From Anaeramoeba ignava BMAN (taxonomy: Eukaryota; Protista; Anaeramoebae): a stretch of DNA of 64,000 nucleotides. The translations under genes and the position numbers were made by a program. The stretch lies in contig JAPDFW010000059.1 in the NCBI GenBank assembly GCA_028826165.1, positions 1,674,001 to 1,738,000 on the forward strand. Reading direction: 5' to 3'. The notes under the pieces are model-generated. The model worked only from the letters and a program-made list of their open reading frames with translations. It searched no databases and was not told the DNA's origin. Numbering within the stretch: position 1 is the stretch's first letter; each line of letters opens with the position of its first letter. Shown piece by piece: positions 1 to 64,000 of this stretch.

Positions 1-270
1 TTTTGAAAAAGAAGATGATCAAGAAGATAAAAAAAATTAATCCCTAAAAAATTTTAATTCAAACTTATTTTTAATTCAAACTTAATTTTAATTCAAACTT
101 AATTCAAACTTATTTCAAACTCAATTTTAATCCAAACTTAATTTCAATTCAAAATTTTATTTCCTTTTTATTTCCTTTTTTTTTATTTCTTTTTCTTTTC
201 AAAAAATAAAAAAACAAAATTTTAATTTTTCATTTTTTCTTTCTTAATTTTTTCTTTTTTAAATTAAAAA

Positions 271-3200
271 ATGAATAATCAAAATGAAAATATTATTGGT
301 CAACAAATTCAACAAAAAGATTCTTCTTATTCTCTTATGTATGCTATGATTCTTGGAATTAGAGTTTCTGTAACTCCAATTATTTAATGAATTAATTAAT
401 GTTCTTTTTGTTTTTTTTTATCAAGTTTATTTGCGAATGTTTTTATTAAAATAATTTAAATTTTTTTAATTTCCCCTTCTTTTTATTTCTTTTAGCTTTC
501 TTCATTTTATTCAGAAAATAATTATTTTCAAATACAAAATTTGAAAGAAGAAAATTTTTTAAAAATAGTTAAATTTTGGATGCCAAAGTAATCAAAATTA
601 AAATTAAAATCAAAATTAAAATCAAATTCAAAATCAAAATCAAATTCAATATCAAAATCAAAATTAAAATCAAATTTAAATTTCAAATTCAAAAATCAAA
701 ATCAAATCAAAATTCAAAGAAAATCAAAAATCAAAATCAAAATTCAAAATTTGAAAAAGAAAAATTTCAAAAAAAAATTAAATTAAAATCAAAATCAAAA
801 TCAAAATCAAAATCAAAATTAAAATCAAAATCAAAATCAAAATCAAAATCAAAATCAAAATCAAAATCAAAATCAAAATCAAAATCAAAATCAAAATTCA
901 AAATCAAATTTAAAATCAAAATCAAAATCAAAATCAAAATTAAAATTCAAAATCAAAATCAAAATCAAATTAAATTCAAAATCAAAATCAAAATCAAAAT
1001 CAAAATCAAAATCAAAATCAAAATCAAAATCAAAATCAAAATTAAAATCAAAATTCAAATTCAAAATCAAAATCAAATTCAAAATCAAATTCAAAATTCA
1101 AAATTAAAATCAAAATCAAAATCAAAATCAAAATCAAAATCTAAAATCAAAATCAAAATCAAAATCAAAAATCAAATTTAAAATTCAAAAATCAAAAATC
1201 AAAATCAAAAAATTAAAATTAAAATTAAAAATCAAAATCAAAATCAAAATCAAAAATCAAAATCAAAATCAAAATTAAAATTCAAATCAAAATTAAAATC
1301 AAAATTAAAATCAAAATCAAATTTAAAATCAAAATCAAAATCAAATTGAAAATCAAATTCAAAATCAAAATCAAAATCAAAATCAAAATCAAAATCAAAA
1401 TCAAAATCAAAAATCAAAATCAAAATTCAAAATCAAAATCAAAATCAAAATCAAAATCAAAATCAAAATCAAAATCAAATTCAAATTCAAAATCAAAATC
1501 AAAAATCAAAATGAAATCAAAAATCAAAATCAAAAATTAAATGAAAAATTAAATGAAAAATTAAATGAAAAATTTTTTAAAAAAAAAAAGTCAAGGAGGA
1601 GACAAAACACCTCCACACGATTGCTCAAATTTTAATTTTAATGATTATTCACCTGCAGTATTCTCAAATCTAAGATTATTCTCTGGATATCACCCAATCG
1701 ATTATTTAGTATATAAAAAACAAATTTTTTAATTGTTTTACTTTTTTGGAATTAATTTTATGATTATATTTTTAACTAGATGTCTTTAACAGAAAATTAT
1801 TCCATGAGTAGAATTGGAACTCCAGGAAAAAGTGGAAGTCTTTTTTATTTTTCTCGTGATGGAAAATTTATTTTGAAAACAATAACAACATCTGAAATGA
1901 AATTTTTAAGAGCAATTCTTAAATCATATTATGAATATATATCGAAAGAACCTGATACACTTTTAAATAAATTCTTGGGGATTCATCAAATCAAAATTTC
2001 TCATAAAAGAAAGTTTAATGTTGTTGTATTAGAGAATATTATCCCAATTGGTTGGGAAATTACAGAAAAATATGATCTCAAAGTTTGATTTATTTTCCAA
2101 AAAAAAAAGTTTTTTGATTCATTTAAAAAAAAAAATCAATCATTATTTTTCAATGATAAATAAAAAAGGGATCAACAGTGGGAAGACAAACTAATGAAGA
2201 AAAGAAAAAAAAGAAAGGAGTTACATTGAAGGATCTTGATTTTCAAAGATCAATTTCATTTGGACCTCAAAAAGCAACTCGATTTTTATCTCAAATTGAA
2301 AAAGATGTGAAAGTAATTTTTTTATTTTTTGAAATTAAATGAAATCAAATTAAATTAAAGTTAATTTCTTTTGGGAATTTGGAAAAAATTTTAGTTTTTG
2401 AGTCAATTATCTATTATGGATTATTCTCTCTTGTTTATTGTTTCAAAAACAACACAAAACCAAAATATTGAAGAAGAAAAAAAGGAATTAGATAAAGATT
2501 ATAAATCGGAAGAAAAGAAAAAATTGGAAGAAAAAAAGAAATTAGAAGAAAAAGAAATTAGAATATAAACCAGATGAAAAGAAAAAAGATAAAGATTATA
2601 AATCAGATAAAAAATATAAATCAGAAGAAAAGAAGAAATTGGAAGAAAAGAAGAAATTAGAAGAAAAAAAGAAATTAGAATATGATGAAAAGAAAAAAGA
2701 TAAAGATTATAAATCAGATAAAAAATATAAATCAGAAGAAAAAAAGAAATTAGAAGAAAAAAAGAAATTAGAAGAAAAAAAGAAATTAGAAGAAAAAAAG
2801 AAATTAGAAGAAAAAAAGGAATTGGAAGAAAAAAAGAAATCAGATAAAAAAAAGGAATTGGAATATGATGAAAAGAAACCAGAAAAATATAAATCAGATA
2901 AAAAATATAAATCAGAAGAAAAGAAGAAATTGGAAGAAAAGAATAAATCAGAAGAAAAGAAGAAATCAGAATATGATGAAAAGAAATCAGATAAAAAATA
3001 TAAATCAGATAAAAAATATAAATCAGAAGAAAAGAAGAAATTGGAAGAAAAAAAGGAATTAGATAAAAAAAAGGAATTGGAAGAAAAGAAGAAATTGAAG
3101 AAGAAAAAAAGAAATCAGATAAAAAGAATGAAATGATGAAAAGAAAACCAGAAAAAGAAATCAGAAAAAATATAAATCAGAAGAAAAGAAGAAATTGGAA

Positions 3201-3912
3201 TATGATGAAAAAAAAAAAATTAGAATATGATGAAAAGAAATTAGATAAAAAATATAAATTAGATAAAAAATATAAATCAGAAGAAAAGAAGAAATTGGAA
3301 GAAAAAAAGGAATTGGATAAAAAAAAGGAATTAGAAGAAAAGAAGAAATCAGAATATGATGAAAAGAAAAAATTAGAAGAAAAGAATAAATCAGAAGAAA
3401 AGAAGAAATTAGAAGAAAAAAAGAAATTGGAATATGATGAAAAGAAAAAAGATAAAGATTATAAATATGATGAAAAGAAAAAAGATAAAGATTATAAATA
3501 TGATGAAAAGAAAAAAGATAAAGACTATAAATCAGAAGAAAAGAAAAAGAAATTAGAATTGGAAGAAGAAAAAAAGAAAAAGGAAAAATTACAAAAATTC
3601 GAAAACCAAAAATCCGTAAAAGAAAGCCAACTTTTTATTTCAAAAATACCCTTTTTCAAATCAGAAAATGGAGGAATTTTAGCAACAGATGAAAAAGATT
3701 CACCAATCGATGAACAATATTTTATTGGAATAATAGATTTCCTTCAAAAATACACAACCAAAAAAAAATTGGCTCATCAATTTAAATCTTTGAAATATGA
3801 TAAAAATAAAATATCCACAGTTAATCCCCAAAAATACGCAGTTCGCTTTATAAAATTTATCACACAAATAACAGGAACAAAAACAGAATCAACAAACAAA
3901 TCAAAAAAATAG
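271..3912 (+). CDS. Phosphatidylinositol phosphate kinase (PIP5K family), multi-exon, with a K/E-rich repetitive insert
   Basis: Exons give MNNQNE...YAMILGIRVS, KTPPHD...FNDYSPAVFSNLR, GTPGKSGSLFYFSRDGKFILKT, KYDLK|GSTVGR, LKDLDF, IMDYSLL and YFIGIIDFLQKY...ISTVNPQKYAVRF, all PIPK catalytic motifs. GT-AG introns (e.g. 588-1590). Frameshifts occur inside the repetitive insert. Confidence 0.9.
588..1590 (+). repeat. Intronic (AAAATC)n microsatellite
   Basis: Degenerate AAAATC/AAAATT hexamer array between GT at 588 and AG at 1589-1590. Confidence 0.9.
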
Positions 3913-4105
3913 AAGAAATTTTAAATTTTAAAAATTAAATAATTTTTATTTGAAAAATTAAATAAAATCCAAAACAAAATCTTTTTTTAAAAAAAAAAAG
4001 TAATTATGATTAAATTGTTCAATGATTTAGGAAAAAGAAATGATCCAAAAAAAAAGTTGAACAAAAAGGAAAAAGAGAAAAGGAAGAAGAAGAATAAGAA
4101 ATGGA

Positions 4106-5659
4106 TTATTTGTTGGTTTCTTTTTGGGGATTGAGATTATCAAGAAGAGAATCGGATTTTTTCTGAAGATTTTGAACTTTCTTTTTATTTTCAACAATTT
4201 TCCTACTAAGAACAGCAGGACCACGAAGACAACCACCTTTGCAAGCCATAACCTCAAGAAGATTATAAGGTGTTTTATGGTGAGCAAATTTCTCGAGACA
4301 CTCAGCAGTTTTATCTGAAAAACCATCGATTTTATGTATATTAACTTTAGCTTTGTTGCCGATTATTGAAGCAACAGCAGCTGAAACGCCACCAGTATAA
4401 GGATAGCCACGACCCTCTTTATGGGCGTTGCCAAAGAGAAGGTTTGTGTCTGGTTTTACTTTAATAGGATCGATGCCCTTTGCAAGGAAAAGACAAGCGA
4501 GTTCTTCGAAGGTGATTGCGTAGTCGACAATAGGGTCTTCGATAGATTCCTGTTTTTTTGAGAAACACGGACCGATAAAAACGCATATGGCGTTGGGAAT
4601 ATTGTTCTTGACAAGCTCTGCAGTATAATGCATTGGGGTTGGTGTTTGAGAGACGAATCCCTTGACGGTAGGAATGTGTTTATGAACAAGTTCAAGATAT
4701 GAAAAACAGCACGACGTTGTCATAACGGTATTTGGATCTGCGTTGATTCTTTCCAAAAACTCCTTTGCCTCGTGCTGGGTTGTAACGTCTGCACCATGAG
4801 CGACCTCAACGACTTGGCTGAAGCCGAGCATTTTGATAGCAGCAACGATCTGAAAGAGATCTGATTTCCCGAATTGTCCGACAATAGAAGGCGCCAGCAT
4901 TGCCACAACCTGTCTGGAGCGTCGTGTGTCCTTAATGAATTTGCAGACGTCGATAACCTGTGATTTATGCGCAATTGCGCCGAACAAACACGAATCAACG
5001 CATGCGCCGCAGGATATGCACTTGTTGAAATCGAGGACCTGAAAACCAGTTTTTGGATTGCGAGTAATTGCCTGGACAGGGCAGGACTCCTCGCAGGGTA
5101 TTGGGATACGTATGATAGAATGATACGGGCAGGAACGCATGCAGTTGCCGCACTTGATGCACTTTCCTGGATCGATTTTCGCTTTCGCATTAGGCAGTAT
5201 ACTAATCGCATCTTTTGGACAGGAATTTACACACGGTTTCGCAAAGCATCCTGCACACGCATCTGTTACGATGTATTGTGATTGGACACAATGCTCACAT
5301 GCGATGTCCATGATCGTTAGAATTGGTCGCGTTATTTTGGTCCTATTTAATGCTCTTTGTGCATATACTGATAATGGTGTCCAATCCATATCAATTTCAT
5401 CCGCTCCAAATCCTAATCCTGCCATGATTCTTTGCTTCAATACTGCCCGTTCTTTGTACTGGCAACACCGTATTGGAACTCGATCTTTCGGTAAAAGTTT
5501 TACTGGTAAAGAATCTACTAATTCCACTAATTTGTCCTGAAATGTTAATTTCGCTATCTCAATTAATACCATTCGTACATATCTAACTGCTTCGTTTCCA
5601 ACTCTTTGTTTTTGTGTAAAGTTTTCTTGCCAATCTAATTTTCTTGATACATAACTCAT
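4106..5659 (-). CDS. Monomeric [FeFe]-hydrogenase with N-terminal ferredoxin-type clusters (group B-like), intronless
   Basis: RCCQYKER/ACEHC N-terminal Cys motif. Ferredoxin motifs CAGCFAKPCVNSCP, CIKCGNCMRSCP, CISCGACVDSC. H-cluster motifs TSCCFSY, GPCFSKKQE, EVMACKGGCLRGP. Confidence 0.9.
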   Translation of the reverse strand: MSYVSRKLDWQENFTQKQRVGNEAVRYVRMVLIEIAKLTFQDKLVELVDSLPVKLLPKDRVPIRCCQYKERAVLKQRIMAGLGFGADEIDMDWTPLSVYAQRALNRTKITRPILTIMDIACEHCVQSQYIVTDACAGCFAKPCVNSCPKDAISILPNAKAKIDPGKCIKCGNCMRSCPYHSIIRIPIPCEESCPVQAITRNPKTGFQVLDFNKCISCGACVDSCLFGAIAHKSQVIDVCKFIKDTRRSRQVVAMLAPSIVGQFGKSDLFQIVAAIKMLGFSQVVEVAHGADVTTQHEAKEFLERINADPNTVMTTSCCFSYLELVHKHIPTVKGFVSQTPTPMHYTAELVKNNIPNAICVFIGPCFSKKQESIEDPIVDYAITFEELACLFLAKGIDPIKVKPDTNLLFGNAHKEGRGYPYTGGVSAAVASIIGNKAKVNIHKIDGFSDKTAECLEKFAHHKTPYNLLEVMACKGGCLRGPAVLSRKIVENKKKVQNLQKKSDSLLDNLNPQKETNK

Positions 5660-5989
5660 TTTTCTTTTCTTATTTTATTTTTTTTTTTATTTTATTTTGA
5701 GGAAAGAAATGATTTTTTTATTTTTTATTATTTTTTTTTTTCATCTTTTTTTCTTTTCTCTTCCACGTGTTTAATTATTTGGGTTCTTTTTCCAAAGTCC
5801 CCTTTTTTTTTTCTTTTTATAAAAATTATTTTTAATCCAAAAACTAAACAAAATCAAATTAAATCCAAATCAAAAACAAGATCAAAATTAAATCCAAATC
5901 CAAAAACAAAATTGAAACAAGATCAAAAACAAAAACAAAAACAAGATCAAAATCAAATCCAAAAACAAAATCAAATCAAATTATTTAAA

Positions 5990-7190
5990 TCAAATTATTT
6001 AAATTAAATTATTTAAATTAAATTATTTAAATTAAATCAAAATATTTAAATTAAATTATTTAAATTAAATTATTTGAATCAAATTAAATTATTTGAATCA
6101 AATCAAATTATTTAAATCAAATTAAATTATTTAAATTAAATTATTTAAATCAAATTATTTAAATTAAATTAAATCAAATTATTTAAATCAAATTAAATTA
6201 TTTAAATCAAATTATTTAAATTAAATCAAATCAAATTATTTAAATTAAATCAAATTATTTAAATTAAATTAAATCAAATTATTTAAATCAAATTAAATTA
6301 TTTAAATCAAATTATTTAAATTAAATCAAATCAAATTATTTAAATTAAATCAAATTATTTAAATTAAATTAAATTATTTAAATTAAATCAAATTATTTAA
6401 ATCAAATTAAATCAAATTATTTAAACCAAAAATATTTAAATTAAATTATTTAAATTAAATTAAATTATTTAAATTAAATTAAATTATTTAAATCATTTTA
6501 TTTAAATCAAATTATTTAAACTCAAATTATTTAAATTAAATCAAATTATTTAAATTAAATCAAATTATTTAAATTAAATCAAATTATTTAAATTAAATTA
6601 TTTAAATTATTTAAATTAAATCAAATTATTTAAATCAAAAATTAAATTAAATCAAAAATTATTTAAATTAAATCAAATTATTTAAATTAAATCAAATTAT
6701 TTAAATTAAATCAAATTATTTAAATTATTTAAATTAAATCAAATTATTTAAATTAAATCAAATTATTTAAATTAAATCAAATTATTTTAAATTAAATCAA
6801 ATTATTTAAATTAAATCAAATTATTTAAATTAAAATTAATTAAATCAAATTATTTTAAATCAAATTATTTAAATTAAATTAATTAAATCAAATTATTTAA
6901 ATTATTTAAATCAAATTAAATCAAATTATTTAAATCAAATTAAATTATTTAAATTAAATCAAATCAAATCAAATTATTTAAATCAAATTAAATTAAATTA
7001 TTTAAATTAAATCAAATTATTTAAATTAAATCAAATTATTTAAATTAAATTAAATTAAATCAATTTAAATTAAATTAAATTATTTAAACCAAAATATTTA
7101 AATCAAATCAAATCATTTAAATTAAATCAAATCCAAAAACAAAATTGAAACAAATTATTTAAATCAAATCAAATCAAATTATTTAAATCA
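5990..7190. repeat. Intergenic AT-rich satellite (AAATT/AAATC/ATTTAAAT mosaic)
   Basis: About 1.2 kb of degenerate tandem repeat between divergent genes. Confidence 0.85.
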
Positions 7191-7318
7191 ATTTTATTCC
7201 ACTTTTTTGATTTGATTTTTAAATGGTTGAATGAAATAAATATTTTGAAAAAGAAAAAGAATTTTTTTTTCATTTTTCATTTTTCATTTTTCATTTTTTT
7301 TCTTTTTCTTTCTTCAAA

Positions 7319-9567
7319 ATGTCAGTTTATTTGATAATTTTGTTTTCAATTCTCAGTATAACATTAGCAGATCCAACACCACCAACCTGGCCAGAAAAGG
7401 TAAAAATAATTAAAATAATAAAAATTAAAATAAAAATAATTAAATTAAAAAAATAAAAAAAGTATCACGTTGAGTTTGTATTTTCACTTCCGTATGCAAA
7501 TTTACATGAAACAACAACAGTGGATTACGACAACACAACAATTCAAGAAAGAATACTTTTTTACAACGGATTAGCAAGTGAATTTCTTCTTGAAACAGAC
7601 ACTTACGATATCATTGTTACTCAAACAAATCAAACCTGTTTCAAAAACATGGAACCTCATGCTACAAATATCACTCTTATTCCAATGTTTCCTGACTTAA
7701 CTCAATGGACTTATATCGGTCAAAATGTTGTTCGTGGATTTTTGTGTGATTCTTGGCAATGGATTTATACTCCTGATGGGTTTAATAAAACTAATGTTTA
7801 TAATTTCTATGTTGATACTTCTTCAGGTCAACCTATTCAATATCATATGCTTGGTTATGATGTGGTTTTTGGTTCTCATTTCGATGAATATGTGTAATTA
7901 ATTCAATTCAAAATTAAAATTCATTTATAAAATTAAAATTAAAATTAATTAAAATTCATTTATAAAATCAATTAAAATTAAAATTTAAAATTAAAATTAA
8001 AATTAAAATTAAAATTAAAATTAAAATTAAAATTAAAATTAAAATTAAAATTAAAATTAAAATTAAAATTAAAATTAAAATTAAAATTAAAATTAAAATT
8101 AAAATTAAAAATTGTTAGTCTTGATTATTATACCTATATCCCAAATTATGTAGATCCAAATGCCTTTACTTTACCTTCAATTTGTGATCATCCTCATAAT
8201 AATATTCGTAAATAACTTAAATTTTCAATTTTCTTTTTTTAATTTTCTTCTTCATTTTGATTTATTTATTATTTATTTATTATTTATTATTTAGCTCATC
8301 AATTTGGAAGAAATTCAAGACTTTTAAAAAAACTTTTCCCAACAATACCTTCTAAACCAGATTCTCTTTTTGAATCCTTTATGAAGAAATATTCCAAAAA
8401 TTATGAATCTGTGGATGAATTTACAAAAAGAAAAGCTATTTTTTACGAAAATTATCAATATATTGAAGATTTTAATCAGAAAAATTCACACATGCAATGT
8501 AAATAGAAAAAGATATTAAATAAATATTAAATAAATAATAAAAATTAAATATTAAATAAATATTAAATAAAAATTAAATAAATATTAAATAAAAATATTG
8601 ATTTGATTATTCCTTTTTTTTTTGTTAGTGGCTATAAATCATTTTGCTGATATGACTCTTGATGAATTCCGCAAATATATGTTGATTCCAAAAGAAATCG
8701 CAGCAAAACAAAAAGAATTCCCAATGGAAACTTACCAACCCCAAATGAAATTTTCAGATCTTCCAACAGAATTTAGTTGGCTTGATTACGGCGCAGTTTC
8801 TCCAGTTAAAGACCAAGCTGTTTGTGGATCTTGTTGGGCATTTAGTACTGTAGGTGCTATTGAAGGTCAATATTTCCTTGCAACAGGCGAACTCAAATTA
8901 TTTAGTGAACAAAATGTAATTGATTGTTCATGGAATGCTACTCATCCTTCATATGGTTGTGATGGAAGTATTCAAGCTTTTGCTTATGAAGCTATTAAAG
9001 GAATGGGTGGAATTGAATTGGAATCTGATTATCCTTATTTAGGAATTACTGGGTATTTTTCATTTTAAAAAATTCAAAATTAATATTAAATTTATAATCA
9101 AAATATTTTTTTAGTTATTGTGGTTTTTCTCAAGAAAAAAGAGCTGCTGCAATTCAATCTTATTATAACATTACAAATTCTGAAGAAGCTGTTAAAGAAG
9201 CACTTTATAATATGGGTCCACTTGCAAGTAAACTTTCTTTGTTTTTTCTTCTAAATAATTATAAATATAAATTTATTGATTCAAATTTTTTCATCATTTA
9301 GTTTCTTATGATGCTGGTCATTTAAGTATGGTTTATTATTCAAGTGGAGTTTATAGTGATAAAAATTGTTCTTCAACTAATCTTGATCATTCAGTTCTTT
9401 TAGTTGGTTGGGGAGATTATCCTGGAACTGGAGAACCTTATTGGTTAATTAAAAATTCTTGGAGTACTCATTGGGGTGATAATGGATATTTCTACATCTC
9501 AAGAAAAAACAATATGTGTGGAGTTACAACTCAAGCTTCTTTCCCAGTTCTTCAAAGAATTCACTAA
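7319..9567 (+). CDS. Papain-family (C1A) cysteine protease with signal peptide, N-terminal extension (26/29-kDa proteinase/CfaD-like) and I29 prodomain; multi-exon
   Basis: Signal peptide MSVYLIILFSILSITLA, NHFADMT prodomain, QAVCGSCWAFS (catalytic Cys), LDHSVLLVGWG (His), YWLIKNSWSTHWG (Asn). Confidence 0.9.
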
Positions 9568-9892
9568 TTCCATTTCATTTCTTTTCATTTCATTTCTTTT
9601 CTTTTCATTTCATTTCTTTTCATTTCTTTTCATTTCTTTTCATTTCATTTCTTTTAGGAATAAAATCCTTATTCAAATTTCTTTTTTCTTCTCTTTCAAA
9701 AAGAAAAAAGAAAAAAGAAATGTTTTTGTTTTTGTTTTTGTTTTAATTGATTAAGAAAAAAGTTTTAGAAGAATGGAAAAAAGGTTAAAAGATTCAACGA
9801 TAAAAAGATAAATTCCAAATTTACTATTTTCTAAATTTGGTGAAAAAAGTTCTTTAAAAAATTTGATTAAAAAAGTTCTTTAAAAAATTTGA

Positions 9893-12800
9893 TTAAAATT
9901 TCATTGCTCGAGTCGCATAACGTGCAACAGCTTTTTTCAAACCATCAATCCAAGGTTGAAGTTTTGTAAGATAACTAAAAAAAAATAATATAAAATAATA
10001 TAAAATAAAAAAAAAGAAAAGTAAATGAATTTTTGAATTTTTACCCATCAGGATCTTCATAATCTCCTGCTCCAAATTCTGTAATCTCCTTTGCTCCTAA
10101 CTTTTTCATTTGAGATTCAAGCAATCTCCCTGCATGATTAAAGTGTGTGTATGTTGAATTTCCAAGTCCAAAAATGGAATATCTTAAAGACTTTAATCTT
10201 GTTGTCAATCTCTGCAAATCTTCCCAAAAATGAATTGCATTTTCAGGAAAAGAACCTTCCCAAAAAGTAGAAGTAACAAGAACAACAAGCTTTTCACTCG
10301 ATAATTTGCTAACATTAAAACTGTTCATTTCAAGAAGACGAGCTTTGATTTTGAATTGCAACAAACTTTGAGTAATGCGAATTGCTGCCATTTCAGCAGT
10401 GCCTGTTTGAGATCCAAAAAGAACTAAAACAGAGTTATTTTCGTTCAATCCTTCCATTGCAAATCTAAACATGTCGGTTGTTTTGGCTGCTTGTATTTCG
10501 ATATGCCGCTGATTGGCTGTATAATGAGTATGCAGTAACTTCTCTGATAAAGGAGACTTGGGTTTTTGCAAAAACTCTTCATAAAGCTCGTTGATTTTCT
10601 CGTTGTTATGTGATTTGCGGAAAGGCAATGCAAATTCATTGTTATAAACTGCTTGTATTCTCTTCGGCAAGATATTGATATTTGAACGGGGTTGTCCACC
10701 TCCTCCAATACATCCTCCAGGACATGCCATCATCTCGCAAAAATCAAATGAAATCTCTCCCTTCTTGAATTGATGGATTAGTTTGTGAATTGCGGCTCCG
10801 CTGTTGACAACAACAACCCGAAGCTTTCGTTCTCCAAAATCAACATCTGCTTTTTTCGTGTTTTCTAATCCTCTTAAATCCTGGAAAACAAGTCTTTGGA
10901 ATACTTTTCCTGTTTGTAATTCATAGGCAGTTCGTAACGCAGCTTCCTTCATTAAACAAAACAAAAAAAAAAAGGAATAATTTGGGAATTTGTCAGTCAA
11001 TCAATCGAAATCGTTTCCAATTTTGTTTTAAAATTTTTCTATTTTCTATTTTCTATTTTCTTTTTTCTTTTAAAATTACCATAACTCCTCCTGTAGCTGC
11101 AAATAAAGAACCTGAACCAGATGATTTTCCGAGTGGATCATCAAAATCACTTTCTTCAAGAGAATCCCAATCAATATTGATATCTCGGAACATTCGGGCG
11201 ATCTCTCGGACGGTCAAACTAACATCAACATCCCAAACTCCATTCACAATCATTTGCTCTCTTCGTAACTCTTGTTTCTTACCAGTGCAAGGCATAATAG
11301 TAACGCAGTAAATGTCTTTTGGTTCAGTCTCGATCTTTTGAGCAAAAAATGATTTGACAATCGCACCAAACATTTGTTGAGGTGATTTTGCTGATGAAAT
11401 GTGAGGAATCAACTCGGGATAAAGCTATATAATAAAATTAAGAATTCAAATCAGAAAAATTCAATTCAAAAAAAAAAATCAAAAAATCAAAAATAAAAAC
11501 GTACTTTTTCAACCATATTGATCCATGCAGGACAGCATGATGTAAACATTGGTAACACTGCATTTGGATCGCTAAGTCTTTGCAAAAGTTCAGTTCCTTC
11601 TTCCATAATTGTTAAATCTGCAAAGAATTGAACATCAAAAACATACTCAAAACCAAGAAGACGAAGAGCAGCAACAAATTTACCAGCAGAAATAGTTCCA
11701 GGTTCCCTATCAAACTCCTCGGAAATAGTAACACGCACTGATGGTGCAATTCCAACAACAAGCTTTTTCTTCTTAGCCTTGAGTTGAGTGAGAACGTCTC
11801 CTGTGTTATCATAAGCAGATATTGCTCCTGTTGGACAAAACACAGAACACTGCCCACACGCTATGCATTGTGTTTCTGATAAAAACTTCCCTCGTGTGCG
11901 GAAAACAGTCTCAATTGCTCCAATAGAACGCGCAGGAAAAGATATAACAGACATGCCTTGGATTCGGTCGCACACTTGTGCACATCTAGCACAATCAATG
12001 CATTTGGATAAATCAACAGAAATTGCATAATTGGAGTTGTCAATAAATGTATCAACAATCCGATCAAGAAGTTTTCCAAACTCTGTAGAATGATCAAATT
12101 TCTCTTCTTTAGCTCGTAAAACTCTGCTGCGTTGCTTCATTCGGAGCTCCAATATCGCTTGTCGTTGTTGATCCTTCACAGAAACAGTGTTTGTGAAAAT
12201 CTTCATCCCTTCTCGCACTTGCGTTGCACAGGCACATGCCTTTCGAGAGTTATTCAACGAACTTTCAATTTCCACAACGCAGCACTTGCATGTCGATAAG
12301 GGATGAAGACGCGGATGATAGCACAGAGAGTATATTTCTACTCCAATAACCCTGCAAGCTTCCACAATATTCAGATTACTTGGAACAGAATATTGCTTTC
12401 CATTGACCCAAATTGTAACGTTATCCGATTGTATTTTTGTCGATAAAATATCTTGGTTTTGTTGGTTGGTTTCGGTTTGCTGTTGTTTCTGTTCTTTGCT
12501 CTCCTCAATCAAAGATCCAGAACGACTCGAGGTTTTGAGCTTAACTTTTGGCCAGCGGATTACCAAAGAGTCTTTTCCTCCAGAAATCAAAGTTCCAGAT
12601 TCCGTAATGGACATACTTGTGACCGCTTTCAAATGCCCTTCATAAAGAGCTTGGCATGACTGGGTTTTAATTGACCAGAGACGAATAGTGTCATCTTGTG
12701 AAGATGTTAAAATTCGGTCGTGAAGAACAATCATATCATAAATTTTTCCTTGATGTCCTTCAAGAAATACAAAGGAATCTTTTTTACTCCCTTTGACTCG

Positions 12801-15360
12801 GATTATTCCAATTGTGTTATCTTCCGAGCAAGTGTACAAATAGTTTTTTAAAACAGAAATGTGTGTAATTGGGCCTGAATGACCAACAAATTTTCGGATT
12901 AATTTCCCATTCTATATAAATAAATATATAAATAAATATATAAATAAATATATAAATAAATATATAAATAAATATATAAATAAATATATAAATAAATTTA
13001 TAAATAAATATATAAATAAATTTATAAATAAATATATAAATAAATTTATAAATAAATTTATAAATAAATATATAAATATAAATAAATAAATAAATATATA
13101 AATAAAATATAAATAAAAATATAAATAAATATATAAATAAATAAATAAATAAAAAATATATAAATAAAATATATAAAAAATAATAAATAAATATATAAAT
13201 AAATATATAAATAAATATATAAATAAAATATATAAATAAATAAATATATAAAATAAATATAAAATAAATATATATAAATAAATATATAAAATAAATATAT
13301 AAATAAATAAATAAAATATATAAATAAATATAAATTTTTAAATAAATAAAAATAAATATAAATAAATATATAAATAAATATATAAAATAAAAATAAATAA
13401 ATAAATAAATAAAAATATAAACAAAATATAAATAAAAATATAACAACAAATAAATAAATATAAAAAAAAATATAAATAAATTATTATAAATAAATTTATA
13501 AAATAAAATATATAAATAAATTTATAAATAAATTTATAAATAAATATATAAATAAATATATAAATAAATATATAAATAAATAAAAAATTAAATATATAAA
13601 TAAAATATAAATAAAATATAAAAAAATATATATAAATAAAATATAAATAAATAAAAAAATATAAATAAAATTTATAAAATATATAATAAATAAATAAAAT
13701 ATAAATAAATATATAAATAAATTTATAAAATAATTTTTAAAATAATTTTTAAATAATTTTTAAATAATTTTTAAATAAAAATATAAATAAATATATAAAT
13801 AAAATTAAATAAATATATAAATAAATATATAAATAAATTTATAAATAAATTTATAAATAAATATATAAATAAATATATAATTAAATATATAAATAATTTT
13901 TTAAATAAATTTATAAATAAATATATAAATAATTTTTTAAATAAATTTATAAATAAATATATAAATAAAATTTCTGAAATATATAAATAAATATATAATT
14001 AAATATATAAATAAATTTATAAATTTTTAAATAAATATATAAATAAATATATAAATAAATTTGTAAATAAATATATAAATAAATTTATAAATAAAGTTGT
14101 AATTTGCTTACTTTGATATCCCACGCATTTATAGATTTATCTATTATAGAAAATTTAAATTTTAATTGTATAAATAAATTTTAATTTTAATTTGAAAATG
14201 TATATTTACCTGCAGAACCTGTGAAAAGAGTTTTGGTATTTTCATCCAAAAATATGCATAAAACACTATCTGAATGACCAGAAAATTCAATAGATTTTTT
14301 CTTTTTCTAATTTCATTTTCAAAAGAACACAATAAAAAAAAAATTTGAATAAGAAAAAAAGGATAAAAATTACAGTTAAATCCCAAGAAATAGCTTTATC
14401 ATCATCAGCACAAGTAAACAGCATTGGAGCTTTAATGGAAGAATAAATAATTTGGTTTATTTTACCCAAATGACCTTCAAAATTGGAAATTTCTTTTCCT
14501 GTTTTAAGATCCCATTCTCGAATAGTTTTATCCATTCCTCCTGAAAATAAACGTTGTGATTGATCAAAACATAAAGCTGTAATTGGTCCTTGATGACCTT
14601 GAAATTGTGCAATTGATGTTTTTTTGTTAATATCCCAAGCTACAATTAATCCATTCACATCAGCACTAATCAGAACATCATTTTGAATCTTTAAAAGCGA
14701 AATTGGTGCTAAATGCTTTTGGAAAGTACCAATTTTAAGTCCAGTCTGATAAAAAAAAAAGAAACAAAAAAAAATAAAAAAGAAACAAAAAAGAAAGAAA
14801 GAAAAGAAACAAAAGAGAAAGAAAAAAAATAAATATGGTTAAGTTAAAATGGTTATTTAGTTATTTTTGTTTTTTTTTTTTAAAAAAGATTCAAATTTTG
14901 TTTTCCGGTTGATCAAAAATAAATAAGTAAATAATTTTTTTTATTTTTGCGAGTTCAAAGATTTTAAAGAGTAAAAAATGCCAGAAAACATTATGAAAAG
15001 GTGAAAAACACAAAACTTTTAAATTTTAAATTTATTTTTTGATTTTTGGTTTTTCTTACACTTGTTTTGTATTGATAAATCATATAATCATCTCCAGCAG
15101 AAAAATAATGTTCTTCAGTTGCAATAACAACATTTACAGGACCTGAATGATCTTTTGCAACTGAAAGAGGCTTTAAAATATTCTGTAAATATCAAAACAA
15201 AAAAAAAACAAAAAATAAATTTTTAAAATTTAAAAGTTAAAAAGAAAAAAATCTGTCATCATAAATCGTTAAAAAAATTAAAATAAAAACTTTAAAAAAA
15301 ATAATTTACACATGCAACTTGTCTCCATTGCTCAAATAAAAGTTGATATGAAGCATCCAT
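9893..15360 (-). CDS. WD40-repeat / [FeFe]-hydrogenase (group A-like) / flavodoxin fusion protein, multi-exon
   Basis: Spliced by eye from ATG 15360 (MDASYQLLFEQWRQVAC). About eight GH...WD-type repeats, then a [2Fe-2S] domain (LCYHPRL...CKCCVVE...ACAT) and 2x[4Fe-4S] (CIDCARCAQVC, CIACGQCSVFCP). H-cluster motifs TSCCPAW, MPCTGKKQE, EMMACPGGCIGGGGQP, small-subunit-like RKSHNN...LLHTHY, then flavodoxin LFGSQTGTAE...TSTFWEG...FGLGNSTY. Confidence 0.88.
12912..14111 (-). repeat. AT-rich low-complexity intron of the WD40-hydrogenase gene
   Basis: (ATAAATAAAT)n-like array bounded by GTAAG and TAG on the minus strand; joins AWDIK to NGKLIRKF in frame. Confidence 0.8.
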
Positions 15361-15479
15361 TAAAAAAGAAAATGAAAAAAAAAATGAAAAAAAAAAATGA
15401 ATTGAAAAAAAATGAATTAAAAAAAGATTTATTTTTAATCAGTTTTGCTTTTTTTTTTTGTTTTGAATTTATAAAAGAT

Positions 15480-17025
15480 CAAATTAAATAAAACAGATCA
15501 AACTAAATAAAATAGATTAAATTAAATTGATTAAATTAAATTGATTGATCAAATTAAATAGATTAAATTAAATTAAATTGATTTGAATAAATTAAATTAA
15601 ATTGATTAAATTAAATAGATTAAATTAAATTAAATTAAATTAAATTAAATTAAATTAAATTAATTAAATTAGATTAAATTAAATTAATTAAATTGATTAA
15701 ATTAAATTAAATTAAATTAAATTAAATTAAATTAAATTAAATTAAATTAATTAAATTAAAATTAAATTAAATAAATTAAATAGATTAAATTGATTAAATT
15801 AAATTAAATTAAATTAAATTAAATTAAATTGATTAAATTAAATTAAATTAAATTAAATTAAATTGAATTAAATTAAATTAAATAGATTAAATAAATTAAA
15901 TAAAATTGAATTAAATTAAATTAAATTAAAATCAAATTAAATTAAATTAAATTAAATTGATTAAATTAAATTGATTAAATTAAATTGATTAAATTAAATT
16001 GATTAAATTAAATTAAATTAAATTAATTGTAAATTAAATTAAATTAAATTAAATTAAATTAAATTAAATTAAATTAAATAGATTAAATTAAATTAAATTA
16101 AATTAAAATTAAATTGATTAAATTAAATTAAATTGATTTAAATTAAATTAAATTAAATTAAATTAAATTGAAATTAAATTTAAATTAAATTAAAATTAAA
16201 TTAAATTGATTAAATTAAATTGATTAAATTAAATTAAATTAAATAAAATTAAATTAAATTGATTAAAATTAAAAGATTAAAATAAAAATTGATTAAATTA
16301 AATTAAATTAAATTGATTAAATTAAATTGATCAAATTAAATTAAATTAAATTAAAATTAAATTTAAATTAAATTGATTAAATTAAATTAAATTAAATTAA
16401 ATTAAATTAAATTAAATTAAATTAAATTAAATTAAATTAAATTAAATTAAAATAAATTGATTAAATTAATTGATTAAATTAAATAGATTAAATTAAATTA
16501 AATTAAATTAATTAAAATTAAATAGATTAAAATAGATTTGATTAAATTAAATAGAAATAGATTTGATTAAATTAAATAGATTAAATTAAATAGATTTGAT
16601 TAAAATTAAATAGATTAAATTAAATAAAATTGATTAAATTAAATTAAAATTAGATTAAATTAAATTAATTAAATTAAATTAGATTAAATTAAATTGATTA
16701 AAATTAAATTAAATTTAAATTGATTAAATTAAATTGATTAAATTAAATTGATTAAATTAAATTGATTAAATTAAATTGATTAAATTAAATTGAATTGATT
16801 AAATTAAATAGATTAAATTGAATTAAATTGATTAAATTAAATAGATTTGATTAAATTGAATAAATTAAATTAAATAAAATAAATTAAAATTAAATTAAAT
16901 TGATTAAATTAAATTGATTAAATTAAATTGATTAAATTAAATTGATTAAATTAAATTGATTAAATTAAATAGATTAAATAGATTAAATTAAATTGATTAA
17001 ATTAAATTGAATAAGATAAAATTAA
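15480..17025. repeat. Intergenic (AAATT)n satellite with AAATTGATT variants
   Basis: About 1.5 kb pentamer array. Confidence 0.9.
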
Positions 17026-17267
17026 AATGGATATAAATTCTTGTTGGAAATTGTGGAAAATTGATTTTATTTTTTTTTGTTTTGAAAAAAAAGTAAAAAA
17101 AAGTAAATAAATTTGAGTTGAAATTTTTGATTGAAAATTTGGTTATCTTCAATTTTGATTATTGTTTTTTTTATTTTTATTTTTTTCCTTTGTGTCCTGT
17201 TGTTGTTGCTTTATTTCTTTGTCCTGTTGGAGTTTTATGTGAAGATTTTTGATGGTTACTATGTTGT

Positions 17268-17429
17268 TTATTTGGAGTTGATGGTTTTTGAAGAGAATAT
17301 TTTATTATAAAGTTCATCGTATTCTTTTTTGATTTCTTCAAGAAATTTTTTTTGTTCTTCTTTGCCCATTTGTAAATCAGGTAGTATTTCATCTTGTGTT
17401 GAATTGAAAGGTCGATAATAACTGGACAT
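17268..17429 (-). CDS. Small hypothetical protein (about 53 aa; may extend to 17177 across a frameshift)
   Basis: ATG 17429 (MSSYYRPFNSTQDEILPDLQMGKEEQKKFLEE...), coding-like composition, preceded by the TTTTTCATTTTT leader seen before other genes. Confidence 0.4.
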   Translation of the reverse strand: MSSYYRPFNSTQDEILPDLQMGKEEQKKFLEEIKKEYDELYNKIFSSKTINSK

Positions 17430-17558
17430 TTTAGAAAAAAAAAGAGGAAAAAAATGAAAAATGAAAAATGAAAAAAAAAAAGGAAAAAAAAAAAAGAAAA
17501 AGAAAATTTTTGTTTCATTTTTCATTTTTCATTTTTCATTTTTATTTCTTTTCTAATA

Positions 17559-20500
17559 ATGACTGCACCAAGTTTAAAAACAGTAACAATTGAAGATCGA
17601 GCTTTAATTGACTCTTTAATGAAAAATAAAAAGGAAAAAGTATTATTTTATACTTGGATTCGAAAACAAAAAACAGAAAAAAAGATTGAAGACAGAATTT
17701 TAATTATAACAAAATATCGAGTATTAACAATTGGAAAAAGAAAAGGAGGAATTAAAAAAAAGGTTTTTAAAAAAAAATAAATTGAAAAAAATTGAATAAA
17801 AAAAAGTAAATTTAATTTTATTAATAATTTGTTTTTTTTGAGTAGATTTGTAGAAATGGGCATTTATTTGAATTGAAAGAATTAACAAGTTTTAACGACC
17901 AACATGTAATGAATAAAATTTGAGTATTTGAGAAAAGAAAGTGAAAATTTTAAAATAACAAAAAAAATTTAATAGGTTTTAATGGTATTTGAAAAATTTC
18001 GAATTGATGCTTATTCAACAGAAAGTGATGAGATGGTTGAAACTATATTGACAAATTATTTAACAATAAGCCAAGGCTTTCCTCCTGATTTATTTGTCAA
18101 ATTTGTTTGTGAACCTGAAGGCCGGTATATTTTTGTTTTAATTTTTTTTTAAGAAATGAGGAAAAAAATTTAAAAGAAAAATTAAATTATTTTTTTTCTT
18201 ATTTTTTGTTTTAGGCTTGGTCCTTTTGATTTAAGTAATAGAAACTAAATTAAAAATAAAATTCAAATTAAAATTCAAAATCAAATTAAAAATTCAAATC
18301 AAAATTAAATCAAAAATAAATTCAAAATTAAAAATTAAAATTCAAATTAAAATTAAAAATTAAAAATAAATTGAATTGTAAAGAAAAAAAGCCAGGTTTT
18401 GGTATTGCTCAAATGTATAAGGCTTGGTGTAACTTCCACGAAACAATACCAAATAAAGAATTTATTAGTTTTATGATAAAAGACACTATATCAAATGAAG
18501 AAATGGAAACAACAGCATTAGATTTCACAAAATTTCCAGGAACAGTAACATTACTTTCGAATTCAAAAGACATAGATCCAATTATAGATACACTGAAATA
18601 CAACAAGTATTTTAGAACACTTATCATCAAAGGAATCAAGAAGGATTTGATCACTTCAATAAGCCGATCAATTCGAGAAAACACAACTTTAAGTCGGATA
18701 ACATTAAGCGGTTTCAATTCATCATCAGGAATCGATTTATTGGGACAAGCACTTGAATCAAACAAGAACCTACCTTTAAAATATCTCGATATCTCATTCA
18801 ACAAAATCACTTCTTCAACTGTAAATAACGGTTTGGGTATCGGCTTAAAAGAAATGAAGAGCGGTTTGGAAACACTCAATGTTTCTTACTGTGATATGCC
18901 GAGTAAACCAACAGCTCGCTTTTTCCAGTTCCTTTCAGGAAATAAAAATCATACCATTTTCTCATTGAATGTATCTGGAAATGCTTTCAGAAAAAAAGGT
19001 TCATTGGCCTTTGCAGAGTGGATCAAATCCATCAAAGAAACAGATTTTCTTGAATCACTAGACATTTCAAAATGCCAAATTAATTTCCCTTTCGTTTTCA
19101 ATGCTCTAAATGAGCACTATCGAACAAAAAAATTGCGAATATTAGATCTTTCAGAAAACAAAATACAGAAAAATTCAATAAAAAGCATAAGAGAATTTAT
19201 TAAGAACACAACTTCGCTCTCAGAAATCAATCTAACGGAAACAAATCTATTACAAGAGGAAGTTGCACAAGTTTTGGAAGACATCTTATCAAATTCAAAA
19301 CTGAAAAATTTCGTGCTCATAATTGGAGGAAATACAATTGGGCCTAAAGGAGCAAGTTTGATCACAGAAATTTTTAAAAAATATCCTGATTCTCAAACAT
19401 TATCCGAACTTGTGATCGATGATTGCGGTTTTGGAGCTGAAGGAATTACAAACTTGTTTGGTGATACTTCTTCAGGAATATTTCTCAACAAATCCTTGCG
19501 CAAGCTTTCTTTGTCTCGCAATGTAGAGAAGGTCAAACTGACAAAGCTCAACGTTTCTCATCTTGCAAATATACTTTCTCATTCTTCACTTGAATATCTC
19601 AGAATTAGAGGAAACAACAAATATTCTCTCGGATCAGGAATGAAAGAGGCTCTTGCATCAATGAAAACACTTGATGTGCTTGTTCTTGATATAATTGGAA
19701 ATGATATCGGTGGATTGGGTGTAAATGAACTTGCCAGAATTCTTTCAGAAAAATCCACAAAAACTCTCTCCATTCATTTCGATTATAACAAAAATACTCT
19801 GTCTTCCATACAAAGTTTGGCTTATTGTTTCAAATCAAATACAACTCTCATGTCGGTTCAATGGCCAAAATTCGATGTAAACAAAATGGTTGTTTCTGCA
19901 AATAAAAAGGAAAAGAAAAATCTGAGAAAAAACTTAAAGAGTTTGAAGGAAGAAATAATGAAGGCATCATCTGATAATAACACAGGAATTGAAATACCAA
20001 CAATGTCTTCAGATCATTATGAATTGCGTTTTGCAAAAATTCGTCAAATTGGTTTGGGAGAAGATGAGACTCAATATTGGTCCGAATATGAAAATTTCAA
20101 ATCAATTACTTCTGGTAAAAATTATTTAGAAATTTTATTTTAAATTTTATTTATTTTTATTTTAATTTATTTTGAATATAAAATAGATTTCGAAACAGAA
20201 ACTGAAGAAAGTGAATCAAATATTGCTCATAATTTAGAAGATAATATAAAAAGTCCTCCTTTAGCAAAACAACAAAACAAAATTCTGGAAAATATTATTC
20301 CTCCTCCTTTAAATGATAAAGATATTCAAAATCTAGAAAATATTATTCCTCCTCCTTTAAATGATAAAGATATTCAAAATTTAGAAAATATTATTCCTCC
20401 TCCTTTAAATGATAAAGATATTCAAAATCTGGAAAATATTATTCCTCCTCCTTTAAATGATAAAGATATTCAAAATCTAGAAAATATTATTCCTCCTCCT

Positions 20501-20569
20501 TTAAATGATAAAGATCTTCAAAATCTAGAAAATATTATTCCTCCTCCTTTAAATGATAAAGAAAACTAA
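17559..20569 (+). CDS. CARMIL/LRRC16-like protein (N-terminal PH-like domain, RI-type LRRs, Pro-rich C-terminal repeat), multi-exon
   Basis: EDRILIITKYRV PH-like start, YKAWCNF linker, LKYNKYFRTL, numerous LxxLxLSxN repeats. Confidence 0.75.
20285..20566 (+). repeat. Coding 48-bp tandem repeat (LENIIPPPLNDKDIQN), about 6 copies
   Basis: Near-identical units starting at 20285, 20333, 20381, 20429, 20477 and 20525. Confidence 0.9.
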
Positions 20570-20859
20570 AAAAAAATGGAATCAATTTTCTTCAATCTAT
20601 TTTTTGATAATAATTTTTATAAGTTTTATCCTCTTTCATTTCGATTCAAGAAACAAAAAAAAGTTTCAATTCAAGATTTTTTTTTTGTTTTGTTTCTTTT
20701 TTATTTTTTAATTTTACTTTTGATTTTTACTTTTAACTTTCGAAAAAAAGCAAAAAAAAAAAAAAAAGTGGAATTTGAAAGAAAAAAAAATTTTTTTTTT
20801 TTGGAATTTGTTTGTTTCAAAAAAAGAAAAAGAAAAAGGAAAAGAAAAAGAAATTTCAA

Positions 20860-23800
20860 TTAATTGTAACCACCTCTTGGAGCAACAACAATATTTTTTT
20901 TAACTTCAGCATTACTTTTAATAGCACTAGACCAAGAAACATAACCAGGTAATTGTGCAGTTTTACGAGCTCTTGGAAATCTAGTATTTTGATTTTGTGA
21001 ACGATAAGAAGGAGGTGAATAACTAGTATTTGAATTTTGATTAACTCTTGTTCTTGGTGGTGATGAAACTGTTTGATTTATTCCTGAAAAAGCTAATCCA
21101 GTTCTTGATACATTTGTTCTTGGTTTTGGAAATTTTGGTTCATTTCCTGTTGATGATCTCCATGTAGTTTTTCTTAAATTTTGTTGTGGATTGTAAAAAT
21201 TAGTTGTTCTTCTTGTTTGATATCCAAATTGTGAAAATGTATTTGCTTCTTTTCCTGGCCAACTTCTTCTTCTTGAATATGAACTCATTAAATCATCTAA
21301 ATCAATTATTTCATGTTTTCTGTTTATTGTTAATCCTAATCTTGCTGATTGTGATGTTATTCCTGGTTTTGCTGTTGAATAAACCATTCTAAGTTGAATT
21401 GGTGAATTTGGTGGACATGAATAAATGAAATCTAAAATTTGAATTTAAAATTCAATTTGAAATTAAAATTCAATTTGAAATTAAAATTTATTTATAAATT
21501 AAAATTCATTTTGAAATTAAAATTCAATTTGAAATTTAAATTCATTTTGAAATTAAAATTCATTTTGAAATTAAAATTCATTTTGAAATTAAAATTCAAT
21601 TTGAAATTAAAATTTATTTGAAATTAAAATTCAATTTGAAATTGAAATTAAATTTGAAATTAAAATTCAATTTGAAATTAAAATTCAATTTAAAATTAAT
21701 TTTGAAATTAAAATTCATTTTGAAATTAAAATTCATTTTGAAATTAAAATTCATTTTGAAATTAAAATTCATTTTGAAATTAAAATTCATTTTAAAATTA
21801 AAATTCATTTTAAAATTAAAATTCAATTTGAAATTAAAATTTATTTTGAAATTAAAATTCATTTTAAAATTAAAATTAAATTTGAAATTAAAATTCAATT
21901 TGAAATTAAAATTCATTTTAAAATTAAAATTCATTTTAAAATTAAAATTCATTTTGAAATTAAAATTAATTTTGAAATTGAAATTCATTTTGAAATTAAA
22001 ATTCAATTTGAAATTAAAATTCAATTTGAAATTAAAATTCAATTTGAAATTAAAATTCATTTGAAATTGAAATTAAAATTCAATTAAAATTAAATTTAAA
22101 ATCGGATAAAAAATTATTATTTACGTGTTACTGTCCTATCTTGATGAAGATAAAAACGAGGTTGATCTTTATCAATATATTCTTTAATATCTTCTGGTGA
22201 TCCTCTTTGAAGTCTTTTCTTTGATCCAATTATAATTTCTTTTTTATTTTGAGATATTTGAAGTTCAATCCAATTAAATTCTCCATTAATAAATTCTTTT
22301 ATTGAATTTTCTACTTCATTATTAAATGGAATTTCAACTGAATGATATCCTCCTATTTTTTTAGTTAAAGATTGTTGTGTTTCCATTTCAAATCTTGCTG
22401 TATCTTCCATTTCTCTTGCTTTAAATCTTAATATTTCTCCTCTACTCCATGGTTTAAATGATTTATCTTTACTTTGTTGATAATCATTCCAAGAAAATAC
22501 TTTCTTTTTCATTTCATTTCATTTAATTTAATTTAATATTTATTATTTAATTTTTATTATTTATTATTTAATATTTAATATTTAATATTTAATATTTAAT
22601 ATTTAATATTTATTATTTAATATTTAATATTTAATATTTAATATTTAATATTTAATTTTTAATATTTAATTTTTAATATTTATTTTAATATTTATTATTT
22701 ATTATTTAATATTTATTATTTAATATTTAATTTAATATTTAATATTTAATATTTTATTATTTATATTTTATTATTTTATTATTTAATTTTTAATTTATTA
22801 TTTAATATTTAATATTTAATATTTAATATTTAATATTTAATTTTTAATATTTAATTTTTAATATTTATTTTAATATTTATTATTTATTATTTAATATTTA
22901 ATATTTTAATATTTAATATTTATTGTTTTAATTTTTAATTTTTTTTAATATTTAATATTTAATATTTAATATTTTATTATTTATTATTTATATATTTAAT
23001 ATTTTAATATTTATTATTTAATATTTAATATTTAATATTTAATTTTTAATATTTATTATTTAATATTTATTATTTATTATTTAATATTTAATATTTAATT
23101 TTTAATATTTAATATTTTGTCATTTAATATTTAATATTTTAATATTTAATATTTAATATTTAATATTTAATATTTAATATTTTAATATTTAATATTTAAT
23201 TTAATATTTAATATTTTTAATATTTAATTTTTTTAATATTTAATATTTTATTATTTAATGATTTTATTTAATATTTAATATTTATTATTTTTAATATTTA
23301 ATATTTAATATTTAATATTTTATTTAATATTTATTATTTAATATTTATTATTTATTATTTAATATTTAATATTTAATATTTAATATTTAATATTTAATAT
23401 TTAATATTTAATATTTAATATTTAATATTTAATATTTAATTTTTATTATTTATTATTTATTATTTATTATTTAATATTTATTATTTAATATTTAATATTT
23501 ATTTAATTTAATTAAGGAATAATAAAGTATACAATATCAGAAACTTGCCAAGTATCTGTAAGAAGTTTTCCAACAAAATTTTTTAAAATATTTGTAGAAG
23601 ATGAATAAGTCATTTTTTCACGAACTTTAGCATCATCAGGAACAAAATTAATTAATAACCATTTTGGATGATTTCTTGGTGAATCTTTTAATTTATATAA
23701 AATATAATTAGGTTCATCTGCTTTTAATTCTTTTTTAATTTTTTCAAAATCTGAATTTGATGTTGTGCTTAATGAATCATCCATAACATATATTGCTTCT

Positions 23801-23988
23801 AATTCATTTTCTTGTTCAAATCCAATTATAATTGCTCTTGTTTTATCTGATTCAAATGATTGTTGAAGTTTTTCTTTAACTTTTTATTATTAATTGTTTA
23901 TTATTTATTGTTTATTTTAATTTTAAATTTTTGCTTTTTTTGTTGTTTTATTTTATTTTTGCTTTTTACTTTTAGATGAAAGTGTCAT
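20860..23988 (-). CDS. Twinfilin-like protein (two ADF-H domains plus extended basic tail), multi-exon
   Basis: WLLINFVPDDAKVREKMTYSSS (ADF-H1), DQPRFYL and FIYSCPPNSPIQLRMVYSTAK (ADF-H2), FPKPR tail; first exon MTLSSK. Confidence 0.8.
21432..22124 (-). repeat. Intronic 18-bp tandem repeat (TTGAAATTAAAATTCA(A/T)T)n
   Basis: Regular 18-mer array within a GT-AG intron. Confidence 0.85.
22512..23530 (-). repeat. Intronic (TAATATT)n heptamer microsatellite
   Basis: About 1 kb of almost AT-only array between twinfilin exons. Confidence 0.85.
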
Positions 23989-24257
23989 GATAATTATAAT
24001 TAATTTTAATAATTTATAATTATTTATTATTAATAATTTGTTTTCTGTTTTTTTTAAAAATGAAAAAATGAAAAAATGAAAAAAATGAAAAAATGAAAAA
24101 TGAAATTTTTAATTTTTAATTTATAATTTAAATTTAAATCTAATTCAATTTGACATTTTTTTCTTTTTCTTTTTGTTTAATTTGTTTTTTTTAATTTAAA
24201 AAATATTTTTCATTTTTTTCATTTTTTTCATTTTTTTTAATTTGTTTTTTTTTTAAT

Positions 24258-26212
24258 ATGATAAATAATAAAATTTTATTAAATTTATTTTCATTATTTA
24301 TTTTTTTTAAATTTACAGAAGGAATGGTAGAAGATTTTTCAATAGAAATGAATCAAAAAGTTTTACAATTTTATATTTTTGGTTTTTATGAAAATGGAAC
24401 AATAAACATGACAATATCAAAATCTGTAAAACATTTTATTTAATTTTAATAAAAATAAAAAATATTTTAATTTTCTAATAAATAATTTTCTAAAAAGCCA
24501 ACAAAATCAGAAAGTCATTATGTTGTTTTGTCCATTTTCATTATTAAAAATGTAAAAATTAATTTAAAAATTTATAAAAAAAATTTAAATTATTAAAATT
24601 ATTTAAATTATTTTTTTAAAAAGCTTGGTCAACTTTCTGAAGATGATTTTTGTAGTAATAATAATAATAATGGTGAAAGTGGAAATATACTTGGTTGTTA
24701 TCTTGATATTCCTTTTAATGATACTTTTACAAATTTTACGATAATTCCAAATAAAGATCATTATTTCTTTTTTATAACAAATTGTGCAAAAGATGAAACA
24801 AATTTTCAAGTATTATTATTATTTTAAATTAAATTTTAAATATTAATAATAATAATATTATTATTATTATTTAGTTTGATTTTACTTTAATGAATCCAAA
24901 TGGACAACATCTTAGTTCAGATTATGTTTTATTTCCAAAAATTTATTTGGTTTCATTATTCATTTCATTAATTCTTTTTATTGCTTGGATTTTTAATTGG
25001 ATTAAACATAAAAAACAAAAAATTCCACTTCATTCTGTAATAACTACAATGTTTTTTTTACAAGTAATAAATTTAGCATTTAATCTTAATTATTGGAGAA
25101 CTTTATCAAAATATGGTATTTATTTAATAATAATTTTAATTATAATTTTATAAATGAATTTATTTCAATTTTAATTTTATAAATGAATTTTAATTTTAAT
25201 TTTGTAAATAATTTTAGGAAAAATTGAAACAAATTTCCAATTATTAATATCAACTGTAGAAGTTCTTTCACAATTCTTTTTCTTCGTAACAATTATACTT
25301 ATTGCTAAAGGATGGTGTATAACATTTGAAACATTAAATCCATCAGATAGGAAAATAATAAATGGATTAATAGGATTTTTAGTTATTATTCTTCAACTTT
25401 TAAAAATTGTTTCATCAAGATTTGAAATACTTTATTTATTTGGATGTGTTGTTTTTTATTATATTTTATTAAGAACAACATTTGATGCAATTTCTTCAAA
25501 TAAAAGAATTTTGAAAATTCATTTAATTTTAATTAGAGATGAAGGAATAGATCCATTATCAACTCCTGTTTATTCAAAATATTTACTTTTTAAAAAATTC
25601 AAACATTTATTATTTGGATTTTTTTTCCTTGAATTTAATGTACAGAATAATTTAAATTTTAATTTTAATTTAAATTTAAATAATTTTTAAATTTTAATTT
25701 TTATAGGGAATTTTTACAATAACTTTTCTTTTATTTTATCCTTGGATTACTCAAATAATGTTACTTTTAGCAGAATTATTAATGTTAGTTGGAATTGGAT
25801 TTATATTTAGATTAAGAAATTTAGATCCAATTTTTCAAAGAATTCAAGAAATTGATCAAGAAAATCCATCAAATTTAAGATTAACAGGAGGAGATGTAAG
25901 AATTATTATTTATTTTATTATTTTATTTATTTTATTATTATTTGTATTTTTTAGGATATTATTTCAGGTGAATTAGAAGCACCAAATTTATCTAAATGGG
26001 AATATGGAAATCCTTTAGTAAAAAAAATAATTTTAATTTTAATTTTAATTTTAATTTTAATTTTAATTTAAAAAAAAAAGCCAAAATCAAAATTAGATAT
26101 TAATCCTTCTGTACTTTTAATTGAAAATCCAAATTTAAGTGAAAATGAAATAATTGAAATTGCTTTTCAAGAAGATAAAGAACAAGAAAATATTAAATTT
26201 GAAAAGATTTGA
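24258..26212 (+). CDS. GPR107/GPR108-like (lung seven-transmembrane/GOST family) membrane protein, multi-exon
   Basis: Signal peptide, FGFYENGTI, MNPNGQHLSSDYVLFPKIY, KIPLHSVIT, LIAKGWCI, multiple hydrophobic helices, GFIFRLR. Confidence 0.7.
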
Positions 26213-26335
26213 AAAAGATTTAAATTTTAATCCAAATTTCATAATCCAAAAAAATTTGTTTTTTAAAAAATCTTTTTTCTTTTTTCTTTTTCTTTTGGAA
26301 AAGAATTGAATAAATAAAATTAAAATAAAATCTCA

Positions 26336-29300
26336 TTATTTTATTTTTGGAAAAGAAATTAAATCAATTATAGAATTTTGATTTAATTGAAAATAATCTT
26401 TAACATCTTCAAATTCTTTAATAATTTTTGAATTGATTTCTTTTCTTTCATTAAATTCATCATGATAAAAGAAATAAATTAATTGATTTAAAGTTTCAAA
26501 TGATTTTCCTGAATAATCATGAACTTGATTTGAAGAATCATTAACACTTAAAAACATTCCTTTAAATAATTCACTTCTAATAATTAAAATTAATTTATGA
26601 ACTTTAATTTCTTTTTCATTTTCATTTTCTTCATAAATTATTTTGAAATCTTTTGTTTCTTCTTGTTTATAAAGTAATTTTAAATCATTTAATAATCCTT
26701 TTCTTCCTTTTTTTGAATTTATCCAATTTGAATCAAATCCAATTTCTTTGAATATATTTTCAATTTCTTCTTCTTTTGTTTTCATTTCTTTTGATATTGG
26801 TTCTTGTTTTTCTTTATTATTTATAGAATTTTGTATTTTTAATAATTTTTGAATTTTTAATTCTAATTTTTGATTTAATAATTGTTTTATATAAGAAAAT
26901 TAACAAATCCTGTATAAAGAAAAATTAACAGCATCTTCAACAACTTTTTGGGTTTTTGATAACAGATGTTGATAAATTTTTGTAAAATTGATTTATCATT
27001 ATTGAATCTTGTTAATAAAATTAATTTATGAACAAATAATTTTGAAAAATCATTGCATTCAATTATTAAATCTGAAAAATCATTTAAATGGAATAGATTA
27101 TCCATATCTTCATTAATTGAATAAATTTTTGAGAATAAATCAATAAAATTTTTCTTGATTTCTCTTTCTTTCAAATTAAATATATTTGCATCATTTAATA
27201 ATAAAATTTGAGTTAATTCAGTTTTATTAGTATTAATTGTTATAGAAAGAGGTGTTCTATAATCTATTGTTTTTGCATTTATATCGACTCCCTTTGAAAT
27301 TAAAAATTTAACAATTTCAGTTGAATTATTATAACATGCAAAATGTAAAGGTATTTCATTTCGAATTGTTTTTGCATTTATATCTGATCCTTTTTCAATC
27401 AAATATTTAATAGTTTCAATTGATTTTTTGTATTGACAAGCAAAATGTAAAGGTGCTTCATTTCGAATTGTTTTTGCATTTATATCTGATCCTTTTTCAA
27501 TTAAATATTTAATAACTTCAATTGATTTTTTGTATTGACAAGCAAAATGTAAAGGTATTTTATTTTCACGAGTTTTTGAATTAATATCTAATCCTTTTTC
27601 AATTAGTAATTTAATAACTTTGAATGAAATTTGATTGCGACAAACAAAATGCAATGGTGTTATATTTCTAATGGTTTTTGCATTTAAATCCGATCCTTTT
27701 TCAATCAAATATTCAATAATATCAATTGAATTTTGATATTGACAAGCAAAAATTAAAGGTGTTTCATTTCGAATTGCTTTTGCATTTATATCTGAACCTT
27801 TTTCAATCAAATATTTAATAACTTCAATTGAATTTTTATATTGACAAGCAAAATGTAAAGCTGTTTTTTTTTCATTTGTTTTTGCATTTATATCTGAACC
27901 TTTTTCAATCAAATATTTGATAATTTCAATAGAATTTTTATATTGACAAGCAAAATGTAAAGCTGTTTTTTTTTCATTTGTTTTTGAATTTATATCTGAA
28001 CCTTTTTCAATTAATAATTTAATAATTTCAATTGAATTTTTATATTGACAAGCAAAATGTAAAGCTGTTTTTTTTTCATTTGTTTTTGAATTTATATCTG
28101 AACTTTTTTCAATTAAATATTTGATGATTTCAATAGAATTTTTATATTGAAAGGAATAATGTAAAGGTGTTTCTTTTTCATTTGTTTTTGAATTTATATC
28201 TGATCCTTTTTCAATCAAATATTTGATAATTTTAATTGAATTATTTTCATTTTGGCAAGCAAAATGTAAAGGTGTTTTATTATCATATGTTTTTGAATTT
28301 ATATCAGCACCTTTTTCAATCAAATATTTGATAATTTTAAATGAGTTTTGATATTGACAAGCAAAGTGTAAAGGTGTTTTATTATCATAACTTTTTGCAT
28401 TTATATCTGATCCTTTTTCAATCAAATACTTGATAATTTCAAAAGGATTATTTTGGTTTAGACAAGCAAAATGTAATGGTAATTGGTTTGCATCAGTTTT
28501 TTCATTAATATTTAATCCTTTTTCAATCAAATATTTGATAACTTCAAGTGGATTATTTTCATTTTGGCAAGCAAAATGTAATGAATTTTCTTTTATATTT
28601 GTTTTTGCATTTATATCAGCACCTTTTTCAACTAAATATTTTATAATCTTAAATGAGTTTTGATATTGACAAGAATAATGAAAAGGTGTTAAGTTTTGTT
28701 TTGTTTTTGCATTAATATTTAATCCTTTTTCAATTAAATATTCGATAATTTCAAGATTATTATTTTCATTTTGACAAGCAAAATGTAAAGGTGTTTTATC
28801 TATATTTGTTTTAGCATTTATATCAGCACCTTTTTCAATTAAATATTTGATAATTTCGATTGGATTATTTTGATTTTGACAAGCAAAATGTAAAGGTGTT
28901 TTATCTATATTTGTTTTTTCATTTATATATAAGCCTTTTTCAATCAAATATTCGATAATTTCAAGAGGATTATTTTCATTTTGACAAGCAAAATGTAAAG
29001 GTGTTTTGTCTATATTTGTTTTAGCATTTATATCAGCACCTTTTTCAACTAAATATTTGATAATTTCGATTGAATTTTTTTGATTTTGGCAAGCATAATG
29101 TAAAGGTGTTTTATTATAATTTGTTGTTTCATTTAAATTTAAATCTAAATCTTTTTTAGTTAAATACTTAATAATTTCGATTGAATTATTTTCATTTTGG
29201 CAAGCATAATGTAATATTGATTCATTTTTTTTTGTTTTTAGATTTATATCACAACCTTTTTCAATTAATAATTTAATAATTTCAAATGTATTTTGATATC

Positions 29301-30132
29301 TACAAGCATAATGTAATATTGATTCATTTTGGTTTGTTTTTAGATTTATATCAACACCTTTTTCAATTAATAATTTAATAATTTCAATTGAATTTTGATA
29401 TCTACATGCATAATGTAATATTGATTCATTTTGGTTTGTTTTTAGATTTATATCTGAACCTTTTTCAATTAATAATTTAATAATTTCAAATGTATTTTGA
29501 TATCTACATGCATAATGTAATATTGATTCATTTTGGTTTGTTTTTAGATTTATATCACAACCTTTTTTAATTAATAATTTAATAATTTCAAATGTATTTT
29601 GATATCTACATGCATAATGTAATATTGATTCATTTTCATTTGTTTTTGAATTTGAATTATTTGTAAAATGTGTTTTTTGTAAAAAATTAGCATCTTCAAA
29701 TGATTCATTTTTAGAACGAGAATTTGAATTTGATGTATTTTCATTTATCTTTAAATTTAAATTAGCACCTTTTTCAATTAACAATTTAATGATTTCAAAT
29801 GTATTTTTGTATTGTAAAGCATAAAGTAAAGATGATTTATTTTCATTTGTTTTTGCATTTAAATCAACACCTTTTTCAATTAATAATTTAATGATTTCAA
29901 ATGATGATTTATTTATAATTGCGCAATGTAATGAATTTCTTTTTGATTTATCAACTAGATTTGGATTTAATCCTTTTTCAATTAATAGTTCAATCATTTC
30001 TTTTGAAGATTGTTTTTCAAGTGCAAAATTTAAAATTATTTTTTCTTTTTTTTCTAAATTTTTTTCTAAAATATTTTCAAATTTATTTAATAATTCTATT
30101 TTATTTTTTTCAATAATTTCCCAAATATTCAT
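26336..30132 (-). CDS. Ankyrin-repeat protein with two C-terminal BTB/POZ-like domains (frameshift near 26890-26950)
   Basis: More than 20 TPLHFAC...IIKYLIEKGADINAK repeats; FSDLII...VHKLIL...FLYTG; second ORF with TKDFKI...KVHKLILIIRSELFKGMF. Confidence 0.85.
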
Positions 30133-30700
30133 TTTTTATTATATTTAATTTATTAAAAAAGAAGAAAAAAAATGAAAAAAAAATGAAAAAAAAATTAATT
30201 TAAAAAAAGTGGAATAAATTAATAAATATTTTAATAAATATTTTAATTAAAAAAAATGGAATAAATTAATAAATAATTTAATAAATAATTTAATTTAAAA
30301 ATTGGAATAAATTAATAAATAATTTAATAAATAATTTAATTTAAAAAAAGTGGAATAAACTAATAAATAAATTAATAAATAATTTGGAATAAATTAATAA
30401 TAAAATGGAATTTTAATTTAAAAATGGAATAAATTAATAAATTAATAAATAAATTAATTTAAAAATATGGAATAAATTAATAATAAATTAATAAATAAAA
30501 ATGGAATAAATTAATAAATAATTTTAAATTAATTTAAAAAGTGGAATAAATTAATAAATAAATAAATTAATTTAAAAAAAATGGAATAAATTAATTAATA
30601 AATTAATAAATATTTTAATTTAAAAAATATTTTTTTTTTTGAAAATTAAAAAATCATTTTTTTTCTTTTTAAAAAAATTAAATTTAATTTAATAAAAAAA

Positions 30701-32220
30701 ATGTTAAAACCAAAAATTGCACCATCAATGCTTAGTTGTGATTTTTCACAATTAGGAGAAGAAGCAATAAGAATGATTGATTCAGGAGGTATTTTTATTA
30801 ATAAAATAAATAATATAATATAAATAATTGAAAAAATTGAAAAAATTGAAAAAATTGAAAAAAAGCTGATTATCTTCATATGGATGTTATGGATGGACAT
30901 TTTGTTAATAATTTAACATTTGGAGCACCAGTAGTTAATTGTTTAAATAATTATCTTCAAAAAAATACAAAAAAGGAATATGTTTTAGATTGTCATTTAA
31001 TGGTATCAAATCCAGAAAAATGGGTTGAAGATTTTGCTAAATCTGGTGCTACAATATTTACTTTTCATATTGAAGCAACAGAAAATCCATCAGAATTAAT
31101 TGAAAAAATTAAATCAAATGGAATGAAAGTTTCAATTGCAATAAAACCTAAAACAGATGTTTCAATTATTTTTCCTTTTCTTGATAAATTAGATATGGTT
31201 TTAATTATGACAGTTGAACCTGGTAGAAATATTTATTCAAAATATAAAATATAAAATATAAAATATAAAATATAAAATATAAAATATAAAATATTTATTC
31301 AAAATATAAAATATAAAATATAAAATATAAAATATTTATTTAAAATATAAAATATAAAATATAAAATATAAAATATTTATTTCAAAATATAAAATATAAA
31401 AACATAAAAATATAAAATATAAAATATTTAAAATATAAAATATAAAATATAAAAAATATAAAATATTTATTCAAAATATAAAATATAAAATATAAAATAT
31501 TTATTCAAAATATAAAATATAAAATATAAAATATAAAAATATAAAATATAAAAATATTTATTTTAAAATATAAAATATAAAACATAAAATATAAAATATA
31601 AAATATAAAAATATAAAATATAAAATATAAATATAAAAATATAAAATATAAAATATAAAAATATAAAATATAAAATATAAAAATATAAAAATATAAAATA
31701 TTTATTTTTAAAATATAAAATATTTATATAAAATATAAAATATTTATTTAAAATATAAAATATAAAATATAAAATATAAAATATAAAATATTTATCCAAA
31801 ATATAAAATATAAAATATAAAATATAAAATATAAAATATAAAATATTTATTTAAAATATAAAATATTTATTTAAAATATAAAATATAAAATATAAAATAT
31901 AAAAAATATAAAATATAAAATATTTATTTAAAATATAAAATATAAAATATTTATAAAAAGGATTTGGTGGACAATCTTTTATGAAAGATATGATGAAAAA
32001 AGTTGAAATTTTAAGAGAAAAATTACCTAATTTAGATATTCAAGTTGATGGTGGATTATCTCCAAAAACAATAGATTTTGCTTCAAAAGCTGGTGCAAAT
32101 GTTATTGTTGCTGGAACTTCAATTTTTAAATCTGATGATCCTGCTAAAACAATTCAAATTTTAAAAGATTCAGTTCAAAATAATTTAATTGATAAAGATA
32201 AAGATAAAGATAAAAAATAA
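30701..32220 (+). CDS. RPE: Ribulose-phosphate 3-epimerase, three exons
   Basis: [42 protein letters not shown]|FGGQSF, IQVDGG, VAGTSIF. Confidence 0.95.
31223..31960 (+). repeat. Intronic (AAAATAT)n microsatellite
   Basis: Between GT 31223 and AG 31959-31960; splicing restores EPGFGGQ. Confidence 0.9.
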
Positions 32221-32296
32221 ACAGAATTAAATTCCAAAATAATTTAATTGAAAAAATTTCTTGGTTTTATTTATTGTTTTTTTTATTGTTATTGTT

Positions 32297-35200
32297 TCAA
32301 GCACAAAAATGAATATTTCCTTCTTCATCACCTAATAATAATAACCTATGCATTTCAAGAATACTAAATGAGGAAAGAGCTTTAACATTTTGCATTTTCT
32401 TAACTGAGATTGTTGGTTCTTCTATATTTTTAAGTTTTTTTGTATTCAAAGAAGAAATTCCAATTTTAGTTCCAATTAAACATAATAAAACATCTTGATA
32501 AGTTTCAAAACATGTAACTTTCTGATAAAAATTATATCCTTTAAAAAGTTCTGTTTGATTTTGAGTTTGATTTTGATTTTGATTTTGATTTGGAAATAAT
32601 CCATTATCATCTTCTTTAAGTGATGAATATAAATTCCATAATAATATCTTTTTGTCACTTGATAATGATAATAATCTCTTTTTATCATTTTCATAGAAAA
32701 AAACTTGTGTTATTGAAGAATCATGAGCTTTCCAAGAATCATATACTGTTCCCATTCTTGAATCAATAATATTAATATCTCCATTATGTAATCCTACTGC
32801 AATCATTTTCGATGATTCATCAACACATATTGATCTATTAAATCCTGAACATTGACTTTGCACATTCCATTCACATCCAAATTTATTTGTTCGAAGATCA
32901 ATCAATTTAACTTTTGAATCATTTGTTTCTGCAACTAATGCTCCAATTTGTGGAAGATGAACAAATGCTAAGAGATGAAGATTATGATTGATATTATGCA
33001 ATCCATAATGCATTAATCTTTTTTGTGTTTGAACATCCCAAATATGAATTGTTGTATCACATGATCCTATCCAATTATTTTCATTTAGAAAAGAAACTTG
33101 TGAAACTGATTGTTTATGACCAAAATATGAACAAATTTGTTCTTCTTTATCAATATCCCATATCTTCACAGTTCCATCTCTGCTTGCTGTTGCAAATCTA
33201 AATTCATTACTATCAACATCTAAACTTCTTATTGATGAATTGTGTCCTTTATGTGAATGTGCTATTTTACCTTTTAAATCCCATTCATTTGTATTTTGAT
33301 AATATTCTCCATCAATTATTAATTTGGGAATCCAATGTAAATCTGGATCATAAAATGATGTTTTTGGTTCTTCTGTGCTTTGTTGTTTGATTGGTTTTGT
33401 TGTTTGTTGTTGATTTGATATTTCGTTTTTGTGTTTTTTCTGAAATAAAGAATATATTCCTCCTTTCTTTTTTGGTTGTTTAGTTTCTTTTTCTTTTTCA
33501 ATTTCTTTTTCAATTTCAATTTCTTGATTTGATTCATTTGATTGATTTGTTAATAATTTTTCAATTTTCTTATTCCCAAATCTTTTTTGAAGATCAATTT
33601 GTATTGGGTTATCTGCAATAAAATCTTTGAAAAAATCATTTGTTTGAAGTACTTTATCAAGAAGTAAAATAGTATCCAATTTATCCACAACATCATTATT
33701 AATGAAAAGATCAATTGATTCTCTTATTAAAAATGCATTTTCATGTGTATATAATTCTCGATAAGCTTCATAATATTCTTCAATACTAAATTCTTGTAAA
33801 TTTTGGAATGGATCAATATTTTCTAATGTTTTATGTTGATTTGATTCTTGATTTAATTTTTCAATAGGAATAGTCCAAATATCTGTAAAATTTTTAAGGA
33901 ATTTATCAATAACAGGGAATATAAAATGAACAGTTTCTTTTTGTTGAATTTTCATTGAAATTGCAAGAAGTTCCGTAATGAATAATTTGATAACAAGTTT
34001 ATCTTGGAAAAGTATTGGTTTATCAAATATTGAAAATAATGGATCAAAAGCTCCTGCATTTAATTTGGAAATTAGAAATTTTTGATTTACATCAATTATT
34101 AAACTTCTTGAAACATTAAGGAAATTTATAACAAGATTTTCTCCTTTTGATAAACAAAGAATTGATTTCTTTTCTTCTAAAAACTTAAGTAATAATTGTA
34201 AAACAACTTGTGAAATTGCTTTTCTGTGATTTCTTTTTGAAATAATTGAAATTAAAGCATCTGTAATTATTTTTCCATTTGATTTATCTAATAATTTGAT
34301 TAATGGTTCAACAAAAAATTTCAAGAAAATTGAATCATCAAATTTATCAATAAAAGCAATTAAACTTCTTTTAGCAAATCTTGAAATTTCAAGATCGTTT
34401 GATCGAAGAATATCAAATATAAAAGGTAATAATTCTTGTAAAAAATAATGAACTCCAAATTTTAAACTTAAAGATTCTATAAAATTTATTTGGAGAAGTT
34501 GATTTGCAAGCTCTTTTTCATCTTTATATTGTAATAATGATTTAATTGGCGCTCCAAGTAATTTTAATGATTTCTTTCTACCAAGTTTATCTGGTAATTT
34601 AACAAATATTGGAAGTGTTGATAATTTTGTTTGTGTTATATTGAAAAATTCTGTTAAAAATGGAAGTAATATTTTAAACCCTTCTTTGGGAAGTGTTAGA
34701 ATTTGTTCTAAATTATTCATTATAAAATGAAATTGTTCTTCAATTGTTTCAAGTGAATGAAATTTAGAGAGAATATCATAAAGTTCTGAAAAATAGGTTG
34801 GAAATAAATTTAGATTTAAAATTTGTTTTGATTTCAATCTTCTTAAATTATTAGGATTGATCATATTTGATATTGTAACTCTAATTTCTTCAGGTAATTT
34901 GGATAATATACTATCTGGTATTTTTTTGATTTGAGATGAATATTCAGCTCTATCATATGTATAAAAAGGTTCATTAGTAAAAATTTCTACAAAAATACAT
35001 CCTATTGAAAATAAATCTCTTGATATAAGTTCTTGAACACTTTTAAATTTATTTTCAATTTGTTTTTGATTTGGATCTTTAAATAAGTTTTGAGTTTTGT
35101 AAAAATCTTGATAAGTAACTACACAATCTGAAAAACTTGGAATAAAAAGAGAATGAAATTCAATTTTGTATAAATCAATATAATTCTTGCTTAAATCTTT

Positions 35201-37065
35201 AAATGCTAATGGATTTGAGAAATATGTAATTTTATAATTTTTCATCCAATAATTTTGAGATAAACTGTTATAAATTTTATAATCACTTAAATTTTTGTTT
35301 ATAAATTCTGTTTCATCATCTTCAATTCTATAAGTAATTTGATTTTCATTATTTTCATTATTTTGATTTTCATTTTCATTTTCATTTTCATTTTCAATTT
35401 TGTTAATGAAAATGGATCTTGATGGATGAGGATTAGAAAATAATTGAATAAATCCATGCGAATGAGGTGTTGAGAAATTAGTTTGTGTAATATTTTTGGC
35501 TTCTAATCCAGCTTTCCCACTTAATTTATATCCAAATACAATATCAATCCAATCATGAAGATTTTGAGAAACATATTCACTTTCTAACAATTTCATATGA
35601 ATATTACAAAAATCTTCATATGAATTTGCCCAAGATGGAATTGCAAGATCAGGCATATCTGAATGTATTGATTTAAATATTTCTGGATTATTAAAAAATT
35701 CAGGAATAGCTTCATCAGATGTCCAACTATAAAGTCTTTCAATAGAAATTGGATATTCTTTTGGATTGTAATTTGATCTAACAAATTTCCTTAAAATTGG
35801 TAATGGTGTGATTCTAGCAAGATAAACAAAATAAGAAACTTCAGATAATCCTTCTGAAATGTGATATTTATAAGTTTTGAATATTTGATCAAGCATTTCA
35901 TCTTTTTTGATTAATCTAAATTTAGAAACTGATAAATCTCGAAAAGAAGAAATGAAACTTTTATTCCCATTTTCATTTTCATTTGAATCAAGAAAAGGTT
36001 TTGGATCTCTTGTAAAATCAATAATCCATGGGAAAATAGGATGATTGTTTGGATCTCCTGTACATTTTCCAGCTAAAGAATTAAGATAAAGAATATATTC
36101 GAAATTTGTAATTTCTCTTTGATACCATTTCTCAAATATTGATTTTTGTTGATGAATATAATATTCATCTATTGTTGCTGGTGTAAATCCTGTTAATTTG
36201 AGCCATATATCTTTTTGTGATGTAAGTAATAATTTTGAAGGTTTAATATCTCCATGATATAATCCTTTTTTATGTAAATCAGTTGTGGATCTTATAATTT
36301 GATAAATAACAAATAATTTTTGAGTTAAAGTTCCTAATAATCTTGGACTATATTGAAGAATATCTTGAAGAGTATATTTGAAACTGGGATAAAAAATATA
36401 AATTGCTCTTTTTGTTTCTGCAAAGAAATTACTTGTTAAAATTCCTTGATTTTCATTGAATTGATTATGAAGTTTTGAAACTAAATCGTAAGTAATTTCA
36501 AAATTATCATTTGTTATTAATTGATTAATTAATTCAAATTTATCTTCTTTTTCTTTTTCTTCAATTTTATCAATTTCATAATTATTTTCATTTTCATTTT
36601 GATTTTCAATATTTTTTAATCGTAAAGATTTAGAACTAAAATCTGTAATATATGATAAATAATTTGATAAATTAAACATTTTTTGCTTTTTATAAATTGA
36701 TTTCAAATTTGAAGTTGATTTTGATTTGAATTTTAATTTTGATTTAAATTTTGATTTTGTTTTTGTTTTTAATTTTGTTTTTGATTTTGTTTTTAAATTT
36801 TTTAATTCTTGAATAATTTTTGATTTATCTTTTGAAATGATTTCAACAATAACTTTATATAAATTAATATCAGATTCTCCTTTTTCTTTTTTAAAATAAT
36901 TTGGAAGTTCTTTTTTAGTTATTTTTTGGAAATTTTCTGATGTAACATAACATATTGCAATATTTCCTTTTGTTTGATCTGAAAAAGTATGTTGAAATCT
37001 AATTAATTCATTAAAATCATTTTTAAGAAGTTTTTCAATTTCTTGTTTAGTAAAATTTGACCCAT
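32297..37065 (-). CDS. WDR81-like protein: kinase-like region, BEACH domain, helical region, C-terminal WD40
   Basis: HGDIKPS, WYQREITNFEYILYLNSLAG, HPIFPWIIDF, FRDLSVSKFRL, WTSDEAIPEF, LESEYVSQNLHDWIDIVFGYKLSG, GHNSSIRSL...KIWD; likely start ATG 37065 needs a 1-nt correction. Confidence 0.85.
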
Positions 37066-37139
37066 ATAATATTAATAATAATATTAAAAATGAAAAATGA
37101 AAAATGAAAAATGAAAAATGAAAAATGAAAAAATTTTTT

Positions 37140-38594
37140 TTCCTTTTTATTTTAGAAATTAAAAATCTTTCACCAATATTAAGATTAATTAATGTACTTT
37201 TGTTTTTCACTAATTTCTTGATCTAAATAATATCCTTTAAGAATTGTTGATAAAAGATCTTCAGCTCCTAAATGTAAAAGAACTTTTCTGTTATTTTCAT
37301 GATTAGAAATATTCATCAAAGCTCCTAAAGCTAATGAAACAATTTGAGGTGTTTGATTTTCTTTTAATAACAGAAATTACAGAATATAAAAGCTCCTGAA
37401 TCTGCCATTTTTCTCTTCCTTCTTCGCAATATCCAATATTCGAAATCAATCTTAAACTTGAAACTATAATTTCTTGTGATTCTTGATGTGTTTCCATTGA
37501 AGAACATACATATTCTAATCCGTTTTTATTCACGAACTTGATTTGATCTTCAATTTCATATGTTAAATGAATAAATAATTTTAAAAAGAATATTTTGTAT
37601 TTTTCATATGGAATTGTTTCTTTTAAAAACCATTAAATCATAAAAATAATTTGAAGAAGTTATAATTGCTTTTGTTTTCTTTTTGCTTCACAAAGATTGA
37701 ATAAACATCTTAATGAACTTAAAACAAGACTGGGGATATTGTAATAATCATTTAATTTAGTCATGATGAATTCTATTGTTGAATATTTTTGTGAACCAAG
37801 TGTTTTTATATTGTATTGATTTACTGCAAGATTTGTAATTAAATCAAATAATTTTTCAATAATTTGAGGTTGATTGGAAAATTTATTCATAATCAAGGGA
37901 ATAAGTTCAACAACATGAGAAAATCCCATTAAAATTGCATTTATTTGGGAAAGAGAAAAATTGGATAAAGTTGTTAATCCGTTACTAACAATATCAATAA
38001 ATTCATTTGTATTTGTGTATGAAATTATTATTTTTGGAATAAATTGGAATGCTGCATCATTAGCTATAATTCCCAATGATTCTTCAATATTATAAGCAAA
38101 AGAACTTAATGTTTGAAAAATTTGAATAACAATTTCTGATGAATCTTTATGATATTCAAGAATAAAGAACAAAGTATAAATAATAGAATTTAAATTTTGA
38201 ATCAGAGAAACATCTTCAACAACATAACTTAAATTTAATAACCATTTTGCACAGCTCATTTGCAATCTTTTTATTTAATTTCCATTTATTCATAAGTGAT
38301 GAACATATTTCCATTCCTTTGATATTTAAGAATTATTTTCCATTTTCTTCATCTGATGACATATTAACAAGATTAACAACAGCTCTTTTGAATTATATCA
38401 ATTTCTTCATAATGTTTTTGAATTATTTTTAAAAGAAGTTCAATTCCTCCTTCATTTCTTATTAATTCAAGATAAACTTCATCTTGAAGAATATTTGCAA
38501 TTTTACCAAGATTTTCAAATAAATTTTCTTTATCATTTATTGAAAAATTTGTATTTTGAATTAAAATTTGTGTAATTTCTTTTTTTTTATTCAT
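37140..38594 (-). CDS. Armadillo/HEAT-repeat protein, broken into several ORFs by frameshifts
   Basis: ARM-like helices (GGIELLLKIIQKH, LTTLSNFS, LITNLA, LRCLFNLC, LRLISNIG) across ORFs 38373-38594, 37660-38265 and 37303-37533; 3' end approximate. Confidence 0.55.
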
Positions 38595-38732
38595 TTTTAT
38601 TATTATTAAAAAGAGAAAATTAAGAAAATTAAAGAAAAAAATGAAAAAAAAAAAATAAATTTTTCATTTTTCTCATTTTTTAATCAATTTTTTTCTTCAA
38701 TTTTTTCCAATTATTTTTAGTTAGAAAAAAAA

Positions 38733-40259
38733 ATGGAAAATGTTTTTAATAACCAAGACAAACTTGTTCATGATTTAAAACGTTTATTTTTAGATCCAAA
38801 AAATTTTAATGATTTTCAAATTGAAATTAAAAATAGAAATGATTTACCATCAACAATATTTTATTGTCACAGAGGAATTCTTTCTTTTAGAAGTGAATAT
38901 TTTAATGCGTTACTTAGAAGTAAAATGAAAGAATATCAAGAAGGGAAAGTTATTTTTAATGATATTTCTTCACAAACAATGAAAAATATTTTAGAATATA
39001 TTTACACTGGTAAAATTGAAATCAATGAAGAAAATGCATTGGAAACATTAATTAATTCAAAGAAATTATGCTTTGAAGAAGAGTTAATCAAGTTCATATC
39101 AGAATATATTATCAAACTAATTAATATTGATAATGCTGTTGATATTTTACACATTTCCAACCAATATGATTTTGAGAATATTTATAAATATTGTATATAT
39201 TTTTTAACAAGTAATTTTCAAGAAATCATGATGTCAAATGATTTCTATAATATTTCAGAAACTGATTTACAAATTCTTCTTGAGAATGATAACTTGAGTA
39301 TTCGAAAAGAAATTGAACTTCTTCATTCAATTATTAAATGGGCGCAATTTCATTGTGGATTTGAAATTGGATTAGAACATACTTCAGAAAAACAATCACT
39401 TCAAATAAAAGAAAAAATCAAAAATTTATATTCAAAAATTCGTTTTTGTGATATTCCAAAGAAAGAATTTGATAAAATCAAAGAATTGAACTTGATTCCA
39501 GAAGATATTTCAAATTATATCACAGAATTTCATCAATTTGCTCATCTTCCAATCCAACATAAAATGAATATTTATCATTTGAAAGAAAAAACCAAAAGAA
39601 AAAAATTACTAATTTTAGAGAAAAGAAACATTTTCAGAAAAAGTCATATTGTTGGAAATAACAATAGCATCAACAACAATAAATATATTCAATATTTAAA
39701 AGAATGGATCAATGATGATAATTTTTTCAATTCAATGGAACTTGCATTTTCAGCAAGAAATGATGGATTTACAACTAAAAGTTTCCATGAAAAATGTGAT
39801 GATCATGGGAAAAGTTTAGTATTAATCAAAACAACAGAAAATTCAATAATTGGAGGATTTACTTCAATTGGATTTTCAAGTGATAAAAGAAATTGGTCAA
39901 CAGATTCTGAATCATATGCGTATATTGCAGATGAAAAAGCATTTCTATTCACACTTAGAAATTCCAATAAAGAAAATTATTGTAAATTTTCAATAAGAAA
40001 GAATTGGATTCGATATGCTGTTGTTTATGATTTGAATAGAGGACCTTTTTTTGGATTTCTTGGAGATCTTTCTGTTGATGAAACTTTAATAAGAGGATCA
40101 ACAAATCTTGGATATACTTATAATTTACCACCAGAATTAAAATTTGGGAAAAAGAAACAAAACAATGATGGAGATGAAAAATTTACAGGATTAGTTGATA
40201 AATTTGAAATTGAAGAATTGGAAGTGTATTTACTTTTACAAACTATTAAAGAAAATTAA
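38733..40259 (+). CDS. BTB/POZ-BACK-TLDc domain protein
   Basis: CHRGILSFRSEYFNALL, LEYIYTGKI, IIKWA, KIRF, FSARNDGF...FHEKCD...IIGGFTS...AFLFTL...GPFFG...IEELEVY. Confidence 0.9.
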   Translation: MENVFNNQDKLVHDLKRLFLDPKNFNDFQIEIKNRNDLPSTIFYCHRGILSFRSEYFNALLRSKMKEYQEGKVIFNDISSQTMKNILEYIYTGKIEINEENALETLINSKKLCFEEELIKFISEYIIKLINIDNAVDILHISNQYDFENIYKYCIYFLTSNFQEIMMSNDFYNISETDLQILLENDNLSIRKEIELLHSIIKWAQFHCGFEIGLEHTSEKQSLQIKEKIKNLYSKIRFCDIPKKEFDKIKELNLIPEDISNYITEFHQFAHLPIQHKMNIYHLKEKTKRKKLLILEKRNIFRKSHIVGNNNSINNNKYIQYLKEWINDDNFFNSMELAFSARNDGFTTKSFHEKCDDHGKSLVLIKTTENSIIGGFTSIGFSSDKRNWSTDSESYAYIADEKAFLFTLRNSNKENYCKFSIRKNWIRYAVVYDLNRGPFFGFLGDLSVDETLIRGSTNLGYTYNLPPELKFGKKKQNNDGDEKFTGLVDKFEIEELEVYLLLQTIKEN

Positions 40260-40342
40260 TTAATTAATGAAAGAAAGAAAAAAAGGAAAAAAGTTATTTT
40301 TTTTTGCTTTGAAAAATAAATCTAAATTGAAAATTAAATTTC

Positions 40343-43311
40343 TTAATCAAAAAAATCAAAAGGAACAAAACTTTCTTGATTTTCTTCTTGATTTTCTTTT
40401 CGATCAATATAAGGAGATGTTATAATATTTTTTTTCTTTTTTAATCGATTTAATATTAAATTTAATTTAGAATTTTGATTTGTTTGGAAATAATTCTTAA
40501 CATCTTCAAGTTCTTCAATAACTTCTTGATTTAATTTAGATTCATCAAATTCATCATGATAAAAGAAATAAATTAATTGATTTAAAGTTTCAAATGATTT
40601 TCCTGAATAATCATGAACTTGATTTGAAGAATCATTAACATTCAAAAACATTCCTCTAAATAATTCACTTCTAATAATTAAAATTAATTTATGAACTTTA
40701 ATTTCTTTTTCTTTTTCATCTTCTTCACAAATTATTGTGAAATCTTTTGTTTCTTCTTGTTTATAAAGTAATTTTAAATCATTTAATAATCCATTTCTTC
40801 CTTTTTTTGAATTTACCCAATTTGAATCAAATCCAATTTCTTTGAATATTTTTCCATTTCTTCTTTTTTTTCATTCCATAATGTAATTTGTTCATTTTGT
40901 TTTTCTTTTGGTTTTAGGTTGATTTTTAAATTGTTGTTTAAGTTGTTCAAAAATCAAGAAATCCTGTATAAAGGAAATTAATAGCAGTTTCAACATCTGC
41001 TTTGAATTTTTGATAACAAATATCAACAAATTTTTGTAATATTGATTCATCATTATTAAATCTTGCTAATAAGATTAATTTATGAGCAGATATCTTTAAA
41101 GAATTTTTGCATTCAATTACAAAATCTGAAAAATTTTTAGAAATTAAAAAACTGCTCATATCTTCATTGATTGAATAAATCTTTGAGAATAAATGAATAA
41201 AATCATTTGAGATTGTTTTTACTTTTAAAGAATAAGGATTTGCATCATTCATTAATAAAAATTTAATTCCTTTTTTGTTTTTGTTTTGAATTGCTAAGGA
41301 AAGACATGATTGTCCATGAATATTTTCTTCATTAATATCAAGTCCTTTGTTAATAAAATATTCGATAATTTCAATAGAATTTTGATATTTAAAAGCTAAA
41401 TGTAAAGCTGTTTCGTTTTGATTTGTTTTTGCATTAATATCTGATCCTTTATCAATTAACAATTTTATAATTTCAAATAAATTTTTTTGGCAAGCAAGAT
41501 GCAAAGGTGTTTCATTTGTAGCTGTTTTTGCATTAACATCAGCACCTTTTGAAATTAATAACTTGATTATATCAATCGAATGATCATTATGAAAAGCAAG
41601 ATGTAAAGGTGTTTTTTTTGAGTAATCTAATTGAACATTAATATCAGCTCCTTTGTTAATAAGTAGTTCAACATATTTAATTGGATAATTATTTTGGCAA
41701 ATTAAATGCAAAATTGTTTCGTTTTCATCTGTTTTTGCATTAACGTCAGCTCCTTTTGAAAGCAGAAAATCTATAATCTCAATTGAATAATTATATCCAA
41801 AAGCAAGATGAACAGGTGATTTATCTTCAAATGTTTTTGCATTAACATCAGCTCCTTTTTCAATTAGATATTCTATCATTTCAATTGATACTTTTTTTTT
41901 AAAAGCAATATGTAAAATTGTTTCATTTCTTTCTGTTTTTGCATTAATATCAACTCCTTTTGAAATGAAAAAATCGATAATTTCAAATAGAGAAGGATTT
42001 GTGATAATTTTATGAAATGGATTTTCGTTATAAATTGAGTTTGCATTTATATCAAGTCCCTTTTCAATTAGAAATTTAATAACTTCAAGTGAATTACTTT
42101 GGCAAGCAAAATGTAAAGCTGTTTCATTAATTTCTGTTTTTTCATTAATATCAAGTCCCTTTTCAATTAGAAATTTAATAACATCAAGTGAATTACTTTG
42201 GCAAGCAAAATGTAAAGCTGTTTGATCTCCATTTTTTTTTTCATTAATATCAAGTCCTTTTTCAATTAGAAATTTAATAACTTCAAGTGAATTACTTTGG
42301 CAAGCAAAATGTAAGTTTGATTTATTGTCATATTTTTTTTTATTGATATCAAATCCTTTTTCAATTAGAAATTTAATAACATCAAGTGAATTACTTTGAC
42401 AAGCAAGATGTAAAACTGATTCATCTTCCATATGTTTGTTCATTGATATCAAGTTCTTTTTCAATTAGAAATTTAATAACATCAAGTGAATTACTTTGGC
42501 AAGCAAAATGTAAAGCTGTTTCATTTCTATATGTTTTTTCGTTTATATCAGCTTCGTTTTCAATTAGAAATTTAATAACTTCAAGTGAATTACTTTGGCA
42601 AGCAAAATGTAAAGCTGTTTCATTTCTATATGTTGTTTTATTGATATAAACACCTTTTTCAATTAGAAATTTAATAACATCAAGTGAATTACTTTGGCAA
42701 GCAAGATGTAAAGATGATTTATTTCCTTCTGCTATGTCTTCAATATCAAATCCTTTTTCAATTAGAAATTTAATAACTTCAAGTGAATTACTTTGGCAAG
42801 CAAGATGTAAAAGTGTTTCATTTCTATATGTTTTTTCATTTATATTAGCTCCGTTTTCAATTAGAAATTTAATAACATCAAGTGAATTACTTTGGCAAGC
42901 AAAATGTAAAGCTGTTGTGTTTTCATATGCTTTTTGATTAATATCAGCTCCGTTTTCAATTAGAAATTGAATAACATCAAGTGAATTACTTTGACAAGCA
43001 AGATGTAAAACTGTTTGATTTTTTATATCTTTTGCATTAATTGAAATGTTTGCTTTAATCAAAGCATTAATGATATCTATTCCTGTTTTATTTATAACTG
43101 CAATGTGTAATGAATTTCTTTTTAAACTATCTATTAAATTTACGTTTGCTCCTTTTTCAATTAGAACTTTAATTATTTCAAAAGGAACTTGTTTTTTAAT
43201 TGCAAAATTTAAAATTGGTTTTCCTTCTTTTTTTTGATAATTTTCTGGAATTGATTCAATTTTATTCAAGAATTCAATATTATTTTGTTCTATAGCTTCC
43301 CAAATATTCAT
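40343..43311 (-). CDS. Ankyrin-repeat plus BTB protein, paralogue of 26336-30132 (frameshifts near 42440 and 40860-40950)
   Basis: Same MNIWE start, TALHFACQSNSL repeats, FSDFVI...AHKLILLARF...FLYTG, near-identical C-terminal BTB DNA. Confidence 0.85.
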
Positions 43312-43474
43312 TATTCTTTAAAATTAAAATTAATTTTTTTAATAAAGAAAAAAAATGAAAAATCAAAATCAAAATAAAATTTTTTTTTTCATTTTTTTTG
43401 TTTGTATTTAAAAGTGGAAAAAAAAATCAAATTCATTTTTTTTCTCCTTTTCCATTTTCTTTCTTCATTTTTAA

Positions 43475-46205
43475 ATGTCAATTCAAATTATTTTACTTAT
43501 TTTAACTTCAAAAATCAAAAGAATTAAAAATAGGAATAGCAAAAGAAAATTCAATTCAACAACAAAAAAGTTTTATTCCAATTAATAAATCACAAGAAAA
43601 TGAAAATTTATGGATTTATGAAACAAACACTTTACAAAAACAAGAATTTCTTTTTAATTGAACTTCCAGAAAGTTATTTTAATTTTTTTACAAATCCAAA
43701 AAAAGAAAAAATTACAGAAGAAATAAAACCGAAAATGGCAACTGAAATTAATGAAAATAATTTTACTGATATATTTTTAACAAAAGATTCTGTTTTTGCA
43801 ATTCCTTTTTAATCAAATCAAAAAAAATTTGCAAGTTCAATTTTTGTTAATCCTTTTAGACCTGTTGCTATTGCTGATTTTTTTCCTTATCTTTTCGTTA
43901 ATGTTTTTGATTCTCAAGAAAAAATTCTCCAAAATATTTCAGATAAAAATAATCAAGTGCAAATTCTTCTTTATTTATTTCATCAAACATCTGTTTTTAT
44001 CAAGCAATTCAACAATCAAGATATTGACTTACAATCAATTATGTTTTTTTGGTATTATTTCAAAGAATTTTTTGCAGATCAATTCCAAAATAATAATCAA
44101 TTTATTCAAGAAGCTTTTGATCTCAAATTATCAAAACAAGATTTCAAATTCTTGAATATGTTTATTTGAAAAAATGGGAACCTTTTTATTCAATTCTATT
44201 ATTAAGTGATTCTATTCAAAAAAAGGGAACAAAATCAAAATTAGGTAATATTTTAAATAAGAATGAATTTTGGCCAGGAATAGAAAGTTCAATTCATCAA
44301 GAAATGATTGGGGAAATTACTAAATTTCAAATTTCTCATGCTTATACAATTCGAGAATTAAATCCAATTTCATTATGTTTATGTCGTATTATTTTGTTTT
44401 CATGTTTTTTAACAAGATTAATTACTTCAAATTCTTCAATAGTTAGTCTTTTTATTCCAGAAAACAAATTGAAAAATATAAATTTAGATGATGAAAAGAT
44501 TCATTTCAAGGAAATTATTCAAAATAGAATTGATGAAGAATTTGAAATTATTTCAACTCAATTAAATATTTCCAAAGAATATGCAATTTATTATGCTAGA
44601 TTATTTTTCTATAGATTGAAAATGGAAAATGAAGAAAGGAAATTAGATTTTGATTTTATGAAAAAACAAATAGGGAAACAAAATCGATATAATTTCGAAA
44701 AAATAATTTCAATTTTACAAAATGAATATCATTCTAAAATAATGAATACCTTAAAAGAAATTAAAGAAAAAGAAAACAAAATACTTGAATCATTAATTCC
44801 ACTTGAAGTATTGCCAAATAAATTAGATTTATCTTTTGATAATACAAGCAATCAATTCAACGATTTTAGAAATCAAACCCAATTCCCTTTAGTGAAAATA
44901 TATCTCAATCATCAAGAAGAATTTTCAATATTCACAAGTTTTCCTGGATTTCTATTTTTCTCAAATCAAATAATTTCATTAAACATAAACAAAGATAAAC
45001 CAATAGGATTTCATTATTTATATCAAAGTTTGAAAATTCAAACTAATATTAATTCAGATATTTTATCGAAATCTTTTGAAGATTTCCAAGTTATTTGGAA
45101 TTATATATCAAACAAAATCTCAAAAAGATTCTTTACAAATTCATTTACAGATGTAATATTTCCAGAAATTACAGAAGAAAAAGTTGATATTGGAAAACAA
45201 AAGGATGTTATTAATTTTATTTATGGAATTATTAAATATATTATTAGATTTAATAATACAATTATTGATGAAATTTTCCAAGAAAAAGAAGAAATTCAAT
45301 TTAATGATATTCTTCTTAATTTTCCACTTCCAGAAGATCTTTCCAAAAATATTGAAAATATTTCATCAGTTTTTCATTTGGATTATTCAGAAATTTATTT
45401 CTTCATTTCAAAAAACAAAATTAATTTATCAAATGTAGAAATATTTGAGAAATTTCTTGAATCAAAGATATCATCATTCTCATCTACTCTAACTAAAATT
45501 GATGCTGATTCACTTGATCCTTCACTTGATCCATTTCAAAATAGAAATATTAAAAAAAGTTTAAAATTATTAAACAAAATTATTATTCAAGAAAAAATTC
45601 CAAAACAAAAATGGATTCAAATTTCTGAAGAATTAAAAGCAAATTCAGGATTTTCAAGAATGCTTCATTTTATTGAAATTTTCATTTCATCATTTGTTTC
45701 AATGCAAAATTCAAGTAAGAAATCAAAAGAAGATCAAAATAAAATTATAAATGAACAAGTTATGAAATTTTCTCGAAATATTCTTAAGTTATCTGATATA
45801 ATTCAAGATTTTTCTTATGTTTATTCTTGTTCAAGTACTTTTACTTCTCAAGTTTTAATTAAAAATGTTTCAGATATTTATCATAAACTTGATAAAGTTA
45901 TTAATGATCCACTTAAATTAAAATCAACTAAATTTTATGAAAAAATTACAAATCATCAAAAATCAAAATTGAAAAGTTTTATAACAAAAGTTAATAAGAT
46001 TATTTTACTTAAAGGCTGGAAAAGATTAATTCTTGATTTAAAAGATAATAAAGATGAAAATCAAAAATTGAAAAAAGTTTTAATTAAAAAGCTAAGTAAA
46101 TATAAAGGAACAAAAACAACAAGAAATCAAATTAATAAATATTTTCCACAAAAAATTCTTTTAAAACATATTTATGAAGCTTATCAATATTGCAAACAAC
46201 TTTAA
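43475..46205 (+). CDS. Hypothetical helical protein, possibly resembling the RNF213 C-terminal region; 5' part frameshifted
   Basis: 679-aa ORF plus coding-like upstream fragments; RELNPISLCLCRII and terminal FPQKILLKHIYEAY are reminiscent of RNF213 C-termini (from recall only); start uncertain. Confidence 0.45.
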
Positions 46206-46345
46206 ATTAAATAAATCAAAAATAAAATAAAAATTTAATTAAATTATTTTAATCCCCTATTTTTAAATAAATCAAAAAAAAAAATATTCTCATTCATTTT
46301 TCTCAATTCATTTTTGATTATTTTTGTTTTAAAAAAAAAAGGAAA

Positions 46346-48490
46346 ATGAAGAAAATTCTGTTTTTGGGGTTCTTTTTTTTATTTGTTCAATCTGAAATTA
46401 ATTCAATTAAATCACTTGATTTACTTCCAAATGGAATGCAAAATACTTATAATTCTTTGATAGATTCTGAATCTGGATTTGTTTATTTTGTTGATTGTGA
46501 TTTTTTTTATGGATTTAATTCTCATCTTTTCAAATTTAGAATGAGTGATCTTGAATTAGTTGATTATATTGATTTAGGAGTTACTAAGGTTTATTGTGGA
46601 ATAATTGATGTTGGGAATAAATTGGCTTATTTTGGAACAAATAACAATCCTTCACAAATCATCAAAGTGAATTTAACAACATTCGAAGTAATTGATATTA
46701 TTGTGTTAGATACTATTTCTGGTCTTTATTCAGCTCAAATTGATACTGTTAATCAGAAAGCTTATTTCATTACTAAAACTTCATCAGCTTCTGTTTTGAA
46801 ACTTGATTTAGTGAATTTTTCAATAGAATCAAATTTATCACTTTCACAAACTGGAGGACAAGGATCTGTTATTGATGTTCCTAATCAATTTCTTTATGTT
46901 TTAATCCATAAAACCAGTTCAAGAATTCATAAAATTGATTTATCTAATTTTACTGAAGTTGATTCTATTGCTTTAGCTGAAGGAGAATCATATCCATTAT
47001 TTGGAGTAATTGATTTTATAAATGAGTTTATGTATGTTGGAGCTGGGGCTGGAATTGGAACTGATACAATCAAAGTTATCAAAGTTGATTTGAAAAACTT
47101 CACAGAAGTAACTTCTATTGATTGTGAATCATATGAGATAAATATTTATGGAGCAGGAATTGATGAAGATCGTGGGATAGCTTATTTCTTAGCTTGGTCT
47201 GGATATCTTGTGAGAATTAATTTGACAGATTTTACAAGGATTGATTCATTGGAATTTCATATAAATGGATATTCTTACACTATGGTGATGGATTCAAGTA
47301 GTAACTATTCTTTTATTGGATTTGATACTTCAAGAGCTATCAAAGTTGATTTAACAACATTTACTCAAGAAAATTCAACTCATATTCCAAATTATCAATT
47401 TCCAAAAGTAATTTTGATTGATGAAGTTAATCAAATAGGATATGTTGGTTTCAATATTTATTTTGGATTTATTGCCAAAATTGATCTTAGATCATTTGAG
47501 ATTATTGATTTCTTAGCTGTTAGTAATTATTCTGATAGGATTTATTGTGGAGAAATTGATGTTAAGAATGGATTTGCTTATTTTTTTGTTCATGGAGGAT
47601 TGAAGATTATCAAAGTTCAATTATCAAATTTTTCAATTATTGAAGAAAAGAAATTTCTTGATAATTCAAATAGTTACACAGTATCAAGCTCATTTGATGA
47701 AGAGAATCATTTCCTTTATGTTTCTTTTGAAGATTTTGATCAAATGATTTATTCAATTCTCAAAATTAGTCTTCCTGATCTTGAAATTGTTGATAATATC
47801 ACAAATCCTGAAGTTAAAGCATTTTTAAGGTTGTTTATTGATTCCTCAAAGGGATATCTTTATTCTCATTTTCGAAATTCAAGTGATAATCATTACTACA
47901 TTAATAAAATTGATTTATCAAGTTTTAGTGAAGTTGATTATGTTGATTTAGTGGATGAATATACTGGAACAATGGTTCTTGATAAGAAATATCAATACAT
48001 TTATTTCACAAACGAAACTCATTACACTTCTTATTCAGATTCAAATCCAGAAAAATTGGGAACAGGAAATGATTGGAGTTCGATTTTTAGAGTTTCATTA
48101 ACAAATATGGAAATTATTGATTCAAAAGAAGTTAATGGAATTGAAAGTTTTTCAACATCATTTCTTGATTCAAGTGGAGATTATGGATTTTTCTTAAGTA
48201 ATTTTTACAATAATGAAGGAGGATATTATGAAGCCAGAGTTATTCAAATTGAATTAAATCCTATTGAAATTCTTGAAAATATTTCAATAGGAAATTACAC
48301 GAATATTTTAGTTTCAGGAGTTGATTATTCAACAGGATATGGATATTTTGCAACAAGTAAAAATGATCCAAATCAATTTATTCAAATTTTTGGAAAACCA
48401 AATCCAGTATCATCAAGTAATAAAATTTTTCCAACAAGTTTAATAATTGAGATAATTTCAATAATTTTTTTAATTTTTGGAACATTTTAA
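46346..48490 (+). CDS. Predicted surface or secreted multi-blade beta-propeller protein with C-terminal hydrophobic anchor, intronless
   Basis: N-terminal signal peptide, about 42-aa repeats ID....AYF......IIKVDL..F...D.I.L, many NxS/T sites, hydrophobic C-terminus. Confidence 0.75.
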   Translation: MKKILFLGFFFLFVQSEINSIKSLDLLPNGMQNTYNSLIDSESGFVYFVDCDFFYGFNSHLFKFRMSDLELVDYIDLGVTKVYCGIIDVGNKLAYFGTNNNPSQIIKVNLTTFEVIDIIVLDTISGLYSAQIDTVNQKAYFITKTSSASVLKLDLVNFSIESNLSLSQTGGQGSVIDVPNQFLYVLIHKTSSRIHKIDLSNFTEVDSIALAEGESYPLFGVIDFINEFMYVGAGAGIGTDTIKVIKVDLKNFTEVTSIDCESYEINIYGAGIDEDRGIAYFLAWSGYLVRINLTDFTRIDSLEFHINGYSYTMVMDSSSNYSFIGFDTSRAIKVDLTTFTQENSTHIPNYQFPKVILIDEVNQIGYVGFNIYFGFIAKIDLRSFEIIDFLAVSNYSDRIYCGEIDVKNGFAYFFVHGGLKIIKVQLSNFSIIEEKKFLDNSNSYTVSSSFDEENHFLYVSFEDFDQMIYSILKISLPDLEIVDNITNPEVKAFLRLFIDSSKGYLYSHFRNSSDNHYYINKIDLSSFSEVDYVDLVDEYTGTMVLDKKYQYIYFTNETHYTSYSDSNPEKLGTGNDWSSIFRVSLTNMEIIDSKEVNGIESFSTSFLDSSGDYGFFLSNFYNNEGGYYEARVIQIELNPIEILENISIGNYTNILVSGVDYSTGYGYFATSKNDPNQFIQIFGKPNPVSSSNKIFPTSLIIEIISIIFLIFGTF

Positions 48491-48549
48491 GTTGATTTCT
48501 TTTTTTTTTTTTTCAATAAAAGAGCCAACAAACAAAGAAACATTTTAAT

Positions 48550-49490
48550 TTGATAAATTTAGATTTTATTTTTGATTAAATTTATTAATAATTTAATTTT
48601 ATTTTAATTTTATTTTTGATTAAATTTATTAATAATTTAATAAGGAATTTAATTTATTTTATTTTTGATTAATTTGATCTTTAATTAAATTTGGAAATTT
48701 ATTTTATTTTTGATTAAATTTATTAATAATTTAATTTAGGAATTTATTTTATTTTATTTTTGATTAAATTGATTAATAATTTAAATAGGGAATTTATTTT
48801 AATTTTGATTAAATTTATTAATAATTTAATAGGGAATTTATTTATTTAATTTTTGATTAAATTTATTAATAATTTAATAAGGAATTTATTTTAATTTTGA
48901 TTAATTTTATTAATAATTTATTTAATTTTATTTTTGATTAAATTTATTAATAATTTATTTAAGGAATTTATTTTTATTTTTGATTAATTTTATTAATAAT
49001 TTAATTTGGGGAATTTATTTTATTTTTGATTAAATTGATCTTTAATTAAATTAAATAAGGAATTTGATTTTATTTTGATTAAATTTATTAATAATTTAAT
49101 AAGGAATTTATTTTTATTTTTGATTAAATTTATTAATAATTTAATAAGGAATTTATTTTATTTTATTTTTGATTAATTTGATTAATAATTTAATAAGGAA
49201 TTTATTTTTATTTTTGATTAAATTTATTAATAATTTAATTTAAATTTATTTTAATTTTGATTAAATTTATTAATAATTTAATAGGGAATTTATTTTATTT
49301 TTGATTAAATTTATTAATAATTAAATAAGGAATTTATTTTATTTTTGATTAAATTTATTAATAATTTAATTAAGGAATTTATTTATTTTTATTTTTGATT
49401 AAATTTATTAATAATTTAATTTTAAATTTATTTGATTTTATTTTTGATTAATTTGATCTTTAATTAAATTAAATAAGGAATTTATTATTT
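48550..49490. repeat. Intergenic minisatellite (about 45-55 bp unit TTTTTGATTAAATTTATTAATAATTTAATAAGGAATTTATTTTA)
   Basis: Unit repeats many times with small variations. Confidence 0.85.
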
Positions 49491-50531
49491 TAAATAAGAA
49501 AATTTTAAATAAGAAATTTAAATAAAAATTTGACTTAGATCATTAAAAAAGAAATAAAAGAAAAGTTTTTAAATTATATTTTAAATTAAAATAAATAAAA
49601 AGGAGATTAAGTTAGAAAAGAATAAAAAATAAAAGAATTTAAATTAAAAATTAAAAGGAAAAAAAAAAAAAGCAAAAATTATAAACAAACACGTGTTAGT
49701 TTTTAATAAATAAGATCAAATTAAAACAATAAAATTAAATAAAAATAAATATTAAATAAATATTAAATTAATATTAAATAAATATTAGATCTTATAAATA
49801 AATAAAAAAAAAACTAAATTAGATCACATAATATTTTTTTTTCTTTTTCTTTTAATTTAGAAAAATTAATTTTAATATTTAATTTTATTTTATTTATTTT
49901 ATCTTTTTATTTTAAATTTAAATAATAAATAATTAATAATATTTTTGAAATAATAAAAGGAAATTAAAAAGGAAATTAATTTAATTTTTGTATTTTTAAT
50001 TCTAATTTATTATTTTTATTTTTCAAAAAAAAAAATATCAAAAATTTTTATTTTTACATTTTTTTTATTTTTTACTTTTATTTTTATTTTTATTTTACTT
50101 TATATTTTATCCCTTTTTCTCTTTATAATCTTTTTATTTTTACAATTTGTAAATTTTATGATTAACCATTTATTTATTTTTATTAAATTAAATATAAAAT
50201 TATTATTAAATTATTTGTATTATCAAAAAAATATAAAAATTAAAATTAAACAATTAAATAAAAAAATAAAAATACACTTTTCTCATCTAATCCTAATTTA
50301 TAATTTATTATTTATTTATTTATTTTAAATTTATAATTTTAATAATTAATAAAATTAATCAATCAAATAAAAAAAAAAATTAATCAATTAATCAAATAAA
50401 AATACACTTTTCTCATCTAATCCTAATTTATTATTTATTTATTAATTTTAATAATTAATAAAATTGATCATTCCAAAAAAAAAATTAATTAAAAAATAAA
50501 TTAATCAATCAAAAAAAAAAAAATAAAGAAA

Positions 50532-51410
50532 ATGACCGAAAGAAGATGTTCAAATTGTGGAACAACAGATACCCCAATGTGGAGAAGAGGACCAGCTCCA
50601 AATCATGATTATCTTTGTAATGCTTGTGGTTGTTATTATAAACTTCATTCAAAACACAGACCTGCAATTTATGGACCTTCAACTAATTTAAGATTTCGTA
50701 AATGTATTAGAACTAAAAGAAAAGAAAAATTAAAAGATTCTAATAAAAATTTGAAAAAACCAAAAAAAGATCAAAAACAAAAGAAAGTAAAGAAAACTTT
50801 ATCAATAAAAAATGAATTAAATGTAAATGAAATTAAAAAGAAAATTGAAGATCTAAATAAAGATCAAATTGAAAAGAAAATTGAAGAGGAAAATGAAAAG
50901 AAAATTGAAAAGAAAAATGAAGATAAAAATGAAAATAATAATGTAGATCAAATTGAAAAGAAAAATGTGAAAGATATTTTCCATTTAAAAAATGTTGTTG
51001 CTCAAACTTTAATTGAATTATCCAGAATTACAAAAAAAAATGAAAAAGAAAATCAAATTGAAAATGAAAATGAAAATGAAAATGAAAATGAAAAAGAAAA
51101 TCAAATTGAAAATGAAAATCAAATTGAAAATGAAAATGAAAATGAAAAAGAAAATGAAAATCAAATTTCTCAATATCAACAAGTTAATCAAATAACAAAT
51201 CAACAAATTCCTTCTTTTCAATTAACTGAACAATATCAATATCAATATCTATATCAAAACCAAAATCAATATCAAAATCAATATTATCCTGTTAATCAAG
51301 TTTATTATCCTCCTTCTTCTTATTATTACCCAAATCAATATTATCTTACTAATCCAATGATTTATAATTCATTCTCAAATTTAGATCCAAATAATTTAAA
51401 ATATAATTGA
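50532..51410 (+). CDS. GATA-type zinc-finger transcription factor
   Basis: CSNCGTTDTPMWRRGP...LCNACG followed by a basic region and a Q/Y/N-rich C-terminus. Confidence 0.9.
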   Translation: MTERRCSNCGTTDTPMWRRGPAPNHDYLCNACGCYYKLHSKHRPAIYGPSTNLRFRKCIRTKRKEKLKDSNKNLKKPKKDQKQKKVKKTLSIKNELNVNEIKKKIEDLNKDQIEKKIEEENEKKIEKKNEDKNENNNVDQIEKKNVKDIFHLKNVVAQTLIELSRITKKNEKENQIENENENENENEKENQIENENQIENENENEKENENQISQYQQVNQITNQQIPSFQLTEQYQYQYLYQNQNQYQNQYYPVNQVYYPPSSYYYPNQYYLTNPMIYNSFSNLDPNNLKYN

Positions 51411-51798
51411 TATTATAATAATTTAATTTAAAATTATTGAAATTCAGGTAAAATTCTTTAATTTAATTTTAAATTTAAATTTAATTTTAATTTTAATTTT
51501 AATTTTAATTTGATTAGTTAAAAAATGTTCTTCTTCTAAAAATCAAATCAATCCAAAAAATTTTGAATTGTTTCCTTTTTATTTTTTTTCTTTCAAAAAA
51601 GATTTGAATTTTTTTTTTAAATTAATTTTAGTTTCTTTTTTGATTTTACTTTTCTTTTTACTTTGTTTTATTTTTTATTTTTCTTTTTGAAAAGAAAGAG
51701 AAAGAAAAAAAATAAATTGAAAAAAGAAAAGAAAAGAAAAAAAGTGGAATAATCCACAAAAAAAATTTTATTTTTTTTAATTTTAATTTTTTAATTTT

Positions 51799-52622
51799 TT
51801 AATTAAAAATATTTCCAATTTTAAAACATTGAATTTCAATAAAAGGAAGATTTTCATTAATAGTAGTATTTTCATTAATATCACAAAGAAATTTTGAAGC
51901 AATAATAATTTCATAAGTACATGTTTGAGTTTCTTGAATTGAAATTATAAAAGTATCTAAAATTTGGGAAACTTCTTCATAATTTTCTTCTTCTAAACAT
52001 ATATAATTAACCTTTAAAGAACGAGGTTTATTAATTTCTGGACAAAATGTTCCAGATTCATAATATTGAGTTATTTGAATTTTATTATCTTTAAAAGTAA
52101 ATTCATCTTTTGTAAATTTTCCTAAAGAATTAATCCATTCAATAAAACCATAAACTTGTTTAAATTGTCTAACTTCTTTTTTATAACAAACTTCATAACT
52201 CCATCCATTTTCTTCCTTTTTTGATTTAAAATTTCAAAAATTATTATTTATTTAATATTTATTTATTTATTAAATATTTTTACAGATTGTGCTAAAAAAC
52301 ATTTATCAATAAATGGAATTGTTATTTCATTTTGTTTTGTTTCTTTATTTGTTTCTTTATTTGTTTCTGTATTTGTTTTTCCTATTTTTTCAGGTATAAA
52401 ACATTCATAAATTGTACCATCAAATGAAGTAAAATTTTCAACTTTAAAATTAGAATCATTTAAAAAAGGAATATTTTTAATATCATTTAAAAAAGAAACA
52501 GAATAAAAATCTTCAACAAATCTTGAATTTTTTAAATTTAAATTTTGATTTTGATTTTGATTTTGAAAAGAAAAAGAATAAAAGAAAGAAAGAATAAATA
52601 AAAATAAAAGAATAAATTTCAT
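51799..52622 (-). CDS. OS-9/ERLEC1-like MRH-domain ER lectin, two exons
   Basis: Signal peptide, YECFIP; second exon reads GWSYEVCYKKEVRQF...QYYESGTFCPEINKPRSLKVNYIC...IQETQTCTYEIIIASKFLC. Confidence 0.8.
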
Positions 52623-52814
52623 AATTTCTTATTTATTTCTTATTTTTTTTATTTTATTTTTATTTAAAAAAAGAAAAAAATGAAAATTAAAAAGGAGAAA
52701 AAAAAATTATTTTTAATTAATTTTTTTTTTCATTTTTTTTCTTCATTTTAATTAAAAAAAAAAAACAACGAATTTTTAATTGAAAAAAAAAAAAGCAAAA
52801 AAAAAAAATAATAA

Positions 52815-53867
52815 ATGGCTGATTCACCAAATATTATTAAAACAAAAACAGGAGTTGTTATTTCTACACCACAAAGACCACCAGATACTTCACCACAAGC
52901 AATTAAAATGAGAAGAGAACGGAAAAACAAAATTTTAAGAACATTTCAAACAACAAAACAACGACTTTTCAGTTCAATTACAACTCAATCAAAAGAACAA
53001 ATAGCAAGACAAGAAGTTGAACAAATTCATAAAACACAATTAAAAAAACTAATTGCGATGTTAATTGAGAAAACAGAAGAAGAAAGAGCTGAATATTTTG
53101 ATAAACAAACAGCAATTATAAATAAAACTAGAAATTCAGATGAAAAAGAAGAAGCGCTTTATAATATTTTATTACTTTCATCTTCAAAATTTACAGAATC
53201 ATGGAATTTGAAACTTGAAAAAGTTTTAACAAGTATATTGCCAATTTTAAAAGAAAAAGATTTCTATCTCAAACTATTAGTTTCTGACATTATTAAAAAT
53301 TTAACGATTTATGAAAAGAATATATTGAGAAATAAGTTTAAATTTTCAACTAAAGATTGGATTAACAAAATTTTCAGAAATTGTTCAAATTTTGATTTGG
53401 AAGATGATTCATATTTCATTATTAATCAAATTTTAGCCTCTTTGGCAACTGTTTTTAATCAAGAACAAGCAGTTGAAGCAATTATTCCTTTTATTAAATC
53501 AGATGGAAATGAATTGAATGATTTTATCAATTTTGATGAATTTCAAGATATTGGAGAAGTTAATAATAAAACAAAAGAAGAGATTCAAAAAGATACTTTT
53601 TTACTTGCAGTTTCTCTTGAATTCTTTTCACAACTTATTCCATTTCTTCAAAATGAATTTATGATTTCCAAAGTTACTTTATTATTTCAACAATTTAATA
53701 ATTTACTTCATAATACTAATGTTTTAATAAGAAAGTTAACAACAACAGTTATAGTTAATATGCATTTACAATTTGGAAAAGAAATGGTTGAACATCCAAT
53801 TAAATCATTTCCAAAACATTTAATTTCATTAATTAATACTTATATCAAACGAGCAGAAGAGAAATAA
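52815..53867 (+). CDS. HEAT/TOG-like repeat protein (CLASP C-terminus-like)
   Basis: Helical repeats ending LHNTNVLIRKLTTTVIVNMHLQFG...LINTYIKR. Confidence 0.5.
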   Translation: MADSPNIIKTKTGVVISTPQRPPDTSPQAIKMRRERKNKILRTFQTTKQRLFSSITTQSKEQIARQEVEQIHKTQLKKLIAMLIEKTEEERAEYFDKQTAIINKTRNSDEKEEALYNILLLSSSKFTESWNLKLEKVLTSILPILKEKDFYLKLLVSDIIKNLTIYEKNILRNKFKFSTKDWINKIFRNCSNFDLEDDSYFIINQILASLATVFNQEQAVEAIIPFIKSDGNELNDFINFDEFQDIGEVNNKTKEEIQKDTFLLAVSLEFFSQLIPFLQNEFMISKVTLLFQQFNNLLHNTNVLIRKLTTTVIVNMHLQFGKEMVEHPIKSFPKHLISLINTYIKRAEEK

Positions 53868-54285
53868 TTTTTTCTTTTTTTTTTTTAATTCAAAATTCAA
53901 TTTTCAATTTTAATTTCATTTCCTTTTTTAACTCAATAAAAACATTCCCAAATTCATTCAATTCTTTTTTTTATTTAAATTTCTTTTTATTTTTTTAATT
54001 TTAATTTTTTTAATAAGATTTTTTTTTTTTGAATTAAATTTGTTTTGAATGCTTTGTATAAAAAAAAACAACACAAAAATAAAAAGAAATTTAAAAAAAA
54101 GGAGAAAAAATGATCAATCAAAACCCACATTTGGAAAAAAAGCAAAAGAAAAGAAGAGAAAGAAGTTTAAATAATTGAATTCAAGTATTGAAAGAAAATA
54201 ATTGAAATCTTAAAAGAACCAACAAAAATTTTTAACAATTTGAATTTGAATTTGAATTTGAATTTGAATTTCTTTTTAAAAAAAT

Positions 54286-54924
54286 TTAAATCAAAATGCA
54301 TTTATGTTTCTTTTTTGAAGAATTCAACGGATTATTTGAATCAATATTTTTTTTAGATTTAGGAGATCTTGAGAACGGAAGATTTTGAGTTGATTGATTA
54401 GAATGAGTGGAAGATTTACGGGATTTTTTAGTGATTCTTCTTGTGACTTCAAAAAAAGCTTCATCAACATTCAGTCTAGTTTTAGCAGAAGTTTCAAAAA
54501 AAGCGACACCAAGATCATTAGCAAGTGATTGAATCTCATCATTTTTCACAACCCTTTCAATTTCAAGATCGACTTTATTTGCTGCGATTACCAATGGGAC
54601 GTTTTCTGCGTCTTTTGCGCGATTAATTTGATCACGAATTGGGGAAATATGTTCGAAAGAAGGTCGCGAATTAACCGCAAATACAAGAAGGAACCCCTGT
54701 GCTGTGCGCATATAACTGTCGCGCATCGACGTGATGTCTTCTTGCCCTGCTGTGTCTAGTATGTCCAGTAAGCATGTCTCCCCATCTATCTCTGCTTCTT
54801 TACGATAACTGTCCTCAAACGTTGGATCATATTCTTCTATGAATTCTCCTCGTATAAATTGTACTGTTAGTGCTGATTTCCCTACTCCTCCTGATCCTAC
54901 AACTGCAATTTTTAATCGGTTCAT
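54286..54924 (-). CDS. ras: Ras-family small GTPase
   Basis: [39 protein letters not shown] box CILI. Confidence 0.95.
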
Positions 54925-55153
54925 TTTTTCCTTATAAATTTTTTTTTTTTTTTTTGAACAAAAATAGAAAAAATGAAAAATAAAAATGAAAAAAAAAATT
55001 AAAAAAAATTTGTTTATTTCAAAAAAGAGAATAAAATAATTAAAAAGGAGAAAATAAGGAGAATAAAAAGAAGAAAAGAAAAGAAGAAATATTTTTTTAT
55101 TTTTATTTTTTCATTTTTTTTTTCATTTTTTTTCTTTTTCTTTTTATTAAATT

Positions 55154-58100
55154 ATGCAAGTTTATCAACCTACTTCTAAAATTTTACTTAATATTTCTTG
55201 CAATAATTTGATTTCTCTTGATACGATTGGGTATTTTTTATCTTAATTATTTTTGCTTTTTTTTTTAATTTAATTTTTTTTCTTTTTTCAATTTTATCTT
55301 AAATTTTAATCTATTTAGCCAGAGTGATCCAATGGCAGTTTTATTCAAAATGGATCCACGAACACATGCTATTATTGAAGTTGGCAGAACAGAAACTTAT
55401 AAAAGTAAAATTTTTTTTTCATGATGAATTAAATTTCAATTCAAATCAAATCAAATCAAATCAAAATTTAATTCAATTTAATTTAATTCAATTCAATTTA
55501 ATTCAAAATTTAATTTAATTCAAAATTTAATTCAATTTAATTCAATTTAATTCAAAATTCAATTCAATTCAAAATTTAATTTAATCCAAAATTTCAATTC
55601 AAATCAATTCAATTCAATTCAATTTAATTCAATTTAATTCAATTCAATTCAATTCAATTCAAAATTCAATTCAATTCAATTCAATTCAATTCAATTCAAT
55701 TCAATCAAAATCAAATCAAATCAATTCAATTCAAAATTCAATTCAATTCAAATCAATTCAAAATTTAATTTAATTTAATTCAATTCAATTCAATATTCAA
55801 TTCAAAATTTAATTCAATTCAATTCAATTCAATTCAAAATTTCAATTCAAATCAAATCAAAATTTAATTCAATTTAATTCAATTTAATTCAATTCAATTC
55901 AAATCAATTCAATTTAATTCAATTTAATTTAATTCAATTCAATTCAAAATTTAATTTAATCCAAATCAATTCAATTCAATTCAAAATTTAATTCAATTCA
56001 ATTCAAAATTCAATTCAATTTAATTTAATTCAAAATTCAATTTAATTTAATTCAATTTAATTTAATTCAATTTAATTTAATTCAATTTAATTTAATTCAA
56101 TTCAATTTAATTCAATTCAATTTAATTCAAAATTTAATTCAATTCAATTTAATTCAATTCAATTTAATTCAATTTAATTTAATTTAAAATTCAATTTAAT
56201 TCAATTTAATTCAATTCAAAATTTAATTCAAAATTCAATTTAATTCAATTTAATTCAATTCAAAATTTAATTCAATTTAATTCAATTCAATTTAATTCAA
56301 TTTAATTCAATTCAATTTAATTTTAATTCAATTTAATTCAATTCAATTCAATTCAATTCAATTCAATTCAATATTTAATTCAATTTAATTCAATTCAATT
56401 CAATTCAATTCAAAATTTAATTCAAAATTTAATTCAATTTAATTTAATTCAATTCAATTCAATTTAATTCAAAATTTAATTCAATTCAATTTAATTCAAT
56501 TTAATTTAATTCAAATCAATTCAAAATTTAATTCAAAATTCAATTCAAATCAAATAAATTTAATTCAATTCAAAACAATTCAATTTAATTCAAAACAATT
56601 CAATTTAATTTAATTCAATTCAATTCAATTTAATTCAAAACAATTCAATTTAATTTAATTCAAAATTTAATTTAATTCAATTTAATTCAATTCAAAATTC
56701 AATTCAATTCAAAATTCAATTCAAAATTTAATTCAATTTAATTCAATTCAATTTAATTTAATTCAATTTAATTCAAAATTTAATTTAATTCAATTCAAAA
56801 TTTAATTCAATTCAATTCAAAATTCAATTTAATTCAAAATTTAATTCAAAATTTAATTCAAAATTTAATTCAATTCAATTCAATTTAATTCAATTCAATT
56901 CAATTCAATTCAATTCAATTCAATTCAATTCAATTCAATTCAATTTAATTCAATTCAATTTAATTCAATTTAATTCAATTTAATTTAATTTAATTCAATT
57001 CAATTTAATTCAAATCAATTCAATTTAATTCAATTTAATTCAATTTAATTCAAAATTTAATTCAAAATTCAATTTAAAATTCAATTCAATTCAATTCAAT
57101 TCAATTCAAAATTTAATTCAATTTAAAATTTAATTCAATTCAATTTAATTCAAAATTTAATTCAAAATTCAAAATTTAATTCAATTTAATTCAAAATTTA
57201 ATTCAATTCAATTTAATTCAAAATTTAATTTAATTCAATTCAATTCAATTTAATTCAAAATTTAATTCAAAATTTAATTTAAAATTTAATTCAAAATTCA
57301 ATTCAATTCAATTCAATTTAATTCAATTTAAAATTTAATTCAAAATTTAATTCAAAATTTAATTCAAAATTTAATTCAAAATTCAATTCAAATCAATTCA
57401 AATAAATTCAATTCAAAATTTAATTCAATTTAATTCAATTCAAAATTTAATTCAATTTAATTCAAAATTTAATTCAATTCAAAATTTAATTTAATTCAAA
57501 ATTTAATTCAAAATTTAATTCAAAAGATGACAGAAATCCTAAATTTTCCAAATCTTTCAATCTTGATTATCACTTTGAACAAACCCAATTATATCAAATC
57601 CAAGTGTATGATATTGACAGCAAATCAACAGATTTAAAAAAGCATGATTTCATTGGACAAATGAATTTCAACTTAGGAGAGCTTGCTGGCGCACCTGGTA
57701 TGTTTTTAACGAAAAAACTCGATAACCCGAAGAAACCTGCACGACAGAATGGAACTTGTACAGTTTCAGGAGAAGAAATACAAGAAAACAATTCAATCAT
57801 TCATTTCCGAATTGCCGGGAAAAATTTAGACAAAAAAGATTTTTTTGGAAAAAGTGATCCATTCCTCGTTTTCTACAGACAGCAAATCGACGGCTCCTCA
57901 TGGATCAAAAGCTATCAAACCGAGGTCATCAAATCTAATTTGAACCCAGTGTGGAAATCCTTCTCTGTTTCAGCAAACGATCTGTGCGGAGGGCAGTACG
58001 ATCGACCTATTCGAATTGAATGTTTAGACTGGAATCGAAGTGGAAAACCTGATCTTATCGGCATCACTCAACTTTCTCTTCCCGAACTCGATAATTCTAG

Positions 58101-60229
58101 AACAAAGATCTTTGACATTATTGAACCCAAAAAGCAAAAAAAGAAGCGATCTTATAAGAACAGTGGAACCCTTTCTTTTCTTGATTATCGTGTCGAAAGA
58201 ATCACTAGTTTCCTTGACTATCTTTATGGTGGTTGCCAGATCTCTCTTGTTGTTGCTGTCGATTTCACTGCTTCTAATGGAAATCCTGTTCATACTAGTT
58301 CTCTTCATTATCATGATGCTTATACTGTTAATGATTATCAAAAAGCTATTTCGACTTGTGGTACTATTCTTGCTAATTATGATACTGCTGGTCAATTCCC
58401 TGTTTTTGGATTTGGTAAATTTATAAAATTCAAATTAAAATTAAAATTAAATTTCATTTTAAATTCATTTAAAAATTAAAATTCATTTAAAAATTAAAAT
58501 TAAAATTTAAATTAAAATTAATATTAAAATTAAAATTAAAATTCATTTAAAAATTAAAATTAAAAATTAAAATTAAAAATTAAAATTAAAATTAATATTA
58601 TAATTAAAATTAAAAATTAAAATTAAAATTCATTTAAAAATTAAAATTAATATTATAATTAAAATTAAAATTTAAAATTAAAATTAAAATTAAAATTAAA
58701 ATTAAAATTAAAATTAAAATTAAAATTAAAATTAAATCAAATTATATTTAAATTAAAAATAGGTGCAAAAGTTGGAGGACAAGTTTCTCATTGCTTTCCT
58801 TTAAATGGAAATCCTCAAAATCCTTATGTTCCTGGTGTTCAAGGAATTTTACAAGCTTATCATAATGCATTTTATTGGCCAGGATTTACTTTGTAAAATT
58901 CATTTAAAATTAAAATTAAAATTAAAAATAAAAATAAAATTAAAATTAAAATTAAAATAGAAATTAAAATTAAAATTATAATTAAAATTAATATTAAAAT
59001 TAAAATCAAAATCAATATTAAAATTAAAATTAAAATTAAAATTAAAATTAAAATTAAAATCAAAATTAAAATTAAAATTAAAATTAAAATCAAAATTAAA
59101 ATCAAAATTAAAATTAAAATTAAAATTAAAATTAAAATTAAAATTAAAATTAAAATTAAAATTAAAATTTAAATTAAAATTAAAATTAAAATTAAAATTA
59201 AAAATAAAATAAAAATTAAAATTAAAATTAAAATAGAAATTAAAATTAAAATTAAAATTAAAATTAAAATTAAAATTAAAATTAAAATTAAAATTAAAAT
59301 TAAAATTAAAATTAAAATTAAAATTAAAATTAAAATTAAAATTAAAATTAAAATCAAAATTAAAATTAAAATTAAAATCAAAATCAATATTAAAATTAAA
59401 TTTTTAAAAGATGGGGTCCAACAAATTTTGCTCCTATTATTAATTCTGTTGCTCAAATTGCAAGAGGATATACTCAAATGCAAAATAACCAAAAATATTT
59501 TGTTCTTCTTTTCTTAACAGATGGAGAAATTACAGATTTTGAATTAACAAAAAAAGCAATTGTTGATGCAGCTGATTTACCAATTTCAATTGTTATTGTT
59601 GGCGTAATTTATTTTTATGAAAACAAAAAACAATTCAAATAATTTCAAAATTTTTTTTTTTAATTTTTGAAAAATTTTTGAAAACTTTTTTTCTTCTTAA
59701 TTTAGGTTGGATCAGGTGAATTTAAACAAATGGAAATTCTTGATGGTGATGAACAAAGAGTTTCTTATCAAGGTCGTAAAGCTGTTAGAGATATTGTTCA
59801 ATTTGTTCCATTTAGAGCTTTCTTAAATCGAGATATTTCTGCACTTGCTCAAGAAACACTTGCAGAAGTACATTTAAAATTAAAATTTAAATTAAAATTA
59901 AAATTAAAATTAAAATAAAAATTAAAATTAAAATTAAAATTAAAATTAAAATTAAAATTAAAATTAAAATTAAAATTAAAATTAAAATTAAAATTAAAAT
60001 TAAAATTAAAATTAAAAATAAAATTTAAATCAAAATTAAAATTAAAATTAAAATTAAATTAAAAAAAAATTAAAATTAAAATTAGATTCCAGCTCAATTA
60101 GTTAGTTATTATAAATCTAAGAATATTCAACCAAATCCTGGTTATACTGCTCAACAAAAACAACAAGCAATTCAACAACAAGTTATGCAACATCAACAAA
60201 CTCAACAACAAACTCAACAAAAGAAATAA
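55154..60229 (+). CDS. Copine (two C2 domains plus vWA domain), multi-exon
   Basis: [50 protein letters not shown]|[46 protein letters not shown]. Confidence 0.95.
55405..57526 (+). repeat. 2.1-kb intron filled with (AATTC/AATTT)n microsatellite
   Basis: GT 55405, AG 57525-57526; splicing gives ETYK-NDRNPKF in frame. Confidence 0.9.
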
Positions 60230-60437
60230 CTTCTTAACTTATCTTTATTTACTTTTTTTTTTTCAAATCAAATCCAAATCAATTTTTCTTTTCATTTTCT
60301 TACTTACTTTTTCTTTTTCAAATTTAAATTCAAATTAAAATTCAAATTCAAATTCAAATTAAAATTCAAATTAAAATTTTATTGATTTTATTGATTAAAT
60401 TTTGTTCTTCTTTTTTTTTTTGTTTTTTTATCACATT

Positions 60438-63243
60438 TTAAATTTGTTTTTTATTTTTATTAAAAGTTTCCCAAAAATGAGGATTTGTTTTTAAATCAAG
60501 ATTAAATAAATAAGGATCTGGTATTGAAAAATTTGTTAATTGATCTTTTTTTTTAAATGAAACATCTAATTTTTCAATAGGAATTTTTGGTGGATTTCTC
60601 ACTATAAATTTTTCTTCTAAAGCATTTGTAAATTCATTAATAAGATGTCTTTTCATTTGTTGAGGATTACTTTTAGAAATAATTTTTGATTTTTCATTTT
60701 CATTTTCATTTTCATTTTCATTTTCATTTTCATTTTCATTTTCATTTTCATTTTGATTTTCATTTTGATTTTTAATTTGATTTTTGATTTTTATTTTGAT
60801 TTTCAATTTGATTTTTATTTTGATTTTGATTTTGATTTTGATTTTGATTTTGATTTTGATTTTGATTTTTATTTTGAATTTGATTTTGATTTTGAATTTG
60901 ATTTTGAATTTGATTTTGATTTTGAATTTGATTTTGATTTTGAATTTGATTTTCTTTGTGATTTTTAATTTGATTTTTAATTTTAATTTCATTTTTAATT
61001 TGATTTTCATTTTTAATTTCATTTTCATTTTCATTTTGATTTTGATTTTTAATTTTAATTTCATTTTTAATTTCATTTTTAATTTCATTTTTAATTTGAT
61101 TTTTAATTTTAATTTCATTTTTAATTTGATTTTTAATTTCATTTTTTTAATTTCATTTTCATTTTTAATTTCATTTTGATTTTCATTTTGATTTTTAATT
61201 TCATTTTTAATTTGATTTTCATTTTTAATTTCATTTTCAATTTCTTTATGATTTTCTTTATGATTTTCTTTTTTAATTTCATTTTCTTTGTGATTTAATT
61301 TTGATTTTGATTTTAATTCAGATTCAGATTTTGATTTCTGAAATTTACTTTTCTTTCCCATTTCATGAAGTTTTTCTTCAATTCCAATTAAAAAAAATTG
61401 TTGTTTTCCAATAATAGATCCAGGTCTACATAATCTCATATATCCAATAGCTTCACGAGCTGTAAAATGATAATTTTTCATTAAGAAAATCGCATTAAGA
61501 GTTCCTGTTCTTCCTAAACCAGCTTTACAATTATGAACGACAGTATGATCTTTTAATAAAAATCTTTTTTCATTTCCATCAAGTTCAAATCCATAAAAAA
61601 ATTGTTTCTTTTTTGTATCAGTTATCTGTATTTTATGCAGTTGATGAACCACAAAATTTCCTTTGGAATTCATTTTCAAAATGCCTTTTTCTGAAGCCAA
61701 ATCATTATCTACTAAAACTGATTTATAACCTGAATGAGATTTTTTCCATTCTTCACATTTTTTCATATAATTTTCAACAGTAATATTTATTGAATCTCCA
61801 AACTCTATTGCATATCCTTTGCGATAATAATTTGCCATTATCAAAAAAGAATGACAGAAAATGCTTTTTATTTTTTCCAATTCATATTTTTTGATGTGGA
61901 AATTTTTCAGCTGCGGATCTGATCCAATATATTCATTTCGAGAATTAAATAACGTTTGATTGGCCCAACATGCTCGAATTAAATATTTAGGATAAAATGG
62001 AGTTGATTTCTTAATTCGTATTTTTCTTTTTTGTTGATTATGATGCAAATCATAATATATAAAAGTGAAATACATTTTTTTTCCTTTTTTCTCTAGATCT
62101 ATAAATCGATGAGGTTTTTTGTTGAATAAAAGACACAAAATATGTTTTTTGCTGACAAAATAATCCTTTTGATTTTTTCTTGATATTTTATATAATTTGC
62201 CAAATCCTTTTATTGTGTGGCTGACTAATTTTGGCAAATAATCCACACCTAATACTTGTTCATTTTGTTTGATATCTTGAATTTTTTTGGTTGTGAAATT
62301 TGACATGAGAATTTTTGTATTTGCAGCAAAGCAATGCACAGCAACACCACCTTTTTTTTCTGTTGAATTTCCATTATTATTTTTGATATCATTTTTATCC
62401 TTTTTCTTCTTATTATCGTTATCAATGATAACGTTATTTTTTGGTAAATTTGAATTATTTTCTTCATCACACAAATTGCTTTGATCATCTATATTAATTT
62501 CTTTCTCAACAATATTAAGAAAATGGTTGATAATTTTCCAAGAAGGAACACCACCATCTTCATAATACAAGTGATGGTGAGAAATGTTGTTTTGAATGAA
62601 TATTTGAGAATCATACAAAGGCAAATTGAGTCTGATAATTGATGTGATCCCTATTTTTTGGAAATGTTCAACATATTTATCCAGACTCCAAAAATAATAT
62701 TTCATCAAATTTTCTGCAATCATCATTTTTTCTGGGCTTAATGGTCTTGAGAAACGTGATGGCAAAGTATTTCTTTGAACAAATTTTTTCTTTGATTCTT
62801 TTTTCTTTTTCTTTTTCTTTTTCTGATCAGTTGAAGGAGTTATTTTTTCATTTTCTGGTTTATATTCATTTGAAAAATCTCTTGGAGAAGAAAATGCAAG
62901 AAGTTTTCCAGGGATAATCCAATTCATATCCCCATTTTCTATTTTATCATGATATACAAACTCTTCAATTGAAAAAGTTTCGAAATTATAAAATCCACAT
63001 TTCATTGCTTTATATAAACCATTTAAAACATCTAAAACTGTTAATGAAAATGTTTGACGTAAATATGAAGCGTCTCTAAAGCTAATTATTTTATCTATTT
63101 TTTCGAAAGGTTTAAAAGCTTCTTCTGGTGTTTTTTCCATTGCAATCATCATAAATGAACAAATTAAAACAGCTGAGTTTGTAAAACTTTCTGGAGTATC
63201 AAGACAATAAAAGATGATTTTTTTTTGAGTTAATTCTGGATCC
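60438..63243 (-). CDS. CDC14: Cdc14-family dual-specificity phosphatase (5' exons lie beyond the window), containing an intein
   Basis: FRDAS, LDVLNGLYKA, ENGDMNWIIPGKLLAFSSP, IIRLN..LYD, HHLYYEDGGVP, GVAVH|CKAGLGRTG, AREAIGYMRLCRPGSIIGKQQ. Confidence 0.92.
61530..62333 (-). mobile_element. Intein (268 aa) with no recognisable LAGLIDADG endonuclease, in the Cdc14 active-site loop
   Basis: Block A CFAANTKILMSN, block B FVSKKHIL, block F FYGFELDGNEKRFLL, block G TVVHN followed by Cys+1; excision restores AVHCKAGLGRTG. Confidence 0.95.
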
Positions 63244-64000
63244 TAAAAATTTATTTATAAAATTAAATTAAAATTTATAAAATTAAATTAAAATTTATAA
63301 AATTAATATAAAATTTATTTATAAAATTAAAATTCATTTATAAAATTAAATTAAAATTTATTTATAAAATTAAATTAAAATTTATTTATATTAAATTAAA
63401 ATTTATTTATAAAATTAAATTAAATTCATTTATAAAATTTATATTAAAATTTATTTATAAAATTAAATTAAATTCATTTATAAAATTAAATTAAAATTTA
63501 TTTATAAAATTAAATTAAAATTTATTTATAAAATTAAATTAAATTCATTTATTAAATTAAAATTAAAATTTATTTATAAAATTATATTAAATTTTATTTA
63601 TAATATTATATTAAAATTTATTTATAAAAATTAATATTAAATTTATTTATAAAATTTTAATTTAAATTCATTTATAAAATTTATATTAAATTAAAATTTA
63701 TTTATAAAATTAAATTAAAATTTATTTATAAATAAAATTTAAATTCATTTATAAAATTTATATTAAAATTTATTTATAAAATGTCATGTAAAAATTATAT
63801 TTTTGTTTTACATTCATTTATAAAATTAAATTCATTTATAAAATTAAAATTTATTTATAAAATTAAATTCATTTATAAAATTAAAATTTATTTATAAAAT
63901 TAAAATAAAAATTTATTTATAAAATTAAATTCATTTATAAAATTAAATTCATTTATTAAATTAAAATTTATTTATAAAATTGAATTAAAATTTATTTATA
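63244..64000 (-). repeat. AT-rich low-complexity intron of CDC14 (runs off the window)
   Basis: TTTATAAAATTAAATTAAAATTTA-like array; minus-strand TAG acceptor at about 63243-63245. Confidence 0.7.

What the first reader, a model, noticed from the sequence alone, without database searches (positions are those of the whole stretch)
9893..15360. WD40 beta-propeller fused to an [FeFe]-hydrogenase and a flavodoxin
Seen: within one continuous exon (about 11504-12911) WD40 repeats (EGHQGKI...IRLWS; EGHLKAV...VIRW) run in frame through a Q-rich linker into the [2Fe-2S] domain, 2x[4Fe-4S] domain and TSCCPAW, so the fusion does not depend on a splice model. Upstream exons bring the total to about eight WD repeats, enough for a full propeller. 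All three H-cluster motifs are canonical, and a flavodoxin follows. Established: flavodoxin/CysJ-type C-terminal fusions occur in hydrogenases of anaerobic protists, and WD40 is a eukaryotic interaction scaffold. I do not know of a described WD40-hydrogenase. Inference: a scaffolded or localised H2-producing enzyme, or an H2/redox sensor coupled to eukaryotic signalling. No obvious N-terminal organellar presequence is visible. The CIA pathway pairs hydrogenase-like Nar1 with the WD40 protein Cia1, but the motifs here are those of a true hydrogenase, so any parallel would be convergent.
Basis: partly seen in the sequence, partly recalled or inferred. Interest (0 to 1): 0.88.

Follow-up and report, generated by a model that had tools for sequence, protein, structure and literature searches.

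The report
WD40-propeller iron hydrogenase of Anaeramoeba
This is a real nine-exon gene of the anaerobic amoeba Anaeramoeba ignava that joins an eight-bladed WD40 docking domain to an apparently fully working hydrogen-making enzyme and a flavodoxin, a combination found only in this genus, already deposited as plain "iron hydrogenase" and not discussed in any paper I could search.

Summary
On the minus strand, 15360-9893, nine GT..AG exons encode a 1135-aa protein. It matches the deposited Anaeramoeba ignava protein KAJ5077271.1 ("iron hydrogenase") exon for exon.

One exon (12911-11505) runs in frame from WD repeats 6-8 through a Q/K/E-rich linker into the [2Fe-2S] and 2x[4Fe-4S] domains and TSCCPAW. 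The N-terminal domain models as an eight-bladed propeller.

The hydrogenase core passes the group A cut-off. It keeps all three H-cluster motifs and the CpI proton-path residues, but lacks the His-ligated [4Fe-4S] cluster. A flavodoxin without an FAD/NADPH module follows.

Searches of 1.84 and 5.8 billion proteins found this architecture only in Anaeramoeba (4 genes in A. ignava, at least 7 in A. flamelloides). These form one clade next to Trimastix/Paratrimastix HydA-flavodoxin enzymes.

New here: the same propeller module also heads three BAR(-SH3) proteins of A. ignava.

This scan has already reported the paralogues on other pieces of this genome, with the same reading.

Most likely it is a cytosolic, active hydrogenase tethered by its propeller to a partner or site. 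The genome paper does not mention the architecture. The 2021 Anaeramoeba paper could not be read.

The parts
9893..15360 (-). Whole coding region, nine exons, 1135 aa plus stop; equals GenBank KAJ5077271.1 (P0001)
15310..15360 (-). Exon 1 (aa 1-17): start codon and a short N-terminal helix; net charge not positive, so no presequence-like stretch
15060..15182 (-). Exon 2 (aa 18-58): WD repeat 1
14374..14745 (-). Exon 3 (aa 59-182): WD repeats 2-4
14210..14306 (-). Exon 4 (aa 183-214 plus 1 nt): first part of WD repeat 5
   Evidence: read against P0001
14112..14140 (-). Exon 5 (aa 215-224): end of WD repeat 5 (DKSINAWDIK)
   Evidence: read against P0001
12912..14111 (-). Intron 5, 1.2 kb of TA-rich simple repeats.
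11505..12911 (-). Exon 6 (aa 225-693): WD repeats 6-8, linker, [2Fe-2S], 2x[4Fe-4S] and the start of the H-domain with TSCCPAW. This is the in-frame junction
12429..12548 (-). Linker (aa 346-385), rich in Q/K/E, with low model confidence
12186..12425 (-). [2Fe-2S] domain (Fer2_4, aa 387-466)
11814..12017 (-). Two [4Fe-4S] motifs, CIDCARCAQVC and CIACGQCSVFCP (aa 523-590). The segment before them (aa 467-522) has no Cys or His where CpI holds its His-ligated cluster
11529..11543 (-). H-cluster motif L1, TSCCP (aa 681-685)
11080..11424 (-). Exon 7 (aa 694-808): middle of the H-domain, with L2 MPCTGKKQE at 11295-11269
10045..10946 (-). Exon 8 (aa 809-1109): end of the H-domain with L3 at 10736-10689, small-subunit domain at 10673-10515, and flavodoxin from 10424 with GSQTGTAE
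9893..9974 (-). Exon 9 (aa 1110-1135 plus stop): last helix of the flavodoxin domain

Best explanation
SHOWN. The locus is one gene of Anaeramoeba ignava. Its product has four parts:
- an eight-bladed WD40 propeller (aa 18-345);
- a roughly 40-residue low-complexity tether;
- a group A [FeFe]-hydrogenase with [2Fe-2S], two [4Fe-4S], a complete H-domain and a fused small-subunit domain;
- an FMN-type flavodoxin with no FAD/NADPH module.

The architecture is a genus-restricted gene family with a single origin. It lies inside the eukaryotic HydA-flavodoxin/CysJ clade.

INFERRED.
- The protein is cytosolic, because it has no presequence and its closest relatives in Paratrimastix are cytosolic.
- HydE, HydF and HydG, which the genome encodes, mature it.
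- It turns over H2: electrons pass between the flavodoxin and/or the N-terminal Fe-S chain and the H-cluster.
- The propeller takes no part in catalysis. It hangs on a flexible tether and docks the enzyme to a partner protein or a cell site.
- The closest relatives of this propeller head BAR(-SH3) proteins, so that site may be a curved membrane. This last step is the weakest.
For: - Gene and fusion: the frame is open across the junction inside exon 6, and the exons match the deposited 1135-aa protein.
- Independent copies: paralogues P0152 and P0153 also carry the junction inside one exon. A. flamelloides, assembled separately, has at least seven such genes.
- Restricted range: only Anaeramoeba proteins cover both halves of the query, among 1.84 billion representatives and 5.8 billion clusters.
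- Single origin: the 11 fused proteins plus one truncated protein form a clade with SH-aLRT 100. It sits next to Trimastix and Paratrimastix HydA-flavodoxin, inside the CysJ/flavodoxin-fused clade.
- Catalytic competence: TIGR02512 scores 480 bits against a cut-off of 406. L1, L2 and L3 are intact. The equivalents of CpI residues C299, E279, E282, R286, S319, K358, M353 and M497 are conserved. The FMN motifs are invariant in the family. HydE, HydF and HydG loci are present.
- Propeller: pLDDT is 91.9 and the fit to eight-bladed Tako8 is TM 0.94.
- Tether: the full-length model has pTM 0.45 and pLDDT below 50 over residues 351-386.
- Cytosol: the N-terminus is not positively charged (read from P0001). 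Paratrimastix HydA paralogues were cytosolic by LOPIT-DC (PMC9746703).
- Shared module: the three best non-hydrogenase WD matches in the genome are WD-BAR(-SH3) proteins. In a tree they group with the hydrogenase-borne modules at SH-aLRT 100.
Against: - There is no transcript evidence for this copy.
- There is no activity, localisation or partner data.
- The invariant WD residues are the structural H/S/D/W set, so no conserved binding face stands out.
- Two family members (P0004, P0007) have degenerate L1 and L2 motifs, so the family is not uniformly catalytic.
- The WD module is of the consensus-like kind that also matches many bacterial WD40 proteins at about 30% identity. The link to the BAR proteins therefore rests on one quick tree and on hit ranks within the genome.
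- The low pTM may only reflect an 11-sequence alignment.
Confidence: 0.6

Rival explanations
1. H2 or redox sensor: the hydrogenase domain senses H2 and the WD40 propeller passes the signal to eukaryotic signalling partners, as bacterial group C HydS enzymes do through PAS domains.
For: Sensory [FeFe]-hydrogenases fused to signalling domains exist in bacteria (named in PMC11216029). Two family members have degenerate catalytic motifs. WD40 domains are common in signalling.
Against: This copy passes the group A cut-off and keeps the proton-transfer Cys and the whole CpI proton path. It has no PAS or other signalling output domain. It carries an electron-transfer flavodoxin, which fits turnover better than sensing.
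Confidence: 0.12
2. The propeller is a regulatory handle rather than a localisation device. It could make the enzyme a substrate or adaptor of a ubiquitin-ligase-type complex, or drive oligomerisation, so that enzyme level or state follows oxygen or redox conditions.
For: The best natural structural matches include eight-bladed substrate receptors Fbw7 and Cdc4. A. flamelloides P0157 carries a TRIM-like B-box, coiled coil and filamin in front of the propeller.
Against: There is no F-box, DWD box or other ligase-coupling element in P0001. The structural matches reflect the generic eight-bladed fold at 17-25% identity. P0157 may be a merged gene model.
Confidence: 0.15
3. Fe-S cluster assembly analogue: a fused counterpart of the Nar1-Cia1 pair of the cytosolic iron-sulfur assembly pathway.
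For: Nar1 is hydrogenase-like and binds a complex that contains the WD40 protein Cia1 (PMC13451876, listed).
Against: The hydrogenase part is a true group A enzyme with all H-cluster motifs and a small-subunit domain. It groups with HydA-flavodoxin enzymes. No CIAO1/Cia1 entry is among the best 60 solved WD40 chains. The propeller has eight blades, against seven in Cia1 by my own knowledge.
Confidence: 0.04
4. Artefact: two neighbouring genes merged by misassembly or by the gene model.
For: No reads could be laid on the locus. Intron 5 is a 1.2-kb simple repeat that long-read assemblies can get wrong.
Against: The junction lies inside one uninterrupted exon, away from the repeat. WD repeat 5 and 6 logic continues across intron 5. 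The same architecture recurs at three other loci of this genome and in at least seven genes of a separately assembled species. Five runs from two studies hold 83-97% of the sampled words of 11000-13000.
Confidence: 0.03

Closest known systems
HydA-flavodoxin enzymes of Preaxostyla (Trimastix marina EP00771_P001054, Paratrimastix pyriformis KAJ4456293.1) and of Blastocystis
   Same: Same order of domains: [2Fe-2S], 2x[4Fe-4S], H-domain, small-subunit domain, flavodoxin. No Pfam NADH-G_4Fe-4S_3 hit was listed for the two Preaxostyla enzymes. They are the nearest outgroup in the tree.
   Different: They have no WD40 propeller, only 53-77 residues before the [2Fe-2S] domain.
CysJ-fused [FeFe]-hydrogenases of anaerobic protists (Carpediemonas, Barthelona, Pygsuia, Paratrimastix)
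   Same: Same hydrogenase core followed by an FMN domain. They fall in the same starred 33-row clade.
   Different: They continue into FAD- and NAD(P)H-binding domains (PF00667, PF00175), which this protein lacks. They have no WD40.
Clostridium pasteurianum CpI and the HydA subunits of bifurcating HydABC (PDB 4xdc, 8a6t, 7q4v)
   Same: They align end to end over the hydrogenase core. All H-cluster ligands and proton-path residues are conserved.
   Different: CpI and HydABC HydA hold a His-ligated [4Fe-4S] cluster (H-x3-C-x2-C-x5-C) between the [2Fe-2S] and the dicluster domain. Here that segment has no Cys or His. They have no WD40 and no flavodoxin.
Eight-bladed WD40 propellers (designed Tako8; natural ODA16/DAW1, Rsa4/Notchless, Fbw7/Cdc4)
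   Same: Same fold and blade number: TM 0.94 to Tako8 and TMq 0.80-0.86 to the natural ones.
   Different: Identity is only 17-25% and no orthology is implied. None of them is fused to a redox enzyme.
WD40-BAR(-SH3) proteins of A. ignava (KAJ-deposited 'wd repeat-containing protein pop1', P0287; two paralogues)
   Same: Collinear eight-repeat N-terminal propeller, 32% identical over 334 residues with 9 gaps, including the closing W-P motif. One clade with the hydrogenase-borne modules.
   Different: The C-terminal payload is a BAR domain with or without SH3, not a hydrogenase.

Membership tests
[FeFe]-hydrogenase, group A (TIGR02512) | Profile score over the curated cut-off | tested here: met
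   480.1 bits against a cut-off of 405.95
[FeFe]-hydrogenase, group A (TIGR02512) | H-cluster motifs L1 TSCCP, L2 MPCxxKxxE and L3 ExMxCxxGCxxGGGQP | tested here: met
   TSCCPAW at aa 681, MPCTGKKQE at aa 737, EMMACPGGCIGGGGQP at aa 879
[FeFe]-hydrogenase, group A (TIGR02512) | Proton-transfer residues equivalent to CpI C299, E279, E282, R286 and S319 | tested here: met
   All are identical in the alignment to 4xdc_A
[FeFe]-hydrogenase, group A (TIGR02512) | H2 turnover by the matured enzyme | not testable with these tools
   Needs expression with HydEFG, or a [2Fe] mimic, and an assay
M3-type (CpI-like) accessory cluster set | [2Fe-2S] plus a His-ligated [4Fe-4S] plus two [4Fe-4S] | tested here: not met
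   [2Fe-2S] and both [4Fe-4S] motifs are present. No PF10588 hit was listed, and there is no Cys or His in aa 467-522 where CpI has H94/C98/C101/C107. The M3-type A. ignava genes L001 and L002 do have PF10588
Eukaryotic HydA-flavodoxin/CysJ-fused clade | Placement of the hydrogenase core within that clade | tested here: met
   Starred sets of 14 rows (99) and 33 rows (100) hold it together with the Fld- and CysJ-fused enzymes
Eukaryotic HydA-flavodoxin/CysJ-fused clade | C-terminal FMN domain with the GSQTGTAE-type motif | tested here: met
   Flavodoxin_1 at 2e-28. G986, S987, Q988, T989 and G990 are invariant in the family
Eukaryotic HydA-flavodoxin/CysJ-fused clade | FAD- and NAD(P)H-binding domains (CysJ subtype only) | tested here: not met
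   The protein ends 18 residues after the flavodoxin match. There is no PF00667 or PF00175 hit. It is therefore the flavodoxin-only subtype
WD40 beta-propeller | WD repeats closing into a propeller | tested here: met
   Pfam WD40 and many propeller families match. The AF2 model has pLDDT 91.9 and eight blades
Cia1/CIAO1 | Specific sequence kinship to Cia1, and a seven-bladed propeller | tested here: not met
   No CIAO1/Cia1 chain is among the best 60 of 431 PDB matches. The model has eight blades. The blade number of Cia1 is from my own knowledge
Sensory [FeFe]-hydrogenase (group C, HydS-like) | PAS or other signalling domain and an altered proton path | tested here: not met
   No such domain is present and the proton path is intact
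Nar1/NARF | Hydrogenase-like fold without H-cluster motifs or a small-subunit domain | tested here: not met
   All motifs and Fe_hyd_SSU are present

The most novel reading that the evidence does not exclude
The eight-bladed propeller may be an Anaeramoeba-specific address module shared by BAR(-SH3) membrane-shaping proteins and by active hydrogenases. In that reading it docks cytosolic H2 production onto the symbiosome membrane network, which holds the H2-consuming sulfate reducers. This would be a eukaryotic invention for spatially organised interspecies hydrogen transfer.
Probability: 0.15. Interest if true: 0.85.

Novelty: new variant of a known kind. Interest (0 to 1): 0.6.

Why it matters
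[FeFe]-hydrogenases of anaerobic protists were known alone or with flavodoxin/CysJ tails. A protein-docking propeller on a catalytically intact enzyme, kept in at least 11 genes of two species, suggests that where hydrogen is made matters to these cells.

Anaeramoeba lives by passing H2 to sulfate-reducing partners. These sit in a membrane network next to its hydrogenosomes (PMC11550330). A tethered cytosolic hydrogenase would add a second, positioned H2 source.

The family also contains a natural series, from intact to degenerate active sites. That series is useful for studying how pseudo-enzymes arise.

The propeller and the BAR-linked relatives give concrete handles (pull-downs, localisation) for a question that is otherwise hard to approach in an uncultivable-in-isolation protist.

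Tried and rejected
- Read mapping. The whole window file did serve once as the subject of a local tblastn with P0001, with no hit in that stretch.
- Transcript-derived fragments. A search across the junction for proteins of 260-830 aa found only generic WD40 proteins.
- Cyanophora P0002 (4122 aa) ranked second in the exhaustive search. It is a merged model of seven tandem hydrogenases without WD40, so I rejected it.
- Literature. Four word searches found no WD40-hydrogenase description. The genome paper and its supplements do not mention it. Stairs et al. 2021, Curr Biol 31:5605, is not held, so a description there cannot be excluded.
- The last homologue search, with the WD-BAR protein, was swamped by bacterial multi-repeat WD40 proteins. 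It gave nothing on other payloads.
- dN/dS between paralogues was not attempted, because at 61% or lower identity in an 80% A+T genome silent sites are saturated.
Whole-protein analyses used the deposited protein P0001 that a tool returned, and window searches went exon by exon by reference.


Full report
**What is in the sequence.**
The window is about 80% A+T. On the minus strand between 15360 and 9893 there is a chain of open frames with WD40, Fe-S, hydrogenase and flavodoxin content.

Reading the DNA gives nine exons with GT..AG borders:
- 15360-15310
- 15182-15060
- 14745-14374
- 14306-14210
- 14140-14112
- 12911-11505
- 11424-11080
- 10946-10045
- 9974-9893

They total 3408 nt, which is 1135 codons plus TAA.

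Exon 6 alone is 1407 nt. It runs without interruption from WD repeats 6-8 through a Q/K/E-rich linker into the [2Fe-2S] domain, two CxxCxxCxxxC(P) motifs and TSCCPAW. The fusion therefore does not rest on any splice choice.

The WD repeat pattern also continues cleanly across the 1.2-kb TA-repeat intron 5 (…WDIK | NGKLIRKFVGH…).

Window searches went exon by exon by reference. Whole-protein work used the deposited protein returned by a search.

**Whose gene it is.**
An exhaustive HMMER search of 1.84 billion representatives with the exon-6 frame returned P0001 first. P0001 is KAJ5077271.1, "iron hydrogenase [Anaeramoeba ignava]", 1135 aa, on a 1.80-Mb contig.

It matches exon 6 at 469/470. The other long exons match at 100%. 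The two short exons were checked by eye.

The window is therefore A. ignava BMAN (Metamonada, Anaeramoebidae).

**How far the architecture reaches.**
Only Anaeramoeba proteins cover both halves of the query:
- A. ignava: P0001, P0152 (61% identity), P0153 (48%) and P0004 (37%).
- A. flamelloides: P0154, P0155, P0156, P0003, P0157, P0158 and P0007.

Every other hit covers the WD part or the hydrogenase part alone. The second-ranked Cyanophora protein is a merged model of seven tandem hydrogenases without WD40.

The A. ignava paralogues map to contigs C104, C138 and C127. In P0152 and P0153 the junction again lies inside one exon, and P0152 shares the intron positions of this gene.

This scan has already reported those paralogues on other pieces of the genome, with the same reading.

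**Origin.**
I built a tree of 72 hydrogenase cores (quick IQ-TREE, LG+C20).
- The 11 fused proteins plus one truncated A. flamelloides protein form one clade (SH-aLRT 100).
- The next starred set (99) adds the HydA-flavodoxin enzymes of Trimastix marina and Paratrimastix pyriformis.
- The next starred set (100) adds the CysJ- and flavodoxin-fused enzymes of Barthelona, Pygsuia, Paratrimastix, Carpediemonas and Blastocystis.
- The two M3-type A. ignava hydrogenases (L001, L002) sit elsewhere, with fungal and bacterial enzymes. They carry the NuoG-type cluster domain and N-terminal extensions.

So a propeller was added once, in the Anaeramoeba lineage, to a metamonad HydA-flavodoxin gene. The gene then multiplied.

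**Is the enzyme intact?**
- The core passes NCBIfam "[FeFe] hydrogenase, group A" at 480 bits against a cut-off of 406.
- L1, L2 and L3 are canonical.
- Aligned to CpI (4xdc), the equivalents of C299, E279, E282, R286, S319, M353, K358 and M497 and the cluster cysteines are all conserved.
- The segment that in CpI and HydABC carries the His-ligated [4Fe-4S] cluster has no Cys or His here. No PF10588 hit was listed for this protein or for the CysJ-fused relatives.
- The flavodoxin keeps GSQTGTAE and the other FMN-site motifs, which are invariant in the family. The protein ends soon after, so there is no FAD/NADPH module.
- The genome holds HydE (309 bits, over the cut-off). It also holds exon-wise HydG and HydF matches.
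- By contrast, P0004 and P0007 have degenerate L1 and L2, and P0004 falls below the group A cut-off.

**The propeller.**
- An AF2 model of aa 1-352 built from the 11-member alignment has pLDDT 91.9 and pTM 0.88. It shows one N-terminal helix and 33 strands.
- Foldseek fits it to the eight-bladed designer protein Tako8 at TM 0.94. It fits the natural eight-bladed propellers ODA16, Rsa4/Notchless and Fbw7/Cdc4 at TMq 0.80-0.86. Seven-bladed ones reach only about 0.65.
- By sequence it is a consensus-like WD40. The best solved matches are designed or cyanobacterial repeats, and no CIAO1/Cia1 is in the best 60.
- The invariant residues are the structural His/Ser/Asp/Trp set.
- The full-length model has good domains but pTM 0.45 and pLDDT below 50 over residues 351-386. 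This fits a propeller on a flexible tether, although the alignment is shallow.

**A new lead.**
Within the A. ignava genome, the three best non-hydrogenase matches to the propeller are proteins of 776, 752 and 747 aa. Each has the same collinear eight-repeat N-terminal module followed by a BAR domain, and two of them also have SH3.

The best of them, P0287, deposited as "pop1", aligns over 334 residues at 32% identity with 9 gaps, from the first repeat to the closing W-P motif.

In a tree of WD modules, these three and the 11 hydrogenase-borne modules form one side of a branch (SH-aLRT 100, length 0.84).

The propeller thus looks like a lineage-specific module placed in front of at least two payloads, one of them membrane-shaping. 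This rests on a quick tree and on a sample drawn from my own searches.

**Most likely working.**
The protein has no presequence-like N-terminus. HydA paralogues of Paratrimastix, a close relative, were cytosolic by LOPIT-DC (PMC9746703).

I therefore read this as a cytosolic, catalytically competent hydrogenase. Electrons would enter or leave through the flavodoxin and the N-terminal Fe-S chain. The propeller would tether the enzyme to a partner or a site.

The symbiosome biology of Anaeramoeba makes a membrane-proximal site attractive. In it, H2-consuming Desulfobacteraceae sit in a host membrane network beside the hydrogenosomes (PMC11550330). Nothing here tests that idea.

**What could not be done.**
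There is therefore no read-level check of the assembly or of transcription for this copy.

The window file as a whole was the subject of one local tblastn.

Indirect support for the assembly has two parts. Five runs from two studies hold 83-97% of the sampled words of 11000-13000. The architecture also recurs in independent loci and assemblies.

**Novelty.**
No paper in the held library links WD40 with an [FeFe]-hydrogenase. The genome paper and its supplements do not mention it. The 2021 Current Biology paper on Anaeramoeba hydrogenosomes is not held and might show it.

I class this as a new variant of a known kind: a HydA-flavodoxin fusion with an added propeller. It is real, deposited and apparently undiscussed.

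Noticed in passing
window 4109-5674 (-): A single-exon 522-aa ORF lies 4.2 kb downstream of the gene. It scores as a group B1 'monomeric [FeFe] hydrogenase' (TIGR04105, 492 bits against a cut-off of 450). It has extra ferredoxin-like clusters and the motifs TSCCF, GPCFSKKQE and EVMACKGGC. It is a second, unrelated hydrogenase type next door.
   Followed up: partly
L013:3068-5395 (+) = G000:C70; L014:907-3162 (-) = G000:C107; L015:2421-4661 (+) = G000:C104: Three A. ignava proteins have the same eight-repeat WD40 module at the N-terminus, followed by a BAR domain. Two also have SH3. I do not know this architecture from elsewhere. Their propellers group with the hydrogenase-borne ones.
   Followed up: partly
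P0157 (A. flamelloides, 1707 aa): This family member has a B-box zinc finger, a coiled coil and filamin repeats in front of WD40-HydA-flavodoxin, a TRIM-like head. It could be a real further fusion or a merged gene model.
   Followed up: no
P0004 (G000:C127) and P0007 (A. flamelloides): Two divergent family members keep the Fe-S cysteines and L3 but have degenerate L1 and L2. P0004 falls below the group A cut-off. They are likely non-catalytic copies. Earlier notes of this scan say the same.
   Followed up: partly
window 15500-16400 and beyond; window 12912-14111: A long (TTAAT)n-like satellite lies directly upstream of the start codon. Intron 5 is 1.2 kb of TA-rich simple repeat.
   Followed up: no
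window 8622-9567 (+): Exons of a papain-family (cathepsin L-like) cysteine protease with the CGSCWAF active-site motif lie just downstream of the hydrogenase gene's 3' end.
   Followed up: no
G000:C104:980194-982917: A HydF-like maturase locus (three exon matches, 238 bits in sum) lies about 27 kb from the WD40-hydrogenase paralogue P0152 on the same contig.
   Followed up: no

Follow-up and report, generated by a model that had tools for sequence, protein, structure and literature searches.

Here, we propose that a Cdc14 gene of Anaeramoeba ignava BMAN carries what is probably a splicing-competent class-1 mini-intein of the PI-SceI/Prp8 family, that this intein entered the gene family once, in an ancestral copy, and that it persists as a selfish passenger. 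We put the probability of this reading as a whole at about 0.88. The gene lies on the minus strand of the window, by which we mean the whole 64,000-nucleotide stretch of contig JAPDFW010000059.1 that was analysed, and its features are collected in Table 1. The 804 nt at 61530-62333 translate into 268 residues without a stop, starting with CFAANTKILMSN and ending in HTVVHN, within an enclosing open reading frame of 904 residues (60438-63152) that reads KKGGVAVH before the intein and CKAGLGRTG after it. A preliminary description of this DNA had placed an intein at these positions, between the His and the catalytic Cys of a Cdc14 phosphatase; the coordinates prove exact and the placement is borne out by the split motif, a family profile match and the splicing residues, to which we add the strand, which had been omitted. 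The intein frame has 0 stops as against 14-21 in each of the five other frames, the plus-strand translation of the same segment being stop-rich, and mononucleotide shuffles of the 804 nt contained a mean of 25 stops, with none of 20,000 stop-free, which puts the open frame beyond chance.

Table 1. Features of the intein-bearing Cdc14 gene, in window positions unless otherwise stated
Feature	Position	Strand	Basis
Intein coding sequence, 268 aa	61530..62333	-	Translation; Hom_end_hint (PI-SceI/Prp8-type) mini-intein, PF05203 64.4 bits, Foldseek, 0 in-frame stops
Cys1 codon, block A N-terminal splicing nucleophile	62331..62333	-	Invariant C1 in alignment
Block-B His64 codon, within S61-K-K-H64	62142..62144	-	Invariant H64; aligns with His of Prp8 intein HIL motif
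His267-Asn268 codons, block G C-terminal splice junction	61530..61535	-	Invariant H267, N268
+1 Cys codon, first C-extein residue and Cys of Cdc14 HCX5R (CKAGLGR)	61527..61529	-	11 homologues with HCKAGLGRTG unbroken
N-extein part of exon 2: DSPn end, catalytic-domain start with general-acid YYEDGGVP, to GGVAVH	62334..63242	-	Pfam DSPn; exon mapping against KAJ5077292.1
C-extein part of exon 2: CKAGLGRTG and remaining DSPc catalytic domain	61349..61529	-	Pfam DSPc residues 534-580; mapping
Intron 2 of GenBank model, GT...AG (predicted)	60617..61348	-	Low-complexity K/N/E-coding repeat, also open in the gene frame
Exon 3 and stop codon	60438..60616	-	Exon mapping
Intron 1, GT...AG, AT-rich minisatellite, running past the window end	63243..64000	-	Exon mapping
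Exon 1, outside the window	64499-64705 (extended coordinates)	-	Exon mapping

As a call, the Cdc14 intein is already known and nothing new. The preliminary description had suspected as much, and rightly: the GenBank product name of KAJ5077292.1 (UniRef A0A9Q0REL5) is [quoted passage not shown] [Anaeramoeba ignava]. This record is the same gene, with an intein 100% identical to ours and a three-exon model that maps onto the window, and it differs from the raw reading frame only in that a 3' low-complexity repeat is cut out as an intron in the record and read through in the frame. Full-text literature searches pairing intein with Cdc14 or with protein tyrosine phosphatase returned only incidental co-mentions, and the main text of PMC10710043 mentions neither Cdc14 nor phosphatase. 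What we add is twofold. First, the insertion lies exactly between the His and Cys of HCX5R, such that the covalent catalytic nucleophile would double as the +1 splicing nucleophile. Second, three of the four Cdc14 paralogs carry allelic, endonuclease-free inteins that have co-diverged with their hosts, alongside an empty paralog. This natural set lends itself well to the question of whether eukaryotic active-site inteins are passengers or conditional regulators.

By its domains and motifs, the host gene is predicted to encode a Cdc14 dual-specificity phosphatase. PF14671 (DSPn) is followed by PF00782 (DSPc) in the reading frame and in protein P0001, and when the N- and C-exteins were queried separately the best homologues were annotated CDC14 proteins of A. 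flamelloides, fishes, and protists. The general-acid motif YYEDGGVP aligns with [FY]xDGxxP of the orthologues. The HCX5R(S/T) signature is present in two halves, VAVH and CKAGLGRTG, which become contiguous only once the intein is excised. The excision product would match AVHCKAGLGRTG, which is uninterrupted in every orthologue examined, and A[VI]HCKAGLGRTG is unbroken in the intein-free A. ignava paralog (on contig C116) and in 10 other Cdc14s.

The insert itself is confirmed, at the level of sequence, as a genuine class-1-type intein of the Hom_end_hint family. PF05203 (Hom_end_hint) matches the whole reading frame at 49 bits and the intein alone at 64.4 bits (E=2e-17), above the cut-off of 32.1 bits, and thus the search with Hint/intein profiles that had been suggested supports the call; two paralog inteins score 73.4 and 59.3 bits over profile positions 1-228 of 228, while the NCBIfam model intein_Nterm gives only a sub-threshold 13.2 bits. 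Cys1, block-B His64, the block-F GF.L motif, His267-Asn268, and the +1 Cys are all present, and all are invariant in an alignment of six inteins; the junction TVVHN|C recurs in each of the three intein-bearing Cdc14 copies. Blocks A, B, F, and G had been described as intact and in frame, and this stands for the frame and the splicing residues; block B departs from the usual TxxH motif in having Ser61 where Thr is expected. Among PDB sequences the intein matches Prp8 and PI-SceI inteins, the best being the Cryptococcus Prp8 intein (E=6e-4). In an AF2 model, the splicing core reaches pLDDT ~80-88, the overall mean is 63, and a middle insert of ~150 aa is poorly modelled. Foldseek on this model returned 19 matches at E<=1e-3, led by 1gpp (PI-SceI domain I, 3.6e-8) and 6mwy (Prp8 intein, 9e-8), and among the matches listed all are inteins or intein-like Hint (BIL) domains, hence a modelled fold of the Hint (horseshoe beta) type. 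Both Ser61 in block B and the moderate AF2 confidence (mean pLDDT 63) count against our preferred reading.

Pfam searches at E<=5 with the three inteins and with the middle segment alone found no LAGLIDADG, Hom_end, PF14528, PF05204, or other endonuclease domain, which makes this a mini-intein. The LAGLIDADG or HNH domain that in a homing intein lies between blocks B and F is thus missing, and the 268-aa size corresponds to PI-SceI domain I only.

From these residues we infer that splicing occurs, in steps that would run as follows. The intein would be translated within the Cdc14 precursor, Cys1 would attack the carbonyl of His(-1), and the N-extein would then pass to the +1 Cys by trans-thioesterification; cyclisation of Asn268 and an S-to-N shift would leave a His-Cys peptide bond. 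Ligation would restore the HCKAGLGRTG phosphate-binding loop, in which the +1 Cys would then be the phosphatase nucleophile. Since excision recreates the loop sequence of the orthologues, the +1 Cys must, on established mechanisms, serve first splicing and then catalysis, with no activity expected of the unspliced precursor; with HCX5R split exactly at His|Cys, the two proposals of the preliminary description to this effect are sound.

How does this intein compare with known systems? Anaeramoeba genomes had been noted as intein-rich, and indeed 103 inteins are reported in A. ignava, among them inteins in novel host proteins and at paralogous sites, often with the endonuclease lost (Gallot-Lavallee et al. 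2023, PMC10710043). Splicing was demonstrated experimentally for three other Anaeramoeba inteins in that study, and the published proteomics is of A. flamelloides rather than A. ignava (PMC10710043). The Cdc14 intein belongs to the same organism and the same VMA/Prp8-like pool. Its best structural match is domain I of PI-SceI from Saccharomyces cerevisiae VMA1 (1gpp, 1dfa, 1vde), a member of the same Hom_end_hint family with which it shares Cys1, the terminal His-Asn, the +1 Cys, and a similar block A (CFA..T..LM); PI-SceI has in addition a LAGLIDADG domain II and homes, whereas the Cdc14 intein has the domain-I-like part only, in 268 aa, and another host. The Cryptococcus Prp8 mini-inteins (6mwy, 6mx6), the best PDB match by sequence, are likewise eukaryotic, nuclear, and endonuclease-less, but they are ~170 aa long, reside in the spliceosomal Prp8, and are only 12-13% identical to it in structural alignments. 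In the Mycobacterium smegmatis mini-intein DnaBi1, as in Cdc14, the +1 nucleophile is a functional residue of the host phosphate-binding loop (PMC6195587). DnaBi1 is, however, a bacterial class 3 intein in a Walker-A P-loop, as opposed to a PTP-type CX5R loop, and its +1 Ser coordinates Mg2+ and is not a covalent nucleophile.

The A. ignava genome has four Cdc14 paralogs, three of which bear allelic inteins that are 42-48% identical to each other. Empty Cdc14 sites, which the preliminary description had proposed looking for, do exist: the C116 paralog and three A. flamelloides Cdc14s are uninterrupted. In a tree built from full precursors, from which intein columns were removed as gappy columns, the intein-bearing paralogs form one clade (support 100/99) that excludes all four of these; the position of the C116 copy relative to that clade is weakly supported (71/51). 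Between paralogs, dS is 1.2-1.4 for the intein, not below the 0.9-1.3 of the extein, both being saturated such that the comparison of ages is rough. Similar, saturated values in intein and extein fit a single old insertion that predates the gene duplications. With the same saturation making the values rough, dN/dS is 0.29-0.42 for the intein and 0.14-0.34 for the extein cores, whose catalytic motifs are intact; therefore hosts and splicing residues appear to have been under selection through divergence of dS ~1. In GC content, the intein matches its host. We therefore favour a single entry into the ancestor of the three A. ignava paralogs and transmission through two gene duplications, the homing endonuclease having been lost or never present; the intein would persist because losing it imprecisely from the catalytic loop would inactivate the enzyme. 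Searches of public protein collections did not find the sister paralog proteins (contigs C71 and C102), which may have other gene models or may lie inside the 50% cluster of P0001.

A challenge to a single entry is that the paralogs gained their inteins separately, by homing from one to another after the duplications, which we consider unlikely. Such transfer between paralogs has been described for the MCM, Msh, and DNA polymerase families of A. ignava (PMC10710043), and the target DNA at the insertion site is alike in all four Cdc14 paralogs. However, the C116 site is still empty despite this likeness, an endonuclease is found in none of the copies, the intein-bearing copies are monophyletic, and the intein is as divergent at synonymous sites as the extein, all of which points back to vertical inheritance from one insertion.

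Where the intein came from within the genome is a separate matter. The Cdc14 intein has 37 matches in the A. ignava genome, and many of the nearest sit at GxxGxGK|S/T sites. A specific derivation from Walker-A P-loop inteins was considered and rejected as non-specific: bit scores are about equal (55-85) against P-loop inteins, the Prp8 site-a intein, and others, with similarity mostly in blocks A-B and F-G.

In light of the intein sitting at a catalytic Cys, might it regulate its host? Cdc14 has an established role in mitotic exit mainly in budding yeast. The preliminary description had made a mitotic-exit regulator dependent on splicing, a claim that is not supported and is weakened by the uninterrupted C116 paralog in the same genome, and had suggested a redox-sensitive switch, which is speculation: there are precedents elsewhere, we found nothing specific to this locus, and any intein with Cys1 and a +1 Cys would qualify equally. 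A conditional redox or metal switch, in which oxidation of Cys1, the +1 Cys, or the block-B Cys67 stalls splicing and the Cdc14s are active only under reducing conditions, would refine the passenger reading rather than replace it, and we think it improbable. In its favour, both splice-junction nucleophile positions are Cys, Cys67 is kept in all three intein-bearing paralogs, and the intein has survived two duplications. In addition, the Cys1 chemistry of the Cryptococcus Prp8 mini-intein, the closest solved relative, is sensitive to oxidation and metals, with reversible inhibition via Cys1 oxidation (PMC6805012), and DnaBi1, whose +1 Ser also lies in a host P-loop, is an oxidative-stress sensor with splicing reversibly blocked by oxidation (PMC6195587). 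On the other hand, retention is accounted for equally well if deleting an intein imprecisely from an active site is lethal (an argument made in PMC10710043), and an intein-free paralog exists. A fuller version, slightly less probable still, is that the intein is kept in three of the four paralogs as conditional splicing, with inactive precursors held back when Cys1, Cys67, or the +1 Cys is oxidised or binds metal, while the intein-free paralog acts constitutively. If true, this would amount to an oxygen-gated post-translational division of labour among cell-cycle phosphatases in an anaerobe. At present, we regard the intein as a selfish passenger rather than a demonstrated regulator.

It is very unlikely that the intein has decayed and no longer splices, which would make the three paralogs catalytically dead Cdc14-like proteins, or pseudogenes, with a permanent 268-aa insertion. 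The absent endonuclease, Ser61, and the weakly modelled middle region would be consistent with decay, but the three copies, though otherwise so diverged (42-48% identical), agree at every essential splicing residue, and the hosts have kept the general-acid Asp, the Cys, and the Arg as well as their reading frames, at dN/dS well under 1. Retention of both sets of residues would not be expected in a dead enzyme.

Finally, an open frame by itself says little about coding, since the predicted intron at 60617-61348 of the same gene is also open, and the 804 nt might likewise be a spliceosomal intron, open by chance and removed from the RNA. We give this almost no credence. The segment is bordered by CAT|TGC and AAT|TGT; there are five windows whose deletion would amount to precise excision, and not one of them has the ends GT-AG, GC-AG, or AT-AC. 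Splicing at any of the nearby in-frame GT/GC...AG pairs would destroy HCX5R, such that no canonical intron that removes the segment and restores the motif was found near the borders. Further, the 804 nt are non-repetitive, match the intein HMM, are conserved at the protein level among the paralogs, and are retained in the coding sequence of the GenBank model.

We identify the segment at 61530-62333(-) as an intein lodged in a Cdc14 phosphatase. The preliminary description had its coordinates exactly, and the coding strand is the minus strand. Translation of this strand yields 268 aa without a stop, starting with Cys-Phe-Ala and ending with His-Asn, inside a 904-aa ORF (60438-63152(-)) with the flanks ...KKGGVAVH and CKAGLGRTG, while the plus strand of the same interval is riddled with stops. 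The intein frame has 0 stops versus 14-21 in the other five frames. Shuffled versions of the 804 nt averaged 25 stops and were stop-free in 0 of 20,000 cases, so in a window of 20% G+C the open frame is not due to chance.

Within the ORF, Pfam places a Hom_end_hint domain (PF05203) at residues 274-383, with DSPn on one side and DSPc on the other, which together make up a Cdc14-type phosphatase. The intein alone scores 64.4 bits against a cut-off of 32.1 bits. Its PDB sequence matches are Cryptococcus Prp8 inteins and PI-SceI (the S. cerevisiae VMA1 intein). In an AlphaFold2 model made from a six-intein alignment, the splicing core (residues 1-60 and 240-268) has a pLDDT of about 80-88 and the middle insert, some 150 aa long, is weakly modelled (mean pLDDT of the model 63). 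The best Foldseek matches to this model are PI-SceI domain I (1gpp, 3.6e-8), Prp8 inteins (9e-8) and further PI-SceI entries; more inteins and intein-like Hint domains (BIL, Hedgehog, Vint) come after them. Pfam detected neither LAGLIDADG nor any other endonuclease family in the three Cdc14 intein copies of this genome. Based on these Pfam, PDB and Foldseek matches and the lack of an endonuclease family, the element is a mini-intein equivalent to 'domain I' of PI-SceI, which comprises the Hint and DNA-recognition parts. Invariant positions of the six-intein alignment include C1, H64 (block B), G248, F249 and L251 (block F), H267 and N268, and Ser61 in block B takes the place of the usual Thr. 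Profile, fold, splicing residues and frame thus uphold the original intein call.

Could the 804 nt instead be removed as a spliceosomal intron? The segment borders are CAT/TGC and AAT/TGT (slashes mark insertion points). The product of precise excision can be obtained from only five 804-nt windows (shifts of -2 to +2), and none of these is bounded by GT-AG, GC-AG or AT-AC. Splicing at any in-frame GT/GC...AG pair located up to 30 nt from the borders would abolish the HCX5R motif. The GenBank gene model likewise keeps the segment within the CDS. On sequence logic and conservation, the 804 nt are most probably not an intron.

Querying the 42.8-Mb A. ignava assembly with the intein returned 37 matches, in keeping with a genome rich in inteins. 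Two full-length matches among them (48% and 42% identity, contigs C71 and C102) occupy exactly the same site in Cdc14-like ORFs, ...VAVH/C...VVHN/CKAGLGRTG. When the N-extein and C-extein were each used as separate queries, a fourth Cdc14 paralog was found on contig C116 with the two halves contiguous, ...IIAVHCKAGLGRTG. Three A. flamelloides Cdc14s likewise have an uninterrupted A[VI]HCKAGLGRTG motif, as do the remaining orthologues that were examined, and PF05203 occurs in just one of about 120 Cdc14 homologues listed, the A. ignava protein. The C71 and C102 products are absent from public protein search results, in which the product of the window gene is present, and public gene models for these two may be lacking or may differ.

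In a maximum-likelihood tree of 420 extein columns (intein columns being excluded as gappy), the three intein-bearing paralogs group at 100/99 support, separate from the C116 paralog and from the A. flamelloides clade.

Divergence and composition of exteins and inteins in the Cdc14 paralogs
Measure	Exteins	Inteins
Amino-acid identity, three intein-bearing copies	53-59% (tree columns)	42-48%
dS (saturated in both)	0.9-1.3 (conserved cores)	1.2-1.4
dN/dS	0.14-0.34 (conserved cores, all four paralogs)	0.29-0.42
G+C	28-31% (conserved cores)	26-28%

Recent homing between paralogs would predict a lower dS in inteins than in exteins, which was not observed. The simplest reading is a single insertion, in the A. 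ignava lineage, into the ancestor of the intein-bearing paralog clade. Two duplications would then have followed, the intein co-diverging with its hosts, and its endonuclease would have been either lost or never present. The host catalytic motifs are intact (general-acid [FY]xDGxxP, loop Cys and Arg). As judged from the sequences, both hosts and splicing residues are constrained across the divergence of the paralogs, and this is the chief indirect reason to think that the intein probably still splices.

What might its presence mean for the phosphatase? The +1 Cys would serve first as the trans-esterification nucleophile and afterwards as the phosphatase nucleophile. This dual role, proposed in the preliminary description, can be deduced safely from two established facts, the way class-1 inteins splice and the function of the cysteine in HCX5R. 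We can also safely infer that a precursor with 268 residues between the His and the Cys cannot form the phosphate-binding loop. A conceptual precedent for a shared residue is the M. smegmatis DnaB intein DnaBi1, whose +1 Ser doubles as the P-loop serine that coordinates Mg2+ (PMC6195587). The intein-free C116 paralog weakens the further suggestion that mitotic exit relies on splicing, a suggestion that also presumes a yeast-like role for Cdc14 in a protist. Control of splicing by oxidation has precedents in DnaBi1 (PMC6195587) and in the Cryptococcus Prp8 intein, in which Cys1 is reversibly oxidised (PMC6805012); the only locus-specific observation, Cys67 (block B) being kept in 3 of 3 copies, is suggestive at most. 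A regulatory interpretation is unsupported and partly undercut by the empty C116 paralog, and we regard such a redox switch as very improbable. The locus would be well suited to testing conditional splicing in a eukaryote.

The intein is 100% identical to that of GenBank KAJ5077292.1 (UniRef A0A9Q0REL5), named 'intein-containing cell division cycle 14 isoform a precursor [Anaeramoeba ignava]'. Gallot-Lavallee et al. 2023 described 103 A. ignava inteins, with 18 novel host protein groups (KOGs) among their hosts, and experimental splicing for three other Anaeramoeba inteins (PMC10710043); the main text mentions neither Cdc14 nor a phosphatase. The GenBank product name nevertheless shows that the authors recognised the present intein in their annotation, and the preliminary description was right to suspect that the site had been catalogued. 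A full-text literature search found no discussion of a natural intein in Cdc14 or any PTP-type phosphatase. The element itself is of an already known, well-characterised kind, in an organism already famous for inteins.

Gene model from mapping the 759-aa KAJ5077292.1 product onto the DNA
Feature	Position	Strand	Remarks
Exon 1	64499-64705 (extended coordinates, outside window)	-	69 aa; KAJ5077292.1 mapping
Intron 1	63243-64498	-	AT-rich minisatellite; window part 63243-64000, rest in L024 (stretch running past the window end)
Exon 2	61349-63242	-	both extein parts and intein
Intron 2 (GenBank model)	60617-61348	-	low-complexity repeat, also open in frame
Exon 3	60441-60616	-	followed by stop codon 60438-60440

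Intron 1 (about 1.26 kb) consists nearly entirely of minisatellite units like 'aaatttatttataaaattaaattaaa'. A microsatellite-like repeat coding for K, N and E makes up the predicted intron 2 (GT...AG); it has no stops in the gene's own frame, hence a raw ORF of 904 aa versus the 759 aa deposited. The sister paralog ORFs also contain N/Q/E-rich runs resembling this repeat. About 1-6 kb past the window end (L024 1967-7958(-)), two upstream ORFs are broken by long N/Q/E-rich repeats that looked typical for this genome; judged by eye from motifs, the long one is a candidate BEACH-domain protein and the other a candidate WD40-repeat protein.

The closest relatives of the intein within the genome include many Walker-A P-loop inteins (for example at GHVDSGK/.../ST and GPNGSGK/.../SN) as well as an intein at Prp8 site a. 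Similarity to all of them is equally modest and concentrated in blocks A-B and F-G, and for this reason we claim no specific P-loop ancestry. Outside the genome, the relatives belong to Hom_end_hint too and are hosted by RNA polymerase Rpb1, DnaB, AAA ATPases, helicases and Rhizophagus SRP, consistent with the large VMA/Prp8-like group of PMC10710043. In this genome, Hom_end_hint inteins lie between the Lys and Ser/Thr of Walker-A P-loops at five loci (L004, L005, L006, L009 and L010, on C1, C104, C102, C126 and C82), the sites being GHVDSGK/../ST twice (both inteins about 270 aa long), GAGK/../SL, GTRSGK/../ST and GPNGSGK/../SN. These P-loop inteins fit the 'P-loop homing' cluster of PMC10710043.
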